From the NCBI GenBank assembly GCA_003210115.1, contig QCNM01000001.1:13510-77509 (forward strand): DNA of 64,000 nt. The letters run 5' to 3'. Source of the stretch: SAR116 cluster bacterium AG-426-A06 (GTDB taxonomy: Bacteria; Pseudomonadota; Alphaproteobacteria; Puniceispirillales; Marisalimonadaceae). This document shows positions 1 to 64,000 of the stretch, piece after piece. Numbering within the stretch: the stretch's first letter is position 1; every line of letters starts with the position of its first letter. The notes under the pieces were generated by a model, which saw nothing but the letters and a program-made list of their open reading frames with translations, made no database searches and was not told the origin of the DNA. A program made the translations under genes and the position numbers.

Positions 1-1073
1 GAGTATAATAGAGATTTTTTTCTTTTTTCAGTTTTTGATTTAAGTTGACCACAAGCAGCCAATATATCATCACCTCTTGTTGATCTTATTGGAGTAGGAT
101 AGCCTGCTTTCATAATAATATTAGAAAAAAGTTTAATTTGTTCTGAAGTAGAAGTTTCATAAAAAGTCCCAGGCCAAGGATTAAAAGGTATCAAATTAAT
201 TTTTGAGGGTATTCCTTTAATTAAATCTAACAAATTGATAGCATCCTCTTTTCTATCATTAACATCTTTTAACATTACATATTCCCAGGTTATTCTTCTA
301 GAATTAGATAAACTTGGGTATTTTTTACACGCTTGTAAAAGAGTTGAAATATTGTATTTTTTATTTATTGGTACTAATTCATTTCTAAGCTTGTCATCAA
401 CAGCATGAAGAGAAATTGCTAAATTAACATCAAGATCTTTTCCACATTGCTCAATCATTGGCACAATCCCTGACGTAGACATTGTTATCCTTCTTTTTGA
501 AATACATAAACCGCTTGAAGACATAACTATCTTTAGCGCTTTTTTAACATTTTCGTAATTCAGTAAAGGTTCACCCATCCCCATCATAACTAGATTAGTA
601 ACTTTTCTATTTGTCTTACCCATTGGCCAATCATTTAAATGGTCAATAACAGTAAAAATTTGTCCTAAAATTTCGTAAGTAGATAGGTTTCTAACTAATT
701 TTTGAGTGCCAGTATTACAAAATGTACAACTCAATGTGCACCCAACTTGGCTAGAAATACAAATTGTTCCTCGCTTACCTTGTGGAATAAAAACAGTTTC
801 GATTAAACTTTTATCATCCATCTCTAATAACCATTTTATTGTTCCATCTTTACTTTTATGAACACTATTTATTTTCGGCCTAAATATGAATGAACATTCA
901 TTTAGCAATTCTCTAGTTTTTTTATCTAGATTTGTCATTTCTTGAAAATTAATTTTTCCAAAACAGTATATCCAATTCCAAATTTGTTTAGCTTTAAAGG
1001 GTTTTAATCCTAATTCTAAACAAAACTCTTCTAATTCAATTAGAGATAAATCAATAATGTTTTGTCTTTGCAT
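1..1073 (-). CDS. rlmN: Radical-SAM rRNA/tRNA adenine-C2 methyltransferase RlmN; 3' end cut by the window edge
   Basis: Not in the ORF track because it runs off the window. My minus-strand translation from the ATG at 1073 reads MQRQNIIDLSLIELEEF...IPQGKRGTICISSQVGCTLSCTFCNTGTQKLVRN...VMMGMGEPLLNYEN. The CxxxCxxC cluster motif and GMGEPL are RlmN/Cfr hallmarks. Confidence 0.85.
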   Translation of the reverse strand, partial: MQRQNIIDLSLIELEEFCLELGLKPFKAKQIWNWIYCFGKINFQEMTNLDKKTRELLNECSFIFRPKINSVHKSKDGTIKWLLEMDDKSLIETVFIPQGKRGTICISSQVGCTLSCTFCNTGTQKLVRNLSTYEILGQIFTVIDHLNDWPMGKTNRKVTNLVMMGMGEPLLNYENVKKALKIVMSSSGLCISKRRITMSTSGIVPMIEQCGKDLDVNLAISLHAVDDKLRNELVPINKKYNISTLLQACKKYPSLSNSRRITWEYVMLKDVNDRKEDAINLLDLIKGIPSKINLIPFNPWPGTFYETSTSEQIKLFSNIIMKAGYPTPIRSTRGDDILAACGQLKSKTEKRKKSLLY

Positions 1074-1080
1074 GAAAAAA

Positions 1081-1593
1081 TTACGAACAATTTTTGTCTA
1101 TTAGAGATAGCGCTTTTGTAAAACCACTTAAGGAATAATGATCTGTAACTACATTACCAGGAGATGATGTCCCTTCAATAATCAATTTATTTCCTTTTTT
1201 CATTTTTCTGACTAATATTTTGTCAATTTTAGGAGATTCTGACCATGCTCTGTCGTCAATTGGAAATAATAAAGTAGTATTTCTATCTATAGTAAATTTG
1301 ACCTTAGAATTCTTTTTATAATTAAAACCTGCGACAACTGAAATCTCATGATTTGTTCCATTTTTTACGTTAGTTACAAAGACATAAGTTTTACCTCTAT
1401 TACTTTTATTATATTTTCCATAAGACTTAAGTGGTTCAGAAGCTATAAAACAAGTTTTTCCATTTTTTTCTTTATTTGAGTAGGCTGTCCAGTCTTTATG
1501 TGTGCCAATAAATTTAGTTTTTGCTGAAGTATTAGTCGCAAATGGTATTATCAAGATTAGGGTAAATAATATTTTGATTAGCTGATTAAACAT
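1081..1593 (-). CDS. Secreted invasion-associated locus B (IalB)-like protein
   Basis: 170 aa with an N-terminal signal peptide. The W..A.....C pattern after the signal and a size of about 170 aa fit IalB. A position next to rlmN is common in alphaproteobacteria. Confidence 0.55.
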   Translation of the reverse strand: MFNQLIKILFTLILIIPFATNTSAKTKFIGTHKDWTAYSNKEKNGKTCFIASEPLKSYGKYNKSNRGKTYVFVTNVKNGTNHEISVVAGFNYKKNSKVKFTIDRNTTLLFPIDDRAWSESPKIDKILVRKMKKGNKLIIEGTSSPGNVVTDHYSLSGFTKALSLIDKNCS

Positions 1594-2053
1594 TACTAAG
1601 ATTAATATAATAATAAATCATGAATGTTACAACCACTACAGTCAAAAATCTTCTAAGTAGAATATACCAATTTAAATAAACTTTATATTGAAATAATATC
1701 TCATCTAAGATTTGACAAATTAAAAAACCTACAACAAGAAATATAATATTTAAATAATTTGAAACTATTACCGCTATGATAGCAAACATAAAAGGAATAA
1801 TTGATAATGCTGGCAATAGATAATTTAATTTTGAATTATTTTTAATATGGATATTAATTGATAAGCCCCAGTAAACACCACTTAAGAAACACAATATCGT
1901 TATTCCATACCAAATAGTGAGATCTATAGTTTTAATTTCAAAAAAATCTACTAAACCATTTTTTTCCATTATTGGAAGTCCATAAGGTATAAGGCCAAGC
2001 AGACCAATGATTATAAAAATGTACTTATTATTTTTATGAATTAAATTTTTCAT
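1586..2053 (-). CDS. DUF3429-family membrane protein
   Basis: 155 aa with 4 TM segments. GLLGLIPY, CFLSGVYWG and WYILLRRFLTVVVV resemble the conserved DUF3429 blocks. Confidence 0.55.
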   Translation of the reverse strand: MKNLIHKNNKYIFIIIGLLGLIPYGLPIMEKNGLVDFFEIKTIDLTIWYGITILCFLSGVYWGLSINIHIKNNSKLNYLLPALSIIPFMFAIIAVIVSNYLNIIFLVVGFLICQILDEILFQYKVYLNWYILLRRFLTVVVVTFMIYYYINLSNV

Positions 2054-2084
2054 TTAAACGTACTAATATTAAAAGATAGTTAAA

Positions 2085-2720
2085 ATGAACAGAAAAAAAC
2101 AAAAATTAATAGAAATATTTTTTATTACATTTTTTTTCTTCATTTTTATTATATTATTTCAACTACAAACTTTTGTTATAGTAATACTTTTAGTGGCAAG
2201 CTTAACAATAAGTTTATGCTTCAAAAATGATATAATAGAAATTATTCTTCCAAAAAATAAACACTTTTTATATTTCATTTTTTTTGACATTTTCTTAATC
2301 ATCTCAATGATTAAATTATTTGGAGATGAATTTCTTCTAAGCAATCTTGATTTAAAAAAATATTATTTTACATCAGTTTTGCTTCTATTTTACTTATTAT
2401 TTTCTGTTATACCTCAAGAAATAATTTTCAGATTTTTATTTTTTTATAAATACAAAGATTATTTCAATAAATTCGAAATCCTATTACTTAACTCCTTAGT
2501 ATTTTCTTTTTGCCATTTAATATATTTTGATATCTATATATTATTATTCTCTTTTTTTGGTAACTTATTATTCACGTTTAATTATATGCAAAATAAATCT
2601 TTGTTAGTGGTAATAGTAGAACATTTTTTACTTGGACAAACACTAATAATTTTGGGATTTTTTGAAAATTTTAATTTTTCACTTATAAAAAAACTTTATA
2701 ATTTAGTTCTTATCAACTAA
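2085..2720 (+). CDS. CPBP-family intramembrane metalloprotease (CAAX protease-like)
   Basis: Polytopic membrane protein with a [10 protein letters not shown] (EExxxR-type) motif and an FSFCH (FxxxH) motif. Confidence 0.6.
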
Positions 2721-2730
2721 AGATATAAAT

Positions 2731-3936
2731 ATGAATATTAAAAAAGTCGTACTAGCTTATTCAGGAGGATTAGATACTTCTGTTATATTAAAATGGCTAA
2801 AAGAAAAATATAATTGTGAGGTAATCACTTTTACAGCTGATATTGGGCAGGGTGAAGAAGTTGAACCTGCAAGACAGAAGGCAAAGCAACATGGTGTTAA
2901 ACAAATTTTCATAGAAAATCTTAAAGAAGATTTTGTTAAAAATTATGTTTTTCCAATGTTTAGAGCTAATGCTTTATACGAAGGCGTCTACTTATTAGGA
3001 ACATCTATTGCAAGACCTTTAATTGCCAAACGACAAATTGAAATTGCCAAAGAAGTTAATGCTGAGGCTGTATCTCATGGCGCAACCGGAAAAGGAAATG
3101 ACCAAGTAAGATTTGAGCTCGCTTACTTAAGTTTAAATCCAAATATTAAAATTATTGCACCTTGGAGAGAGTGGGATCTTTCAAGTAGAACTAAATTAAT
3201 AGAATATGCTGAAAAAAATCAAATTGTAGTTCCAAAGGATAAAAGAGGTGAGGCTCCATTTAGTATTGACGCTAATTTATTACATATCTCAGCTGAAGGA
3301 AAAATTTTAGAGGATCCATGGATAGAACCAAGTGAATTAGTATTTTCACGCACTAAGTCACCTATAGATGCTAAAGATGAAGTCTCTGAAATCCACCTTA
3401 GATTTGATAAGGGAGATCCTGTGGAATTAAATGGAAAAAACTTATCTCCTGCTGAAATGCTACATCAATTAAACATTCTGGGTGGTGAAAATGGTATAGG
3501 AAGAATTGATATTGTAGAAAACCGGTTTGTTGGAATGAAATCTAGAGGTGTTTATGAAACTCCTGGGGGTACTATTTTATTTCATATGAGAAGAGCGATT
3601 GAATCAATTACTTTAGATAAAGGCGCATCTCATCTAAAGGATGAGTTAATGCCTAAATACGCAGAATTGATTTATAATGGATTTTGGTTTTCTCCAGAAA
3701 GACAAATGCTTCAAAAAGCGATTGATGAAAGTCAAAAAAACGTTAATGGAGTTGTTAGAGCAAAATTATATAAAGGAAATGTTATAATTACAGGAAGGAA
3801 ATCGCCAAACTCTCTTTATGATGAAGACTTGGTGACATTTGAAGATGGTTCATTTAATTATAACCATCATGACGCTGAAGGCTTTATTAAATTAAACGCC
3901 CTCAGACTCATGATGAATAATATTAAACAAAAATAA
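2731..3936 (+). CDS. argG: Argininosuccinate synthase
   Basis: 401 aa. [13 protein letters not shown]-terminal ATP-pyrophosphatase motif, [13 protein letters not shown] and [14 protein letters not shown]. Confidence 0.95.
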
Positions 3937-3939
3937 ATT

Positions 3940-4170
3940 TTAATTACTACATATTTCTCCAATGGAACCATCGTTTGACTTTTGTTTAAGTATAACTTTA
4001 CCAGTCGGAGCTAATACATAGCTTTTATTATATGGACCTGATTGACATGATGTTGCTTTTACAAATTGATATTCAATCTTATTATGTTTGTTAGCTTCAA
4101 CTAGAAAGTTTTTTACATTTTTGTCATTTATAGCAAATAATGAGTATAGTAATAAAATACCTGCTTCCAT
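3940..4170 (-). CDS. Small hypothetical protein (possible signal peptide, two Cys)
   Basis: 76-aa ORF filling the gap after argG. No recognisable family. Confidence 0.3.
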   Translation of the reverse strand: MEAGILLLYSLFAINDKNVKNFLVEANKHNKIEYQFVKATSCQSGPYNKSYVLAPTGKVILKQKSNDGSIGEICSN

Positions 4171-4349
4171 TTAATTCTCCTTTTAATGTAATCTAAATAT
4201 TATATATTAAGACGACCATAATTTGATCAAATCAGGCATTTTTTTGACTATTAATTCTGTCTTTACATTAGATCATTTAATATTAAAGTTGTTAGTTAAT
4301 AATTAATAAAGAGATAAAATTGAATAAACTAAAAAAACTAAATGATACA

Positions 4350-5327
4350 ATGAAAGCTATTGAGATTGTAAAGTTTGGAGGACCTGAAAATTTGAAATTA
4401 AAACTTAGAAATATACCTAAGTTGAAAAAAGGGGAAATACTTATAAAGGTTCATTATGCTGGAGTAAATAGGCCAGATATACTTCAAAGAGAAGGTAATT
4501 ATCCGGTTCCAAAAACCGCAAGTGACATTCCAGGCTTAGAAGTTTCTGGTATAGTTGTAGATAGAGAAAAATCTGCTACCAAATATCCAGTAGGTTCTAA
4601 AATATGTGCTTTATGTCATGGTGGGGGTTACGCTGAGTATGTTGCAGTTAATCAAGATCATTGTTTGCCCATACCAAAAAAAATAAGTTTAGAGGAAGCA
4701 GCTTGTATACCTGAAACTTTTATTACAGTATGGAGCAATGTATTTTTGAGAGGTGGGCTCAAAAAGAATGAGAGTATTTTAATTCATGGTGGAGCCAGTG
4801 GTATTGGAACAACAGCAATACAACTTGCTAAAATATTTGGAGCTAAAGTATATGCAACAGCAGGTTCTGCAAAGAAATGTGCTGAAGTTAAAAAACTTGG
4901 TGCAATTGAATGCATCAATTATAAAAAGGAAAATTTTGAAAAAAAAATCAATTTATTAACAAAAGAAAAGGGCGTTAATTTAATCTTAGATATGGTTGCT
5001 GGAGACTATGTAGAAAGAAATTTAAAATGCCTTTCAGAAGATGGGAAACTTGTAATAATAGCTGTACAAGGAGGTTTAAAAGGTAACTTAAATTTTGGAT
5101 ATCTAATGAGAAAAAGATATACTATTACTGGTTCAACTTTAAGGCCTCAAGAAGATAAAATTAAGGCATCATATGTAAGAAGTTTAATTAAACATGTATG
5201 GCCTTTTTTAGAAAAAAGGCAAGTAGTACCGATAATTCAAAAATGTTTTGGTTTATCTAAAGTTTCTTTTGCTCATAAAGCTCTAGAAAAGGGAGACCAT
5301 GTTGGTAAATTTGTGCTGAAAATTTAA
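4350..5327 (+). CDS. qor: NAD(P)H:quinone oxidoreductase, zinc-type alcohol dehydrogenase superfamily
   Basis: MKAIEIVKFGGPENL..., GVNRPD, and the GGASGIGTTAIQLAK Rossmann motif. The ORF track starts at TTG 4320, but ATG 4350 gives the family-typical N-terminus. Confidence 0.8.
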   Translation: MKAIEIVKFGGPENLKLKLRNIPKLKKGEILIKVHYAGVNRPDILQREGNYPVPKTASDIPGLEVSGIVVDREKSATKYPVGSKICALCHGGGYAEYVAVNQDHCLPIPKKISLEEAACIPETFITVWSNVFLRGGLKKNESILIHGGASGIGTTAIQLAKIFGAKVYATAGSAKKCAEVKKLGAIECINYKKENFEKKINLLTKEKGVNLILDMVAGDYVERNLKCLSEDGKLVIIAVQGGLKGNLNFGYLMRKRYTITGSTLRPQEDKIKASYVRSLIKHVWPFLEKRQVVPIIQKCFGLSKVSFAHKALEKGDHVGKFVLKI

Positions 5328-7210
5328 ATTATATTAAAGTTTTTTAAAGCGATTTTACAATCATCAAACACATTGGGATTTTCAACTGTTGGTGGCATAG
5401 TCCATTGATCTTTATTAATTATACTTCTAATTGTTTTTCTCAGTATTTTACCAGATCTTGTTTTTGGAAGGGCTTGAACAACAGCTACTTTTTTAAAAGA
5501 AGCTACAGGACCAATTTCTTTTCTAACCAAATCAATAATTTCATTACAAATTTCAGAATGTTCTCTGTTACAACCAGCATTTAAACAAGCCAATCCTACT
5601 GGCACTTCTCCTTTTAATTCATCTTTAACACCAACTACAGCACACTCAGCAACATCAGAGTGATTTGAAATAACTTCTTCCATTGCACCTGTAGATAGCC
5701 TGTGACCTGCAGTGTTTATTACATCATCTGTTCTTGACATAACAAAGATATAACCATCATCGTCAATATAACCTGCATCACCTGTTTCGTAATATCCTGG
5801 AAATTTAGATAAATATGATTGTATAAACCTATCATCAGCAGCCCAAAGAGTTGGAAGGCAAGATGGTGGTAATGGTAGTTTTATGCATATTGATCCTAAC
5901 TCATTTGATGATAATTTTTCTCCATTATCATCTAAAATATCAATCTCATACCCCGGCAAAGAGACTGTTGGAGAACCTTTTTTAATTGGTAGCAATTCAA
6001 TACCTGTTGGATTTGCAGCAATAGGCCAACCTGTCTCTGTTTGCCACCAATGATCAACAATTGGTATATTTAATTTATTTTCTAACCACAGAACAGTATC
6101 TGGATCAGCTCTTTCTCCTGCTAAAAACAAAGTCTCTAATGATTTAAGCTTTTCTTTATCAATGTATTTGCCTTCATTATCTTCCTTTTTTACAGCTCTT
6201 AAAGCAGTAGGAGCAGTAAAAAATGACTTTACCTTATATTCACTAACAATTCTCCAAAAAGTTCCTGCGTCTGGAGTTCCAACAGGTTTCCCTTCAAATA
6301 AAACTGTTGAACAACCGTGAAATAACGGAGCATATATAATATAGGAATGTCCTACAACCCAGCCAATATCTGAAGCTGCCCAAAAAACTTCTCCAGGATT
6401 CATATTGTAAACATTTTTCATGGACCATTTCAATGAAACAAGATGACCAGCATTATCTCTTACAACACCTTTAGGTTGTCCTGTAGTTCCTGAAGTATAT
6501 AAAATATATAATGGGTCATTACCATTTACTGGTACTGGAGCAGCAGGCTTAACATCTTTAATTGCCTCATCCCAAGAAATATCTAAACCTGCATTTAATT
6601 TTACTATTAATTGTTCTCTTTGAAAAATTATACAGTTTTTAACTTTATGATTTGACAATTTTATTGCCTCATCCAAAAGAGGTTTGTACTCTACAATTCT
6701 GCCTGGTTCAATACCGCAAGAAGCAGAGATAATAAGTTTAGGTGAACAATCATCAATTCTTACTGCAAGTTCTTTAGCTGCAAATCCTCCAAAAACAACA
6801 GAATGTACAGCTCCAATTCTAGCTATTGCTAAAACAGCTATAATAGCTTCAGGTATCATAGGCATATAAACTATAACTCTATCACCTTTTGATATATTAT
6901 ATCTCTTTAAGGCACCGGCAAATTTTTGAACTTTGGACTTTAATTCATTATAGGTTAGTTTTGATTTTGAATTAGTTATTGGACTATCGTAATAAACAGC
7001 AACCTGATCTCCTCTTCCTTCTAAAATATTTTTATCTACAGCATTGTAACATGTGTTCAAAATACCGTCTGAAAACCATTCATAAAAATAGTCACTTTTC
7101 TTTTTTAAAATTTTTTCAGGAAATTTAATCCAGGAAACATCTTCGGCATTTTTTTTCCAAAATTCAATTGGATTATTCTTCCATCCTTCATAAATTTCCG
7201 AATATTTCAT
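5324..7210 (-). CDS. prpE: Propionyl-CoA synthetase / acyl-CoA synthetase (AMP-forming)
   Basis: 628 aa. YTSGTTGQPKG AMP-binding motif, a WWQTETG block, and [10 protein letters not shown] at the C-terminus. It is adjacent to mcm and the pcc genes. Confidence 0.8.
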   Translation of the reverse strand: MKYSEIYEGWKNNPIEFWKKNAEDVSWIKFPEKILKKKSDYFYEWFSDGILNTCYNAVDKNILEGRGDQVAVYYDSPITNSKSKLTYNELKSKVQKFAGALKRYNISKGDRVIVYMPMIPEAIIAVLAIARIGAVHSVVFGGFAAKELAVRIDDCSPKLIISASCGIEPGRIVEYKPLLDEAIKLSNHKVKNCIIFQREQLIVKLNAGLDISWDEAIKDVKPAAPVPVNGNDPLYILYTSGTTGQPKGVVRDNAGHLVSLKWSMKNVYNMNPGEVFWAASDIGWVVGHSYIIYAPLFHGCSTVLFEGKPVGTPDAGTFWRIVSEYKVKSFFTAPTALRAVKKEDNEGKYIDKEKLKSLETLFLAGERADPDTVLWLENKLNIPIVDHWWQTETGWPIAANPTGIELLPIKKGSPTVSLPGYEIDILDDNGEKLSSNELGSICIKLPLPPSCLPTLWAADDRFIQSYLSKFPGYYETGDAGYIDDDGYIFVMSRTDDVINTAGHRLSTGAMEEVISNHSDVAECAVVGVKDELKGEVPVGLACLNAGCNREHSEICNEIIDLVRKEIGPVASFKKVAVVQALPKTRSGKILRKTIRSIINKDQWTMPPTVENPNVFDDCKIALKNFNII

Positions 7211-7212
7211 TT

Positions 7213-9414
7213 CTAAACAATCCTAGATTTTCTATAATTATGCATTCTTTTTAAATGATCAGTTGTATTTTCAATTACCTTATGAGCTGCATCAACTACT
7301 GAGGACCCTGGTCCAAAAATCTCAGACACTCCAGCATCATAAAGAAATTGATAATCTTTTTTAGGTATTACACCTCCACAAAAGACTAGAATATCATCTG
7401 CCTTTCTCTTTTTTAATTCTTTGATTAAATCTGGAATTAAAGTTTTATGACCTGCGGCAAGAGATGAAATACCAATCACATGTGCATTTTTTTTAAGGGC
7501 TTCGTCTACCGCCTCAGCAGGAGATTGAAATAAATTGCCAACTTCAACATTTATACCAAAATCAGAAAAAGCAGATGAGATAACTTTAGCTCCTCTGTCA
7601 TGTCCATCTTGTCCTAACTTAGCCATATATATAGTAATAGTTTCATTATCTATTTGCTTAAATTTATCTAAAGAAATTTTAATTTTTTTAAGTTCATTTT
7701 GATCATCAAAAGTATTTGCATAAACTTCTGTAACTATAGATTGTTTCGTTTCATAGCGAGTATAGACTTTTTCTAATGCAAAAGATGTTTCACCTACTGT
7801 TGCTCTATTTCTCATAGCTTCAACAAATAAGGAAAGCAAATTTTCATTTTTATTTTTAGCTGCATTAGTAATTTTTTCTAAAGACTGATTTACAAGGTTA
7901 TTATCTCTTTCAGATTTGATTTTATCTAATTTTTCAATCTGTTCTTTTCTAACTTGAATGTTGTCAATATCTAGGATGTTAACTTCATCTAAATGATCTG
8001 ATTTAAATTCATTAACACCAACAATAATTTCTTTTTTAGAATCTATTCTTGCCTGTTTCTCAGTTGCTGATTTTTCTATTTCTGATTTTGGAAAACCACT
8101 TTCAATGGCTTTTGTCATTCCACCCATATCATTAATTTTCTCAATAATTTTATTTGCATTTTGAATTAACTCATTTGTTAAATTCTCAACATAATAACTT
8201 CCTGCCAAAGGATCTACTACATCAGTCACCCCTGTTTCATTTTGAAGAATTAACTGTGTATTTCTAGCGATTTTAGCAGAAAATTCAGTAGGTAATGCTA
8301 TAGCCTCATCAAATGAGTTTGTATGCAAAGATTGAGTTCCTCCTAGAACACCTGCTAATGCTTCGATTGTAGTTCTTACAATATTATTATAGGGATCTTG
8401 TTCTTGAAGACTTGCTCCAGATGTTTGACAGTGCGTTCTTAAAACTTGTGATTTAGGGTTTTGATTATTAAATAATTTTTTTACCCAATAAGACCATAAA
8501 TATCTAGCAGCTCTTAATTTTGAAGCTTCCATAAAAAAATTCATACCAATAGCAAAAAAGAAAGATAATCTAGGAGCAAATTTATCTACATCCAAACCTC
8601 TATCCACTGCAGCTCTGATATATTCCAAACCATCAGATACTGTAAAAGCCAATTCTTGGACTAAATTAGCTCCAGCCTCTTGCATGTGATAACCAGAGAT
8701 AGAAATTGAATTAAATTTTGGCATTTTTTCAGATGTGTAAGAAATAATATCTGATACAATTCTCATTGAAGGTTCAGGAGGATAGATATAAGTATTCCTA
8801 ACCATGAATTCTTTTAAAATATCATTTTGAATTGTTCCACTCAATTGTTCAATAGGAACTCCTTGTTCTTCACCAGCAACTATAAAACTAGCGAGTACAG
8901 GTAAGACAGCTCCGTTCATGGTCATAGATACAGACATTTTGTCAAGAGGTATTCCGTCAAAAAGAATTTTCATATCCTCAACAGTATCGATAGCTACACC
9001 AGCCTTACCAACATCAGCACGAACTCTTTCATTGTCTGAATCGTAGCCTCTATGGGTTGCTAAATCAAAAGCAATAGACAACCCCTTTTGTCCAGCTGCA
9101 ATGTTTTTTTTATAAAATTTATTTGATTCCTTAGCTGTAGAAAAACCTGAATATTGTCTTACAGTCCAAGGTCTAGACGTATACATTGTTGCCTTAGGGC
9201 CTCTTACAAATGGTTCAATACCAGGTAAAGAATTCATATGATTTAAATCTTCTAAATCATCTTTAGTGTATAATGGCTTAACTTTAATGCCTTCGGGAGT
9301 TTCTTTAATTAATCGATCTGTTTTTATTCCTTTTAGTTCGTCTAAAGCAATTTTTTCCCAATCAAAAATATTATATTTCTTACTCATAATTTGATAATCA
9401 TACCTAAAATTCAA
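7213..9414 (-). CDS. mcm: Methylmalonyl-CoA mutase, single-chain, B12-dependent
   Basis: 733 aa. [23 protein letters not shown], and a C-terminal B12-binding domain ([11 protein letters not shown]). The start may be the internal [10 protein letters not shown] at 9387. Confidence 0.9.
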
Positions 9415-11437
9415 TAATTATATCATCAACTTTCAAAAGATCGTTAACTTTAAAGTTAATTTTTTTTACCTTTCCTTTTAAAGAAGACACCAACGTATTT
9501 TCCATTTTCATTGCTTCAACTATGCACAAATTTTGTCCGATCTCAATTTTATCTCCAACTTTTACAAACAATTCAATCAACTTTCCAGGCATTGGGCATA
9601 TTAAATTATTTTTATTTTCTTGATCCTCAACTTTTTTCATAAATTTAGATAATTCTAAATTAACTGTATCTCTCGTAATACCTTTTACAGATGATCCTCT
9701 AAAATCAATCTGATAATAAGGAAAGCAATAATTTAATTTTAAAAAAGTGCTTAATAATATTTGATCATCTTCATAAATATTTATATTTATTAAATTTGTC
9801 TGAAAATCTATCTGATGATGTACTCTTAATTTATTATACATTTTATAAAGTAAATCTAAATTTCCATCTAATTTGCTTATTTCAAACATTTTGTTTTCTA
9901 ATCTTATAATGTATTCATCTGACAAATATTTTTTGTTATCAAAAAAATCAAACAGCTCCACAGATGTTCTTTTTTGAAATTTTTTAAGATTTAGATCTCT
10001 GATGTCATTTTCTGCGCTTAAAGTGAGGATAATTATTTCAAATAAACTTTTATATTGCTTTATTGGAAGACCTTTAAATCCATTTTCAAATTCTTTTTCA
10101 ATGAATGCGGTTGAAATTTCACCATCAATAAATTTAGGATTTAAATAAATTGATGAGAGAAAAGATAAATTATTTTTCAATCCACTAATACAAAATTGAT
10201 CAAGTGCTTTTTCCATATATTTAATTGCACTTTTTCTATCTTTTCCCCAAGTTGATAATTTAGCAATCATAGGATCATAGAAAATAGATATTTCGTCACC
10301 TTCTTTTACGCCAGTATCATTTCTTATTTCGAAACCTATAGATTTATCCTCACATGGAGGACTATATTTTGTCAATCTGCCTATAGAAGGTAAAAAACCT
10401 TTATAGGGATCTTCTGCGTATATACGACTTTCAAAAGCCCAACCATTCAACTTTATGTCTTTTTGAGAGAATGATAATTTTTTATTATTAGCTACATTGA
10501 ACATTTCATGTACTAAATCAAGTCCTGTTACCATTTCTGTAACGGGATGTTCAACTTGAAGTCTTGTATTCATTTCTAAGAAATAAAAATTTTTATCTTT
10601 ATCAACAATGAATTCAACTGTCCCAGCACTTGAATATTCTACTTCTTCTGCAAGCATGATGGCTTGCTTTGACATATTTCTTCTCAGCGCTTCATCTACA
10701 AAAGAAGATGGAGCCTCCTCAATCACTTTTTGATTTCTTCTTTGAATTGAACATTCTCTCTCTCCAAGTGAAACAACATTTCCATAATTATCTGCGATTA
10801 TTTGTATTTCTATATGCCTGGGTTCAACCAAGTATTTTTCTATAAATAATCTTTTATCTCCAAAACTATTTTTAGCTTCACTTGAAGCTCTTAAAAAAGC
10901 GTCTTCAACTTCTTCCTCACTATTAACAATTCTCATTCCTTTTCCACCGCCACCAGCACTAGCTTTTACAATTACTGGAAAACCAATTTTATTAGCAATT
11001 TCTTTAGCGTGATCCACATCATTTATCTCACCGATAAAACCTGGAACAACATTTACACTTGCTTTTTTGGCAATCATTTTTGATTTGATTTTGTCACCCA
11101 TAGAAATTATCGCATTTTCAGATGGGCCAATAAATATAATTTTATTTTTAGATAGCTCTCTTACAAAATTAGGATTTTCAGACAAAAAACCATACCCTGG
11201 ATGGACGGCATCAACTTGAGCCTTGTTACAAATTTCAATTATCTTTGATATATTTAAATAGCTCTTTGAGGCCTCTGATGTACCTAAATAATAACTCTCA
11301 TCTGACATAAGTACATGTTCAGCATTAATATCCGAATCTGAATAAATTGAAACAGTTTTAATTTTAAGTTTCTTTGCCGTTTTTATTATTCTACAAGCTA
11401 TTTCACCCCTATTAGCAATTAAAATTTTTTTTATCAT
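9404..11437 (-). CDS. pccA: Propionyl-CoA carboxylase alpha subunit (biotin carboxylase + BCCP)
   Basis: 677 aa. [22 protein letters not shown], and the C-terminal biotinyl motif EAMKME. Confidence 0.9.
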
Positions 11438-11445
11438 TTATGTCC

Positions 11446-12990
11446 TTATAAAGGTATATTTCCAAACTTTTTATTTGGATTCTTTAATTTTTTATCTTTT
11501 AATTTTGAAAAAGCTTGAATAATTCTATACCTAGTATTTTTAGGTATTATTATATCATCAAGAAACCCTCTTTCAGCTGCTTTAAATGGATTTGCAAACT
11601 TATCTTCATATTCTTGAGTTTTTTTATCAATGAACTTCTTGTCATCAATTTTTTTTCTATGCAAGATTTCAACTGCACCTTTTGCGCCCATAACTGCAAT
11701 TTCTGCAGTTGGCCAAGCATAATTTGCATCACCTCTCAAATGTTTTGAACTCATGACATCATAAGCTCCACCATAAGCTTTTCTGGTGATTAAGGTTACT
11801 TTTGGAGTAGTTGCTTCTGCATAAGAAAATAATAATTTTGCTCCATTTTTAATAATTCCACCATATTCTTGTGCTGTACCTGGCATAAAACCAGGAACAT
11901 CTACTAGAGTTAGTATAGGGATATTAAATGCATCACAAAATCTAACAAACCTTGCTGCCTTTCTACTAGAATCAATATCTAAACAACCAGCTAAGACAAG
12001 TGGTTGGTTAGCCACAACACCTATAGTCTCACCATTCAATCTGATAAATCCAATTAAAATATTTTTTGCATAATCTTTTTGTAACTCAAAATATATACCT
12101 TCGTCAGCGATGCTGATTATTAATTCTTTTATATCATAAGGAAGATTTGGATTATCTGGAATAAGAGTGTCTAACGAAGCAGTCTGTCTTCTAATACTAT
12201 CTCTTGTAAACCTAGTAGGTGCTTTGGTAATATTTGAAGAAGGTAAGTAGGACAAAAATCTTCTCATTTCCAAAAGTGCATCAATATCGTTTTCAAAACA
12301 ACCATCTGCAACAGATGATTTTGTTGTATGTGTTAATGCTCCACCTAATTCTTCAGCTGTTACTTCTTCAGAGGTAACAGTTTTGACTACATCTGGGCCA
12401 GTCACAAACATATAACTCGTATTTTTGACCATAAAAATAAAATCAGTCATTGCTGGAGAATAAACAGCTCCACCAGCGCAAGGTCCCATAATTAGTGAAA
12501 TCTGTGGCACAACCCCCGATGCTAATGCGTTTTGCAAAAAAACATCTGCATATCCGCCAAGTGATTCAACACCTTCTTGAATTCTTGCCCCACCACTATC
12601 ATTCAAACCAATCAAAGGTGCTCTATTTTGTATTGCTAACTTCATAACTTTTACGATTTTAGAAGCATGAGCAGACGATAACGACCCGCCAAATACTGTA
12701 AAGTCTTGAGCATATATATAAACTAACCTATTATTAACTTTTCCAGATCCTGTGATTACACCATCACCTGAATAGGTATTATTTTCCATACCAAAGTCTT
12801 TTATCGTATGAACAACAAACATATCCGTTTCTTCAAAAGTGTCTTTATCTAATAAAATTTCAATTCGTTCTCGTGCTGTTAGTTTTCCAGTGTCATGTTG
12901 TTTATTTACTCGATCAACACCACCACCAGCTCTAGCCTCAATTCTTCTATTTTGTAATTCTTCAATAATTTGTTTGCTTGTTTTTCTAAT
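11446..12990 (-). CDS. pccB: Propionyl-CoA carboxylase beta subunit (carboxyltransferase); start extended beyond the track ATG
   Basis: The track ORF (11446..12822) starts inside the conserved N-terminus. The same frame upstream reads [61 protein letters not shown], which is typical PccB. There is no ATG/GTG/TTG upstream. ATT at 12990..12988 lies 8 nt after AAGGA. Confidence 0.85.
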
Positions 12991-13076
12991 TTTTTTTTCC
13001 TTTAATAAATTAAAATTATGATAAGTATAAAAATATATTAAAAATAAAGTATTACAATTAGTAATGGAAGAATTAA

Positions 13077-13490
13077 ATGGAAACAGAAAATAAAAAAATT
13101 AACCACATCGCAATTGCAGTTCCTGATATAAAAGAGGCCGCATTAAAATGGCAACAAGCATTAAATATGAAAAAGAGTGAGATAATAATTTTAGAAGAAC
13201 ACGGTGTAAAAGTAGTTTTTTTAGAGTTTTCTAATTTAAAAATAGAATTGCTAGAACCCCTTGATAATGAAAGCCCAATTTCAAAATTTTTAGAAAAAAA
13301 TCCTAAAGGCGGAATGCACCATATTTGTTTCGAAGTAGAAAAGATTACAGAAACTATAAATTCATTAAAAAATAAAAATATAAATATTTTAGGTGATGGA
13401 AATCCTAAAATTGGAGCTCATGACAAACCCGTTGTTTTTATTCACCCTAATGATTTATCTGGAACATTAGTTGAATTAGAAGAAACGTAA
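13077..13490 (+). CDS. mce: Methylmalonyl-CoA epimerase (VOC/glyoxalase fold)
   Basis: 137 aa. [18 protein letters not shown] and TLVELEE, next to the pcc/mcm genes. Confidence 0.85.
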
Positions 13491-13996
13491 TTCTTTTTGT
13501 ATAAAACTTCAGACCTACAAATTTTACAAATAAGGTTCTGTTTTCTTCTGTAACATTTTTGTTCCCAACAAAAATTTGAACAATATTTTATCCACCTTGG
13601 ATTTGAAAAATTTAATGAATGGTAAACTTTACCAGTACATCCTATTGATAGAGCTTTTTTCTTCCAGATATGATTATGACCTTGATTAGGTCCAACAAGA
13701 GCATGCGATATTTCATGTAATAAAGTATCATTCGTATCAAAAGAAGACGAATTTCTTAAAAAATATATCGAAAAAGAAAGTTCCTTTTTGGAATAAACAC
13801 AAGCGCCAGCTCTTCTTTTTGCGTAATCAAAAGTTACTTTCCAATCATTTAAATTAAATTGTTGAAGTTTTGAGTTTGCCTCATCATAAAAATTTTTAAA
13901 CTCAGATTTATATTCCTCAAATTTAATCTTTGAAATATTTTTTTTTTTATTTTTTATTAATTTAAATCTACTATTTTTAATTATGTTAAAAATCAT
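13442..13996 (-). CDS. SprT-like zinc metalloprotease-domain protein
   Basis: 184 aa. HEISHAL (HExxH) followed by a Cys-rich C-terminal zinc-ribbon-like segment (CWEQKC...CKIC). Confidence 0.65.
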   Translation of the reverse strand: MIFNIIKNSRFKLIKNKKKNISKIKFEEYKSEFKNFYDEANSKLQQFNLNDWKVTFDYAKRRAGACVYSKKELSFSIYFLRNSSSFDTNDTLLHEISHALVGPNQGHNHIWKKKALSIGCTGKVYHSLNFSNPRWIKYCSNFCWEQKCYRRKQNLICKICRSEVLYKKNYVSSNSTNVPDKSLG

Positions 13997-14018
13997 GTTA
14001 AAAGCTTTTTAATCTAAA

Positions 14019-14654
14019 ATGTTAGAAGTAAAAGATATTACATTTAGTTTTGATAAAAAAGAAAAAAAACCTCTCATTAAAAACCTAAGCTTTAAAGTTA
14101 AAAAAGGGGAAATACTTTTTATTTCCGGTAATAGCGGTCTTGGCAAATCTACATTGCTAGATTTAATTTCAGGATTTCATGACAATAATTTAATTTGGAC
14201 AGGTAAAATATACCTTAATAAACTTGATATAACAAATACTTCAATTCAAAATAAAAGAATTGGATATATGCTACAAGATTATTTTTTATTTCCTCATTTT
14301 AATGTTAAAAATAATTTAATTTTTTCTTTACCAAAACAAACTAAAAACAAAAAAGAACAAGTAATGAATTATTTAGAACAAATTAATATGGTTGAATTTT
14401 CAAATCATTATCCATCTGAGCTTTCAGGAGGTCAAAAATCAAGAATAGCTTGTTTAAGAGCTATTATTTCAAATCCTAATGCTTTATTATTAGACGAACC
14501 TTTTGCATCATTAGATAAAAAAACCATGAAGTCATTTCAAAAATATTTATTTAATTTTGTTAAAAAACTCAATATTCCTTGTGTAATTGTATCACATAGG
14601 TTAGTAAAAAATTTAGATAATTCCATTGAACTTAACATTACAAAATTCACATAA
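14019..14654 (+). CDS. ABC transporter ATP-binding protein (stand-alone, 211 aa)
   Basis: Walker A GNSGLGKST, signature LSGGQKSR, Walker B LLLDEP. No permease gene is adjacent. Confidence 0.8.
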   Translation: MLEVKDITFSFDKKEKKPLIKNLSFKVKKGEILFISGNSGLGKSTLLDLISGFHDNNLIWTGKIYLNKLDITNTSIQNKRIGYMLQDYFLFPHFNVKNNLIFSLPKQTKNKKEQVMNYLEQINMVEFSNHYPSELSGGQKSRIACLRAIISNPNALLLDEPFASLDKKTMKSFQKYLFNFVKKLNIPCVIVSHRLVKNLDNSIELNITKFT

Positions 14655-14736
14655 AAATAAATTTCTAATAAATCAGTTGTTTTGGGATGTGAGTATGTTA
14701 CGTTTCAAATAAAGTATACTAAAAGGATTAAAAGTT

Positions 14737-15354
14737 ATGTCTTCATATTCATCAATTACTAAAGCTTTTAAAAGTGATGATGTAAAAAAAAAAGTGACAG
14801 TTGAGGAAGCTGAAAAAGCAGTTGAAACACTTATAGCTTGGATTGGTGATGATCCTAAAAGAGAAGGTCTTTTAGAAACACCTAAAAGAGTTATTAAATC
14901 ATTCAATGAGCATTTCGCAGGTTATAAAGAAAATCCATCAGAAATTCTATCTAAGACTTTTAAAGAAATTCAGGGTTATGACGATATTGTTGTTTTAAGA
15001 AAAATAGATTTTGAGAGTCATTGTGAACATCATATGCTTCCAATTATTGGCAATGCAAGTATCGGATACTTGCCTAATAAAAGTATTGTAGGAATATCAA
15101 AACTAGCAAGAATAGTAAATACATTTGCAAAACGTCTTCAAACACAAGAAATAATGACATCTCAAATTATCAATTCAATACATGATAATCTAAATCCAAT
15201 TGGAGTTGGAGTAGTAATAGAAGCCGACCACCATTGTATGAAAACAAGAGGTGTTCATAAAAAAAATTCTATGATGGTAACTTCACAGTTCAAGGGATCC
15301 TTTTCAACTGATGAAAAGTTAAGAAACAGATTTTTGGACTTTATAAAAGATTAA
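14737..15354 (+). CDS. folE: GTP cyclohydrolase I
   Basis: 205 aa. GLLETPKRV, FESHCEHHMLP and ADHHCM. Confidence 0.95.
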   Translation: MSSYSSITKAFKSDDVKKKVTVEEAEKAVETLIAWIGDDPKREGLLETPKRVIKSFNEHFAGYKENPSEILSKTFKEIQGYDDIVVLRKIDFESHCEHHMLPIIGNASIGYLPNKSIVGISKLARIVNTFAKRLQTQEIMTSQIINSIHDNLNPIGVGVVIEADHHCMKTRGVHKKNSMMVTSQFKGSFSTDEKLRNRFLDFIKD

Positions 15355-15368
15355 ACCTATAATTAATT

Positions 15369-16814
15369 ATGAAATTTCAACCTGTCATTAATTTAATAGG
15401 CTTGTTACTTTGCACTTTATCAGCATTTATGCTGATACCTGGATTTGTTGATTATATTCTTGGAGACGAAGATTGGGCAGCGTTTTTAGTATCATCATTC
15501 ATAACTTTATTTGTTGGAGCAGGGCTGTATCTATCTTCGCGAGACAGCAATCCTGAACACCTTGAACTTAGACAAGCTTTTCTACTAACTAATAGTGCTT
15601 GGATTTCTATTTCACTTTTTGGATCATTACCGTTTTTATTTTCAAATCTAAATTTAAATTTTATTGACGCATTTTTTGAATCAACATCCGGCATAACTAC
15701 AACAGGATCAACTATAATACCAAATCTTGAACAAGTTTCTTATGGGATACTTCTATGGAGAGCTCTTCTTCAATGGCTAGGCGGAATTGGCATAATTGTA
15801 ATGGCTGTTGCAATTTTGCCAATGTTATCGATCGGAGGAATGCAACTCTTTAAAACTGAATCTTACGAAACACCAGATAAAATTATTCCTAGAGCTGCCA
15901 TTTTTGCTAGTGGCATGAGTATTGTTTATATTGTCTTAACATCGACATGGGCTTTCATGCTATGGCTTGCTGGAATGCAAATATTTGACTCTATAACACA
16001 CGCAATGACAACTCTTGCTACTGGTGGATATTCAACGAAATCAGAATCCCTAGGTGCATTCAACTCAGTAAATATAGAAATGATCATTGTACTTGGAATG
16101 ATAGTTGGTTCTTTACCTTTTATACATTATTTATCAATTTTCAAAAATGGCTGGAAAAATTTAATTAATGACCAACAAGTAAAATGGTTTTTACTAATTT
16201 TATTTTTTGTAATTTCAATCGTCACATTCAACCTATATATAAATGGTCAGAATTTTTTTTCATCATTAAGAGTTTCAATTTTCAACGTGGTTTCAATTGT
16301 AACTGGGACAGGCTTTGGCACTGATGATTTTAGCCAATGGGGAGGTTTTGCAACAACTTTACTTTTAATATTAATGTTTATGGGTGGGTGTGCGGGCTCA
16401 ACAACTTGTGGTTTAAGAATGGCTAGAATTCAAGTTTTGATAGCTAATGCAAAAACACAAGTATTAAAACTTTTAACACCTCATGCAGTAATTATTCCTT
16501 ATTATAATAAAAAACCAATTCCAGAATCTGTTACTGAATCTGTTATGGGATTTTTCTTTTTATATATACTCGTTTTTATAATTATCTCATGCCTGCTTGG
16601 AAGTTTAGGATTAGATTTCATGACTTCTTTATCTGGAGCAGCATCTGCTATAGGAAATGTTGGCCCAGGATTGGGTGAAATGATCGGACCAAACGGCACT
16701 TATGCTGAAATACCTAATTTAGGAAAATTAATCCTTTGTTTAGGAATGATATTAGGAAGATTAGAAATATTCGCAATTTTAGTAATGTTTACAGCATCAT
16801 TTTGGAAAAAATAG
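15369..16814 (+). CDS. trkH: Trk-type K+ uptake protein TrkH
   Basis: 481 aa, polytopic, with repeated pore-loop TTGGYS/GTGFGT motifs. Confidence 0.9.
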   Translation: MKFQPVINLIGLLLCTLSAFMLIPGFVDYILGDEDWAAFLVSSFITLFVGAGLYLSSRDSNPEHLELRQAFLLTNSAWISISLFGSLPFLFSNLNLNFIDAFFESTSGITTTGSTIIPNLEQVSYGILLWRALLQWLGGIGIIVMAVAILPMLSIGGMQLFKTESYETPDKIIPRAAIFASGMSIVYIVLTSTWAFMLWLAGMQIFDSITHAMTTLATGGYSTKSESLGAFNSVNIEMIIVLGMIVGSLPFIHYLSIFKNGWKNLINDQQVKWFLLILFFVISIVTFNLYINGQNFFSSLRVSIFNVVSIVTGTGFGTDDFSQWGGFATTLLLILMFMGGCAGSTTCGLRMARIQVLIANAKTQVLKLLTPHAVIIPYYNKKPIPESVTESVMGFFFLYILVFIIISCLLGSLGLDFMTSLSGAASAIGNVGPGLGEMIGPNGTYAEIPNLGKLILCLGMILGRLEIFAILVMFTASFWKK

Positions 16815-17693
16815 CTATTTCAAATCTTGTTCTCTATAAACTCTTTTGGTCTTACAAAATTCACAAACTACTTCAATTGATTTTTTTTCATTAAACAAAT
16901 ATGCGATTTCTTTTTGATCCATTGACTTAAATGTATTTAAAACTCTTTCATTTGAACATTGACAATTATTATTAAGATTTATTTCATCAAAGATTTTTAT
17001 TTCGTGTTGTCCAAATAAGTTTAATAAAATTTGTTTTGATGTTTTGTTTATATTTAGAAATTCTTCAGAATTCATGGTTTCCAAAAACATTAATATAGTT
17101 TTCCAATCTTCATTTAATTTTTCGGTATTTTTAAAGTCGTTAATCTCAGGCATTAACTCTAATTTTATTGCACCAGCGATATGATTGCTTTCAGGTTCGT
17201 ATTTTGTAAGATTAAAAATGTTAAATAATTTAAAAAAAGATTTAACTTGCTCAGATGAATTGAAATAGGTGTCTATAGCATCTTTTATAGATTTACCTTT
17301 AATTTCAACTAAACCCTGGTAATTTTTAGAAAACTTACCTTCTTTAATATTGAAAGCCAAAGTTCCATTTGATATAAGTTTTTCAAAAGGAAGATTTTCA
17401 ATATTTTCAAAATTATTAACTAATATATAACCCCGAATTGATGAGTTGTTATTCAAGTCGACAAAAATTGTTTTAATTATCCCCTCACTATGAGCCTGAA
17501 AACTAAAAACACCATCATTTTTCATTCTAGATCCAATTGAAGCAGTAATAGCAATAGAATCAGCAAATATTGAATTTATGTTTCTAGGATATTCATTATT
17601 GATAATTTGAGATGCTACAGAGCTTAATCTTACAATAGTCCCTTTTATTTTATTATTAATCTGAAAAGGAATAACTAAATTTTCTAAAACCAC
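16815..17693 (-). CDS. hslO: Redox-regulated chaperone Hsp33
   Basis: 292 aa with the C-terminal zinc centre CQCS...CEFC. Confidence 0.85.
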   Translation of the reverse strand: MVLENLVIPFQINNKIKGTIVRLSSVASQIINNEYPRNINSIFADSIAITASIGSRMKNDGVFSFQAHSEGIIKTIFVDLNNNSSIRGYILVNNFENIENLPFEKLISNGTLAFNIKEGKFSKNYQGLVEIKGKSIKDAIDTYFNSSEQVKSFFKLFNIFNLTKYEPESNHIAGAIKLELMPEINDFKNTEKLNEDWKTILMFLETMNSEEFLNINKTSKQILLNLFGQHEIKIFDEINLNNNCQCSNERVLNTFKSMDQKEIAYLFNEKKSIEVVCEFCKTKRVYREQDLK

Positions 17694-17703
17694 ATCAAAC
17701 TTT

Positions 17704-18600
17704 TTAATAATTAACTCTACAACAGTGTTTTATTATAGATTTTTGAGCATGAACTCTATTTTCAGCCTGATCAAAAACAACTGACATTTTAGAATCCATA
17801 ACTTCATCTGTAACTTCCATTCCTCTATATGCAGGAAGACAGTGCATAAAAATTACATCTTTTTTAGCTAATAAAATTACATTTGAATTGACTTGGAATG
17901 GTTTGAAATGATCTATAGATTTATCTTTTTTATCTCCCATAGATATCCACGTATCGGTCATTATACAATCAGAATTTTTAGCAATATCATTCACGTTATC
18001 TGAAATTATTAGATGTTTGTTTTGCTCTTCTAACCATTTAATTGTATTTTTTGAGACAGAAACTTCACTTGGACAAGCAATAGAAAAATTTATGTCTAAA
18101 AGTGCAGCTGCTTCTACCCAACTTTGAGTTACATTATTATAATCTCCAAACCAAGACACTTTTTTATTTTTAAAATCTCCAAACTTTTCTTTAAAAGTAA
18201 CTAAATCTGCAATGACTTGGCAAGGATGGCTATGATTTGTTAAAGCATTTATAATTGGTTTTGAAAAATTACTTTCAACTTCTTTCAAAATTGAATGTTC
18301 GAAGGATCTGATAATCATAAAATCTACGTATCTATCAAGAACTTTAGTACTATCATGAACACTCTCTCTTTCCCCAAATTTAAACTCATTTGAATTTAGA
18401 ATTAGAGAGTTTCCACCTAAATCATTAATACAAACTTCAAACGAAATTCTTGTTCTAAGAGATGGTTTTTCAAAAATCATTAAAACATTTTTATTTTTTA
18501 GTATTTTGTCACATCCATTTTTTTTTATATCGATTGAATCATCAATAATTCTTTCTAGATCTTTTTTAGAAAGATCTTTTATATCAAAAAAACTAGTCAT
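17704..18600 (-). CDS. argF: Ornithine carbamoyltransferase
   Basis: 298 aa. FEKPSLRTR, HPCQ and HCLP motifs. Confidence 0.9.
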   Translation of the reverse strand: MTSFFDIKDLSKKDLERIIDDSIDIKKNGCDKILKNKNVLMIFEKPSLRTRISFEVCINDLGGNSLILNSNEFKFGERESVHDSTKVLDRYVDFMIIRSFEHSILKEVESNFSKPIINALTNHSHPCQVIADLVTFKEKFGDFKNKKVSWFGDYNNVTQSWVEAAALLDINFSIACPSEVSVSKNTIKWLEEQNKHLIISDNVNDIAKNSDCIMTDTWISMGDKKDKSIDHFKPFQVNSNVILLAKKDVIFMHCLPAYRGMEVTDEVMDSKMSVVFDQAENRVHAQKSIIKHCCRVNY

Positions 18601-19810
18601 TTTTTTTATGCAAATCTTGAGATATCTCTTTTAATTTAAAAAATGCTAAATCAATCTCTTCAAATGATGTATTGAGCGGTGGTAAAATTCTAATGGTATT
18701 TTCTGCAGCACCAACCAACAAAAGGCCTTTTTTTCGCGCTTCTGTAGAAAAATCAGCAACAGAAACTTTTTCTGATAGTTCTATGCCACGTAAAAAACCG
18801 TATCCCTTCTCTTTTAAAAATATAGGCTTATTGTGATTATCTAAATTATTTCTTTCATCTTTAATGAGAGAGTTAATTTTATTATCCAAATATTTAATTT
18901 TCTCATTAAGAGTTTCTAAAAATCCGTCTTCAGTGATTAAATTAATTACCACCTCTGCAGCTCTCATTGCTAAAGGGTTACCACCAAAGGTACTTCCATG
19001 AGTTCCAGGGACCATAGCATCACCAACTTCAGATTTTGCAAGAACTGCTCCAACTGGGAAGCCTCCTCCCAATCCTTTTGCAAGTGCAATTATATCAGGT
19101 TCAATATTCTCATTTTGATAAGCAAATAACTTTCCAGAACGACCCATACCAATTTGGACTTCATCAGATATCAGTAAAGATCCATTTTGTTTAGTTAATT
19201 TCTCAACTTCTTTTAAATAATTAATTGGTGCTTTTCTAGCGCCACCTTCACCTTGCACAGGCTCGATCAATACAGCGGCTACTTTGTTGTTTAATTTTTT
19301 TTGTAAATCTTCAATATTCCCCCACTCAGCATGACTAAATCCTGGAACTTTAGGACCGAAACCTTCTCGAAATAAAGGTCTATCATTTGCCGCAAGCATA
19401 GCTAATGTTCTGCCGTGGAATGCTCCTGTAACACATAAAATCTCATCTCTTTCAATATCCTTTTTAGACCAAGAATATCTTCTTGCTACTTTAACAGCAC
19501 CCTCAGTAGCCTCAGCACCAGAATTACAAAAAAAAGCTTGGTTTGCACATGAATGCTTAACCAGTAAATTCGCCACTTTATCTTGTTCAGGGATTTTATA
19601 AAGGTTTGATACATGCCATAATTTAGAAGCTTGGTCTTGCAATGCATTTATTAAATCTGGGTGAGAATGCCCAAATGCATTTACAGCAATGCCAGTTGCA
19701 TAATCTAGATATTTACTTCCATCCTCAGAAAATAGAAAACTTCCTTTACCATGTGTAAATGCAATATCAATTCGACCATATGTTTTCATTATGTCTGGGC
19801 TTAGAGCCAT
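18593..19810 (-). CDS. argD: Acetylornithine aminotransferase (class III PLP)
   Basis: 405 aa. NSGAEATE, DEVQIGMGRSGK and STFGGNPLA. It overlaps argF by 8 nt (operon). Confidence 0.85.
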   Translation of the reverse strand: MALSPDIMKTYGRIDIAFTHGKGSFLFSEDGSKYLDYATGIAVNAFGHSHPDLINALQDQASKLWHVSNLYKIPEQDKVANLLVKHSCANQAFFCNSGAEATEGAVKVARRYSWSKKDIERDEILCVTGAFHGRTLAMLAANDRPLFREGFGPKVPGFSHAEWGNIEDLQKKLNNKVAAVLIEPVQGEGGARKAPINYLKEVEKLTKQNGSLLISDEVQIGMGRSGKLFAYQNENIEPDIIALAKGLGGGFPVGAVLAKSEVGDAMVPGTHGSTFGGNPLAMRAAEVVINLITEDGFLETLNEKIKYLDNKINSLIKDERNNLDNHNKPIFLKEKGYGFLRGIELSEKVSVADFSTEARKKGLLLVGAAENTIRILPPLNTSFEEIDLAFFKLKEISQDLHKKND

Positions 19811-19851
19811 TTTAAAAATCCTTAATTAAAAAATAAATATATTAATCTATT

Positions 19852-20988
19852 TTATACAAAATGTTTAGATAATTTTAAACCTTGGGATTGATAATTATTT
19901 TTACCTTTTATTTCACCATATAATTTATCTGGTATATTTGACATGGGTTCATAAATTAATCGACAAATAGTTTGTCCATCTTCAATTATGAACGGGACAT
20001 CATGCGATCTTACTTCGAGTACTGCTTTGGTATTATTAGCATTTAATTCTGGAGACCCAAATCCAGGGTCAAAAAAGCCTGCATAATGTGCTCTGAATTC
20101 TCCAATGTTAGTATCGTAAGGTCGCATTTCAGCAGCTAGATTTTTTGGGACTGAAACTGATTCCTTACTACACAATATATAAAAAGCATCTGGACTTAAA
20201 ACTAAAGATCTATTTAGATTTTCTTCAGAAATTATTAAATCATCAATCGTTATCTTCTCCCAAAAAGAGGAGATCTTATAATTTTTAACTTTGTCACAAT
20301 CAATTAATTTCGAATGTTTTTTTGCTTTATATCCTACAACACCATCAACACCCTTTAAATCAACTGATAAAGGTAATCCATTTTCTAATTTATCTGATAG
20401 TTCAGATGTTTCATTATTTTTTATCAAATCATATTTATATTGAAGTTCAGCCATTTGTTTGTCTGTAAAACTTGTGTCACCAACTGAAAACCTCAATTGA
20501 TTCAATCGAGTACCAGTTCTTACAACTATTGAAAAAGTTCTTGGAGAAATTTCCAAATATAAAGAACCTTTATAACCTTTTGGAACATTTTCAAATTGCT
20601 GCGTTCTATCAACAATTAAACGTGTAAAAACATCTAATCTTCCTGTTGAGCTTTTTGGGTTAGCCATACCAGATATATTTTTTGGTAAATTCAGACCCTC
20701 TAATAATTTTACAATGTATACACAACCACATTCTAACACTGCACCATTTGATAAACTAAATTCATGCATTGCTATCTGGTTTAACTTGTCTTCAACCGTA
20801 CTATTTTTGCCAGGTAAAAATGATGCAGGAACTCGCCAGGCTTTAAAACCTAACCTTAGATCAATGGATGCTGGCTGAATTAGGTCTTCATTGATATTCT
20901 CATTGCTAAACATAAAGTTTCTATCAATTAATTCCTTGATGTATTGAGATGGTAAAACACCATTTTTTTCATTATTTAAAAAGACCAT
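19852..20988 (-). CDS. Long-form 2'-deoxycytidine 5'-triphosphate deaminase family protein
   Basis: 378 aa. Two dUTPase-like halves, and a size and sequence pattern typical of the alphaproteobacterial DCD family. Confidence 0.7.
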   Translation of the reverse strand: MVFLNNEKNGVLPSQYIKELIDRNFMFSNENINEDLIQPASIDLRLGFKAWRVPASFLPGKNSTVEDKLNQIAMHEFSLSNGAVLECGCVYIVKLLEGLNLPKNISGMANPKSSTGRLDVFTRLIVDRTQQFENVPKGYKGSLYLEISPRTFSIVVRTGTRLNQLRFSVGDTSFTDKQMAELQYKYDLIKNNETSELSDKLENGLPLSVDLKGVDGVVGYKAKKHSKLIDCDKVKNYKISSFWEKITIDDLIISEENLNRSLVLSPDAFYILCSKESVSVPKNLAAEMRPYDTNIGEFRAHYAGFFDPGFGSPELNANNTKAVLEVRSHDVPFIIEDGQTICRLIYEPMSNIPDKLYGEIKGKNNYQSQGLKLSKHFV

Positions 20989-21006
20989 TTATAATTCTTC
21001 TACCGA

Positions 21007-21816
21007 CTATGATTTTAATCTGTAACCGCTATTAAGCACGTACCAAGCAGAATAGCCTAAAATAAAATTGAAACCTAATAATATTATCAGTGAAATATAA
21101 GGTGATATATCACTTACACCTAAAAAACCATATCTAAAACCGTCAATTATATAAAAAAAAGGATTTGAATACGCTATTGGTTTTAAAAATTCAGGTAAAC
21201 GTTCAATAGAGTAAAATGTCCCAGATAAAAAAGCTAAAGGTTGAACCACAAAATTTGAAACAATCGCTAATTGATCAAATTTTTGAGCCCAAATACCTGC
21301 AATTATGCCTATACATGATAATGCAAATCCTCCAGATACTAGGAATATAAATGTCCAAATATAATTTGTTGGTAAGTTTGTTATTCCAAGTATTAGTAAT
21401 AATAAAAATGAAGCAAGGAATACTATAATACCTCTTGTAATTCCTGCCAAATTATGAGCAATAAAAATTTCTGCTGAGCCTAAAGGTGCTAATAATAAAT
21501 CTACAATCGATCCTGTAACCTTAGCAGTCATAAAAGCAGATGAGGTGTTTGCAAAAGCATTTTGTAAAACGCTCATCATCATGAGGCCAGGAATTAAAAA
21601 AGAAATATATGAAACTCCCTTAATGCCTGCAGATCTATCAATTGCAATAGAAAATACAACTACAAACAATAATGTGGTAACCATTGGAGCTGTTATAGTT
21701 TGAAGAAAGACGCTAGTGAAACGTTTTACTTCTTTCAGATAGAGAGTATATAGACCAAGCCAATTTACAATATGTATGTCTCTTCTTATATTTAAGTATT
21801 TGTTTTTATTTTTCAT
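21007..21816 (-). CDS. ABC-2 type transporter permease
   Basis: Six-TM protein of ABC-2 type. The track starts at 21843; the internal MKNKNKYLNIRR start at 21816 is more likely. No ATPase gene is adjacent. Confidence 0.7.
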   Translation of the reverse strand: MKNKNKYLNIRRDIHIVNWLGLYTLYLKEVKRFTSVFLQTITAPMVTTLLFVVVFSIAIDRSAGIKGVSYISFLIPGLMMMSVLQNAFANTSSAFMTAKVTGSIVDLLLAPLGSAEIFIAHNLAGITRGIIVFLASFLLLLILGITNLPTNYIWTFIFLVSGGFALSCIGIIAGIWAQKFDQLAIVSNFVVQPLAFLSGTFYSIERLPEFLKPIAYSNPFFYIIDGFRYGFLGVSDISPYISLIILLGFNFILGYSAWYVLNSGYRLKS

Positions 21817-21846
21817 AGTTATTAGTATTATTTTTAAAAACAATTT

Positions 21847-22422
21847 ATGAATAAAATCAAATTTAAAATGAACAATGAAAATGAAATTTTAGAATTTCTT
21901 AATAAATATGGATTAAGATATTTATCTAAGTTTGAAACCACAGAATCTCAATTTAAATCTTTTTTAAAGAAAAAAATTGATGTTTTCGAACCAAATTTAA
22001 GTCCATACAAAAAAAATGAATTTATTAATTTAATTACAGAAAAAATGAAAAAGTTAAATTATGTTAATGATTTAAGATATTCTGAAATTAAAGGTGAAAA
22101 AATCTTTAACAGTGGTGGTTCAAAAAAGCTTCTTAAATTGAAATTAGATGAGAAAGGCATTGATCATGAAGTTATTGAAAAGATTACAGATAAGTTTTTT
22201 TCTAACAAATTAGACGAAATTCAATCCGCTTTAATTTATACAAAAAAGAAAAAAATAGGTCTATTTTATCAAAAAGATTTAAATAAAATAGATGCCAGTA
22301 ATTTAAAAAATAAATGGTTTGGGGCTCTTGCAAGAAGAGGTTTTTCATATGAAACAGCCAAAAAAGTTTTCGAGATAGACAAGTTGTCTGAAGCAGAAAA
22401 CATTATTAATAGAACAGTTTGA
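21847..22422 (+). CDS. recX: RecX-like regulatory protein
   Basis: 191 aa, helical-repeat protein. YLSKFETTESQFKSFLKKK, NYVNDLRYSE and LDEKGIDHEVIEK match the RecX repeat pattern. Confidence 0.55.
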   Translation: MNKIKFKMNNENEILEFLNKYGLRYLSKFETTESQFKSFLKKKIDVFEPNLSPYKKNEFINLITEKMKKLNYVNDLRYSEIKGEKIFNSGGSKKLLKLKLDEKGIDHEVIEKITDKFFSNKLDEIQSALIYTKKKKIGLFYQKDLNKIDASNLKNKWFGALARRGFSYETAKKVFEIDKLSEAENIINRTV

Positions 22423-22480
22423 AAATTTATTATATTATAATGTATCTGTAAGTTAGAAAAATAATTTTAAAGGTAAAACA

Positions 22481-24415
22481 ATGGACGATTTGTATAAACC
22501 AAGTAATAAAATTGTAGAAAATGCTCACATTAATAAATTGAAATATGAAGAAATGTATAAGGAATCAATTTCAAATCCTATTAAATTTTGGGGTGAACAT
22601 GGAAAACGAATTGATTGGATTAAAAATTATGAAAAAGTAAGAGATTTTTCATATGACAAAAAAAACTTATATATAAAATGGTTTGAAGATGGAACATTAA
22701 ATGCCAGCTATAATTGCATTGATAGGCACCTAAAAAATAATGGTAATAAAACTGCAATTATATGGGAAGGTGACAACCCAGATGAACAAAAATCAATAAC
22801 ATATAACGAACTATATAAAAATGTTTGTAAGTTCGCTAATGTTTTAAAAAAATTAGGCGCTAAAAAAGGTGACAGGATTACAATCTATATGCCAATGATA
22901 CCAGAAGCAGCTTATGCTATGTTAGCTTGTACTAGGATAGGAGCTATCCATTCTGTTGTTTTTGGAGGGTTTTCACCAGAAGCTCTTGCAGGAAGAATTG
23001 AAGATTGTAATTCAAATTTGATCATAACTGCTGACGAAGGTATTAGAGGTGGTAAGACAATCCCTTTAAAACAAAACACTGATGAAGCATTAAAAAAAAC
23101 ATCTTCATGTAAAAAATGTCTTGTTATTAAAAGAACAAATGGTGATATCAATTGGATTAATAACAGAGATTTTTGGTATCATGAGTTGTTAGAAGAAGTT
23201 GCGGAAACCTGTGAACCTGAAGAAATGAATGCTGAAGATCCAATGTTTATACTATATACATCTGGTTCTACAGGAAAGCCAAAAGGTGTAATGCATACAA
23301 CTGGCGGTTATATGGTTTACACATCTATTACTCATGAATATATTTTTGATTATAAACCAAATGAAGTTTACTGGTGTACAGCAGATGTTGGATGGGTTAC
23401 TGGACATTCATATATAATTTATGGACCTTTATCAAATTGTGCTACCACTCTAATGTTTGAAGGTGTTCCAAATTATCCAACTTCTAGTAGATTTTGGGAA
23501 GTTGTTGATAAGCATAAAGTAAATATTTTTTATACAGCTCCTACAGCACTTCGAGCATTAATGGCTGAAGGTGAGGCTCCAGTAAAAAAAACAAATAGAG
23601 GTAGTTTAAGAATTTTAGGTACAGTTGGAGAGCCTATAAATCCAGAGGCATGGAATTGGTATAATGAAATTGTAGGTGATAAAAGATGTCCTATCGTTGA
23701 TACATGGTGGCAAACAGAAACTGGAGGAATACTTATTACTCCTCTTCCTGGAGCAATAGATGCAAAGCCGGGTTCTGCAACAAAACCCTTTTTTGGTATT
23801 AAACCAGTATTAGTTGATAATGACAATAATGAGTTAAATGGTGAAGCTGAGGGAAATCTTTGTATTGAGATGTCATGGCCTGGTCAAATGAGGTCAGTCT
23901 ATGGGGATCATCAGAGATTTATTGATACCTATTTTAAAACATTTCCAGGACGATATTTTTCTGGTGATGGTTGTCGTAGAGATAAAGATGGATATTATTG
24001 GATAACTGGAAGAGTTGATGATGTAATAAACGTTTCTGGTCATAGAATGGGTACAGCCGAAGTTGAGTCAGCTTTGGTTGCTCATACTGATGTTGCAGAA
24101 GCAGCAGTTGTTGGATATCCACACGATATAAAAGGACAAGGAATTTATGCTTATGTTACTTTAAATATTGGTGTAGATTCGTCAGATCAATTACATGCTG
24201 AATTAAAAAAATGGGTTAGAAAAGAAATTGGTCCTATAGCTACTCCAGATTTATTACAATTCTCTCCGCAATTACCAAAAACTCGTTCAGGTAAAATAAT
24301 GAGGAGAATTTTAAGAAAAATCGCTGCTAATGAATACCAAGATTTAGGTGATACATCAACATTAGCTGATCCTTCAGTAGTAAATGATTTAATTGATAAT
24401 AGACAAAATAAATAA
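22481..24415 (+). CDS. acs: Acetyl-CoA synthetase
   Basis: 644 aa. [19 protein letters not shown] and [17 protein letters not shown]. Confidence 0.95.
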
Positions 24416-24421
24416 AATTTT

Positions 24422-25306
24422 GTGAAAAACAGTAAGTTTGAATTTGCAAAATCTGATGGTTTTGTAGCAATAACCTACATGATATTGTCAGGATTTTGTT
24501 TTGTTATAATGCATGCAGCTGTCAAATATATTTCTGAGGAAATACATCCTTTTGAAATTGCATTTTTTAGATGTGCATTTGTTATTGTGATTTTGAGTCC
24601 AATGATATTTTATCAAGGAAAATCGATTTTAATTACTAAAAATCCAAAATTACAAATTTATAGGATAGGATTAAATTCAATCGCGCTACTCTGTTTTTTT
24701 TATGGTTTAAGTAAAATTAATTTAGCAGAAACTACTGCTCTAGGTTTTACAGTTCCAATTTTTACAACAATTTTTTCAGTTTTATTTCTGAAAGAAATAA
24801 TCAGGACTCGAAGAATAACAGCTTTGATAATAGGATTTATTGGAACACTTATAGTCCTAAGACCAGATATCAGTATTGAAATAGGATCCCTAATGGTAAT
24901 CCTCTCATCTTTACTTTGGTCAATTTGTCTCATCATTATTAAGAGATTAACTATTACAGATTCAGTATATACAATATCTTTATATGCTGGTGTTGGTCTA
25001 ATTCCTGCCACGTTATTTCTAGCGTTGCCAGTTTGGACTTCACCAACATTAATACATATTTTATTTTTTTTATTTATTTCACTTACAGGAACATTTGCAC
25101 AAACTTTAATGAACAGTTCATTTAAAAGAGCAGAGGTTGCTATGCTTTTACCATTTGATTTTTTAAGGTTAATTTGGTCAGCTTTACTTAGCTACACAAT
25201 TTTTAATGAAACACCTGAAATAACTTTATGGATTGGTGGAATAATTATACTTAGTTCCACTTGTTATCTCGCTTATAGGGAAATGATTTTAAGAAAAACT
25301 AGTTAA
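24422..25306 (+). CDS. DMT-superfamily (EamA) transporter
   Basis: 294 aa, 10 TM, two EamA-like halves, GTG start. Confidence 0.8.
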   Translation: MKNSKFEFAKSDGFVAITYMILSGFCFVIMHAAVKYISEEIHPFEIAFFRCAFVIVILSPMIFYQGKSILITKNPKLQIYRIGLNSIALLCFFYGLSKINLAETTALGFTVPIFTTIFSVLFLKEIIRTRRITALIIGFIGTLIVLRPDISIEIGSLMVILSSLLWSICLIIIKRLTITDSVYTISLYAGVGLIPATLFLALPVWTSPTLIHILFFLFISLTGTFAQTLMNSSFKRAEVAMLLPFDFLRLIWSALLSYTIFNETPEITLWIGGIIILSSTCYLAYREMILRKTS

Positions 25307-26045
25307 ACCATAATTTTTTTGCGAACTGTGGATAAAAATTTAATACTTTAGGAGCAATCAAATTTCGTAAAACATCAATTCTTTTTTGAGAGGGCATAGT
25401 AAAATATTTTAAATTTTTATTAGTTTTAAATTCAAAACCTGTACTTTTAATTACCTCGTCTAATGTAAATTCAGGATTTATTTTTTCAATTTTAAAATTT
25501 TTCTTTTTTTTGTTAAAACTAAATAAAGCTTTATTTGTGATTAAATATTTGGGACCACCTGGCCTATATATGTTAGGTGGTGAAATGCCAGGTGCAGAAA
25601 TAAAATCAACTTTTTTTACTAATGTTCTGGGAGTATGTTCTTCACGAAACAGAATAATTTTGGGGACTACAAAATACATTAATGCTGAACCAAACGACCC
25701 TGAAAAACGTTTATCTAATTTTGGGTAACGACCAGTTCCAACTAAATTTATGTTAGCTTCACCATCTATTTGAACTCCTCCTAAAAAAAAAGTATCTATT
25801 CTTCCCTGAGCAGCTGCATCAAACAACTCCCTAGAGCCATCCGTAAAATTATTAAATTTTTGAGAATGCAAAATTGTTACTTGTAATTTTAAATTAGTAT
25901 TTTTTCTTTCCTCTTGAGCTAAAAGAGCCGCTGAACCAGGTATTGGAGAAGCTGCACCAATTGCTACATGTTTGTCATCTTTTAATAAATTAGATATTTC
26001 ACTTATTATAATTTCAGATTGAAAAATTTCAGTCACTTGGATCAA
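25299..26045 (-). CDS. CoA-transferase family I, subunit B-like
   Basis: 248 aa, translationally coupled to the upstream A subunit with a 4-nt overlap. Glutaconate/3-oxoacid CoA-transferase-like. Confidence 0.65.
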   Translation of the reverse strand: MIQVTEIFQSEIIISEISNLLKDDKHVAIGAASPIPGSAALLAQEERKNTNLKLQVTILHSQKFNNFTDGSRELFDAAAQGRIDTFFLGGVQIDGEANINLVGTGRYPKLDKRFSGSFGSALMYFVVPKIILFREEHTPRTLVKKVDFISAPGISPPNIYRPGGPKYLITNKALFSFNKKKKNFKIEKINPEFTLDEVIKSTGFEFKTNKNLKYFTMPSQKRIDVLRNLIAPKVLNFYPQFAKKLWFN

Positions 26046-26881
26046 ATATTTGAATAATTATTTTGTGAAATAAAATCTCTCATATATTCATCAAATGTTT
26101 CTTGGTACTTTGCTGCCTTAGCATACTTGCTCATCTCATTAGTATCTATATCATAATAGTCTGTTAATCCACATGGCCACGCACCATTTTTAGCCAATGA
26201 TATGCCGTCAATATACAAAGATGGTAAAGTAGCAGCAGCCTTAAGTTCGGAATCAAAAAAATCTTCATCTACAATTTCTTCCACTGTAACATATACTTTT
26301 TTTGAAGCATGTGCCAATGTAGCCAATTCTCTTCTTCTTCCAATTTGTACATTTCCATTGATATCAGCTTTACTAGCATGAAAAATGAGAATGTCTAATT
26401 GTACAGCTGGTAAAATAACAATTTTTTCATCATTGGTATTAGAATTATTTATTGGATTGTCAATCACAGACCAATCATTTCTGTTCTTATACAAATCTGA
26501 ACCTAAAATCCCTCTCAATGGCATAAAGGGAACTGATTTTTCAGTAGCTTGAAGTTGTGCATGTAACGCAGGACAAGTAGAATCTTTAATATTAATCTTA
26601 CTATTTTCAATTGCATTTTGAAACCTAGGAGCTTGGCCATACTCTCCTAAGGTAACAGCTGCAGTCTCAATTTCATTTACACAGCCAGATCCAATTAACA
26701 TATCTCCTTGAATTGTAGTTAGTGGTAAGCAATATAACCTCAACCCTTTGGTTTTATTTTTGATTATTTCAATTGTAACTGACATTGGAACACCAGAATA
26801 ATCAGCAGGTATACCAAGTAAGCAATTATCCTTAACTTCTTTAGCAATATCTTTTACAGTTATTTGCGTGAAATTTACCAT
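26042..26881 (-). CDS. CoA-transferase family I, subunit A-like
   Basis: 279 aa, paired with the B subunit. Confidence 0.65.
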   Translation of the reverse strand: MVNFTQITVKDIAKEVKDNCLLGIPADYSGVPMSVTIEIIKNKTKGLRLYCLPLTTIQGDMLIGSGCVNEIETAAVTLGEYGQAPRFQNAIENSKINIKDSTCPALHAQLQATEKSVPFMPLRGILGSDLYKNRNDWSVIDNPINNSNTNDEKIVILPAVQLDILIFHASKADINGNVQIGRRRELATLAHASKKVYVTVEEIVDEDFFDSELKAAATLPSLYIDGISLAKNGAWPCGLTDYYDIDTNEMSKYAKAAKYQETFDEYMRDFISQNNYSNI

Positions 26882-26883
26882 TT

Positions 26884-27360
26884 TTAGTAAGAACTTTTTT
26901 TACCTGATTTTTTATCCATAATTGATTTTTTAAGTTTATCAAACTCAGAGCATCCAAGAAAGCAAATTTTATCTAATTTTTTTAAATTTTCTTCAGCTTT
27001 TCCTATTTGGTTTAGAGTTAAAAACATTTCTCCTTGATACTCAAGAGCACCTTTATGCTTAGGATTTATTTCAAGAGCTTTATTGTAAAAAAAAGCAGCA
27101 TCTTCCATTTTACCTAATTTTCTATGAGAAAATCCTAAATAATTATATATATCTGCATTTTTGCTATCAGTTACCAACGCGTCATTTAACTTTACAATAG
27201 CATCAGAATATTGTTTTTTATTTATAAGTTTTTCAGCAGATAAATATGCTAATGATTTAGTTTTGGCGTTATTTGAATCTGAGCTTGATCCTGCCGAAAA
27301 AACATTGTTGGAATTTATAATTAAAAAAACAGATACAGTAAATAATTTTAAAAAATACAT
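26884..27360 (-). CDS. Secreted tetratricopeptide-repeat protein
   Basis: 158 aa, signal peptide, and TPR consensus (A..Y...G......G....A...Y..AL...P). Confidence 0.7.
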   Translation of the reverse strand: MYFLKLFTVSVFLIINSNNVFSAGSSSDSNNAKTKSLAYLSAEKLINKKQYSDAIVKLNDALVTDSKNADIYNYLGFSHRKLGKMEDAAFFYNKALEINPKHKGALEYQGEMFLTLNQIGKAEENLKKLDKICFLGCSEFDKLKKSIMDKKSGKKSSY

Positions 27361-27404
27361 TTTATTCCTCTTTAAAAAATAATTATAATGATTACGGTAT
27401 AAGT

Positions 27405-27896
27405 ATGTATAAATCCAGTTATTTAAAGAGGCTAAAAACTACAACATTAACATTCATATTGTGCTCATTGTTTATTTTTAATCTTAAAAGTCCTTTACTT
27501 GCTGAAATTAGACCAAATGATAAGTTCAGCCCCCTAGAAGTTGTAGACATACAATTAACTTCACTTCAGAGTAATTCTAATGATAATAAAGGCATTTATC
27601 AGTGCTGGTTATTTGCCCATCCAGAAAATAAAAAATATACAGGCCCACTAGGTAGATTTGTTTCAATGATTAGATCAAACCCTTATGATGTACTACTAGG
27701 ATCACTGTTTTTCGAAACTAAATTAATTTCTAAAAATCAAACTGAGGCAAAGGTACAAGTTTTTTTAGATGGAAAAAATAAAAATAGATACAAAATTTTA
27801 TGGATTCTTAGTAAAAGTAATATAAGTAAAAAATGTACTAATTGTTGGATGACTATAGGCGTATCACAACCTCAAAACTTAGGTCCAATAATATAG
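27405..27896 (+). CDS. Secreted DUF4864-like protein
   Basis: 163 aa. A signal peptide, then a pattern resembling DUF4864 (VVDIQLTSLQ..., FAHPENKKYTGPLGRFVSMIRSNPYDVLL). Confidence 0.45.
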   Translation: MYKSSYLKRLKTTTLTFILCSLFIFNLKSPLLAEIRPNDKFSPLEVVDIQLTSLQSNSNDNKGIYQCWLFAHPENKKYTGPLGRFVSMIRSNPYDVLLGSLFFETKLISKNQTEAKVQVFLDGKNKNRYKILWILSKSNISKKCTNCWMTIGVSQPQNLGPII

Positions 27897-27919
27897 TTAT
27901 TATAAAATAGGAGAAATAT

Positions 27920-28294
27920 ATGAAAACAGCACAAGATTTTTTAAAAGAAGCTAACGAAATTGTTGAAAAAATTGATACATTAGATGCAATTAAAAAACAT
28001 GGTTCTAATGAAACAATATTTATAGATGTTCGTGACAGTGGTGATATTCAAAAAACTGGAACTATTAAAGATGCACTTACAATCCCTCGAGGTTTTATTG
28101 AATTTGCTGCAGACGATCAGACACCCTATTTCAATACAAAGTTAAATAAAAATAGTGAGATTATATTAGTATGTGGTGCTGGTGGACAAGCTGCTTTGAG
28201 TGGAAAAACTCTGATCGAAATGGGTTACAGTAATGTAAAAAACGTTGGAGGAATTGGAGATTGGGAAAAAAATAACGGTCCTATGGATAAATAA
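27920..28294 (+). CDS. Rhodanese-domain sulfurtransferase
   Basis: 124 aa with the active-site loop VCGAGGQAA. Confidence 0.8.
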   Translation: MKTAQDFLKEANEIVEKIDTLDAIKKHGSNETIFIDVRDSGDIQKTGTIKDALTIPRGFIEFAADDQTPYFNTKLNKNSEIILVCGAGGQAALSGKTLIEMGYSNVKNVGGIGDWEKNNGPMDK

Positions 28295-28299
28295 TTACA

Positions 28300-29193
28300 G
28301 TGATTTCAAAAAAACCAATCATTGGCGTATTAATGCCTGGTGACATGGGTCATGGAATTGCAAAGGTTTTAGTTGAAAATAATTTTAAAGTTTTAACATT
28401 TTTAAAAGGTAGAAGTAAAAGAACACTTAAACTTGCTAACGAGGCAAGATTAATAAATATTGAAAATTTTGAAAATTTTTTAAAAGAAGTTGATATAATA
28501 TTTTCCATCATTCCACCTGAAAAAGCATTTCATCAAGCAAAGTTTGTTACTAGTTTTTCATCTCATATACAAAAAAAAATAACATACGTTGATTGTAATG
28601 CTATATCACCAAACACTTGCTTAAAAATTGAAAAACTGTTTAATAACAAACATTTTGAATTTTTAGACGGAGGTATTGTAGGTTTAAATCCAATTGTAGA
28701 AAAAGGTAAAACTCGTCTCTATATCTCAGGTAAAAATACAAGTAAATTAGAAATTTTCAATAATAAAGGTATTATAGTTAAAAGTCTCGGTTCTGAAATT
28801 GGAAAAGCCTCAGCATTTAAAATGATTTATGCTAGCGCTACAAAAGGCACTTTTGCACTTCATGCCGCAGCAATAACTGCTGCTTCAAAATCTAAGTTGT
28901 TTGACGAATACGTGAAAGAGCTTGAATTTAGTAAACCTGAAATTTTAAAAGCTATGAAAAATATGACTCCCAAAATCCCATTGGATGCAAGTAGATGGGA
29001 AGGTGAAATGTATGAAATAGCAAAAACTTTTAAAACATTGAATCTGACTCCTAAATTTCATGAAGGTGCTGCTGACATTATGAAACTAGCTCAAAAGACC
29101 CCAATCTCTAATGAAACTAGACAAACTTTCAATGAGTCCAGAACATTTGAAGAAGCTGTAAATATGTTCGTAAAAGCAAGTAAGAAAAATTAA
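28300..29193 (+). CDS. NAD(P)-binding 6-phosphogluconate-dehydrogenase-like oxidoreductase (DUF1932-type C-terminus)
   Basis: 297 aa, GTG start, an N-terminal dinucleotide-binding glycine loop and a helical C-terminal domain. Confidence 0.55.
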   Translation: MISKKPIIGVLMPGDMGHGIAKVLVENNFKVLTFLKGRSKRTLKLANEARLINIENFENFLKEVDIIFSIIPPEKAFHQAKFVTSFSSHIQKKITYVDCNAISPNTCLKIEKLFNNKHFEFLDGGIVGLNPIVEKGKTRLYISGKNTSKLEIFNNKGIIVKSLGSEIGKASAFKMIYASATKGTFALHAAAITAASKSKLFDEYVKELEFSKPEILKAMKNMTPKIPLDASRWEGEMYEIAKTFKTLNLTPKFHEGAADIMKLAQKTPISNETRQTFNESRTFEEAVNMFVKASKKN

Positions 29194-29237
29194 ATTTGTA
29201 ATTAATTGCTTTAAAATTAATTAACATGTAAATTAAT

Positions 29238-30533
29238 TTGATAATGTTTTTAATTAACTCTAAAACTGTAAATGAAATTAATACAAAGATGTTTTACGGG
29301 TGGATTATCGTTTTAATTGGTGGTTTGGGTATTTTCAGTAGTGGAGCAGGACAATCCCATACATTTAGTGCTTTTCTTCCAATTATTACAAAAGAACTTA
29401 ATATATCAAGTACTTCAATATCAACAGCTTATATGATTGCAACTTTAGTTGCTGCTTTCTTGCTTCCACGAATGGGTAAATTTGTTGATAAATTTGGGCC
29501 TAGAATTGTTTTAATTACGACTATCATTTTGCTTGGTTTTGGATGTTTATTATTTGGAGCTGCATCAAATTTTTTAATGTTGGCACTAGGTTTTGGATTT
29601 TTAAGGTTTTTTGGTCAAGGCTCTCTTATGCTTTGTTCGTCCAACATAGTAACACAATGGTTCGACAAAAAAAGAGGATTTGCCCTTGGATTAATGGGGC
29701 TTGGATTTGCAATATCTATGGGTTTGCATCCTCCTATTTCGAATTACCTCATAGAGGTTTATGGGTGGAGAACGGGATGGGTCATTATTGGTTTTTCAAC
29801 TTGGATAATTATGTTGCCTCCATTGATATTTTTAGCAGTAAATAAACCAGAAGATGTAAACATGTTACCTGATGGAGCTGAAAAAATTACAAATGAGAAA
29901 AATACGAAAAGTAAAATTATTGGTCTAAATCTTAGTGAAGCCCTTAAAGAAAAATGTTTTTATATTTTGGCATTTTCCTTTTTCTCTATTTCTATGTTAG
30001 TGACTGCTTTACATTTCTTTCAAGTAACAATTTTGAACGAATATTTTAATCTTTCAAGTCAAATCGCAACTACATTATTTATACCAACGATGATTGCCAT
30101 GATATTATTTATACCCATTATAGGTAAAATGTTAGATAAATTTCAAACACATATTATTATCGGAATAGCCTTAATAGTAACAGGATGCTCATTAATTATG
30201 ATAACTTTTGCATCTTCTTTACAAAATGCAATAATATATTCTGTTATTTTTGGTATCAACAATGCTTTTAGTATTTCACTATTTGGGTATATTTGGGCCA
30301 GATATTTTGGAAGATTACATGTAGGATCAATACAAGGTACAGGACAAATGATTTTAGTTGTTGGAGCATCTATTGGACCAATACCTTTTGCAGCTGCAAT
30401 TGACTTTTTAGGAGATCCAATTTCAACTATAAGAATTTGTTCCATATATCCATTTTTAGCTTCATTTCTTTGTATTTTATTTTTGAGAGAACCTAAAAAA
30501 TTGACAAACTTAAAATTACGAATTGAAAACTAA
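29238..30533 (+). CDS. MFS transporter
   Basis: 12-TM protein. The start is uncertain: TTG 29238, ATG 29244, or ATG 29289 (MFYGWIIV). Confidence 0.8.
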   Translation: MIMFLINSKTVNEINTKMFYGWIIVLIGGLGIFSSGAGQSHTFSAFLPIITKELNISSTSISTAYMIATLVAAFLLPRMGKFVDKFGPRIVLITTIILLGFGCLLFGAASNFLMLALGFGFLRFFGQGSLMLCSSNIVTQWFDKKRGFALGLMGLGFAISMGLHPPISNYLIEVYGWRTGWVIIGFSTWIIMLPPLIFLAVNKPEDVNMLPDGAEKITNEKNTKSKIIGLNLSEALKEKCFYILAFSFFSISMLVTALHFFQVTILNEYFNLSSQIATTLFIPTMIAMILFIPIIGKMLDKFQTHIIIGIALIVTGCSLIMITFASSLQNAIIYSVIFGINNAFSISLFGYIWARYFGRLHVGSIQGTGQMILVVGASIGPIPFAAAIDFLGDPISTIRICSIYPFLASFLCILFLREPKKLTNLKLRIEN

Positions 30534-31428
30534 AATCTTGAAAATAATTTTTTCAAATAATTTTATTGCTATTTTCGCAATGATAATTGCTGTTGTAAGT
30601 GTTACCTTAATGAGTGCAATTGCAAAGTTGATTGGACCAGAGTATAACCCAATACAAATTGCGTTTATAAGGGGAATAATAGTCATAATCTTATTATTAC
30701 CTATAATTAATAAATTAGGTGGATTAAAATTCCTCTATACAAAAAAACCATTTCTTCATTTTTTCAGATCAATTGCAGGAGTAATTGGAAATATCTTATT
30801 TTTTTATTCTTTTCAAAGATTACCTATTGCAGATGTGACAGTTATATCCATGGCTGTTCCTATTTTCAGTTCAATTCTTGCTATATTTTTTTTAAATGAA
30901 ATAATTGGCTGGAGAAGATGGACTGCTATAATTTTTGGATTTACTGGCGTTGTGATTGCATTAGATCCTTCAACTCATATAGAAATAGCTTCAATTACAG
31001 CATTAATAGCTACATTAATGTGGTCAACAACAATTATCTTTTTACGAATACTTGGAGAAACTGAAAATCCATTTAAAACAGTATTTTATTTTATGTTAGT
31101 AAGTGTAATAACCACCTCTTTTTTTCAACCCTATGTATGGAAAGATCCAACTTTAGACGTTTATATATTGCTAATTTTATTAGGAGTATGCGCTTTTATA
31201 ACTCAAAGTTTGATGACTTTTGCTTTGCAAAAGGCAGAAGCTTCGATCGTAAGCCCTTATAATTATACAGGTATTATTTGGGCAATAATTATTGATTTAG
31301 CGATTTGGAATGTTTATCCATTGACTAATACAATTGTTGGAGGAATAATTATTACAATATCAGGCATTTACATTTTTCGAAGAGAGACCAAAAGATCCAT
31401 TAAATCTTCTAAGAAAATAAATATATGA
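30523..31428 (+). CDS. DMT-superfamily (EamA) transporter
   Basis: 301 aa, 10 TM, TTG start overlapping the preceding stop. Confidence 0.8.
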   Translation: MKTKILKIIFSNNFIAIFAMIIAVVSVTLMSAIAKLIGPEYNPIQIAFIRGIIVIILLLPIINKLGGLKFLYTKKPFLHFFRSIAGVIGNILFFYSFQRLPIADVTVISMAVPIFSSILAIFFLNEIIGWRRWTAIIFGFTGVVIALDPSTHIEIASITALIATLMWSTTIIFLRILGETENPFKTVFYFMLVSVITTSFFQPYVWKDPTLDVYILLILLGVCAFITQSLMTFALQKAEASIVSPYNYTGIIWAIIIDLAIWNVYPLTNTIVGGIIITISGIYIFRRETKRSIKSSKKINI

Positions 31429-32580
31429 TAAATACCCTACACTTGGAGTTATAATTAAAACCAGTTCTAATGGAATTATTTCACCAAACAAACCAATCAA
31501 AATACCACCAATAGATAAAGATCCAAATGAAATTGTTGACCACCATGTCAGTACACGAGCCCTAAATTGTTCTGAAACTTCCAATTGAATTAATGTTTGT
31601 GTTCCAATTCCTATCAGAGTTGTAGAAAAACCCAAAAATAAAAATAATAAAATAATGATTTCTATATCATTAAATATCCCAATGAATAATGAAGATAAAA
31701 ATCCAAAAATTATCATAGGTAAAAATATTTTAGATAAATTATTTTGTAAATATTTACTAGAGCCAAGGAAAATAGAAGCAAGTAACGCTCCAATTCCTGC
31801 AGATGCAGTAATTAACGATAAACTTGTACTACTTCCAGATAAAATTTCACCTGCTATGGTTGGCTGGATTTCCAAAACTCCTCTAACAAATAATGCATTA
31901 ATAAAAACTATGTATAAATTTATTTTTATAATTTTGTTTTTTAAAGAATATCGTAAACCTCCAAAAAAATCCTTTTTAAAAGTCTCTTTTTTAAAAGAAT
32001 TAGTATCTCGTTTTTCCAATGGTATAAAAAACAGTATTAATATTATTGGTAAATATAACAAAGCTGAGACAAGGAATGTTAACTGTAAATCAAAATATAA
32101 CATAAGAAAACCAGCAATAGCAGGTCCTACGACTCTGGAGGCGTTAAATGAAGCCGAATTTAAACCTATTGCGCTTCCTAAGAAAGATTTTTTTACTACT
32201 ATTGAGACAAATACTAATCTAACAGGATGATATATAGCACTTAAAATACCATATATTAATGTTAAGACAGCAAGTGAAAAAATTGAATGAACTTGAATAA
32301 ATTGTAAATAAAAAATCATAATTGAAATAAAAAACATTGAGAATTTTAATATAATTGTAGCCTTTCTCATATCCCATTTTTCAGCCCAAACTCCGAAGAA
32401 AGGACCTAAAATTCCAGCTGGTGCCATTAGAGATAATGCAACAAAACTTGTCCAAAATGTTGATTCAGTTAAATTCCACGCTAGCCAACCTATACTTACT
32501 TTTTGCATCCACAGACCAAGTAACGATAGAGAGTTACAAACAAAATAAATTGCAAATGGTTTGTAAGATAAAGCTGTCAT
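31360..32580 (-). CDS. MFS transporter
   Basis: 406 aa, 12 TM. Confidence 0.75.
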   Translation of the reverse strand: MTALSYKPFAIYFVCNSLSLLGLWMQKVSIGWLAWNLTESTFWTSFVALSLMAPAGILGPFFGVWAEKWDMRKATIILKFSMFFISIMIFYLQFIQVHSIFSLAVLTLIYGILSAIYHPVRLVFVSIVVKKSFLGSAIGLNSASFNASRVVGPAIAGFLMLYFDLQLTFLVSALLYLPIILILFFIPLEKRDTNSFKKETFKKDFFGGLRYSLKNKIIKINLYIVFINALFVRGVLEIQPTIAGEILSGSSTSLSLITASAGIGALLASIFLGSSKYLQNNLSKIFLPMIIFGFLSSLFIGIFNDIEIIILLFLFLGFSTTLIGIGTQTLIQLEVSEQFRARVLTWWSTISFGSLSIGGILIGLFGEIIPLELVLIITPSVGYLSYIYFLRRFNGSFGLSSKNVNA

Positions 32581-33419
32581 TAAGTTAATAAAAATGAATT
32601 AATTTTTTCATTAAACTCCATAGCATTTTCACAATAAGGAGCATGCCCAACACCTTTAACTTCAGTATGAAGAGCGTTTTTTATTGAATTATAAAGAAAT
32701 AATGACTTCTCCTTAGAAACAACAATATCTTCTGAACCAGTTAAAATTAAACAAGGAATTTTAATTTTTGATAACACATCAGTAGTATCTAATGTTTGCA
32801 TAGAGGAACCACCAGAAACAATTGCTTCACTTGATGTTTCTTGACTAATTAAACATAAAAAATCAAAAATTTCTTTATCTTGTAATCCAGGTAACATTTT
32901 AGATATCCTTAATTTTCCATATTCCTCGTCAGAAAGTTCGCGTCTTTCTTGAAGTCTTTTATTGTATGGTTCTCTAAGGGGTTTCTTGTATTTCATGGAG
33001 TACCCTTTATGAGTGCATGAGAGTACCATTTTGATGACTGATGAATTGTTATTTGTACTTAATATTTGAGCTAACATGCCTCCCATTGAATGCCCAATTA
33101 TATAATATTCTTTAATTTTTAAATTTTCTAATGCACGGATTATTAAATCAGATACTTTAAGCATATCTGGATCTTTCATATTATCAGATTCACCAAATCC
33201 AGGAAAATCAAATGAGACCAATGAATAATTATGTTTAAAAAATTTAAACTGATATGCCCAACTTTTGCTATTTCCATTATAACCGTGCAAAAAAACTATA
33301 GTTTTTTTATTTTTATTTTTTAAATATCTATATGATAATTTTAAACCAGAAGCTTCATCATTATAAATTTCATTTTTTGGAAGTTCATCAATAATTGATA
33401 GTGACATATGAACAAACAT
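32580..33419 (-). CDS. Alpha/beta-fold hydrolase
   Basis: 279 aa. HGYNGN oxyanion region and nucleophile elbow GHSMGG. The start is possibly ATG 33407. Confidence 0.8.
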   Translation of the reverse strand: MFVHMSLSIIDELPKNEIYNDEASGLKLSYRYLKNKNKKTIVFLHGYNGNSKSWAYQFKFFKHNYSLVSFDFPGFGESDNMKDPDMLKVSDLIIRALENLKIKEYYIIGHSMGGMLAQILSTNNNSSVIKMVLSCTHKGYSMKYKKPLREPYNKRLQERRELSDEEYGKLRISKMLPGLQDKEIFDFLCLISQETSSEAIVSGGSSMQTLDTTDVLSKIKIPCLILTGSEDIVVSKEKSLFLYNSIKNALHTEVKGVGHAPYCENAMEFNEKINSFLLT

Positions 33420-33518
33420 AACATCAAAAAATAAATTTAAATAGATTAAATTGACTCTTTACTTAATTTCATTCACTGTTTTTGATAGTTATTATTTTAG
33501 TTATTAAAGGAGATAATT

Positions 33519-35108
33519 ATGAGATTAATTAAAACTTTTTTAGTTCTATTTGTAAGTATTTTATTTTCTAATTTATCATTTGCAAAAGATCTTACAGTAG
33601 GATTGAAATCAGAACCAAGTTCTATTGACCCTCATTATCACAATTTAGGTCCTAATAATGCATTTGCAACTCATATTTTTGGAACTCTTGTAGGAAGTGA
33701 TGAGAATCAGCAACATTATCCTGACCTAGCTACATCTTGGAAACCCATCGATGATACAACATGGGAGTTTAAACTGAGAAAAGGTGTGAAATGGCATGAT
33801 GGCAGTGATTTTACAGCAGATGATGTAATGTTTACTGCTCAAAGAGCTCCAAACGTTCCTAAATCACCATCTGGTTTTGGAACATATTTGAAAGGTAAAA
33901 CTTTTATTAAAATAGATAGTCATACAATTCATATTAAAACAAAAAAACCGTATCCATTAATGCCTAATGACATTATGACGGTAAAAATTATTTCAAAAAA
34001 GTATGGAGAAGGTGCCACTACAGCTGATTATAATAGTGGAAAAGCTGCAATTGGAACTGGTCCTTATAAATTTGTAAAATGGGTTCCAGGTGATAGAATT
34101 GAATTAAAGGCTAATGAAAATTATCACGGTGCTGGAACAGGTAAACCAAAATATAAAAATGTACTGTTTAAGCCGATTAAATCTGGTCCTGCGCGAATTG
34201 CTGCGCTCCTTGCAAAAGATGTTGATTTTATTGATAATGTTCCACCTTTAAATGTTGCAAAACTTAAAACAAATCCAACTTTATCAATCAATAGTGGAGC
34301 ATCTAATCGCGTAATCTATTTGCATATGGATCAATTTAGAGAAAACTCTCCCCATATAAAAGCTATTGGAGGTGGAAAAATCAAAAATCCTTTAATGGAT
34401 GTTAGAGTAAGAAAAGCTATATCTTTGGCAATAAATCGTGACGCAATGGTATCTAAAGTGATGGAAAATATCGCTGTGAAAGCTGGTCAACTTCTTCCAA
34501 AAGGCTTCCATGGTGTGTCTCCAAATATGAAACCAGACCCATATGATCCTGAAACAGCAAAAAAACTAATGGCTGAGGCTGGATATGGAAAAGGATTTGA
34601 AATGACAATTCATGGTCCAAATGATAGATACATAAATGATGCTAAAATTGCTGAAGCTTTAGCACAGATGTTTTCAAGAATTGGAATTAAAGCTAAAGTT
34701 GAAACTATGCCAAAGGCTGTTTATTTCAAAAGAGCTTCTAGAGGTGGTCCAAACAAGAGTCCTGAATTTAGTTTCATGGTTCTTGGATGGGGAGCTGGTT
34801 CTGGAGAAGCATCTTCACCTTTAAGAGCTTTGTTACATACATACGACAAATCTATAGGAATGGGTAGAGCTAATAGAGGCAGACACTCTGACCCATCTGT
34901 AGACAAAATTATACAAGAAGCTTTAGCAACAGTTGATTCTGATGCTCGAGGAAAGCTTCTTGCTAAGGCTACTGAGATAGCAGTAGGCAAAAATTATGGT
35001 GTGATTCCAGTTCATTATCAAATGAATACATGGGCAGCAAAATCTACATGCTCTTATACACCTAGAACTGATGAAAGAACTATTGCAACTTACCTAAATT
35101 GTAAATAG
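33519..35108 (+). CDS. ABC transporter substrate-binding protein, family 5 (peptide/nickel/opine type)
   Basis: 529 aa, signal peptide, WKFKLRKGVKWHDGSDFTADDV block. Confidence 0.85.
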   Translation: MRLIKTFLVLFVSILFSNLSFAKDLTVGLKSEPSSIDPHYHNLGPNNAFATHIFGTLVGSDENQQHYPDLATSWKPIDDTTWEFKLRKGVKWHDGSDFTADDVMFTAQRAPNVPKSPSGFGTYLKGKTFIKIDSHTIHIKTKKPYPLMPNDIMTVKIISKKYGEGATTADYNSGKAAIGTGPYKFVKWVPGDRIELKANENYHGAGTGKPKYKNVLFKPIKSGPARIAALLAKDVDFIDNVPPLNVAKLKTNPTLSINSGASNRVIYLHMDQFRENSPHIKAIGGGKIKNPLMDVRVRKAISLAINRDAMVSKVMENIAVKAGQLLPKGFHGVSPNMKPDPYDPETAKKLMAEAGYGKGFEMTIHGPNDRYINDAKIAEALAQMFSRIGIKAKVETMPKAVYFKRASRGGPNKSPEFSFMVLGWGAGSGEASSPLRALLHTYDKSIGMGRANRGRHSDPSVDKIIQEALATVDSDARGKLLAKATEIAVGKNYGVIPVHYQMNTWAAKSTCSYTPRTDERTIATYLNCK

Positions 35109-35125
35109 TTTGATTTTAAATAACA

Positions 35126-35155
35126 TTAAACCCAGAATTTTTTTTCTGGGTTTAA
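35126..35155 (+). terminator. Perfect 12-bp hairpin between the substrate-binding protein (SBP) and permease genes (attenuator / partial terminator)
   Basis: TTAAACCCAGAA (35126-35137) pairs with TTCTGGGTTTAA (35144-35155). The loop is TTTTTT. Confidence 0.6.
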
Positions 35156-35177
35156 TGAATAATTAAAATATTTTTAT

Positions 35178-36155
35178 ATGTTAGAATATATCTTAAAAAG
35201 ATTTGGACAGAGTTTCTTAGTACTCTTTATAATGTCCATATTAGTTTTTGTTGGCGTTAATTTAGTTGGCGACCCTGTTGAAATGTTAATAAATCCTGAG
35301 GCAGATCAAGCTGAAGTTGAACGCGTAATTAGAGAACTTGGTTTAGATAAGCCAGTAAGTGAACAATATTGGTATTTTCTTACAAATGCACTTGAAGGGG
35401 ATTTAGGAAGTTCTTTTATTTATAATGAACCAGCACTAAAATTAATATTACAGAGAATGCCAGCCACACTTGAACTTGCTTTGTTTTCTCTTTTTATCTC
35501 CTTAATTATTGCTATTCCTCTTGGTATTTACGCTGGCTACAAACCTAATAGTAAAGCTAGTAAAACTATTATGGCTGGATCAATTCTAGGGTTTTCAATG
35601 CCTACATTTTGGGTAGGAATTATTTTCATAATGTTTTTTGCTGTATATTTAGGGTGGTTACCTTCTACAGGAAGAGGAGAAATTGGATCTTTTTTAGGTA
35701 TAGAAAGTTCTCTATTCACGCTGAATGGCCTATCTCATGTTTTTCTTCCTGCTTTAAATTTAGCATTATTTAAGATTTCATCGGTTATCAGACTTACTAG
35801 AGCTGGAACAAGGGAAATAATCTTACAAGATTATATAACTTTTGCTAGAGCAAAAGGTTTATCTGAAAAGCGAATAGTTTTAGTCCATATTTTAAAAAAT
35901 ATTTTAATACCTATAGTTACAGTTATAGGTCTTGAATTTGGCTCTTTAATAGCTTTTTCAACAGTTACTGAAACTGTATTTGCGTGGCCAGGAATGGGTA
36001 AATTAATTATCGATTCTATATATAATTTAGATAGACCAGTAATTGTTGCTTATTTAATGATAATAGTTACATTTTTTGTGTTTTTGAACCTTGCCGTTGA
36101 TATTCTATACACTTTTCTTGACCCTAGAGTTAGATTAAAAGGAATGAATCAATGA
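35178..36155 (+). CDS. ABC transporter permease (DppB/OppB type)
   Basis: 325 aa. N-terminal MLEYILKRF..., BPD-transport (EAA-loop) domain. Confidence 0.9.
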   Translation: MLEYILKRFGQSFLVLFIMSILVFVGVNLVGDPVEMLINPEADQAEVERVIRELGLDKPVSEQYWYFLTNALEGDLGSSFIYNEPALKLILQRMPATLELALFSLFISLIIAIPLGIYAGYKPNSKASKTIMAGSILGFSMPTFWVGIIFIMFFAVYLGWLPSTGRGEIGSFLGIESSLFTLNGLSHVFLPALNLALFKISSVIRLTRAGTREIILQDYITFARAKGLSEKRIVLVHILKNILIPIVTVIGLEFGSLIAFSTVTETVFAWPGMGKLIIDSIYNLDRPVIVAYLMIIVTFFVFLNLAVDILYTFLDPRVRLKGMNQ

Positions 36156-37030
36156 GCAGTAGAGACCAAAACTTTAAAAATTTTTGGAGAGATTTTTCTG
36201 TTAACAAAATTGCCGTATTTGCCCTTTTTATTTTTCTTTCTATATTATTCGTAGCTATTTTTGCACCACTGGTGTCCCCAACAGATCCATATGATTTGAA
36301 TAGTGTAAGTATAATGAATAGTAGAATGCCACCAATGTCTGAAGATTTTGCTGGTAATTTATATGTCCTTGGAACAGATGGAGCTGGTAGAGACATGCTT
36401 TCAGCAATATTTTATGGTTTACGAGTCAGTTTAGGAGTTGGAGTTCTGTCAGGAGTTTTTGCATTAATTATAGGCTCAATATTTGGAATTTCTGCAGCTT
36501 TTTTTAGAGGAAAATATGAAACCATAATAATGAGAATTGTTGATATTCAACTTAGCTTCCCATCAATATTAGTTGCTTTGATAATATTGGCAGCATTTGG
36601 AAAAGGAGTTGAAAAGACAATAATCGCTTTAATATTAGTTCAATGGGCATATTATGCGAGAACTGCAAGAGCATCAGCACTTGTAGAAATTAACAAAGAA
36701 TATATCGACTCTGCAAGATGTTTGGCCTTTAGCAATACTAGAATAATGTTTAAACACATTTTACCAAATTGTCTTGCTCCATTAATTGTAGTTGGCACAT
36801 TACAAACAGCGCATGCAATTTCACTAGAAGCGACATTAAGTTTTTTAGGTTTAGGATTACCAATAACAGAGCCCTCTTTAGGATTACTTATTGGTAATGG
36901 CTTCGAATATATGTATAGCGGTGATTTTTGGATTAGTATATTTCCAGGTATTGCTCTTTTAATAACCGTAGCATCTATAAACTTAGTTGGAGATCATTTA
37001 AGGGACATGTTTAACCCTAGACTTCAATAA
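36152..37030 (+). CDS. ABC transporter permease (DppC/OppC type)
   Basis: 292 aa, overlaps the preceding gene by 4 nt. C-terminal GDHLRDMFNPRL. Confidence 0.9.
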   Translation: MSSRDQNFKNFWRDFSVNKIAVFALFIFLSILFVAIFAPLVSPTDPYDLNSVSIMNSRMPPMSEDFAGNLYVLGTDGAGRDMLSAIFYGLRVSLGVGVLSGVFALIIGSIFGISAAFFRGKYETIIMRIVDIQLSFPSILVALIILAAFGKGVEKTIIALILVQWAYYARTARASALVEINKEYIDSARCLAFSNTRIMFKHILPNCLAPLIVVGTLQTAHAISLEATLSFLGLGLPITEPSLGLLIGNGFEYMYSGDFWISIFPGIALLITVASINLVGDHLRDMFNPRLQ

Positions 37031-37047
37031 TTAATATACATAAAAAT

Positions 37048-38028
37048 CTAATTTATATTGTAAGCAAGTCTAACTGCCGTTTTACCAGGGAATAATCTTT
37101 TCGTAGGCATTATCAATATAGTTTCTTCAAAAGGAGCATATATAATTTCATCTCCATCCTTTCCGATAACTGAACCTTTGGTAAGTTTATCGAAGCCTAG
37201 CCAATTTTTTTCAAACTTAAAATTGTTTGTTTTAATAGTCACAATTTCACCAACTTTAAATACTTCAATTTGATTTGATGAAACAATTTCATTTGATATG
37301 ATATCTTCTCCAAAATTATTATCCATAACTCCAGTATGTCTAAGAAACTTTATCAATGTCTTAATAGCCACATCTTCAGATGATTTCTCCCAGTGTTGTC
37401 CACATTCAACTAAGAGAGCATTTTTTTGGCTTTCTGGATTTGAGAAATCACCATAATCTCTCATCCTCATACCCTCTTTATGCCCTGAATCCGTAATAAT
37501 TTTAATTTCATAATTTAAATTTTTAGCTAATGTTATACCTTTATCCAACATACCAGCCATCATTAGAGGCACACATGGTTTTTGCATTGAATGAATATCC
37601 AAAAGAAAATCAGCATCAGAAATTATGTGTTTTACTTCATTAGCTCTAAAAAATTCGTAGGTTTTACTTCCATTTTTTTCTTCTAGAACTCCAGGAGCCC
37701 AAAGTCTGTTAAAATCTTCATCTACCCATCTAGTTCTATTAGGATTTTCTGTATCAAAAGCTAAATATGCTTCTATATTCATAAATCCAAATGTGAGTTT
37801 ACCTACTTTAGGTCTAAAATTATTTTTTAAATACCAATCTAAAGCAATTGCCCCACAAGGCTCGTTACCATGAACAACAGCAGTTACTAAAACATGAGGT
37901 CCTGGAAACCCACTATCTAAAGTTAAAATATAATCTACACCTGTGTTAGTTTTTTTATATCCAGATATGTCAGGAGGTAAAATTTCTACTGGGTACTCAT
38001 TTGCATAATTTAATCTAGGGTCGTTCAT
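37048..38028 (-). CDS. Succinylglutamate desuccinylase / aspartoacylase (AstE/AspA) family zinc deacylase
   Basis: 326 aa. VHGNEPCG zinc-binding motif and a later DIHSM. Confidence 0.7.
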   Translation of the reverse strand: MNDPRLNYANEYPVEILPPDISGYKKTNTGVDYILTLDSGFPGPHVLVTAVVHGNEPCGAIALDWYLKNNFRPKVGKLTFGFMNIEAYLAFDTENPNRTRWVDEDFNRLWAPGVLEEKNGSKTYEFFRANEVKHIISDADFLLDIHSMQKPCVPLMMAGMLDKGITLAKNLNYEIKIITDSGHKEGMRMRDYGDFSNPESQKNALLVECGQHWEKSSEDVAIKTLIKFLRHTGVMDNNFGEDIISNEIVSSNQIEVFKVGEIVTIKTNNFKFEKNWLGFDKLTKGSVIGKDGDEIIYAPFEETILIMPTKRLFPGKTAVRLAYNIN

Positions 38029-38900
38029 CTTAATTCCTCTTCTATAAACAGTTTTATCTCTCTAGTCATCAACGACAAATGTTCTTTTAAAACAATAAAA
38101 CCATCTGTTTTGATTCTAGTTTTTTCATCCATATATAATCCTCGATTAACTTCAATTTGTAATGAATGTTTATTTTGAGTTGGATTACTATAAGCAGAAA
38201 CTAACTCCATACCTTTATAAGGATCATTTTTAACTACATCATAATTTAAATCTTTAAGAATATTAAAAATAAGATTTGTAAACTTTTTACTACAAGAAGT
38301 ACCATCTCTATCACCTATAACAAAGTCTGGCCTAAGTGTCCCCTTTTTTTGAGTAGACATAGCACTAGCATTATTTTGCATAGAATGACAGTTTATATGA
38401 AAGAAACATTTATATTTATCATATGTATTTTTCAAAATTAATTTAAGTTTTTTATGATATGGTCTGTGATAATTTAAGATCCGATTCGCAAATTGATCAT
38501 ATGTTAATTTTTTTGCATACATATCTTCACCATCAGGTGGTACTTTAAGCCAAATCAAACCAATTCCTAATTTTGTTTTGATTGTTGGTTGGAAATCTAT
38601 ATTTAAAATATCTCTTCTAAAATCAGAAATCTCACTTAAAGAAAAATCCGTTTCCGCTCTATTTGGATCTATATAAGATCTAGGAAAATTTGCTTTTAAT
38701 AAAATAGCACCAATATCTGGGGCTTCGTTGTAGAGCTCATCTACATAACTATCTTCTGCCTGTCTTAATTTTTCAAATGTTGTATTGTGCTTAAAATCAT
38801 TAGGATAAATATTTCCACTATGTGGTGAATCAAAAATTAGAGGAATTGTTTGGTTTTCTTCCCCAAGAATTGTTAATATATTATCAAACGCTGAAACCAT
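38025..38900 (-). CDS. N-formylglutamate amidohydrolase family protein
   Basis: FDSPHSG, YIDPNR and NCHSM blocks. The track start at 38936 overlaps the divergent gene; the internal ATG at 38900 (MVSAFDNIL) is preferred. Confidence 0.7.
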   Translation of the reverse strand: MVSAFDNILTILGEENQTIPLIFDSPHSGNIYPNDFKHNTTFEKLRQAEDSYVDELYNEAPDIGAILLKANFPRSYIDPNRAETDFSLSEISDFRRDILNIDFQPTIKTKLGIGLIWLKVPPDGEDMYAKKLTYDQFANRILNYHRPYHKKLKLILKNTYDKYKCFFHINCHSMQNNASAMSTQKKGTLRPDFVIGDRDGTSCSKKFTNLIFNILKDLNYDVVKNDPYKGMELVSAYSNPTQNKHSLQIEVNRGLYMDEKTRIKTDGFIVLKEHLSLMTREIKLFIEEELR

Positions 38901-38916
38901 TATTGAGTAAATTATA

Positions 38917-40080
38917 ATGAAATTTAATAAAAACATACAAGATTTAATTCCAACAATGAAAAAGTGGAGACAAACAATTCATTCTTTTCCAGAAATTGCT
39001 TATGAAGAGTATAAAACTGCGGAATTCATTGAAAAAAAACTTAAGGAATTTGGAATTAAAGTTGTTAAAAATATTGGTAAAACAGGATTAGTTGGTATTT
39101 TAGAAGGCAAAAAAAATTCAAGTAAATCAATAGGTTTAAGAGCTGATATGGATGCATTGCCCATGGATGAAAAAACAAATTTAAGTTATTCATCAAAAAA
39201 TTTAGGTAAAATGCATGCTTGCGGTCATGACGGCCATGTGACAATGCTTTTAGGCGCTGCTAAAATATTATCTGAAGATAAAAACTTTAGCGGAAAAGTA
39301 TATTTCATTTTTCAACCAGCTGAAGAAGGCGGAAGAGCTGGAGCCAAATCTATGATTAATGATGGATTATTTAAAAAGTTTAAAATTGATAACGTTTGGG
39401 GAATACATAATTGGCCAGGAGTTGAACTTGGGAAAGCTGTAATACATAAACAGTTTGCTATGGCTGGTGGTGATATATTTGAAATCAATATATTAGGAAA
39501 AGGCGGTCATGCTGCTCAACCAAATGTTTCAAACGATCCAATAATAGTTCTAGGATTTATAATTGTTTCTCTTCAAACTATTGTTTCAAGACAATTAGAT
39601 CCATTTTCAAATGCTGTTCTATCAATTACAAAAATTAACAGCGGTTCAGCCTTTAATGTTATACCTGAAAGTGCATATCTAGGAGGAACATTAAGATCTA
39701 CTAATGAGCACGATAGAAATAATCTTTTAAACAAAATTAAAATTTTAGTTGAACAAACTGCAATTTCACATAATTGTAAAGTTGATTTTAGAATTATTCC
39801 AGGTTATCCACCAACTGTAAATGATGAAAAAAGTGCAACTTTTGCCCATGAAATTTATAAAAAGCATTTTGGAACAGATATGATAGATGAAAATTGTACA
39901 CCTACAATGGGTTCTGAAGATTTTTCTTATATGTTAAAAGAAAAACCAGGAGCTTATATATGGTTAGGCGCAGGAACTAATTCTGAAAAGTTACATTCTC
40001 CTTATTTTGATTTTAATGACAAACTTTTGCCTTTTGGTGTTAAATATTGGGAGTGTTTAGTTAAGGAAATTTTAAAATAA
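38917..40080 (+). CDS. M20D-family amidohydrolase (hippurate hydrolase / N-acyl-amino-acid amidohydrolase-like)
   Basis: 387 aa. HSFPEIAYEE, ALRADMDALP, HACGHDGH and FQPAEE. Confidence 0.85.
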   Translation: MKFNKNIQDLIPTMKKWRQTIHSFPEIAYEEYKTAEFIEKKLKEFGIKVVKNIGKTGLVGILEGKKNSSKSIGLRADMDALPMDEKTNLSYSSKNLGKMHACGHDGHVTMLLGAAKILSEDKNFSGKVYFIFQPAEEGGRAGAKSMINDGLFKKFKIDNVWGIHNWPGVELGKAVIHKQFAMAGGDIFEINILGKGGHAAQPNVSNDPIIVLGFIIVSLQTIVSRQLDPFSNAVLSITKINSGSAFNVIPESAYLGGTLRSTNEHDRNNLLNKIKILVEQTAISHNCKVDFRIIPGYPPTVNDEKSATFAHEIYKKHFGTDMIDENCTPTMGSEDFSYMLKEKPGAYIWLGAGTNSEKLHSPYFDFNDKLLPFGVKYWECLVKEILK

Positions 40081-40121
40081 TAAATAATAAATTCAAAAAA
40101 CTAAACGTTAAATATCCCTGT

Positions 40122-40727
40122 GTGATATTGGCAGGAGGAAAGTCTTCAAGAATGAACAATGTCAATAAAGCATTTGTTTTAATAGATAATCATACCGTAA
40201 TTTCAAGAATAATTAAGAAGATTTCAAATAATAATTTACCGATAGCGATTAATGCTAACGAACATTTAGATAAATTTTCTAAATTTGGATTAGAAATAAT
40301 TAAAGATAAATTTGTTGGTCATCTAGGTCCATTGTCAGGAATATATTCTGCACTAAATTGGGCAAATCGTTTAAAGTATAAATGGGTTTTTACTTTTCCT
40401 TGTGATGTACCCTTTTTCCCAAATGATATATTTTTAAAAGCCGATAATCTCCTAGATGATAAAACTAAAAATTTTGATTTAATATCTGTAACATCCAATC
40501 TAAAAAAACATCATATAATATCTCTGTGGAATATAAAATTGATAGAAGATTTACGTATAAAAATAACTAACGGATTGAGAAAAGTGGATCAATTTACATC
40601 TAATTTAAAAATTGAGTATATCCATTATAATTTTAAAAAAAATGAAGTTGATCCTTTTTTTAATATAAATTCAGAAAATGAAATTAGAGAATTGGATAGT
40701 TATAAAATAAATTCCATTAATAAATAA
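40122..40727 (+). CDS. mobA: Molybdenum cofactor guanylyltransferase
   Basis: 201 aa. ILAGGKSSRM N-terminal motif and PCDVPFFP. GTG start; the frame stays open upstream without an ATG. Confidence 0.7.
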   Translation: MILAGGKSSRMNNVNKAFVLIDNHTVISRIIKKISNNNLPIAINANEHLDKFSKFGLEIIKDKFVGHLGPLSGIYSALNWANRLKYKWVFTFPCDVPFFPNDIFLKADNLLDDKTKNFDLISVTSNLKKHHIISLWNIKLIEDLRIKITNGLRKVDQFTSNLKIEYIHYNFKKNEVDPFFNINSENEIRELDSYKINSINK

Positions 40728-40790
40728 TAATTTAAAAATTTTTATATTTAAATCTATATTTTTTTATTATAATTTTTTAATTGGTAAAAA

Positions 40791-42191
40791 ATGGAAGATT
40801 TGTGGTCATTAAAAGCGAGTGAAATATCAAAACTTTATCTTTCTAATGAAATATCTTTAGATGAAATTATCTATTCTGTGGAAGAACGGTTTAATCAAGT
40901 AAACCCAAAAATTAATGCAATTCCTGTATCAACTTTCGAGTATGCAAGAAAACAAGCTAAACTTTTAGATAATAATAAAAAAAATAATAAACCATTAGGT
41001 TGTTTAGCTGGTGTCCCTGTAACGATCAAAATCAATACTGATCAATCTGGATATGTATCAACAAATGGTTTGCGATTAAACAAGTCTTTAATCGCACATA
41101 AAAATAGTACCGTAGTAGATAACTTAGAAAGGGCAGGTGCTCTAATTGTTGGTAGAACTAATACCCCTGCATTTAGCATAAGATGGTTTACTAATAACTC
41201 ACTTCATGGCCATACTTTTAACCCACATAATAATAAAATAACACCAGGAGGGTCTTCAGGAGGTGCCGCCTCAGCCACCGCCAGTGGTATAGGTTGTATA
41301 GGACATGGTACAGATATCGCAGGCTCAATAAGATATCCTGCTTATGCTTGTGGAATTCATGGAATTAGACCAAGTCTTGGAAGAGTTCCTATGATAAATT
41401 ATTCCTCACCAGATAGATATATTGGTGGACAAATAATGGCTGTATCAGGTCCTCTTGCAAGATCAATTAAAGATTTACAGTTAGGCTATGATGCTATGAG
41501 ACAATCAAACTATGATGATCCGTGGTGGACACCCTTATCAAATGATTTGCCGCCATTGAATAAGAAAATTGCATTGCTTAGCGAAATTAAAGGTATGAAA
41601 ATTTCTGAAGAAGTTAAATTAAATTTATTAAATGTAGCGAAAAAATTGGAAAATGAAGGTTGGATTGTTGATGAAGTAGAAGCGCCAAACTTTGAAGAGA
41701 TTGGTCATTATCAAGCTGTATTATGGCTCGCTGAATTTAGACGATCTTCTGGCAAAGCTATTTTTGATGAAAAAGATGAAGAGGCTATATTTGTCTTTAA
41801 TCAAATGTCAAAAAAATGTCCTGACACTTCTATAGAAAAATTCATGGACTCACTACAACAAAGAGCTACCTTAGGACGAAAATGGACAAACTTTTTTAAT
41901 AAATACCCCTTAATATTATGTCCAATTTCTGGAGATCTTCCGTTTGAAGATCTTAAAGATACAAAGTCTGAAAAAGATTTTGATGATGTTTTTGCATCAA
42001 TGCTACCTCAGATTGCGCCTCCTTACCTAGGATTACCGGGATTATGTTTTTCAAATCATATCAATGAAAACAAAATACCTATTGGTGTACAATTTATTAG
42101 TAGAAAATTTAGAGAAGATCAGTTATTCAAAGTAGCATATGATTTAGAGAAACTTTTTCCAGAAATTAAACCCATTACTCCAGATTATTAG
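40791..42191 (+). CDS. Amidase (amidase-signature family)
   Basis: 466 aa. GGSSGGAASA and GTDIAGSIR signature. Confidence 0.85.
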   Translation: MEDLWSLKASEISKLYLSNEISLDEIIYSVEERFNQVNPKINAIPVSTFEYARKQAKLLDNNKKNNKPLGCLAGVPVTIKINTDQSGYVSTNGLRLNKSLIAHKNSTVVDNLERAGALIVGRTNTPAFSIRWFTNNSLHGHTFNPHNNKITPGGSSGGAASATASGIGCIGHGTDIAGSIRYPAYACGIHGIRPSLGRVPMINYSSPDRYIGGQIMAVSGPLARSIKDLQLGYDAMRQSNYDDPWWTPLSNDLPPLNKKIALLSEIKGMKISEEVKLNLLNVAKKLENEGWIVDEVEAPNFEEIGHYQAVLWLAEFRRSSGKAIFDEKDEEAIFVFNQMSKKCPDTSIEKFMDSLQQRATLGRKWTNFFNKYPLILCPISGDLPFEDLKDTKSEKDFDDVFASMLPQIAPPYLGLPGLCFSNHINENKIPIGVQFISRKFREDQLFKVAYDLEKLFPEIKPITPDY

Positions 42192-42206
42192 GTTGATGAT
42201 TAAAAG

Positions 42207-43016
42207 ATGTTAAAAAAATCAGTCAAAATCACATACGCTGAACCATGGTTGCCTTTTCATCATAGATTATTTATTGAAGTTGTTGAAACATGCTCTGCAA
42301 GGTTCGCATTAAAAAAAAGATACGATAATTACACAAAAAATGTTCAAAACAAAATTGGTAATGATTGTTGGGATTTAGCCCTAAATAGTTTAGGGGTCCA
42401 ATTTCCAAATTTAAACTTGCCAAAAAAGAATAAAAAAAAAGGATTAATGATTGCAGCTAACCACCCTTATGGTGTGACTGATGGGGTGATACTTTCGTGG
42501 TTAGCTTCGAGATATGATTCTAATTTTAGGGTCATTGCACATGGTATATTGCAAAAAGAACCGTCTTTAGCTCCAAATATATTACCAATTGATTTTAGTA
42601 ATAATAAAAATGCAATGAGAAATAATGTTAATATAAGAAAAGAAGCAATAAATATTTTGAAAAATAATGGTGTAATTGCGATATTCCCAGCTGGCGCAGT
42701 AGCTTGGTCTAGGAAAAAAGGAGAACCAGTTAAAGAAGAATATTGGAAACCCATGGTAGGAAAACTGTTAAACTCTTCTTCAGCAGATCTTTTATTAATT
42801 AAATTTAAAGGAAGCAACTCAAACATTTTCCAGACAGCTTCTAGAATTAATCAAACAATGAAGCAAAGTTTATATCTTTACGAAATTAAAAGAAGCTTAG
42901 ACAAGTATATTAGTCTGGACATATGTGACTTCATCCAGAATAAAAATTTGCCAAATTTAAATGATAAAGAGCTAGCTTTATATCTTCAAAATAAAACTGA
43001 AAACTTTATTTTTTAA
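42207..43016 (+). CDS. Lysophospholipid acyltransferase (PlsC-like) family protein
   Basis: 269 aa. NHPYGVTDG (HX4D) and IFPAGAV acyltransferase motifs. Confidence 0.6.
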   Translation: MLKKSVKITYAEPWLPFHHRLFIEVVETCSARFALKKRYDNYTKNVQNKIGNDCWDLALNSLGVQFPNLNLPKKNKKKGLMIAANHPYGVTDGVILSWLASRYDSNFRVIAHGILQKEPSLAPNILPIDFSNNKNAMRNNVNIRKEAINILKNNGVIAIFPAGAVAWSRKKGEPVKEEYWKPMVGKLLNSSSADLLLIKFKGSNSNIFQTASRINQTMKQSLYLYEIKRSLDKYISLDICDFIQNKNLPNLNDKELALYLQNKTENFIF

Positions 43017-43860
43017 ACAACTCACCTCTTTTTGTTTTTAATTGAGGTGGAGCTGTTGGTCTATTCAAAAAAGCTTCAGCATCATTAGGGTTTAAAAATT
43101 TTAAACCAGCTTTTTTAATTTGATTATCTTTAAGTTTTTTTATAGGTGTATAACTAGGATGATGATGATCAATAAATGGATTGTTTTCAGCTAAATTATA
43201 ACAACATAATAATGTCCATCTTCTTTTATCTGAATTGTTTTTATCTGATCTATGTAGAGTATTACAATGAAAAAATAAAACATCTCCAGGGTCCATTTCA
43301 CAGTAAATTAGATCTAAATGTTTTTTAGCTTCTTCAACTCTTCTCAAGTCTACACCAACTTGTCCACTCTCTAATAAAGCATGATCAATTCTACCAATTT
43401 TATTTGAACCAGATAATACCTGCAAACAACCATTTTTCTTAGTACATTTATCAAGAGCAATCATTGCACTTGCCATATGTGGGAAAAGACAACCATTATT
43501 ATACCAATATCCATAATCCTGATGCCATTCCCAAGCACCACCTTCAAATGGTTCTTTTGCAGTAATTTTTGAATGATAATGATATACCTCACCTTCTAAC
43601 AAGTGTTCCATTGTATCAACCATTTTATAGGATCTTGCAACTGTACCATAGATGCTATCATCTGGATGATTCCAAGCAACCATCTTTGTTATTAATCCTT
43701 CAGAATCTTTTCTATCATAAAGATGTTTTTTAATATTTGTATCCTTATAGGATGCTTGCTGAATTAAACTTGTTTCTTCTTCATCAAAAAAATTTCTAAT
43801 TATAATAAAGCCTTTTTGATCAAATTCTTTTTTTTGATTTGAACTTAAAACACTAGCCAT
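43006..43860 (-). CDS. Phytanoyl-CoA dioxygenase (PhyH) family Fe(II)/2-oxoglutarate oxygenase
   Basis: 284 aa. WHQDYGYW (HxD) and the distal FFHCNTLHRSDKN. Confidence 0.8.
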   Translation of the reverse strand: MASVLSSNQKKEFDQKGFIIIRNFFDEEETSLIQQASYKDTNIKKHLYDRKDSEGLITKMVAWNHPDDSIYGTVARSYKMVDTMEHLLEGEVYHYHSKITAKEPFEGGAWEWHQDYGYWYNNGCLFPHMASAMIALDKCTKKNGCLQVLSGSNKIGRIDHALLESGQVGVDLRRVEEAKKHLDLIYCEMDPGDVLFFHCNTLHRSDKNNSDKRRWTLLCCYNLAENNPFIDHHHPSYTPIKKLKDNQIKKAGLKFLNPNDAEAFLNRPTAPPQLKTKRGELFKK

Positions 43861-43866
43861 AAATAA

Positions 43867-44085
43867 TTAATCTTTTTTTACTGTATTTCTTTTTTCATTA
43901 AACCTTCGAATTGCACTTTGTGGTATATCTTCAGTAATTTCACAAAAATCATAATTCAGTCTTTTCATAAAATCTTCTGCATCTTCTTTTTCACTCCAAC
44001 ATTGAACTACAAGTTCATCTGGATCTCTGTAAAGAAACCAATCATCCATTTTACGTTTATTAGGTATAATTTTTATAGCATACAT
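43867..44085 (-). CDS. Hypothetical 72-aa protein, first gene of the PhyH operon
   Basis: The ORF ends 6 nt upstream of the PhyH start (stop codon at 43867-43869, PhyH ATG at 43860). No family recognised. Confidence 0.4.
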   Translation of the reverse strand: MYAIKIIPNKRKMDDWFLYRDPDELVVQCWSEKEDAEDFMKRLNYDFCEITEDIPQSAIRRFNEKRNTVKKD

Positions 44086-44629
44086 AATTATTCATTATTC
44101 AATTTATAATTAAAACTATTTTAAAAATAATTTTCAATAAAAATTATTTTAATCATTACAATATGTTGTTAAACCTAATAATCTCAAGCTTAAGCCTTCA
44201 ATCTCCTTCTACTAATTGGCCGTCAAGAAATTAAAAAGAGAAATTATTTTTAAGGCTACAAAAGTAAAAAATAATTTCCAGAAAACAGTTAACATTACAC
44301 CAAATAATTGAGCTTGAGATTTGGAATTTACTGATATTCCAGAAAATTTTGAATATTTATTTAATAGTAAAACTTAATATACTTATATTAATAAAAAAAC
44401 TTTTGTAAAAACATATTAAAAAGACTAAAATTTTAGAAAAGCGAAAATGATCCTTTAATGCAATTGTCTAAAATAAACATAAGAATATTTAAAATGCATA
44501 ATTAAAATGCACCTCATTGTAATACTGATTTTTATTTAATCATTTTGCCCAATTTAATATCTTTATTAATTAATTCTCATCACTTAAAACCAATGTTTGT
44601 GTTATATGTATTCTTAAAAAGGTGAATAT

Positions 44630-44830
44630 ATGTTTCAAGCAATTATTTCTGTATGTAATTTAATTAATATGGAATGTTTACTTCTTAAAGATAATGTTGG
44701 TCTAATAAATACTCATAAAGAATGTACAGTTAGGGCTGAAATCATGCGAAAAGATTTTATTGATTTATACAAAGGACCAGTAATTATAAAAAAGAATTGT
44801 ATCAAGCTTAACAACTATAAAAATGCCTAG
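44630..44830 (+). CDS. Hypothetical 66-aa protein with four Cys
   Basis: ORF preceded by AAAGGTGA 7 nt upstream of the ATG. No family recognised. Confidence 0.35.
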   Translation: MFQAIISVCNLINMECLLLKDNVGLINTHKECTVRAEIMRKDFIDLYKGPVIIKKNCIKLNNYKNA

Positions 44831-44886
44831 TATCTAAAATTATTAACGGCTATACTTTAAAAGTACTTAATTACAAGTTTTTAAAA

Positions 44887-45249
44887 ATGGCCAAAATTTT
44901 ATTTAACATTACGAATGGTACAAATAACCCTACAAAAGCGTCTTTAGGATTTATGTTAGCAAGAACAGCAGTTGAAGAAGGTCACGAAGTTCAAGTTTTC
45001 TTAAATGCTGATGCTGTAAGTTTAATAAGAAAACCTGTTCTAGAAAGTTTAGTTGGCTTAGGGACAGGTAAACTTAGCGAGCATTTCAATATTTTAGTGG
45101 ATGCAAATGTTCCTATATATGTATCGGCAATTTCTTGTGAAATTAGAGGTGTTACAGAAAAAGATTTAAAGGACGCTAATTCTATAAAAGTTTTTCCTAA
45201 AACCCTGCTTAATTTGTCATTGCAAGCAGATAGAACTTTTGTTTACTAA
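44887..45249 (+). CDS. DsrE/DsrF-like sulfur-relay family protein
   Basis: 120 aa. KILFNITNG..., a Rossmann-like alpha/beta pattern and a conserved Cys in SAISCEIRG. Confidence 0.55.
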   Translation: MAKILFNITNGTNNPTKASLGFMLARTAVEEGHEVQVFLNADAVSLIRKPVLESLVGLGTGKLSEHFNILVDANVPIYVSAISCEIRGVTEKDLKDANSIKVFPKTLLNLSLQADRTFVY

Positions 45250-45267
45250 TTTTTTCTATATAAGAAA

Positions 45268-45465
45268 ATGCAAAAAATTTTAATAATTCTTGGATTAGTT
45301 GTTTTATTTGTTGGGTTACTATATCCCTATATAAAAAGGATAGGTCTAGGTCAATTACCCGGTGACTTAATTATTAAATTAGGAAACTCAACTATTTTCT
45401 TCCCAATAGTTACATGCATAATAGTTAGTGTTATTTTGACAATAATATTTAATTTATTTAAATGA
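45268..45465 (+). CDS. DUF2905-family small membrane protein
   Basis: 65 aa, two TM, GQLPGDLIIK motif. Confidence 0.6.
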   Translation: MQKILIILGLVVLFVGLLYPYIKRIGLGQLPGDLIIKLGNSTIFFPIVTCIIVSVILTIIFNLFK

Positions 45466-45473
45466 ACAAATTT

Positions 45474-45809
45474 TTAATTTTTTAACTCTAAGAAGAATAT
45501 AATGAAAATAATTAGAATAATAATACCAAAAATTTTAAGATAATCTGTTTTTTTTTCTTCAACTTCAATATCATTTATTTCAGAAATTTCTTGTTTTTGG
45601 ATTTCAATAATTTTCTTTAACTTATTTGTTTTTTTGTAAAAATAATAATTGAACAAAATAGACATTAAAAATAATATGGGGCCTATTATTACAAATAACC
45701 AAATGTTAATTTCTTCGTAACTAATGCCAAGTATGCCTGCAACTTTATATAATAAATTTACACACCAATCAAAAGTAATATCTATCCAATATATACCTGA
45801 ATTTGCCAA
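45474..45809 (-). CDS. Hypothetical membrane protein
   Basis: 111 aa, two or three TM segments plus a charged linker. Confidence 0.4.
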   Translation of the reverse strand: MANSGIYWIDITFDWCVNLLYKVAGILGISYEEINIWLFVIIGPILFLMSILFNYYFYKKTNKLKKIIEIQKQEISEINDIEVEEKKTDYLKIFGIIILIIFIIFFLELKN

Positions 45810-45893
45810 ATTTAACCTATAAAAATGTTTTTGATATTAATTTTTAAATTAAAACATAATCAATGGTAATGTTCAAATTTTGAAATATGATTT

Positions 45894-46310
45894 TTACTTT
45901 TCAATAATTTTTTCATGATCAAATTCTTTGTCTACTGGGACTTTTATACCATTTAAAAGATTATTTGTACGACCAGCGAGAGAAACAATTGATAAAAATT
46001 CAGCATACTGTTTATCAGTCATTCCTTGAGCACGGGCTGCTGCTGTATGAGAATGAATACAATATTCACAACTATTAGCAATAGACACAGCAGCATAAAT
46101 AAGTTCCTTTGTCACTGCATCAAGATGACTTGGTTTTGCCATTACTTCTTTTACATCTCGCCAAGTATTTTCAAGTAACTCAGGATCAAAGGCTAGATAA
46201 TACCATAAGTTATTAATAAAATCGCTTCCACGAGTAGCTCTAATATCGTCAAAAACTGATTTGACGCGAAGATTTTCTTCAGGATTTTGTGGGCGTGATA
46301 TAGTAGACAT
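45894..46310 (-). CDS. Carboxymuconolactone decarboxylase / AhpD-like family protein
   Basis: 138 aa with the CEYCIHSH (CxxC-H) motif. Confidence 0.8.
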   Translation of the reverse strand: MSTISRPQNPEENLRVKSVFDDIRATRGSDFINNLWYYLAFDPELLENTWRDVKEVMAKPSHLDAVTKELIYAAVSIANSCEYCIHSHTAAARAQGMTDKQYAEFLSIVSLAGRTNNLLNGIKVPVDKEFDHEKIIEK

Positions 46311-46452
46311 TCAAGAACCTTTCATTAAAAAATATTAAAAAATAATTCTAGCATATCGTCATATCTCAGACAATGTCAGGTTGTTCTTTGTTTAAGGAAT
46401 GTAATAAGCAAAAATCAAAATATCAAAAAACTTTAACAATAAAATTTTGGAA

Positions 46453-47928
46453 TTATCTTATAATAAATGGATTTGCAATAGATGTTTGTTCGGCTATCCA
46501 AACTGATTTTGTTTGCAAAAATTCTTTTATAGATTCTTGACCGCTCTCTCTACCTCTTCCTGATCTTTTGTACCCTCCAAATGGTGACATGAAGCTTACA
46601 GCTCTATATGTATTAACCCAAACTGTTCCCGCTCTTAAGTTGTCAGACATTCTTAAAGCTCTTCCAATATCATTAGTCCAAACTCCAGCTGCTAAACCAA
46701 ATATTACATCATTTCCTACCTTTATTGCTTCTTTTTCATCCTTAAACTTAATAATAGATAATACGGGCCCAAATACTTCTTCTTGTGCAATCCTCATTTC
46801 ATTTCTAACATCTGTAAAAATTGTTGGCTCAACAAATCTGTCTCCTTTTATGTCTTTACTAGAATAAGCATTTCCTCCTAAGATACACTTTGCACCTTCT
46901 GATTTTGCTATATCAATGTAATTCATAATCTTTTCGAATTGTGGCTGAGTAGTGACAGGCCCAACATGTGTATCAAATGACATTGGATCTCCGATTTTTG
47001 CTTCACTAGCAACTTCAACAAGTCTTTTAACAAATTTTTCATAAATCGTTTCTTGTACTAACAAGCGAGAACCTGCAATGCAAGTCTGACCTGTTGCGGC
47101 GAATATACCTGAAATAACTCCCATTATAGCAGCTTCAAAATCAGCATCTTCAAAAACGATATTTGGCGATTTTCCTCCTAGTTCCAATGAAACAGGCATT
47201 ATTTTTTTTGCTGCAGATTCATATATTTTTTGACCTGAAATATCAGAACCAGTAAATGCAATTTTTGATACGTTTTTATGTTCTACAAGTGGTTGACCAA
47301 CTTCAATACCCATTCCTGTTACACAGTTCACAACACCATTTGGAAACCCAGCTTCTGAGACTAATTTCACAAATTCTAAAGTTGATGCCGAGGTAAATTC
47401 AGATGGTTTTATTACTGCAGTATTTCCAGCAGCTAACGCTGGAGCAAGCTTCCAAGATAAAAGAAGTAAGGGAGAATTCCAAGCTGTAATCATTCCTACA
47501 ACTCCAAATGGCTCATACTTTGTATAATTAAAAATTCCAGGTTTATCTGAAGGTAAAACAGATCCTTCAACTTTGTCAGCAAGTCCTCCAAAATATCTGT
47601 ACCATTCTGCAAGATATTTTGTTTGCGCCCCCATCTCAGCAATCAATTTACCATTATCTTGCACTTCTATTTCGCCAAGTTTTTGAGCGTCTCTCTCAAC
47701 AAGTTCTGCAAGTTTTACAAGTAATTTACCCCTCTCAGTAGGTTTGGTTTTAGACCAATTATTTTCAAAAACATCTTTTGCAATATTTACTGCAACATCA
47801 ACATCATATGCATTTCCTTTAGCAACTTTTGCCCAATTTTCACAAGTATAAGGGTTTTCAGTATCAAAATAATCTCCACTATTTGGTTCCATTTCTTTTC
47901 CATTAACGAAATGATTATATGTTTTCAT
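46453..47928 (-). CDS. NAD(P)+-dependent aldehyde dehydrogenase
   Basis: 491 aa. ELGGKSP and GQTCIAGSR catalytic motifs. Confidence 0.9.
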   Translation of the reverse strand: MKTYNHFVNGKEMEPNSGDYFDTENPYTCENWAKVAKGNAYDVDVAVNIAKDVFENNWSKTKPTERGKLLVKLAELVERDAQKLGEIEVQDNGKLIAEMGAQTKYLAEWYRYFGGLADKVEGSVLPSDKPGIFNYTKYEPFGVVGMITAWNSPLLLLSWKLAPALAAGNTAVIKPSEFTSASTLEFVKLVSEAGFPNGVVNCVTGMGIEVGQPLVEHKNVSKIAFTGSDISGQKIYESAAKKIMPVSLELGGKSPNIVFEDADFEAAIMGVISGIFAATGQTCIAGSRLLVQETIYEKFVKRLVEVASEAKIGDPMSFDTHVGPVTTQPQFEKIMNYIDIAKSEGAKCILGGNAYSSKDIKGDRFVEPTIFTDVRNEMRIAQEEVFGPVLSIIKFKDEKEAIKVGNDVIFGLAAGVWTNDIGRALRMSDNLRAGTVWVNTYRAVSFMSPFGGYKRSGRGRESGQESIKEFLQTKSVWIAEQTSIANPFIIR

Positions 47929-48172
47929 AATATTCTCCGTTACTTAATTTCATGAATTTCAAAAATTTGTTTTTTATTATCATAGCTACTTTATATAAAT
48001 TTTTATTTTAATCACATATTTTCTAGTCAAAAAAAAGTCTTAAAATATATTAGATATTAACTCAATATTATTTGAAGATAATTAAAAAATTTAAATACAC
48101 CTTTAATAAATAATATTTAAATAAATTGTTTTTTATACTAAATTATTAAATGGAATTATTAGGTAAATAAAC

Positions 48173-48832
48173 ATGCAAGCAATTTTTTTTGGTTCTATAG
48201 GAACTATGGTAGAAACTTCTGAAATTCAACGTAAAGCATTCAATACTGCCTTTGAAGAATTTGGATTAAATTGGTACTGGAATACTGGAAATTATATCAA
48301 TATGATCCAAAAGCCTGGGGGAATTTCAAGAATTAAGGAATATTCGAAATTAAAGCTTAAAGATAATGAAGTAAAAAAAATATATGATCTTAAAATTAAA
48401 TATTTCAGAAAATATTCTAATAACTTTGTAAAACCCAGGGAAGGTGTTTTAGACATCATCAACTATGCAAATAGAAATAATATAAAACTTGGTTTTATTA
48501 CAACAACTTCTAAAGAAACTATTGAGATTATCAAAGATAGTTTATCGAAATATATTAATTTTAATGACTTTGATCTTATTACATATGAAAAAGATTGTTT
48601 TAAAAAGAAACCTCATCCAGACATATACAATTTTGCGATTAACAAACTCAACGTTTCTAGAAAAAATTCAATTACAATTGAAGATACTCCTATTAGTTAT
48701 GCTTCATCAAAAAAAGCTAATATTAAAACTATCTTATTTCCTGGCGAATATTCAGTGAATAAAAAAAATATTTTATCTTCATACAAAATTTTTGAAGAAG
48801 TTAAACATTTTTTTGAGAAAAAACAAATTTAA
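48173..48832 (+). CDS. HAD-superfamily hydrolase
   Basis: 219 aa. The N-terminal FFGSIGT aligns with the DxD motif I region but has G/S at the Asp positions. TTTSKE and KKKPHPDIY are also present. Confidence 0.65.
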   Translation: MQAIFFGSIGTMVETSEIQRKAFNTAFEEFGLNWYWNTGNYINMIQKPGGISRIKEYSKLKLKDNEVKKIYDLKIKYFRKYSNNFVKPREGVLDIINYANRNNIKLGFITTTSKETIEIIKDSLSKYINFNDFDLITYEKDCFKKKPHPDIYNFAINKLNVSRKNSITIEDTPISYASSKKANIKTILFPGEYSVNKKNILSSYKIFEEVKHFFEKKQI

Positions 48833-48833
48833 G

Positions 48834-49874
48834 ATGGCCATAGTCAAATTAGAAAATGTTTCTAAGTCATGGGGAGATTTCAAAGCAGTTGATGATTTTA
48901 ATTTAACTATAAATGATGAAGAATTTTTAGTTTTATTAGGACCATCAGGATGTGGAAAAACAACAACCATGAGAATGATTGCAGGACTAGAAGAGTTATC
49001 TTCTGGAACTATAAAGATTGATGATATTATTATTAACGATCTTGAACCAAAAGACAGAGACGTGTCTATGGTTTTTCAATCATATGGTTTATATCCAAAC
49101 ATGAGTGTTTATGAAAATATAAGATTTCCTCTTAAAATAAGAAAAATAAAAAAGTCACTCCACGAAAAACTGGTTATGCGAGCTGTAAAAATGGTAGAAT
49201 TGGAGAAATTTCTAAAAAGAAAACCTGCAGAATTATCTGGTGGACAAAAACAGAGAGTTGCACTTGCTAGAGCATTAGTGAGAAATCCAAACATATTTTT
49301 AATGGATGAACCTTTATCAAACTTAGATGCAAAATTGAGGGTTTCGACACGAGCCCAAATAAAACATCTACAAAACAAACTTAAAATTACTACTATTTAC
49401 GTAACGCACGACCAAGTTGAAGCAATGACATTAGCTGATCGTGTTGTCGTAATGAATAATGGAAAAATACAACAAATTGGATCACCAAAAGAAATTTATA
49501 ATAGACCATTTAATACATTTGTTGCTTCTTTTATCGGCAGCCCTCCCATGAATTTAATTCCAATTTCTATTAGAAATAAAACATCAATTTCTCAAGATCT
49601 AAAATTTTCAAAAATTAATATCAAAGATGGAAAATATACCCTTGGATTTAGGGCTGAAGATGCTAGTATTGAGAAAACAGGTAATTTTACTGGACCAATT
49701 TATTCGATAGAACTTTTAGGGGATAGTACAATAGTAACACTCAAAATTAAAAATAATTTATTACATATAAAAACCTCTAATAACTTTTTCTCGAAAATTG
49801 GTGAAATTGTATCAGTAAAAATACCAAATAGTTTATGTCATTTTTTTGATTCAAAAACCGGAATTCATTTATAA
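48834..49874 (+). CDS. ABC transporter ATP-binding protein, MalK/UgpC type
   Basis: MAIVKLENVSK..., GPSGCGKTT, LSGGQKQRVALARAL and FLMDEPLSNLD, plus a C-terminal regulatory domain. The track ORF start at 48792 lies inside the HAD gene; ATG 48834 is preferred. Confidence 0.9.
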   Translation: MAIVKLENVSKSWGDFKAVDDFNLTINDEEFLVLLGPSGCGKTTTMRMIAGLEELSSGTIKIDDIIINDLEPKDRDVSMVFQSYGLYPNMSVYENIRFPLKIRKIKKSLHEKLVMRAVKMVELEKFLKRKPAELSGGQKQRVALARALVRNPNIFLMDEPLSNLDAKLRVSTRAQIKHLQNKLKITTIYVTHDQVEAMTLADRVVVMNNGKIQQIGSPKEIYNRPFNTFVASFIGSPPMNLIPISIRNKTSISQDLKFSKINIKDGKYTLGFRAEDASIEKTGNFTGPIYSIELLGDSTIVTLKIKNNLLHIKTSNNFFSKIGEIVSVKIPNSLCHFFDSKTGIHL

Positions 49875-49891
49875 ATAGATTGGAGTAAAAT

Positions 49892-51121
49892 ATGAATTTA
49901 ATAAAGTATACTTTTTTGATAACAAGTTTTCTGTTTTTTCTAATAATAAATTCTTTTGCCTGTGAAATTAAAGCAAGGGTGAGTGTTGTTGGAAACGAAT
50001 TTCCGGCTATACAAACTGTTGGTGCAGGTGCAAAAAAATGTAAGGGTGCCGAAGTTAAAACAAACTTAACAGCTGACCATCAAAAAATTAATGTAGCTGG
50101 AATGAGTAGTGAACCAGCGGAATATACGTCTGCTATAGTAGCAAACACATCCATTGTTGCACTTTTAAACAACGATTTAATTAGACCCTTAGACGATTTA
50201 ATAAAAAAACATGGCTCAAAACTTAAGAAAAATCAACTTATCACTATTAACGGTAAAGTGATGGCAGTTGCTTTCATGGCTAACGCTCAACATTTAGTTT
50301 ACAGAAAAGATGTTTTAGAGAAACTTAATATTTCTGTTCCTAAAACATATGAAGAGATGTTAGCAGCTGCAAAAAAAATTCGGGAATCTGGTCTCGCAAA
50401 AAATCCTGTAGGTGGAGCTTATAAAGCAGGATGGAACTTGGCACAGGAATTTAATAATATGTTCATTGGATATGGTGGAAAACATTTCAAAGGTAATACA
50501 CCTGAACCAAACGTTAATTCTGATGCTGGTAAAAAAGCATTAAACATGATGAAATCTTTATCTGAATATATGAACCCAGATTTTTTAACTCATGATAGTA
50601 ATGCTACAAATGCAGAATTCAGAGCTGGTAACGTTATCTTGATGAACATGTGGGGTAGTAGAGCTGCCACACTAACTGATGCAGACGGGGTTTCTGATGC
50701 GGTTAAAAAAGGTATGGATATAGCTGGTCCAATGACTGTTGGTGGAGGCAATATACCAGCATCTACACTTTTTTGGGATGGTTGGACCGTTGCTAAAAAA
50801 ATAAGTGACGCTGAAGCTGAAGCTACTTTTATTGCTATGATGAATGCAATTGACCCGTCTATAATTAAGGATGATAAAGTTAGAAAGCAAGCAGTTTGGC
50901 TTTTAGATGGATACACCCCAACAGATGCTGCTAGAGGTGTTTTTGCTGCAGCGAAAATGAATACAACACCTTACCCAATGCTTCCATATGCTGGTCTAAT
51001 GCATTCAGCTATAGGTGCAGAAATTGCAGATTTTATGCAAGGTAAGGAAAACGCTAAAAAAACTTTGTCTGATATAGAGGATGCATATCGTGCAGCTGCA
51101 AAAGAAAAAGGTTTTTTATAA
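49892..51121 (+). CDS. ABC transporter substrate-binding protein, family 1 (sugar/polyol type)
   Basis: 409 aa, signal peptide. Confidence 0.8.
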   Translation: MNLIKYTFLITSFLFFLIINSFACEIKARVSVVGNEFPAIQTVGAGAKKCKGAEVKTNLTADHQKINVAGMSSEPAEYTSAIVANTSIVALLNNDLIRPLDDLIKKHGSKLKKNQLITINGKVMAVAFMANAQHLVYRKDVLEKLNISVPKTYEEMLAAAKKIRESGLAKNPVGGAYKAGWNLAQEFNNMFIGYGGKHFKGNTPEPNVNSDAGKKALNMMKSLSEYMNPDFLTHDSNATNAEFRAGNVILMNMWGSRAATLTDADGVSDAVKKGMDIAGPMTVGGGNIPASTLFWDGWTVAKKISDAEAEATFIAMMNAIDPSIIKDDKVRKQAVWLLDGYTPTDAARGVFAAAKMNTTPYPMLPYAGLMHSAIGAEIADFMQGKENAKKTLSDIEDAYRAAAKEKGFL

Positions 51122-51135
51122 AATAAAATTCAATC

Positions 51136-51164
51136 AACTAGAGAGACATGTTCTCTCTAGTTTT
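51136..51164 (+). terminator. 11-bp hairpin plus T-run between the SBP and permease genes (attenuator / partial terminator)
   Basis: AACTAGAGAGA (51136-51146) pairs with TCTCTCTAGTT (51152-51162). The loop is CATGT and the hairpin runs into TTTT. Confidence 0.55.
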
Positions 51165-51169
51165 GAATT

Positions 51170-52195
51170 ATGAAGCACAAAACTTTTTTCTGGTTTATAT
51201 TGCCAACATTTTTGGCAATGTTGATCTTTATTTTTTTACCAATTATTTCTGTTGTTTTACAATCAGTCCACACGCCTCACGAAAATGTACTTATAACCGT
51301 TGAAAATTGTGACCCTTTTGGATGTAAAAAAGTTACATCAATTGACCACGAAGCAACAAAAAATTTGAACCAGTCCAAACCCTTGGGTAAATTTGTCGGA
51401 TTAGATATTTATTTTGATAGAGGACACCTGGCGATTGAAAATTTAAAACTTATATGGGAAAATTCTGAAAATATTTTCTCATTTGTACAATCCTTAGGTG
51501 ATCTTCCATTTTATAAGGCTGTTTTTTTTACACTAACTTTTACATTCACAGTTACACCCATAATGCTTTTACTTGGTTTATTGATTGCTTTAGGTGTAAA
51601 TTCAATAAGTAAAAAATTAAGAGGTATAGTAATTTTTGTTTCTCTTTTACCTATGATTGTAACTCCCCTAATAGGTTCAATAATATTATTTTGGATGATT
51701 GACTCACGAGGTATAATTGGAAACTTAATCCAATGGTTGTTTGATGATCCTAACTTATCTCTGAAAGCTTCAACTACATTAACTTGGATAATGTTAATCG
51801 TGTATGGTGTATGGCACGCAATCCCATTTTCTTTCATAGTTTTTTATGCAGGACTTCAAACTGTACCAAAAGATCAACTTGAATCTGCAAAGATTGATGG
51901 CGCCAATAAATTTGAAGAAGTAATCTATATTATTATTCCCCATTTAATGCCTTTAATTACATTCGTTACACTTATGCAATTAATGGACAATTTTCGAGTA
52001 TTTGAACCTATTGTTGGTTTTAGCGCAGAAGCGCACGCAACTTCATTAAGCTGGATTATTTTTAATGATTTGGGTGGTGAAACACGACAGCTTTCAGCTG
52101 CAGCTACAAGCTCCATATTGACAATTATAGGCGTAATTATTTTGCTTTCACCGGTTTTACTAAGAACCTGGAAGGATTTTAAGTTTAAAAAATGA
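51170..52195 (+). CDS. ABC transporter permease (MalF/UgpA type)
   Basis: 341 aa. The first TM is followed by a long periplasmic loop; EAA-loop region ESAKIDGANKFEE. Confidence 0.85.
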   Translation: MKHKTFFWFILPTFLAMLIFIFLPIISVVLQSVHTPHENVLITVENCDPFGCKKVTSIDHEATKNLNQSKPLGKFVGLDIYFDRGHLAIENLKLIWENSENIFSFVQSLGDLPFYKAVFFTLTFTFTVTPIMLLLGLLIALGVNSISKKLRGIVIFVSLLPMIVTPLIGSIILFWMIDSRGIIGNLIQWLFDDPNLSLKASTTLTWIMLIVYGVWHAIPFSFIVFYAGLQTVPKDQLESAKIDGANKFEEVIYIIIPHLMPLITFVTLMQLMDNFRVFEPIVGFSAEAHATSLSWIIFNDLGGETRQLSAAATSSILTIIGVIILLSPVLLRTWKDFKFKK

Positions 52196-53064
52196 AAAAG
52201 ACTACTTCAAATAGATTTTCATTATTAATCTACTCATTTATCATTATTTGGTTTTTTTTAGCCTCTTTCCCTTTTTTTTGGACATTTTGGGGGTCTTTCA
52301 AAGTAGAACTTGATTTTTTTTCTATCTCTAATTGGTACAACTCAGTGACTGGAAAGAACACTTTAGATACTTATAACTCTCAGTTTACGGGAGCTGGTTA
52401 TGAAGGAGCTTGGGTTCAAGAGGAATTTTGGAGATCTTTTGTAAACTCAGGCATAGTTTGTTTTTTTGTTGTCTTAACTTCTTTAACAATTGGAACATTA
52501 GGGGCTTATGCTTTATCTAGATCAAATTATAAATACACTTTTTGGCTTTTAATAACAGCACTGATTTTTAGAGCAATGCCTCCAATTACTCTTGTGGCTG
52601 GATACCTGCCACCTTTTTTTGAGTGGAATATCTGGGGAATATTGCCAACAACTATAATTGTACTCGTATCAATTAATCAGCCCTTTACACTTTGGATGTT
52701 ACATTCTTTTTTTCAAAACATACCCAAAGAACTAGATGAAAGTGCCAAGGTAGATGGATGCTCACAATTTCAGGCATTTAGACATGTTATTATTCCTGTG
52801 ATGTGGCCTGGTGTAATAACAACAGGATTATTTAGTTTTTTGTTAGCCTATAATGATTTTGCGGTAACCGCTATGTTATTATCTGATGAAAATAGAACTA
52901 TGATACCAAAAATTGCTGCTTTTTTAGGAACGACTTATACTGAAGGAAATGTAATGTTCGCAGTTGCAGCTGTTGTTTCAGCTACTGTTCCACTTTTCAT
53001 ACTTGTAATGTTTTTTCAAAAAAAAATAGTCAGTGGTCTTACACAGGGTGCCGTGAAAGGATAA
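52192..53064 (+). CDS. ABC transporter permease (MalG/UgpE type)
   Basis: 290 aa. ESAKVDGCSQFQAFRHVIIP EAA loop. Confidence 0.85.
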   Translation: MKKTTSNRFSLLIYSFIIIWFFLASFPFFWTFWGSFKVELDFFSISNWYNSVTGKNTLDTYNSQFTGAGYEGAWVQEEFWRSFVNSGIVCFFVVLTSLTIGTLGAYALSRSNYKYTFWLLITALIFRAMPPITLVAGYLPPFFEWNIWGILPTTIIVLVSINQPFTLWMLHSFFQNIPKELDESAKVDGCSQFQAFRHVIIPVMWPGVITTGLFSFLLAYNDFAVTAMLLSDENRTMIPKIAAFLGTTYTEGNVMFAVAAVVSATVPLFILVMFFQKKIVSGLTQGAVKG

Positions 53065-53070
53065 TAAATT

Positions 53071-53573
53071 ATGAAAAAAAAATAATTCAATCAAAATTAA
53101 CTAAAAACAACAATCTATCTAAAACCAAAGAAACGGAAAAAGTTCTAGAAAAAATGGTTGCTGCTTTAAATAATCATAGAATAGAAGATATTGGAGAATT
53201 TTTTTCATTTACATTTAATTGGTTTGGAAATTATGGTTGCGGAACTAAAAAAGGATTAAAAGAATTTCAAAATAATTGGCAAGTACCTTTTCAAAAAGCT
53301 TTCTCTAATAAAATATGTATAGATGAAGCTAGAATAGTTGTTGGAGAATGAGGTGCTTCTTTTGGTAGACAAGAAGCATTTCATACCGGTCAATTCATGG
53401 GTATAAAGCCTACAAATAAAAAAGTTGAAATTAGATATATGGATTTTTGGAATGTGAAAAACAAAAAAATAGTTAATAATTGGGTTATGGTTGATTTTCC
53501 TGGAGTTTTAAAACAATTAGGCTTTGATATATTTAACGGCGAGGGTTGGGAGAAATTTGATAAAAAAAAATAA
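53071..53573 (+). pseudogene. SnoaL-like (ester-cyclase type) gene interrupted by an in-frame TGA (53349-53351) and an A9 frame offset at its 5' end; either a pseudogene or a recoded gene
   Basis: Track ORF 53154..53351 (MVAALNNHRIEDIGEFF...IVVGE*) continues in the same frame after the TGA. It then reads GASFGRQEAFHTGQFMGIKPTNKKVEIRYMDFWNVKNKKIVNNWVMVDFPGVLKQLG...*, ending at 53573. Together the two parts make one complete SnoaL-like domain. Confidence 0.55.
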
Positions 53574-54522
53574 ATTACAAATTGGAAAAGATTTAGAAGT
53601 TGAAAAATTTATTTATGGAATAACTGAAGAAATTTGGGAAAATAAAAAGATTAATTCTATTTATGATTACTATAAAAAAGATGTTATTGTTAGATCCCCT
53701 AGGAGCACAACGTACAAATGTAACGACGTAATCAATTCTACAAAAGATACTTTAAATCTATTTCCTAACAGGCAATTAATTGGAGAAGATGTCATTTGGT
53801 CTGGAGATAATAAAAACGGCATTTTAAGCTCTCATAGAATTTTATCTACAGCAACACATGAAGGCAATGGTTTTTATGGAAAATCAACAGGAAAAAATAT
53901 TATTTATAGAGTTATTGCTGATTGTTTTATTATAGATAACGAGGTTGTTGAAGAATGGATAGTTAGAGATGAAAGTGCTATTTTAAATCAACTAGGATTT
54001 ACAGCAAAAAAATTTGTAGAAATGAAAATTAAAGAAAAGATATTTGATAAAAATAGTCTGAATTCTATATCAAATGCTTTTGATTATAAGTATCTTATTA
54101 AAAATAATTCTAATGAATTTACTAAAACATATCTCTCAAATTTTAAAAAATTAATTGATAAAGATTTCAATTTAATAAAAAAAAACTATGAGAGATCTGC
54201 TCAAACTTTCTGGCCAGGAAACAAAATAAATTATTCATATGAACAAATAAAAAAAATATGGTCAGAATTTTTGAATTGTTTTGAAAAGTTAGAATTGATC
54301 ATACATTTTTTTTCTGGAATAACAGAACCTTTGTTATCGCCTCGAGTTGCCATAAGGTGGACAATTAAAGGAAAACATTTGAACAAAGGATATTACGGAT
54401 CTCCATCGCAAAAAAATATTGAAATTGCTGGCATATCTCATGTTGAATTTGGAAAAACTGGAATAATAAGGGAATATGTTATTTTTGATGAAATATCTAT
54501 TTGGAAACAGATATTACTTTAA
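53557..54522 (+). CDS. Tandem SnoaL-like (two ester-cyclase-type domains) protein
   Basis: Two halves each end in a ...EEWIVRDE..ILNQLG / ...IREYVIFDEISIWKQI pattern. Candidate TTG starts lie at 53524 or 53557; the latter is 5 nt after GGGAGA. Confidence 0.65.
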   Translation: MIKKNKLQIGKDLEVEKFIYGITEEIWENKKINSIYDYYKKDVIVRSPRSTTYKCNDVINSTKDTLNLFPNRQLIGEDVIWSGDNKNGILSSHRILSTATHEGNGFYGKSTGKNIIYRVIADCFIIDNEVVEEWIVRDESAILNQLGFTAKKFVEMKIKEKIFDKNSLNSISNAFDYKYLIKNNSNEFTKTYLSNFKKLIDKDFNLIKKNYERSAQTFWPGNKINYSYEQIKKIWSEFLNCFEKLELIIHFFSGITEPLLSPRVAIRWTIKGKHLNKGYYGSPSQKNIEIAGISHVEFGKTGIIREYVIFDEISIWKQILL

Positions 54523-54536
54523 TTATACTGTTAACA

Positions 54537-55508
54537 ATGAAAAACTTTAAAATTAAAGATAGACTGGTAAGATTTGGCGAATTAGTACCTTGCAAAACTG
54601 CTTTTATTGATGCTCATACACCTGGATCTAATTTAAAAGAAAATTTTACAATTATTGGTGCAGGAGTTTCTGAAAATCCTGACCAACACGTTCATATTAA
54701 TATACCTCATGGTTTTAATATTGGAGCTGCTGGCCAACCTCCTAAATGTAATAATTCACTTCACAGTCACAAGACAGCTGAAGTATTCTTTGTTTTATTT
54801 GGCAAATGGAGATTTTTTTGGGGAATTAATGGTGATGCTGGTGAAGTTATTCTTGAAAAAGGAGATATATTTAATATTCCTACAGGTATTTTTAGAGGTT
54901 TTGAGAATATAGGCGAAACATATGGCATGCTAATGGCTGTATTAGGTGGGGATGATGCTGGTGGGGGAGTGATTTGGGCACCACATGTTTTAAATGACGC
55001 GAAACAACATGGTCTAATTTTATCTGAAAAAGGTAAAATTTATGATACTAAAATAGGTCAAAATTTGCCTCATTACGAAAAAGAAATGCCCACTTTATCG
55101 AAAAAAGAATTGTCACAATTTCCTGAAATAGATGCTAGTGAAATCACCCCATTTTATGTGGCAAGATATTTCGATTTATATTCCTTATCAAAACGAAACT
55201 TTGTTTCAGTTATTGGAGAGAATGGTGTTATTTATGATAAACCAGGTTTTGAAGTAAATTTCATATCTGAGAAATGTACAAATAAAATTAAAAATTTTTC
55301 TGATAGAGATACTGTATTAATGCCTGTTGAAGGTTGTTGGAACATAGAGGCAGATATGTTTAATTTAACTTTAAATCCTGGTGATACATTTTCAGTTCCA
55401 AAAAATACACAATTCAATCTTAAAACAACCAAACCATATATGTCTTCAATGTATCAAGTAATTCCTACAGATGATCCTGCAGGAGCAACTCATATAAGAA
55501 CTGCTTAA
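54537..55508 (+). CDS. Cupin-domain protein (metal-binding HxHxxxE motif)
   Basis: SLHSHKTAEVFFVLFG (HxHxxxE) and GDIFNIPTGIFRGFEN. ATG 54537 is preferred over the track start at 54501. Confidence 0.7.
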   Translation: MKNFKIKDRLVRFGELVPCKTAFIDAHTPGSNLKENFTIIGAGVSENPDQHVHINIPHGFNIGAAGQPPKCNNSLHSHKTAEVFFVLFGKWRFFWGINGDAGEVILEKGDIFNIPTGIFRGFENIGETYGMLMAVLGGDDAGGGVIWAPHVLNDAKQHGLILSEKGKIYDTKIGQNLPHYEKEMPTLSKKELSQFPEIDASEITPFYVARYFDLYSLSKRNFVSVIGENGVIYDKPGFEVNFISEKCTNKIKNFSDRDTVLMPVEGCWNIEADMFNLTLNPGDTFSVPKNTQFNLKTTKPYMSSMYQVIPTDDPAGATHIRTA

Positions 55509-56626
55509 TGACAATTTTAACAACTCACGTTGGATCATTGCCTAGAAGCAAAAAATTATCCGACCTTCTTTTTAAAAAAGAAAATAATAAAATTTATGAT
55601 GAGGACACATTTAATAAAGTTGTAAAAGACTCAGTTTTTGACATTGTAAAAAAACAAAAAGAAGTTGGTATTGATATTATATCTGATGGAGAGATGTCAA
55701 AAATTTCTTATGCAACCTATGTGAAAGATAGATATAATGGATTTGCAGGTGATAGTCCTAGAAATGCACCATCAGATCTCAAAAGATTTCCTAGCTATTT
55801 AAAGAAATTAGCCGAAAGTGGCGGAACACCAACTTATTCAAGACCTTGTTGTGTTTCTAAAATTTCTTCTAAAGGTGACAGTGAACTTATTGCTGATATT
55901 AAAAATTTGAAAAACGCTATGAAAAAAAATAATTTGTCTAAAGGATTTATGAATTCAGCTTCACCAGGTGTCATATCATTATTTCTTGCTAATTCCTTTT
56001 ACAAAACAAGAACTGAATATCTTGTAGCTATATCTGAAGCTATGGAAAAAGAATTTAATCTTATTGCAAATTCAGGATTATACTTACAATTAGATTGTCC
56101 AGACTTAGCTTTGTCTAGACATATGATTTTCTCAGAATTGAGTGACAGAAAATTTATAAAAATTGCAAATGAAAATATGGAAATTTTAAATCATAGTCTT
56201 CGTAAAATTGATCCAAGTATGTTACGAATGCATGTGTGTTGGGGAAATTATGAAGGTCCCCATATTGATGATATTTCAATCAGTGAAATTTTTGAAGTTA
56301 TAATGTCTTTTAGAGGTAATTATATTTTATTTGAATCTTCTAATCCAAGACATGCTCATGAATGGAAAATATTTAATGACTTAAAAAGTAAGATACCTGA
56401 AACAAAAATTTTAATACCAGGCGTAGTAGATTCTACAAGTAACTTTGTTGAGCATCCAGAGTTAATTTGCCAAAGACTAGAAAAATTTGTCAATATTGTT
56501 GGCAAAGAAAGAGTTTTAGCTGGATCAGACTGTGGTTTTGGTACTTTTGCAGGTTATGGTAATGTTGACGAAGACATTGTATTTGAAAAATTAAAGTCAA
56601 TGGTAAAAGCTGTAAAAAGTTTTTAA
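55508..56626 (+). CDS. Cobalamin-independent methionine-synthase-like (MetE C-terminal / UROD-fold) Zn methyltransferase
   Basis: 372 aa. TTHVGSLPR, MHVCWGNYEG (HxC) and GSDCGFG zinc-ligand blocks. The ATG overlaps the cupin stop (TAATG). Confidence 0.8.
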   Translation: MTILTTHVGSLPRSKKLSDLLFKKENNKIYDEDTFNKVVKDSVFDIVKKQKEVGIDIISDGEMSKISYATYVKDRYNGFAGDSPRNAPSDLKRFPSYLKKLAESGGTPTYSRPCCVSKISSKGDSELIADIKNLKNAMKKNNLSKGFMNSASPGVISLFLANSFYKTRTEYLVAISEAMEKEFNLIANSGLYLQLDCPDLALSRHMIFSELSDRKFIKIANENMEILNHSLRKIDPSMLRMHVCWGNYEGPHIDDISISEIFEVIMSFRGNYILFESSNPRHAHEWKIFNDLKSKIPETKILIPGVVDSTSNFVEHPELICQRLEKFVNIVGKERVLAGSDCGFGTFAGYGNVDEDIVFEKLKSMVKAVKSF

Positions 56627-56628
56627 AG

Positions 56629-57366
56629 TCAGCTTAATCTTTTTTTAAAATTTAAGTTAATCCATATTACAAACATTATGAAATATGCGTTTAAAACATA
56701 CCAAATAATTTCAAAAATTGATTTAAATTCATCTAAAAAATTTATGTTTAATGAATTTAAAAGTAAAATAAGTGATATAAATATTAAACCATTAGCAATT
56801 ATAGAGTTTTTTCTTTTATGATATTTATACCTCATAGGATGAATTACTTTAATAGGAATTACCTTTAATACTATTAAAATTACAAGTATAAATAAATTAT
56901 TCCAAACGTTTAAATCTAAAATCGATAAATAAATAATAATAATATTCCAAATAGAAGGAAATCCTATATACAAATAACTTTCAGTCATTACCTTTAAATA
57001 AGAAAATGAAAATAAAGAAATACTTAATATCAGTATCGGCAAAATAATTACAAATTGTTCAGGCACATAATTGAATTTATAAATAATTATACAAGGTATG
57101 AACACGTAGTTTATATAATCGACTATGCTGTCTAGCATTACACCATCAATATTAGGACAAAACTTTTTTACATTATATTTTCTAGCTAAATTTCCATCAA
57201 TGACGTCTATAAACAATGCAATTATAAGAAATAAAAAAGTTAAAAGTTTATCTTCATTTAATATTGAAATTATTGAAAAAAAACTCATTAAAATACCAGT
57301 TCCAGTCAACAAATGTACTAAATATGCTTTAATTACATTAATATTTAGATTTGAGTGTTTTTTCAT
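56629..57366 (-). CDS. pcs: Phosphatidylcholine synthase (CDP-alcohol phosphatidyltransferase family)
   Basis: 245 aa. DVIDGNLARK...DSIVDY motif, plus GFPSIWNIIII and IKVIHPMRYK blocks that resemble rhizobial Pcs. Confidence 0.8.
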   Translation of the reverse strand: MKKHSNLNINVIKAYLVHLLTGTGILMSFFSIISILNEDKLLTFLFLIIALFIDVIDGNLARKYNVKKFCPNIDGVMLDSIVDYINYVFIPCIIIYKFNYVPEQFVIILPILILSISLFSFSYLKVMTESYLYIGFPSIWNIIIIYLSILDLNVWNNLFILVILIVLKVIPIKVIHPMRYKYHKRKNSIIANGLIFISLILLLNSLNINFLDEFKSIFEIIWYVLNAYFIMFVIWINLNFKKRLS

Positions 57367-57430
57367 TATATTAATAATAAAATTAAATCATTTTGTTTAC
57401 AAATCAATTTGTTATCTAATAATAGTAGTT

Positions 57431-58483
57431 ATGAACAAAAAACTTGATGATTGTAAAAAAGAAATATTAAGTGATATTTCAAGAACAATATCCTTTAGGT
57501 TATGTTCTATAGGCGTTGATTTGGGCCTTTTTGAAGATTTATCAATAAATGGTCCCTCATCAAGCGAAGAAATAGCATCTAGAAAAAAATATAATGAAAG
57601 ATATGTCAGAGAATGGCTTTATGGAATTTCAAAGACTGGTTATATAGAATTTGATAGAAAAACCCGAAAAGCGTCAATTAACGATCAGTATAGTGAGTTA
57701 TTTAATAGTGAAGGTGGAAAGAACTCTTTTAAAGGTTTTTTCAAAGTAATTAATAATATGCTACTACCCTACGAAAACTTAATTAGTTCGTTTAAAAATG
57801 GTGGTGGTATAAAATTTGAGGAATATAATAGTGAATTTTGGAAAGGTTTAGACCTTACAGGTTGTTCTAGATATAGATCATTTCTTGTTCCGGAGTGGAT
57901 TGATCAAGTGCCAAACATAAAAGAAAAACTTGATAAAGGTGTAAAGTTTGCTGATTTCGGGTGTGGCACTGGTAGGTCAGCTGTTGAATTAGCTAAGAGG
58001 TTTAAAAATTCTAATTTCTTCGGTTTTGATAAATTTAAGCCAAATATTGAGGAAGCTAAAATCAATGCTGAAGCTGGCGATGTTACGACTAATACTTCAT
58101 TTCAGGTTTGGGATGTAGACAATGGAGGTCCTGATGATAAGTTTGATATTGCAGGAGCTTTTGATTTAATTCATGATTTACCTCATCCACAAGATGGTAT
58201 AAATGTTATCAAAAATTCTTTAAAACCAGGTGGTATCTTTTTACTAATGGATATTAAATGTACTGATGACCCGATTGACAATGATGATCCCATGGCTTTA
58301 TTCAAATTTGGTGCAAGCTTACATTTTTGTATGACAACTTCTTTAGCATATGAGGGTATAGGCCTAGGAACTGTAGGGTTACCCCTAAAAAAAGTTGAAG
58401 AGCTTTGCTTTAATGCTGGTTTCAAAAATGTTAAAGAAATAGATATTAATCACCCAATTAATTCTTTATTTCAAATTAGTTAA
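57431..58483 (+). CDS. Class I SAM-dependent methyltransferase with an N-terminal winged-helix-like domain
   Basis: ADFGCGTGRS motif I. The track ORF (57125..) begins antisense inside pcs; the ATG at 57431 (MNKKLDDCKK) is the plausible start. Confidence 0.8.
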   Translation: MNKKLDDCKKEILSDISRTISFRLCSIGVDLGLFEDLSINGPSSSEEIASRKKYNERYVREWLYGISKTGYIEFDRKTRKASINDQYSELFNSEGGKNSFKGFFKVINNMLLPYENLISSFKNGGGIKFEEYNSEFWKGLDLTGCSRYRSFLVPEWIDQVPNIKEKLDKGVKFADFGCGTGRSAVELAKRFKNSNFFGFDKFKPNIEEAKINAEAGDVTTNTSFQVWDVDNGGPDDKFDIAGAFDLIHDLPHPQDGINVIKNSLKPGGIFLLMDIKCTDDPIDNDDPMALFKFGASLHFCMTTSLAYEGIGLGTVGLPLKKVEELCFNAGFKNVKEIDINHPINSLFQIS

Positions 58484-58578
58484 TTTAAACAATTCAAATT
58501 TCACTCTGCAATCTAGTCTACAAATAATTATTCTTAAATTATTCATTTTGATCGTCTTGATAATAACTTTTGTAAAAT

Positions 58579-58881
58579 TTAATCTTTATTATTTGCTGAA
58601 ACTTTAACTACACCTTCGTAAGCAATTTCCTTAGGTGACAAAGAATTTGGAATACTATTAAATTGAGAAAGATAATTTCTTAACTTTTTCATGTGTTTTT
58701 CGTTTTCATATTCCCATATACTTGTAACTTGATTTTTTTGATCAACATTTTGTATCACTTTCATGTTAATTTTTAAATTAGAATTAGTTGATTCATTTGC
58801 TATCTTTTCTGACATTACAATGAACATATTTGCATGTTCAACACTTTGAAAAGTTCTTACGGTAAGTCTAATTATTGACAT
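58579..58881 (-). CDS. Small 100-aa protein, paralog family member P1 (possible ABM/Dabb-like alpha+beta fold)
   Basis: GAAGGTG lies 5 nt upstream of the ATG. It shares IIRLTVRTF.S.E....MFI ... SIWEYENEKHMKKL ... LSPK with the decayed copy at 59592-59890. Confidence 0.5.
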   Translation of the reverse strand: MSIIRLTVRTFQSVEHANMFIVMSEKIANESTNSNLKINMKVIQNVDQKNQVTSIWEYENEKHMKKLRNYLSQFNSIPNSLSPKEIAYEGVVKVSANNKD

Positions 58882-58897
58882 AAAAACACCTTCGCTA

Positions 58898-58968
58898 TTT
58901 CATCTTAATCATCTGATTTACTTAAATTTTATAGAATAATAATTATTCAGTCTACAATTTGATCTAAG
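58898..58968 (-). promoter_or_regulatory. Conserved intergenic element, copy A (palindrome AATCATCTGATT at 58907-58918)
   Basis: Near-identical to the copies at 61262-61332 and 62601-62668. It ends 14 nt upstream of the P1 start codon. Strand assignment is tentative. Confidence 0.55.
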
Positions 58969-59075
58969 ATTTTAGATAATTTAATTAAGTTTATTAAGAA
59001 AATCATATTGAATTTTTATTGATAATAATAAAATATGAATATGTACAATAATAAATAGTTGTATTGAATTTCAAG

Positions 59076-59378
59076 ATGTTTATAAGAATAGTTACTATAA
59101 AATGTCCAAATGAAAGAGCCAAAAAAGCTTTTAAGTTACTTAATAAAGAAGTTACAGAAGAGCAAATGAAAGTTGGTCTTTTAAAACAAACTACTGTTGA
59201 TGCATCTGAAACAAGTATTGTCTATGTAAAGTATTGGATATCAAAAAAACATTTTGATAAAGGTAGAAAAAATTGGCAAAAAACATCTAGAGAATTTAAT
59301 GATATGGGCGCGATTATTACAGCGGTAGGCGGAGAATCAGAAATTGTCATATCTGACGATTTTAAAAATAATTTTTAA
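59076..59378 (+). CDS. Small 100-aa protein, family member P2 (distant)
   Basis: MFIRIVTIKCPNERAKKAF...SIVYVKYWISKKHFDKG. It has the same length and beta-alpha-beta pattern as P1. The track starts at TTG 59064. Confidence 0.45.
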   Translation: MFIRIVTIKCPNERAKKAFKLLNKEVTEEQMKVGLLKQTTVDASETSIVYVKYWISKKHFDKGRKNWQKTSREFNDMGAIITAVGGESEIVISDDFKNNF

Positions 59379-59591
59379 TTTATGTTAACTTAACTTTATT
59401 TAAATTTTCCATTAGAAGATTTTTTTTAAATTTATAATTTAAATTCGCATTCGTCATCTAAATACTTTGTTGTCAGATGCATCTAAGCTTATTTCAATTT
59501 TTTTTAAAAATTGTTATCTTTAATAATCATAAAGTAATTATTAATTATAAAAGAGTATTTAATGTAATGGGAAGAATACGAAGCTAAAAAA

Positions 59592-59890
59592 AGATTCAGA
59601 AGAGTAATTACCAATACTTTTTTATCAGATGAAGATTGTGAAATGTTTATTATGGTTCTGAAACAACAGTAGCAAAACATATAACTAAATTACCCGATAG
59701 TGAATTAGAAATTACTAGATCGATAGAATCACCAAATATTATTTCTGTAATCTGGACTTTAAAAGATTATAAGCATTTTGATATTTTAGAAAAAATAGGT
59801 AATAAAATTATTAAACCATATAGAAAGAAACTATCGCCAAAATCAACTAGTATAAAAAAAGAATCTCTTTGTAGAATTTTAGGGAGATAA
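59592..59890 (+). pseudogene. Decayed paralog (P3) of the 58579-58881 gene: no start codon and one frameshift
   Basis: Frame a reads RFRRVITNTFLSDEDCEMFIM and stops at 59670. Frame b opens at 59642 and reads GSETTVAKHITKLPDSELEITRSIESPNIISVIWTLKDYKHFDILEKIGNKIIKPYRKKLSPKS...*, ending at 59890. Confidence 0.5.
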
Positions 59891-59922
59891 TGAAAAAAAT
59901 TTAGTTTTTCATTTAAGCTTTA

Positions 59923-60252
59923 TTAAACGGGTGCAGTAATTTTGATTTGAGCAGATGTTGCTTCAGATTCATAGTTATATACAAAAACACCTGCATATTG
60001 GTTTTCTTTAAATACAAAGGTTTTTTTTAAGTCTTCAATAAATTGATTTGACTCATTTTCAAACTTTTTTAATTTATCTATAGTGTTAAATTTAATAAAA
60101 ATTGAAAGGTCGCCTTCTTTACCTATCAATATATTAAGTGATTGAAAATTGAATTTAATTATCTGTTTTCCAAGATTGTCAGAACAAAATGATGCAGCAA
60201 CTTTAGCTTCAGTTATTGATGGAAATTTATATTGGAAAACTTTTGCGTACAT
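59923..60252 (-). CDS. Small 109-aa protein, family member P4 (distant), co-transcribed with the GAF protein
   Basis: MYAKVFQYKFPSITEAKVAASF...LSIFIKFNTIDKLKKFE. Only 10 nt separate it from the upstream gene's stop. Confidence 0.45.
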   Translation of the reverse strand: MYAKVFQYKFPSITEAKVAASFCSDNLGKQIIKFNFQSLNILIGKEGDLSIFIKFNTIDKLKKFENESNQFIEDLKKTFVFKENQYAGVFVYNYESEATSAQIKITAPV

Positions 60253-60262
60253 ATATTACCTA

Positions 60263-61084
60263 TTAAAGCTCGTCTAGCATTCCTTCTATAAGGTCATTAG
60301 CTTGTTTACCTTCAAGTGTGATATTATTCATTATTTTTGTATGTAGCCCCATTTTATCTTGAATTTTTTTTCCTTTATCCGTTAATTCTAACTTTGATTT
60401 TGCATTAATCCTACATAGATTATTTTCAATGAGTATTTCTTCAAAATCTTTTGATATCTCCATTCTGTTACATGCATAAATAAAATTTTTAAAAAAAATC
60501 ATGTCTTTTATACTTGTTTCTTGATTAAAAATATCTAAAGCATTTATTAATCTATCTGAAGTTAATTGTTTTTGGTCACTCATTAAATCTATTTGATGGG
60601 CGGCTTTTTTAATAAGCTTTTCAACTAAGTCAATTTTATCTTGTGATAATTCTTTTATTTTAGAAAATGTCATCATACAAACCATGCCAAGCGCATAGTT
60701 ATTTTTGTCAATGATAGGAAATCCTATATAACTTTTTACACCTTTCTCATTATTATGCGTTTTAGTAATTTCGTGTTTTGTAACATCAAAAGCAATTAAT
60801 GGTTTAGTGTCTAGTAAAACATGAGAACAGACGCTTCCGTCTTTAGGTCGCCGGGTATTTAAATTTTTAATTTTTTCTTCTTTAGACCAACTTTCAGCTA
60901 AGTAACATCGTTCTTTACTATCAAATAACTGAAACAAAACGGCTTCATAACCAGTAATATCTTTAGCTAACTCACAATAGATATTAAAAAGACTTGCTTG
61001 ATTAGAATCTATCAGACCAGTTCTTTCAACTGCTTCAGCTCTTCTTTCTTCATTATCTGGTAATTTTGCAGATATAAACTTCAT
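60263..61084 (-). CDS. GAF-domain protein with a helical, possibly winged-helix C-terminal region
   Basis: 273 aa. N-terminal PDNEERRAEAVERTGLIDSNQASLFNIYCELAKDITGYEAVLFQLFD...SVCSHVL...IGFPIIDKNNYALGMVCMM matches the common stand-alone GAF pattern. The C-terminus has NLCRINAKSKLELTDKGKKI (wing-like). Confidence 0.7.
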   Translation of the reverse strand: MKFISAKLPDNEERRAEAVERTGLIDSNQASLFNIYCELAKDITGYEAVLFQLFDSKERCYLAESWSKEEKIKNLNTRRPKDGSVCSHVLLDTKPLIAFDVTKHEITKTHNNEKGVKSYIGFPIIDKNNYALGMVCMMTFSKIKELSQDKIDLVEKLIKKAAHQIDLMSDQKQLTSDRLINALDIFNQETSIKDMIFFKNFIYACNRMEISKDFEEILIENNLCRINAKSKLELTDKGKKIQDKMGLHTKIMNNITLEGKQANDLIEGMLDEL

Positions 61085-61261
61085 AAAAAATAACTCTTCT
61101 AAAACTAATTAAATCGATCAAATTAAATATTCTAACTTTTATGTTATATATTCATATGATTATTAGAAAATAAATATACAACAAAAACAAGTTTATTAAT
61201 TAAGTACAAATATTTTGCTTTATTAAATTACAAATAAAATTGGTGAGATAAACTCATTTTT

Positions 61262-61332
61262 TTCCATTTTAATCATCTGATTTACTTATTTTTCATATAC
61301 TAATAGTTTTATAGTCTAAATTTGTTTTTAGA
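61262..61332 (-). promoter_or_regulatory. Conserved intergenic element, copy B (palindrome AATCATCTGATT at 61271-61282)
   Basis: TTCCATTTTAATCATCTGATTTACTTA, then 26 nt, then TCTAAATTTGTTTTTAGA. It lies about 175 nt upstream of the GAF gene on the minus strand. Confidence 0.55.
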
Positions 61333-61451
61333 ATGTGTGAAAAATAAAAAAAATATTTTCCATTTTCAGATCTAAAAAAATTAAAAATAGATGAGTATTT
61401 CTTTCTTATTTAGATCTTGAAATTAAGAAAGAATAATATTAAAAATTAGAT

Positions 61452-61592
61452 ATGTGTATTGGTTCAACAAGTATCCTCTCAACATTCTTATTATCACTAT
61501 CATTTGTCATTGTAATTTATAATTATTCAAGAATTAAGAATTATTTGACCAAACAATATACAAAATATTTTCCTCAAAAATCTAAAATTTAA
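61452..61592 (+). CDS. Possible 46-aa single-TM peptide
   Basis: My reading: MCIGSTSILSTFLLSLSFVIVIYNYSRIKNYLTKQYTKYFPQKSKI*. It is below the track length cut-off and has no homology evidence. Confidence 0.2.
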   Translation: MCIGSTSILSTFLLSLSFVIVIYNYSRIKNYLTKQYTKYFPQKSKI

Positions 61593-61614
61593 AACAATCA
61601 GAATAAATTATTAA

Positions 61615-61857
61615 ATGTTAAAAATTATTATTTTTTTAGTTCTTATTTTTACTATTATTTATTTAGTTACAAATTTTATCATGTACAAAAGAAAAAGTGG
61701 TCGTTTAAAGTTGATTATACCTATTGCATTTATATTAATAATTGTAGGGGTTATCTTTTTTATTTTACCAAGGTTTGGACTTAATCCTTTGGTTCTATTT
61801 CAAACTATTATTTCTAAAGTAATTCCATACCTTTCCATGTTAAGAGGTGTTATTTAA
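61615..61857 (+). CDS. Hypothetical 80-aa two-TM membrane protein
   Basis: ORF with two clear hydrophobic helices. Confidence 0.4.
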   Translation: MLKIIIFLVLIFTIIYLVTNFIMYKRKSGRLKLIIPIAFILIIVGVIFFILPRFGLNPLVLFQTIISKVIPYLSMLRGVI

Positions 61858-61883
61858 TGAAAAATATATAAAATACTTATGAG

Positions 61884-62453
61884 CTAAGAAATAGATTTGA
61901 TTTTATTTAGTTTAGATTTTTTAAATTCATTTAAGAAACCCTTTGGCAACTCTATTGCAGTAATTTTCCAATCAATACCTATTCGCTGAAATAATAAATA
62001 TATTTCTTGCTCATCTACCATATGCTTTATTCTAAAAGAATTGTGGTTTTTAAACTCCATTATTTTTATTCCACCTAATAATGTTTTTAAATTAGGTTTT
62101 GGAAGTTTTCTTGCCATTTGATTTTCTTGTAACAACATATTTAAACCTTCTGAATTAACGTATGTGTCTAGAATACTATCTACGATTTTTGACACAAAAC
62201 CTGTAATTAAAACACTTATACCACCTAAATTTTTGAAATCTTCATCTTTTTGAGATTCCTTTAGTAAATTAACATTCAAGTAATTTTTAAGGTTTTCTCT
62301 TAACTTTTTCCATTCAATATATTCTTTGAGTAGTGCCTTATCATTGTAATAAATACCTTTATGAATTTGATGTGTTGAATAAAGAGCTGAAAAGAAATAG
62401 GTAATTATTACTAAAACCGGAATTATTATAAGACTTATGAGTAATTTCTTCAT
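61884..62453 (-). CDS. DUF2939-like membrane-anchored protein
   Basis: 189 aa. An N-terminal TM, then IHKGIYYNDKALLKEYIEWKKLRENLK, which resembles the DUF2939 opening. Confidence 0.55.
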   Translation of the reverse strand: MKKLLISLIIIPVLVIITYFFSALYSTHQIHKGIYYNDKALLKEYIEWKKLRENLKNYLNVNLLKESQKDEDFKNLGGISVLITGFVSKIVDSILDTYVNSEGLNMLLQENQMARKLPKPNLKTLLGGIKIMEFKNHNSFRIKHMVDEQEIYLLFQRIGIDWKITAIELPKGFLNEFKKSKLNKIKSIS

Positions 62454-62600
62454 TAAGACATAATACCAAATTTAATTCTTTAGTAATCCAAATGTTTTTA
62501 ACTTTTTCTGTATCTTTTAAGAATAATTCATATTTACTGCTCATCAAACACAGAATGTTTTGAAGTAATTGTCTTAATGGCGAAGATAATCCTCTTGTTA

Positions 62601-62668
62601 TTCCATTTTTATCATCTGATTTAATATTTTATAGATTTCTAATTGTTCAATCTAGAATTTGTCTAAAT
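62601..62668 (-). promoter_or_regulatory. Conserved intergenic element, copy C (TATCATCTGATT at 62610-62621)
   Basis: TTCCATTTTTATCATCTGATTTAATA ... TCTAGAATTTGTCTAAAT. By my hand alignment it is about four-fifths identical to copy A over about 60 nt. Confidence 0.55.
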
Positions 62669-62870
62669 CAAATCTTTTTCACTATTCATTAGATATAATT
62701 ATAATGAACTACAATTTAATTTTTTTTATAGAAAAAATCGATGTATGAATACTTGATTTTAAAGTGGTTTCAAACTTAAAAAAAAGATAATATAAACAAT
62801 CTTTTATAATGATTGTATTGATGAATGGGAATAAATTTAAAATTTTAAAAGATTGGATTGTTAAAATTAA

Positions 62871-63749
62871 ATGAATAATAAAAATAATGATATGTTAAAA
62901 GCAACCGTTGATGTTATTAAAAATATAAAAAAAAATCTTAGTTTCACATTACTTGAGGTAGGTGCCGCTCAAATTCATCAAGATAAAGAACCTTTTTACC
63001 AGTTACTTGATTATTTTCCTTCTTCTAAAATTATAGGATTTGAATTAGATAAAAAGGTCTGCGACGATTTGAACGTAAATGCTCCCGAAGGAATAAAATA
63101 TTATCCTCACGCTCTAGGAGAATTTAATGAAAAGAGAAAATTATATATTACTAATCATCCTATGTGCAGCAGTCTATATGAACCAAACGAAAAATTAATT
63201 TCATTGTATAATAATTTAGAGGTTGCATATTTAAAGTCAAAATCAACACTAGAAACAATATCCTTAGACCACTTCTTAAAAATAAATAATATAAAATCAT
63301 TAGATTTTATTAAAATTGACGTACAAGGTGCTGAATTGGATGTTTTTAAAGGGGGGAAAAAAATCTTAAAAGATATTTTAAAAATTATTTGCGAAGTTGA
63401 ATTCATTCCTATTTACAAGAACCAACCTCTTTTTGGGGATGTTTGTAATTTTCTCAATGATTATGGCATTATGTTTAATAAGTTTTTAGGTCTTGCTGGT
63501 CGTTGTTTAAAACCTATTACTTTGAACAACAATCCCAATATTGCTTCACAACATTTTTGGACAGATGCAGTGTTTATACGTGATATACAAACTATACCTA
63601 AACTTGAAGACGATAAACTATTGAAACTAAGTTTACTTTCTTCAATTTATGACAGTCCTGACTTAGTTCATTATTGTCTCACTAGCTTTGATAAAAGAAA
63701 TTCCTCATCATTAGCATCTCAATGGATAAATCAATTAAATAATAAGTAG
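62871..63749 (+). CDS. FkbM-family SAM-dependent methyltransferase
   Basis: 292 aa with the DFIKIDVQGAELDVFKGG block characteristic of FkbM methyltransferases. Confidence 0.8.
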   Translation: MNNKNNDMLKATVDVIKNIKKNLSFTLLEVGAAQIHQDKEPFYQLLDYFPSSKIIGFELDKKVCDDLNVNAPEGIKYYPHALGEFNEKRKLYITNHPMCSSLYEPNEKLISLYNNLEVAYLKSKSTLETISLDHFLKINNIKSLDFIKIDVQGAELDVFKGGKKILKDILKIICEVEFIPIYKNQPLFGDVCNFLNDYGIMFNKFLGLAGRCLKPITLNNNPNIASQHFWTDAVFIRDIQTIPKLEDDKLLKLSLLSSIYDSPDLVHYCLTSFDKRNSSSLASQWINQLNNK

Positions 63750-64000
63750 ATTTAATTCAAACATGTATCTTTAATAAAATTTCTATTTGACAAATTTTAA
63801 TTTAATATAAATAGAAAATAGAGCAATAATAATTATAAAATCTAATATTACATCAGGTAAATTTGGTTGATAAGTAGTTTTTAATTAAATTTATTCATGT
63901 CATCTCCAGTACAAAAATTATTCTATAATTAGACTTAATTTATGAAGCTTTATCATCAAATAGCTTGAAAAACTCTTGTCAATAAATTTAGACCCATATA

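Follow-up and report, generated by a model that had tools for sequence, protein, structure and literature searches.

Four small genes, here called P1 to P4, lie within 1.7 kb of the window, the whole 64,000-nucleotide stretch of SAR116 cluster bacterium AG-426-A06 that was analysed. P1 (58579–58881, minus strand) and P2 (59076–59378, plus strand) are intact, divergently oriented open reading frames of 100 amino acids each, and P2 begins at the ATG seen as the start in its homologues, not at a TTG upstream. They are followed by P3 (59562–59890, plus strand), a pseudogene and distant P1 paralogue, and by P4 (59923–60252, minus strand), an intact gene of 109 amino acids. Beyond P4 lie the gene for a GAF-domain protein of 273 amino acids (60263–61084, minus strand), in which an N-terminal GAF_2 domain is joined to about 100 uncharacterised C-terminal residues, and a flanking gene for an 80-amino-acid hydrophobic protein (61615–61857, plus strand).

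The reading frames of P1, P2, and P4 were present at the coordinates and on the strands given in a first-pass annotation of this DNA, and they are real genes: marine metagenomes hold well-conserved homologues of all three, in each case more than 100 (163 for P1, 110 for P2, and 185 for P4). P2 belongs to a narrow family; its profile recovered only 35 relatives among 1.84 billion representative proteins searched with HMMER, none with a recognisable domain. A Toprim tail on one of these relatives was unrelated and probably reflects a chimera. Likewise, where a few P4 homologues are annotated with ACT_9 or Semialdhyde_dh, the annotation covers an additional tail beyond the P4 domain, in sequences from short contigs. 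Scans with Pfam, NCBIfam, and PADLOC assigned no significant family to P1 through P4, and an Rfam scan of positions 58300–63000 returned nothing credible.

The four genes had been annotated as divergent paralogues sharing a repeated pattern. All-against-all Smith-Waterman local alignment, with each pair compared to 1000 shuffles, supported this for P1 and P3 only (z 9.5; observed score reached by 0/1000 shuffles). The remaining pairs were P1-P2 (z 0.4; 322/1000), P1-P4 (z 1.7; 69/1000), P2-P3 (z 0.0; 483/1000), P2-P4 (z −0.5; 681/1000), and P3-P4 (z −0.4; 648/1000). P2 and P4 thus scored at the level of shuffled controls, an outcome that the annotation itself had set against its reading. Profile-to-profile comparison by hhalign gave the same division, with a probability of 92.8 % and an E-value of 3.9e-7 for the P3 family against the P1 family, and of at most 8 % for every other family pair. 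A widened P2 profile aligned with P1 in register over 76 columns (E 0.0048, 7 % probability); its matches to P1 and to the P4 N-terminus (E about 0.005, 7–8 % probability) were not counted as homology. The LSPK motif that had been noticed near the C-terminus in both P1 and P3 was confirmed, and it is conserved in the two families. A P3-like tblastn match at 43555–43833 proved spurious, as it lies inside a PhyH dioxygenase gene. At the level of sequence, detectable homology among the four is therefore confined to P1 and P3, no relationship is detectable between P2 and P4 or between either of them and P1/P3, and the genes fall into three families, P1/P3, P2, and P4. Because P1 and P3 share only about 25 % identity, they represent an old split and not a recent tandem duplication.

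The decay of P3, which had been described as a degenerate relative of P1, was borne out in detail, with the start of the gene corrected from 59592 to 59562. Relative to intact orthologues of 109 amino acids, it carries a TAA at codon 2 (59565–59567) and a TGG to TAG change at codon 37 (59670–59672), and its codon 38 has lost 1 nt. Intact P3 orthologues of 109–111 amino acids were found in 11 of 15 related loci, and the disabling lesions in the window, L023, L029, and L030 (L numbers designate loci of our comparison set) arose independently. P3 would be a dispensable gene that decays repeatedly.

A dimeric alpha+beta barrel had been guessed for all four proteins. AlphaFold2 models of P1 (pLDDT 75.3) and P4 (pLDDT 76.5, pTM 0.67) shared the topology beta-alpha-beta-beta-alpha-beta, so these two at least are not predicted to have unrelated folds. 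The best Foldseek matches of the P1 model were PA0709/ArqI (8eif, TM 0.71), 2op5, and ABM proteins, and those of the P4 model included 2op5, 2od4, Rv0793, NIPSNAP, and ABM proteins; the set of PDB entries common to both comprised 2op5, 2od4, PA0709, 2omo, Rv0793, LsrG, and other ABM proteins. These are matches of TM 0.6–0.71 with E-values of 1e-3 to 1e-2, obtained from models of moderate confidence and at sequence identities of 4–23 %. Among the closest structures, PA0709/ArqI (8eif, 8ecx) comes from P. aeruginosa, whereas 2op5, 2od4, and 2od6 represent dimeric ferredoxin-like proteins of marine organisms that have not been cultured. The length of P1, P2, and P4 is also that of the Dabb clan (ABM, Dabb, NIPSNAP, EthD, and others), whose domains span about 100 residues. 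On the basis of length, modelled topology, and best match to known structures, we predict the dimeric alpha+beta-barrel (Dabb/ABM) ferredoxin-like fold for P1 and P4.

Curated models did not by themselves place the proteins in this clan. No member of the P1 to P4 families reached the threshold of ABM, Dabb, NIPSNAP, or similar families in Pfam or NCBIfam. Sub-threshold matches to NIPSNAP occurred in 13/29 P1-family members (best E 0.0045) and Monooxy_af470-like matches in 3/26 P2-family members (E 0.06), the P3 and P4 families matched no curated Pfam or NCBIfam model, and a PDB sequence search with the P1, P2, and P4 family profiles gave nothing significant (best E 0.27). For P2, the barrel guess is backed by weak hints: a crude profile of its hydrophobic periodicity is compatible with beta-alpha-beta-beta-alpha-beta, though the fit is weak, and P2 probably has a Dabb/ABM-like fold too. 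P3 would share the fold through its homology to P1. Where beta3 turns into alpha2, P1, P2, and P3 carry a W-x(3-4)-[KE]H motif that resembles the ABM signature. Very remote common ancestry inside the Dabb superfamily may exist. Four small proteins, probably of one fold, within 1.7 kb still make a striking density, which counts against a juxtaposition of independent genes.

The arrangement of the locus was compared with that of 40 loci. The records that contain the closest loci are labelled SAR116 cluster, and the attribution to SAR11 made in the first pass was incorrect. By blastn, the close relatives L037–L040 are collinear with window positions 58567–59374 and then resume at 61586–61864. Their gene order is methyltransferase, P1 (minus), P2 (plus), and the 80-amino-acid membrane gene, which starts 14–24 nt after P2 and encodes a product with 73–81 % identity by tblastn. 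Because these close relatives run from P1 and P2 straight to the 80-amino-acid gene, the segment 59375–61585, which holds the dead P3, P4, the GAF gene, and its 500-nt upstream region, represents a 2.2-kb indel, either inserted here or deleted in the relatives. Its junction lies within the last two codons of P2 and is flanked by an imperfect direct repeat, AAAAAT..AATTT. In the window, P3 and the convergent P4 and GAF genes lie on this segment, between P2 and the 80-amino-acid gene.

Elsewhere the same families are dispersed. P2 homologues occur alone in L001 and L002, P1 homologues alone in L008–L013 and L036, and P3 orthologues alone in L017–L020 and L023–L028, with homologues of all three in unrelated neighbourhoods; assembly GCA_902577295.1 has P2 on contig 1, apart from GAF-P4 on contig 12. 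A check for arrays beside a GAF gene had been proposed, and in other genomes the P1, P2, and P3 homologues are single and unlinked to it. P3, P4, and GAF do stand together in L021 and L022, in another context.

Small divergent or convergent gene pairs (P1/P2 and P3/P4) with long spacers in a low-GC (0.24–0.26), flexible region that is polymorphic for presence and absence could also bring to mind a toxin-antitoxin or anti-phage defence system. No PADLOC model matched P1, P2, P3, P4, or GAF at E ≤ 0.1, however, and the one toxin-antitoxin Pfam match was a sub-threshold PHD_like hit (E 0.03) in 1/29 P1-family members. Since each gene is also found alone elsewhere, and the fold prediction points to Dabb barrels of an enzyme- or binder-like kind, we give a defence function hardly any credence.

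Upstream of both P1 and GAF stands a promoter-like element of 56 nt. One copy (58889–58944, minus strand) lies directly 5' of P1 and reads TAGACT-N17-TATAAAAT followed by AAGTAAATCAGATGATTAA; another (61253–61308, minus strand) is separated from the GAF start codon by about 170 nt on the 5' side. Altogether three copies were found, all upstream of minus-strand genes (P1, GAF-P4, and a DUF2939 gene). The 12-mer AAATCAGATGAT was counted 3 times where 0.06 were expected, and the 20-mer core of the repeat 2 times where 0.07 were expected. The element had been called conserved, and this held in part: the P1 copy is retained upstream of P1 in L037 and L040, and no copy was found upstream of the GAF orthologues in the more distant L003, L014, and L015. 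An exact match to AAATCAGATGAT was absent among the 40 loci. The mini-ORF within the repeat (MIKMK/MIKME) was rejected as a leader peptide, as neither L037 nor L040 conserves its ATGs. Promoter and terminator scans were uninformative: shuffled sequence gave more promoter-like sites than the real one, and no terminators were returned.

The element common to P1 and GAF could mean co-regulation in this genome. Taken further, its three copies, their excess over expectation, and the retention of the P1 copy in close relatives would fit a lineage-specific regulon, in which unrelated genes (P1, GAF-P4, and the DUF2939 gene) are co-regulated and act under one condition. We consider this explanation of the cluster unlikely, given that P2 and P3 lack the element, that it is not conserved before GAF in other genomes, where its 12-mer has no exact counterpart, and that its embedded mini-ORF is not preserved in relatives. 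It may be merely a duplicated sigma-70-type promoter.

In the first pass, the four genes had been proposed to be paralogues that arose by local duplication and that form, together with the GAF gene and the common upstream elements, one undescribed module. The true paralogy of P1 and P3, the shared fold class of P1 and P4, the 56-nt element before P1 and GAF, and the grouping of P3-P4-GAF in L021 and L022 all speak for such a module. They are outweighed by the shuffle-level scores and undetectable profile similarity of P2 and P4, the age of the P1/P3 split, the absence of the P3-P4-GAF segment from close relatives, the single-copy and unlinked state of homologues elsewhere, and the absence of the element before GAF orthologues. 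Neither sequence similarity nor gene order supports a single paralogous family created by tandem duplication, and what looked like a local expansion is adjacency produced by the 2.2-kb indel. The module as proposed is thus very improbable. Instead, the 1.7-kb cluster is likely a recent juxtaposition of independent small genes and not a tandem array of paralogues. Under this juxtaposition, P1 and P2, each with a promoter of its own, would act independently as accessory proteins that convert or bind small molecules.

One association in the locus, that of P4 with the GAF gene, is conserved. The N-terminal 140 residues of the GAF protein matched Pfam GAF_2 with E 6e-8 and 33.4 bits, above the gathering cutoff of 28.6, and its orthologues scored 28.6–36.4 bits. 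The protein also matched PDB 4zmu, the GAF domain of a P. aeruginosa diguanylate cyclase, with E 1.8e-7, a likeness that concerns its N-terminal domain. The C-terminal region of about 100 residues gave weak matches to the HTH_45 winged helix (E 0.006–0.058); these were weak in the window protein and missing in its orthologues, so that a winged helix there is at most tentative. Compared with known GAF one-component sensors, the protein lacks a GGDEF domain, a kinase, and a clear DNA-binding output, and unlike them, it always has the small P4 gene next to it on the downstream side.

In the window, 10 nt separate the GAF stop codon from the start of P4 downstream, and across loci the junction is either an overlapping TAATG or a spacer of 2 or 10 nt. 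The same-strand adjacency was found in the window, L003–L007, L014–L016, L021–L022, and L032–L035, in five different flanking contexts, with 59–93 % identity to the window protein for P4 and 35–90 % for GAF. The proposed link of P4 to the GAF gene has thus held up. No description of this arrangement came to our attention, in work that included no literature search aimed at it. GAF and P4 would therefore form, in at least five different neighbourhoods, a translationally coupled two-gene operon. The pair is the real functional unit of the locus, probably combining a ligand sensor with a small barrel protein that is an enzyme or a binder. ArqI offers a parallel: its gene is co-transcribed with gloA2 (PMC12274486), and P4 would likewise be a small ABM-like protein whose operon includes a functional partner.

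The biochemical role of the pair we can only infer. The GAF domain would bind a small ligand, and P4, as a homodimeric barrel, would be made in fixed proportion with the GAF protein. P4 might then convert or bind the same ligand, or modulate GAF output via the C-terminal domain of the GAF protein. On a bolder reading, which we put forward tentatively and would sooner doubt than accept, GAF-P4 is an undescribed two-component module for small-molecule sensing or processing in low-GC marine Alphaproteobacteria, in which the Dabb barrel is an obligatory partner that makes, destroys, or presents the GAF ligand, and which a small mobile cassette takes from one genomic site to another.

Pseudogenes and paralogues are reported to be few in genomes of this kind (PMC8547437). 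An apparent family expansion, rare in a streamlined marine genome, is here traced to indel-driven juxtaposition of unrelated small genes that probably share a very common fold, which removes the case for a four-gene module. P1/P3, P2, and P4 stand as conserved but uncharacterised small-protein families that have no Pfam model, and P1/P3 and P4 can now be provisionally assigned to the Dabb/ABM fold class, a known fold superfamily. The 2.2-kb cassette indel and the recurrent, independent decay of P3 point to small-scale gene flux in such genomes. In GAF-P4, an abundant ocean lineage that has yet to be cultured offers a specific candidate ligand-sensing pair that can be put to the test.

Intact reading frames were found for three of the four genes of about 100 residues (P1 to P4, about 58579-60252) that the first-pass annotation had taken as paralogs, each where it had been placed: P1 (58579-58881, minus strand, 100 aa), P2 (59076-59378, plus strand, 100 aa) and P4 (59923-60252, minus strand, 109 aa). 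In homologues of P2 the start corresponds to the ATG at 59076 and not to the TTG further upstream (59064). P4 is adjoined by a gene, GAF (60263-61084, minus strand, 273 aa), whose product gave a Pfam GAF_2 match above threshold. Between P2 and P4 lies the broken frame of P3 (59562-59890, plus strand), its span taken from alignment to intact orthologues of other genomes. The earlier observation as a whole was partly confirmed. The 452-aa ORF listed at 57125-58483 overlaps an opposite-strand CDP-alcohol phosphatidyltransferase gene; the true gene is probably one of 333 aa, starting near 57482 and encoding an Rv2258c-like winged-HTH domain and a class I methyltransferase.

Relatedness was examined by Smith-Waterman pair scores judged against 1000 shuffles. 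The P1-P3 alignment stood far out (z = 9.5; no shuffle reached its score), whereas the other five pairs lay inside the shuffle distribution (z -0.5 to 1.7). Marine metagenome homologues of P1 (163), P2 (110) and P4 (185) formed three sets without overlap, none carrying a name; when the three family alignments were compared profile to profile, the probabilities stayed below 0.3 %. An exhaustive HMMER search of 1.84 billion representatives with the P2 profile recovered 35 relatives only. When the diversity of this profile was raised by adding distant relatives, it matched P1 in register over 76 columns (E 0.0048, 7 % probability) and P4 over the first 20 residues only, which is suggestive of a shared fold and is not evidence of paralogy. 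A profile of intact P3 orthologues matched the P1 family over 85 columns (92.8 % probability, E 3.9e-7), including the SPK motif (LSPK) common to both families, and matched neither P2 nor P4. This match and the null results for P2 and P4 show P1 and P3 to be old paralogues of ~25 % identity, with P2 and P4 as two further, separate families. The reading of the cluster as a four-paralogue module fails on the very comparisons by which the first-pass annotation proposed to judge it. A third member of the P1/P3 superfamily (101 aa, 25-28 % identity to both) was observed in L002, a locus of assembly GCA_000383115.1, at 547-852 on the minus strand, ~3 kb from a P2 homologue; the P1/P3 family thus has several dispersed subfamilies.

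The decay of P3 was borne out by three lesions relative to intact orthologues: TAA at codon 2, conversion of the TGG of codon 37 to TAG (59670-59672) and a 1-nt deletion in codon 38, so that the gene is a genuine pseudogene and not the product of a single sequencing error. A search of genomes from 185,579 species for P3 relatives yielded 15 loci, 11 of them intact with 109-111 aa (except for L031, with 99 aa), in records labelled SAR116 cluster or Alphaproteobacteria (14) or Rhodobacteraceae MAG (1). P3 was disabled independently in 4 of 16 copies, from separate single-cell genomes: that of the window, L023 (stops at codons 9 and 70), L029 (two stops and a frameshift; codons 3, 37 and 90) and L030 (one frameshift, codon 45). 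In the single-lesion case, a sequencing error of the single-cell assembly may be the source. The Trp-37 codon was struck in two unrelated copies. Loss of P3 is recurrent, in genomes where pseudogenes are reported to be scarce.

Comparison with other genomes revealed that the cluster spans an insertion/deletion difference. Four close-relative contigs (L037-L040; P1 86-87 %, P2 92 % identity) are collinear with the window over 58567-59374 and continue straight on at 61586-61864, so that 59375-61585, a 2.2-kb segment holding dead P3, P4, GAF and the region upstream of GAF, is missing from them. The junction lies inside the last two P2 codons (P2 has 102 aa in L037-L040 versus 100 aa here), bordered by an imperfect direct repeat, AAAAAT..AATTT; an 80-aa hydrophobic protein gene follows P2 by 14-24 nt in these relatives, and its window counterpart starts at 61615. 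Of the 15 P3 loci, none but the two closest (L021, L022) place P3 next to P4-GAF. The window shares only 59484-61046 with them, and the left-hand genes of L022 differ, so that P3-P4-GAF behaves as a small cassette at differing sites. High-GC sequence that shows no coding signal and resembles rRNA genes precedes another P3 orthologue (L018). Homologues of P2 adjoin a beta-lactamase-family gene (L001) or lie between aminotransferase and ABC transporter genes (L002); those of P1 are flanked by alcohol dehydrogenase and MAPEG genes (L008-L012) or stand in further, different contexts (L013, L036); assembly GCA_902577295.1 carries P2 and GAF-P4 on separate contigs (1 and 12, respectively). The divergent P1/P2 pair is kept among the closest relatives only, and the four genes do not form a conserved module. 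The claims of four paralogues, of a local gene-family expansion and of one functional module are incorrect.

The closest loci are in records labelled SAR116 cluster, mostly single-cell genomes, and no evidence pointed to SAR11, the group to which the first-pass annotation had referred the genome. The window GC of 30 % is in line with the low-GC SAR116 subclade, which is reported to be streamlined (~30.5 % GC, median spacers under 25 bp; PMC8547437). The last 8 kb (56001-64000) has a GC of 0.24-0.26 versus 0.30 in the rest, long spacers, many small genes and an FkbM-type methyltransferase gene (62871-63749); these features fit a flexible region, and the stretch may mark where a flexible genomic island borders the rest. 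Neither a credible ORF nor a match to Rfam was found in the 500 nt upstream of GAF (61085-61585), a stretch unusually long against the lineage median.

A promoter-like repeat of ~56 nt (TAGACT-N17-TATAAAAT with a conserved leader, AAGTAAATCAGATGATTAAAATGGAA) stands on the minus strand upstream of P1 (58889-58944), GAF (61253-61308) and a DUF2939 gene (62592-62647), well above chance, its 12-mer AAATCAGATGAT occurring 3 times versus 0.06 expected. Close relatives retain the P1 copy. A lineage-specific regulon tying these three genes is possible but weak, since the repeat is absent upstream of GAF orthologues in other genomes and the mini-ORF embedded in it, MIKM[KE], lacks conservation.

The suggestion of a dimeric alpha+beta barrel (Dabb/ABM) fold fared better. 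The AF2 model of P4 (mean pLDDT 76.5, pTM 0.67) has strands at 2-9, 38-43, 48-55 and 83-91 and helices at 13-28, 31-34, 58-67 and 69-78; its best PDB matches in Foldseek were 2op5, 2od4, Rv0793, NIPSNAP and ABM proteins (TM up to 0.67). The P1 model (mean pLDDT 75.3) has the same order of elements, with the last strand poorly resolved, and matched PA0709/ArqI (8eif, TM 0.71), 2op5, 2od6 and many ABM proteins. Because both models match largely one common structure set (E-values 1e-3 to 1e-2, 4-23 % sequence identity), the fold is supported for both, and we assign it with moderate confidence; for P3 the assignment is supported by homology to P1. None of the four reached threshold against curated sequence models. 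Sub-threshold matches to NIPSNAP (13 of 29 P1-family members) and Monooxy_af470-like (3 of 26 P2-family members) point the same way. For P2 there are weak hints only: a profile match to 2od4 at E 1.1 and a crude hydrophobic-periodicity profile compatible with beta-alpha-beta-beta-alpha-beta. Apart from one isolated sub-threshold match to a toxin-antitoxin Pfam family (PHD_like, E 0.03, 1 of 29 P1-family members), nothing supports a toxin-antitoxin or defence reading. P1, P3, P4 and probably P2 join a known fold superfamily as new members, as yet uncharacterised, and the earlier interpretation as a whole is partly supported.

The proposed link to GAF held for P4, by same-strand adjacency in all listed loci, and for no other gene. 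P4 homologues (59-93 % identity) always lie behind a same-strand GAF gene whose product is 35-90 % identical to that of the window. The pair has convergent P3 downstream in the window, L021 and L022; aldehyde dehydrogenase upstream in L003-L007 and L014-L016, with a cNMP-binding protein or DGOK downstream, respectively; ribosomal L21 upstream and glucokinase downstream in L032; and an alpha/beta hydrolase downstream in L033-L035. In L003 and L014 the GAF stop runs into the P4 start as an overlapping TAATG, and spacers of 2 nt in L035 and 10 nt in the window separate the two codons; such junctions bear the classic mark of a co-translated functional pair. Some P4 homologues on short metagenome contigs (P0254, P0284, P0345) carry a foreign tail, either a C-terminus like the ACT_9 part of aspartokinase or the N-terminus of an aspartate-semialdehyde dehydrogenase; these tails probably stem from chimeric assembly or from recombination and not from domain fusion.

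The GAF domain resembles that of the diguanylate cyclase 4zmu (E 1.8e-7); weak winged-helix hints in the C-terminal ~100 residues of the window protein were absent from its orthologues. GAF domains act as sensors of small ligands, and Dabb/ABM barrels serve as enzymes or binders of small molecules, among them cofactor-free oxygenases, LsrG-type isomerases and haem degraders. ArqI, a further example of such barrels, acts in the glyoxal response (PMC12274486). On the basis of these two functions, we propose that the GAF protein would sense a metabolite, and that P4, produced in fixed ratio with it, would either process that metabolite or modulate the sensor; P1 and P2 would be stand-alone accessory barrels, and P3 would be dispensable. 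The conserved GAF-P4 operon is the sole element here that merits experimental follow-up.

Follow-up and report, generated by a model that had tools for sequence, protein, structure and literature searches.

The last part of the window (the whole 64-kb stretch of DNA analysed here) is occupied by a decayed island, read on the minus strand and extending from position 58443 to about 64039, just past the window's end. Within it are three junctions, the remnant of an arm and that of a second arm, along with eight cargo genes and a pseudogene; it contains no integrase. Scores given below for the repeats refer to R1, a profile built from 40 copies found in other genomes, with the window sequence excluded.

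58443–58528, minus strand: arm remnant at the island edge (R1 E=0.007, model positions 4–76, low posterior past the repeats)
58579–58881, minus strand: cargo gene, 100 aa, no Pfam family
58881–58973, minus strand: copy A, a P arm that has lost its core (R1 69 bits, E=1e-20, model positions 5–97), with a degenerate repeat plus TTGTAGACT (58949–58957), TATAAAAT (58926–58933) and AATCAGATGATT (58907–58918)
59064–59378, plus strand: cargo gene, 104 aa, no Pfam family; 86%-identical copy in locus L067
59560–59890, plus strand: probable frameshifted pseudogene within a cassette, its two frames making up one ~105-aa protein
59923–60252, minus strand: cargo gene, 109 aa, no Pfam family
60263–61084, minus strand: cargo gene, GAF-domain protein, 273 aa
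61237–61323, minus strand: copy B, a junction (R1 44 bits, E=7e-13), with a single remaining arm repeat (TTTAGACT), a weakened TATGAAAA box, AAATCAGATGATTAAAATGGAA and core remnant TTATCTCACCA (61241–61251)
61615–61857, plus strand: cargo gene, predicted membrane protein, 80 aa; homologue in L067
61884–62453, minus strand: cargo gene, DUF2939 protein, 189 aa
62574–62671, minus strand: copy C, a junction of P arm, core and second-arm start (R1 53 bits, E=1e-15; nhmmer match at 62576), with, in minus-strand order, TTTAGAC-AAATTCTAGATT repeats, TATAAAAT, AAATCAGATGATAAAAATGGAATAAC, core remnant TTATCTTCGCCA (62578–62589) and TTAAGACAATTAC
62871–63749, plus strand: cargo gene, FkbM-family methyltransferase, 292 aa
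63881–64000, minus strand: second (P') arm remnant at the opposite island edge (nhmmer P' profile, 63997–63895, E=3e-21)

Copies A, B and C were the top direct-repeat family of the window in a repeat search. The 13-mer ATCATCTGATTTA occurs exactly three times in the 64 kb, only at 58908, 61272 and 62611, against 0.01 expected from shuffles; none of 100 shuffled sequences reached three. R1 matched all three copies on the minus strand, which is their functional strand (58881–58973, E=1e-20; 62575–62670, E=1e-15; 61238–61323, E=7e-13), the next-best match in the window having E=0.007. An earlier note on this DNA had placed the copies correctly, all on one strand and each in a spacer between divergent ORFs, and the 3-nt shorter offset that it reported for copy C appears as a 3-nt gap in the alignment with the R1 model. 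The repeat itself exists but is about 96 nt long rather than the ~70 nt then proposed, and copy A, as defined at the time, stops 16 nt, not 14, from the start codon at 58881. Of the weaker relatives suspected in the same spacers, only that at 58511–58560 was partly recovered (58443–58528, minus strand, E=0.007), whereas R1 recovered neither 59441–59490 nor 61356–61376. The window does contain the mini-ORFs described in the copies, but across the family their ATG lacks conservation and is often ATT or ATA.

In copy A, GAAGGTG replaces GAGGAGG and provides the 100-aa gene (ATG at 58881) with its ribosome-binding site. Copy B is situated ~150 nt upstream of the GAF gene, and the TTAAGACAATTAC of copy C is similar to the second-arm start TTAAGATAACT. 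The DUF2939 gene has a homologue in L067 that likewise lies directly downstream of an element. At the island edge, the arm remnant runs into the 3' end of a plus-strand methyltransferase gene; the recognisable part of the remnant consists of the direct repeats TTGTAGACTAGATTGCAGAGTGAA only, with an exact TTGTAGACT at 58515–58523. The P' remnant at the other edge is homologous to ~143 nt lying between tRNA-Ser and int in other genomes and contains degenerate repeats, CTGGAGATGAC and the int start ATG (63898–63896), the ORF being reduced to five codons (63898–63881) at the window's end. Sequence from locus L125 carries the P' arm on to ~64035, with GCCA at ~64036–64039. Since the window contains no tRNA-Ser and the sequence preceding the terminal GCCA is not a tRNA, the tRNA location of this particular island is not shown.

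The ~96-nt family comprises 81 copies from 34 low-GC SAR116-type genomes, the number recovered by profile searches being 81 to 87. A core scan yielded ~50 true copies from low-GC marine alphaproteobacterial genomes, having ~96 nt in common within unrelated flanks. No copy was found in SAR11; because all 34 carrier genomes are labelled SAR116 or unclassified low-GC alphaproteobacteria, the SAR11 origin assumed earlier is probably wrong. Wherever a source held at least two copies (26 of 26), these lay on the same strand, at a median spacing of 1.75 kb, forming co-oriented arrays with one element per 0.5–5 kb cassette. The unit consists of tandem TTGTAGACT repeats, TATAAAAT, AAATCAGATGATTAAAATGRAATAACGAGGAGG and 11 nt that exactly repeat the 3' end of tRNA-Ser (TC[T/C]CTCCGCCA). 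Its P arm (~85 nt) comprises two tandem TTGTAGACT, a third, inverted copy overlapping TATAAAAT, and the AAATCAGATGATTAAAATGRAATAACGAGGAGG block. The first arm is better conserved in the family than the right half of the core, and 81 copies of it were found against 8 detectable second arms.

The core region includes an inverted repeat, GGAG-N5-CTCC within AUG/CAU, which could form the hairpin of a minus-strand small RNA family or of a paralogous structured 5' leader or riboswitch. This repeat is paired in 93.6% of cells and shows a few double changes (12 cells as opposed to 2.2 in shuffles), and copies B and C preserve the hairpin with different bases (TGAG/CTCA and AAGAG/TCTTC). However, the outer helix is weak (77% paired), no terminator is present, no Rfam family matched at gathering score or at E<=10, and single-sequence folds were no better than those of shuffles (z -0.2 to -1.8). 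Moreover, GAGGAGG is conserved more than its pairing partner, CTCC is the acceptor end of tRNA-Ser, and an inverted repeat of 4 bp is what one would expect, at the DNA level, of a recombination core. The leader or small-RNA reading raised in the earlier note is thus unsupported as the primary explanation, and we consider it exceedingly improbable; a reading based on the mini-ORFs is likewise unsupported in that role.

A regulatory role had been favoured earlier: a sigma-70 promoter (TAGACT-17-TAAAAT) with an AATCA-nn-TGATT operator at the transcription start, bound by a dedicated repressor, for example the neighbouring GAF protein, and governing co-regulated downstream genes. Copies A and C and the family consensus do contain a good −35/−10-like match with 17-nt spacing, and ~70% of the first downstream genes are read in the element's direction. 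Moreover, two independent deletion variants, window copy A and an isochorismatase-family (pncA-like) cassette in L086, L032 and L085, have the arm fused straight to a ribosome-binding site and ATG, as expected if the arm drives expression. Nevertheless, the element lies at cassette seams irrespective of the orientation of the next gene; ~30% of the downstream genes converge on it, some ending just 47–60 nt from the core. The gene upstream of the element is likewise co-oriented in 70% of cases, so that the bias is not promoter-specific, and the region shows no enrichment of sigma-70-like matches (27 against 38 expected). Variation in the palindrome is confined to one of its arms, and the GAF protein is missing from all other arrays, having no homologue in ~300 kb of arrays from other genomes. 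As the primary explanation such a regulon is unsupported, leaves the tRNA-Ser identity and the integrase linkage (below) unexplained, and appears improbable to us. A more modest role is conceivable, if tentative: the arm may also act as a promoter reading outward into the next cassette.

Comparison with other genomes pointed to a different origin. The core, TC[T/C]CTCCGCCA, equals the final 11 nt of tRNA-Ser(GGA) or tRNA-Ser(GCT), whose 3' ends read TCTCTCCGCCA and TCCCTCCGCCA, respectively; the two main element variants terminate in precisely these 11 nt. At all four loci bearing a tRNA-Ser (L012, L038, L082 and L086) the tRNA gene lies upstream of the elements in the same orientation, the array beginning right behind it, and the second arm (~143 nt) is common to the downstream side of two different tRNA-Ser genes and of array junctions. 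Locus L082 carries one complete unit, in the order tRNA-Ser, second arm, int, AlpA-like gene, cargo, arm and core; this single complete element shows no replication module. Its tyrosine integrase has domains PF13356 (arm DNA-binding), PF22022 and PF00589, and TTGTAGAC repeat pairs are found in both arms, including directly before the int start codon. Among 60 metagenome loci encoding relatives of the integrase, the tRNAs found were tRNA-Ser in 17 of 17 cases, 11 of them 150–260 nt upstream of int. The element's arm sequence did not occur at 80 loci whose integrases are ~40% identical. Products of decay are represented by L077, where a complete arm-core-arm junction accompanies an int reduced to 5 codons, by L006, where a 19-nt partial tRNA-Ser is followed by an int fragment, and by the window's own end, where the second arm retains the int start but int is missing. 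Finally, arm polymorphisms follow the upstream cassette while the downstream flank re-sorts independently, which would place the exchange in the core.

Copies 85–95% identical across species, with sharp boundaries, might also be expected of a REP- or MITE-like dispersed repeat, spread or homogenised by homologous recombination or gene conversion; there would be no site-specific recombination, and the tRNA-Ser match would be coincidental or ancestral. Homologous recombination could indeed explain cassette shuffling at the repeats. Yet terminal inverted repeats and target-site duplications are absent, and strict co-orientation, both within arrays and with the tRNA, is unexpected for dispersed repeats. 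The 11-nt identity lies at the 3' terminus of both sequences, the two variants match two tRNA-Ser isoacceptors, and the element is linked to an integrase specific for tRNA-Ser. We therefore judge this origin very unlikely.

The observed sequence relationships and architecture, the tRNA-Ser identity, the L082 layout and the co-occurrence with the integrase thus make it highly probable that the repeats are junctions of the attP/attR type (in lambda terms, P arm plus core), which successive integrations of small elements at tRNA-Ser 3' ends have left behind. Of the readings in the earlier note, a footprint of cassette duplication came closest: cassette boundaries are indeed where the repeats lie, but these would originate in site-specific integration at the tRNA-Ser end and not in duplication. 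A P4-family tyrosine integrase would bridge arm repeats and core by means of its N-terminal arm-DNA-binding domain, probably helped by accessory factors of the host or of the element; the palindrome agrees with a loose consensus for IHF, and there is an AlpA-like gene. Strand exchange would take place within CTCCGCCA. Each new integration would restore the tRNA and shift older elements downstream, giving arm-core junctions that separate cassettes and are all oriented as the tRNA, and later deletions would strip integrases and second arms. Judged solely from comparative patterns, the cassettes would be, or would once have been, mobile. In the window the cores are degenerate (TTATCTTCGCCA, TTATCTCACCA) or absent (copy A) and permit no recombination as they stand, so it is doubtful that its junctions are still recombination-competent.

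Some observations count against attachment-site junctions. Neither circular or excised forms nor empty sites were observed, and homologous recombination between 96-nt repeats could yield equal cassette shuffling. Neutral decay alone does not predict the asymmetry between first and second arms; together with the better conservation of the first arm, this may denote an additional function of the arm or a variant mechanism of cassette mobility.

Features of this kind are known, and the same phenomenon has been described elsewhere (bioRxiv 10.1101/2020.12.28.424599, PMC10872708, PMC5704250); here they occur in a little-studied marine lineage, for which a phylogenomic study of SAR116 (PMC8547437) mentions neither genomic islands nor integrases. 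Lambda- and P4-type attP/attR sites that target tRNAs share the tandem arm repeats with an integrase bearing an arm-binding N-terminal domain, the short core that equals the 3' end of the tRNA, the IHF-like consensus between arm sites and core, the integrase gene beside the tRNA-proximal arm and the AlpA-family small gene downstream of int. Unlike those sites, most copies here are unattached to an integrase, and binding and recombination are putative. Prochlorococcus Tycheposon-type islands (bioRxiv 10.1101/2020.12.28.424599) and additive flexible genomic islands, which are marked by tRNA 3'-end repeats (PMC10872708, PMC4119200), also adjoin a tRNA in streamlined marine or freshwater hosts, with partial tRNA copies separating successive integrations, degenerate remnants, fragmented integrases and accessory metabolic cargo. 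In contrast to these, the present repeat is mostly its own ~85-nt arm with just 11 nt of tRNA, the cassettes are very small (median spacing 1.75 kb, mostly 1–2 genes), the one complete element shows no replication module and the host is low-GC SAR116. CIMEs (cis-mobilizable elements), defined for ICE/IME relatives in Firmicutes, resemble the arrays in having lost integration genes while keeping att sites and in accumulating in tandem at the target-gene end through site-specific integration of newcomers (PMC5704250), but no conjugation or mobilisation genes were seen here. Integron cassette arrays and CALINs (attC arrays without integrase) are similar in their co-oriented, mostly single-gene cassettes ending in a conserved recombination site, in the frequent lack of a nearby integrase and in their diverse, poorly annotated cargo. 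They differ in that the integrase here is P4-type with an arm-binding domain rather than IntI, the site lacks the fold into a single imperfect hairpin with R''/L''-L'/R' boxes, the anchor is the tRNA-Ser 3' end rather than attI, and a substantial minority of genes is oppositely oriented. The arm sequence itself is new and confined to low-GC SAR116-type genomes.

The three repeats were confirmed on one strand of the window, where the earlier note had placed them. In the 64 kb there are exactly three occurrences of the 13-mer ATCATCTGATTTA, all of them in these copies, against 0.01 expected from dinucleotide-preserving shuffles. With up to two mismatches allowed, the 12 occurrences seen against 7.4 expected are unremarkable; thus, the signal resides in exact, clustered copies. 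A repeat search ranked the copies as the top direct-repeat family of the region, and the observation stands well above chance. Every copy is flanked by divergent ORFs and lies, on the minus strand, upstream of a gene; the genes behind the copies encode a 100-aa protein, a GAF-domain protein and a DUF2939 protein.

To search for relatives, one genome per species was scanned for AAATCAGATGATNAANATGNAA. The scan returned 113 loci (designated L plus a number), about 50 of them true relatives. These belong to marine Alphaproteobacteria, represented by single-cell genomes and MAGs with a GC content of about 27-33%, and their likeness extends far past the query. Forty copies from outside the window align without gaps over 110 columns, with conservation running from column 9 to about column 104 between unrelated flanks. 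Read in the direction of the minus strand of the window, their consensus is TTGTAGACTAAATTGTAGACTGAATAATTATTAnTCTATAAAATCTAATTAAATCAGATGATTAAAATGRAATAACGAGGAGGTTC[T/C]CTCCGCCA. The profile R1, a sequence-only model built from the forty copies, identified 87 copies in the family loci; independently, nhmmer identified 81 in 42 sources. Applied to the window with filters off, R1 recovered the following features and nothing comparable elsewhere:

58881..58973, minus strand: copy A (69 bits, E=1e-20)
61237..61323, minus strand: copy B (44 bits, E=7e-13)
62574..62671, minus strand: copy C (53 bits, E=1e-15)
58443..58528, minus strand: partial copy retaining the direct repeats only (E=0.007)

Among the weaker relatives proposed previously, the one at 58511-58560 was recovered in part, through the partial copy; those at 59441-59490 and 61356-61376 were not recovered by R1. 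Each of the 34 genomes bearing the element carries the label SAR116 cluster or unclassified Alphaproteobacteria, the lone Pelagibacteraceae match being a chance match, and the window's cassettes are about 85% identical in nucleotide sequence to those of the SAR116 single-cell genome AG-919-E16. The SAR11 setting originally assumed is therefore probably wrong. A low-GC SAR116 subclade with streamlined genomes of 30.55% GC has been described (PMC8547437). An origin from phages or satellites was rejected on the absence of true copies from the viral contigs of IMG/VR, where 11 pattern matches cover the 22-nt query region only.

In all 26 sources with at least two copies, every copy is on the same strand (39 adjacent pairs, none mixed). 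Copies are spaced by 452-5049 nt (median 1751 nt), equivalent to one element for every one or two genes. Upstream genes frequently stop 5-50 nt short of the first repeat. On the downstream side, the nearest gene runs in the direction of the element in about 70% of cases and converges on it in about 30%, and some of the convergent genes end 47-60 nt beyond the start of the conserved AAATCAG block. Hence, the element is a self-contained seam between cassettes and more than the 5′ region of a gene.

These data bear on the reading favored in the earlier note, in which the repeats are sigma-70 promoters overlaid by the operator of a regulon, with the adjacent GAF protein as regulator. The stretch TAGACT-17-TAAAAT is a good match to −35 and −10 boxes, but sigma-70-like matches are not enriched in such AT-rich DNA, the orientation bias is equal on either side of the element, many copies confront convergent genes, and variation in the palindrome is confined to one arm, which makes it asymmetric. 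The GAF protein is cargo; it has no homologue in the arrays of other genomes and shows no association with the element there. A regulon is thus not supported as the primary explanation. The same holds for a leader or sRNA family. Rfam searches with the window and 18 canonical loci at the gathering score, and with a 221-nt canonical copy at E<=10, returned only tRNA elsewhere and noise, and single-sequence folds of canonical and window copies on both strands included none significant relative to shuffles. In the GGAG-N5-CTCC inverted repeat, pairing stands at 93.6% and double changes are few; beyond it there is a weak outer helix, and the 4-bp repeat alone is maintained. An inverted repeat of such size is expected at a recombination core. 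In 26 copies that escaped selection by the search pattern, the whole unit is still conserved, and the supposedly conserved ATG of the mini-ORFs (ATG-GAA/AAA-stop) is often ATT or ATA; this candidate was rejected. Also discarded was a 15-codon ORF on the opposite strand (MAERTSSLFHFNHLI in the consensus, MAKIILLLFHFYHLI in copy C), whose start and frame are lost in other members such as L001. Orthologous cassettes show about 94% conservation of the neighboring gene, equal to that of the element, which makes this comparison uninformative on selection.

The identity of the element is suggested by its conserved end. The terminal TC[T/C]CTCCGCCA of the consensus corresponds to the last 11 nt of tRNA-Ser(GGA) or tRNA-Ser(GCT), whose 3′ ends are TCTCTCCGCCA and TCCCTCCGCCA, respectively, and the two main element variants match these 11 nt exactly. 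Core variants in the family include TTGTCTCC and TTATCTCC; the window cores are degenerate, reading TTATCTTCGCCA in copy C and TTATCTCACCA in copy B, and the core of copy A is lost. In all four loci of other genomes that contain a tRNA-Ser (L012, L038, L082 and L086), this gene lies just upstream of the array and is co-oriented with it. The approximately 143 nt following two different tRNA-Ser genes are one common sequence, found after array junctions as well. Arm-type repeats are present on both sides: TTGTAGACT occurs twice in the element, and a TTGTAGAC pair lies in the sequence behind the tRNA. Judged from these sequences, and in the terms used for lambda, the element would be a P arm plus core and the sequence behind the tRNA a P′ arm (hereafter, first and second arm). 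Within this arrangement, AAATCAGATGATTAAAATGG may be a site for IHF or AlpA.

The distribution of polymorphisms is informative as to the point of exchange. Locus L082 has TCC in the tRNA and TCT in the distal junction, a difference that would place strand exchange to the right of that position, within CTCCGCCA. Polymorphisms in the arm track the upstream cassette: arms of one group are 91-98% identical, and arms of different groups 80-87%. The 46 nt that begin with AAATCAG are shared by the groups, and the flank on the downstream side re-sorts on its own; L080 and L106, for instance, have the upstream cassette of L045 and L110 and the downstream cassette of L041. The arm is therefore part of each cassette's right end, and exchange maps to the core. 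The same cassettes are also found with differing neighbors; this, the mapping to the core and a full arm-core-arm junction in L077 are indirect evidence of excision or integration.

Locus L082 also contains the sole complete integrative element, arranged as follows:

tRNA-Ser(GCT)
second arm, ending in a second TTGTAGAC pair right before the int start
393-aa tyrosine integrase (int)
AlpA-family ORF, with a score exactly at the Pfam cut-off
HTH protein
SRA-HNH endonuclease (4924-5802, plus strand)
arylsulfotransferase-like gene
element
unrelated flank

The int gene starts 143 nt after the tRNA-Ser in L082 and about 150 nt after an array junction in L088. Both integrases comprise PF13356 (Arm-DNA-bind_3), PF22022 and PF00589. 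The PF13356 domain and the repeated arm-type sites fit this class of attachment site, with arm binding as a prediction. The SRA-HNH pair in the cargo suggests a modification-dependent restriction enzyme, that is, a defence gene carried by the element family.

A metagenome scan with an alignment of three integrases returned 80 loci from many biomes, mostly about 40% identical. One was a close relative; the remainder were largely the 40%-identical integrases, from soils and other biomes (L127-L185 come from soils, sediments, freshwater and marine samples). R1 found the element in none of the 80 loci, and these integrase loci yielded no further element copies, circular forms or empty sites. Scanning 60 of the metagenome loci for tRNAs identified 17, all of them tRNA-Ser (GCT, GGA, TGA and CGA anticodons), of which 11 lie 150-260 nt upstream of int in the same orientation. 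These integrases appear to form a widespread clade with specificity for tRNA-Ser. The tRNA-Ser specificity is a property of the clade and the arm sequence a property of the lineage, as expected of arm sites co-evolving with their integrase.

Altogether, we consider it likely, and the best explanation, that the repeats are attachment-site junctions of tRNA-Ser-targeting integrative elements in a decayed additive island. The suggestion that they were the footprint of cassette duplication was on the right track, inasmuch as they are the seams between cassettes. Products of decay are found in other genomes: L077 holds a full arm-core-arm junction with int reduced to ATG plus five codons, L006 a 19-nt partial tRNA-Ser(GGA) followed by the second arm and an int fragment, and L060 a decayed arm, core, second arm and int fragment. 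For the window itself, a 6.1-kb contig with an identical protein (L125) extended the end by about 1 kb. Read on the minus strand from the far end, the order is:

adenylylsulfate-kinase-like core gene
about 500 nt without ORFs
GCCA, then a clear second-arm homologue with CTGGAGATGACATG (63881..64000, minus strand); int ATG at 63898-63896, the ORF stopping after five codons
FkbM methyltransferase (opposite strand)
junction C
DUF2939 gene and small membrane ORF (opposite strand)
junction B
GAF gene, 109-aa gene, frameshifted pseudogene, 104-aa gene (opposite strand)
arm A, fused to the ribosome-binding site of the 100-aa gene
arm remnant overlapping the end of a methyltransferase gene

A tRNA search of the 64-kb window and 1.1 kb beyond it returned none, and the sequence before the terminal GCCA is not tRNA. 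Since int is limited to five codons and the tRNA is absent, the island represents a decayed array without an integrase, for which the relatives point to a link with a tRNA-Ser. The 58.4-64 kb interval would accordingly hold horizontally acquired cargo in a decayed island, not a regulon. The GC content is 24-26% in the island (58000-64000) and about 30% (range 24-34%) over the remaining window. Between the 104-aa and 109-aa genes, an unusually long interval free of ORFs (59560-59890, plus strand) reads as a single protein of about 105 aa divided between two frames (...WEEYEAKKRFRRVITNTFLSDEDCEMFIMV / YGSETTVAKHITKLPDSELEITRSIESPNIISVIWTLKDYKHF...). This is probably a frameshifted pseudogene, which fits decay inside the island; streamlined genomes reportedly hold few pseudogenes. 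In the closest relative, AG-919-E16, the corresponding segment (L067 1365-4654 versus window 58916-62518, about 85% nucleotide identity) has the DUF2939, 80-aa and 104-aa cassette genes in another order and is missing the segment with junction B, the GAF gene and the 109-aa gene. This change does not correspond to a clean excision between two junctions, indicating that processes other than site-specific recombination reshape the array too.

Decay appears to have spared the first arm, and this raises the question of a secondary role as a promoter. The arm was twice kept and fused directly to a ribosome-binding site, in copy A and in an isochorismatase-family cassette (L086, L032 and L085); first arms outnumber second arms 81 to 8; and conservation is higher in the arm than in the right core half. 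In view of the reservations given above on box enrichment, orientation bias and convergent genes, we hold a promoter role to be possible but somewhat doubtful. The isochorismatase fusion is found in three species (L086 3928-4015, L032 7107-7196 and L085 962-1048), where the arm joins at ...GATTAAAA the ribosome-binding site of the pncA-like gene. Relative to L088, about 290 nt including the core are lost, and TAAAAT microhomology flanks the deletion. The deletion would lock the cassette in place, with the arm kept as its 5′ region.

A bolder proposal is that the arrays are more than the wreckage of full-size elements and constitute an active, integron-like cassette system, with tRNA-Ser as docking site, cassettes moved in trans and promoter-bearing arms. 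Here, a cassette of one or two genes would require nothing in cis beyond the core and the arm of approximately 85 nt; a full-size element, present only occasionally, would provide the P4-type integrase that moves it in trans; and the arm would double as an outward promoter expressing the next cassette. Such a system would explain the ten-to-one excess of first over second arms, the conservation of the arm while the right core half drifts, and the deletions that repeatedly leave the arm fused to a ribosome-binding site. We regard it as unlikely; if true, it would make the finding more interesting.

The repeats differ from integron attC arrays, a reading rejected on two grounds: the integrase is P4-type with an arm-binding domain, not IntI, and the bottom strand of the element folds as three small separate hairpins (z=−1.8), not as a single imperfect R/L-box hairpin. 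Of the parts that make up a tycheposon, the recombinase, tRNA linkage and cargo are present; in the sole complete element, L082, no primase, helicase or other replication module was found. Streamlined ocean bacteria have large flexible gene pools and few recognizable mobile elements, and their route of accessory-gene exchange is an open question. The tycheposon work took up this question for Prochlorococcus, describing tRNA-adjacent islands built by successive integrations, with partial tRNAs between them and degenerate remnants (bioRxiv 10.1101/2020.12.28.424599). Additive flexible islands in which repeated copies of a tRNA's last 20 bp serve as marks have also been reported (PMC10872708; PMC4119200), as has the accretion of CIMEs that lack an integrase (PMC5704250); genomic islands and integrases go unmentioned in the SAR116 phylogenomics paper (PMC8547437). 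Thus, tRNA-anchored island accretion is already established, and what is new here is the host lineage, the arm sequence and its profile, the very small cassettes and the preferential survival of the arm. An abundant, uncultured low-GC SAR116 subclade gains a defined attachment site, its tRNA-Ser target and a cognate integrase clade. The 96-nt profile marks where cassettes meet in assemblies from single cells and metagenomes, so that their turnover in this lineage becomes measurable; the proposed recombination reaction also becomes open to direct tests, as does a possible activity of the arm as promoter.

Two further observations concern the edges of the island. On contig L125, 74 nt at 5185-5258 (plus strand; about 64086-64159 in window numbering, outside the window) match the tRNA-Met(CAT) of L083 at approximately 80% identity, with the CTCATAA anticodon loop included in the match. 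The stretch borders the island, lies on the other strand from the elements and received no ARAGORN call; it is a tRNA-Met that has either decayed or is atypical. At the other edge, the 452-aa ORF, as listed mechanically, of an Rv2258c-like methyltransferase (57125-58483, plus strand) overlaps the CDP-alcohol phosphatidyltransferase gene (56629-57366, minus strand) by about 240 nt. Since its Pfam domains run from residue 126 onward, the true start is probably an internal ATG.
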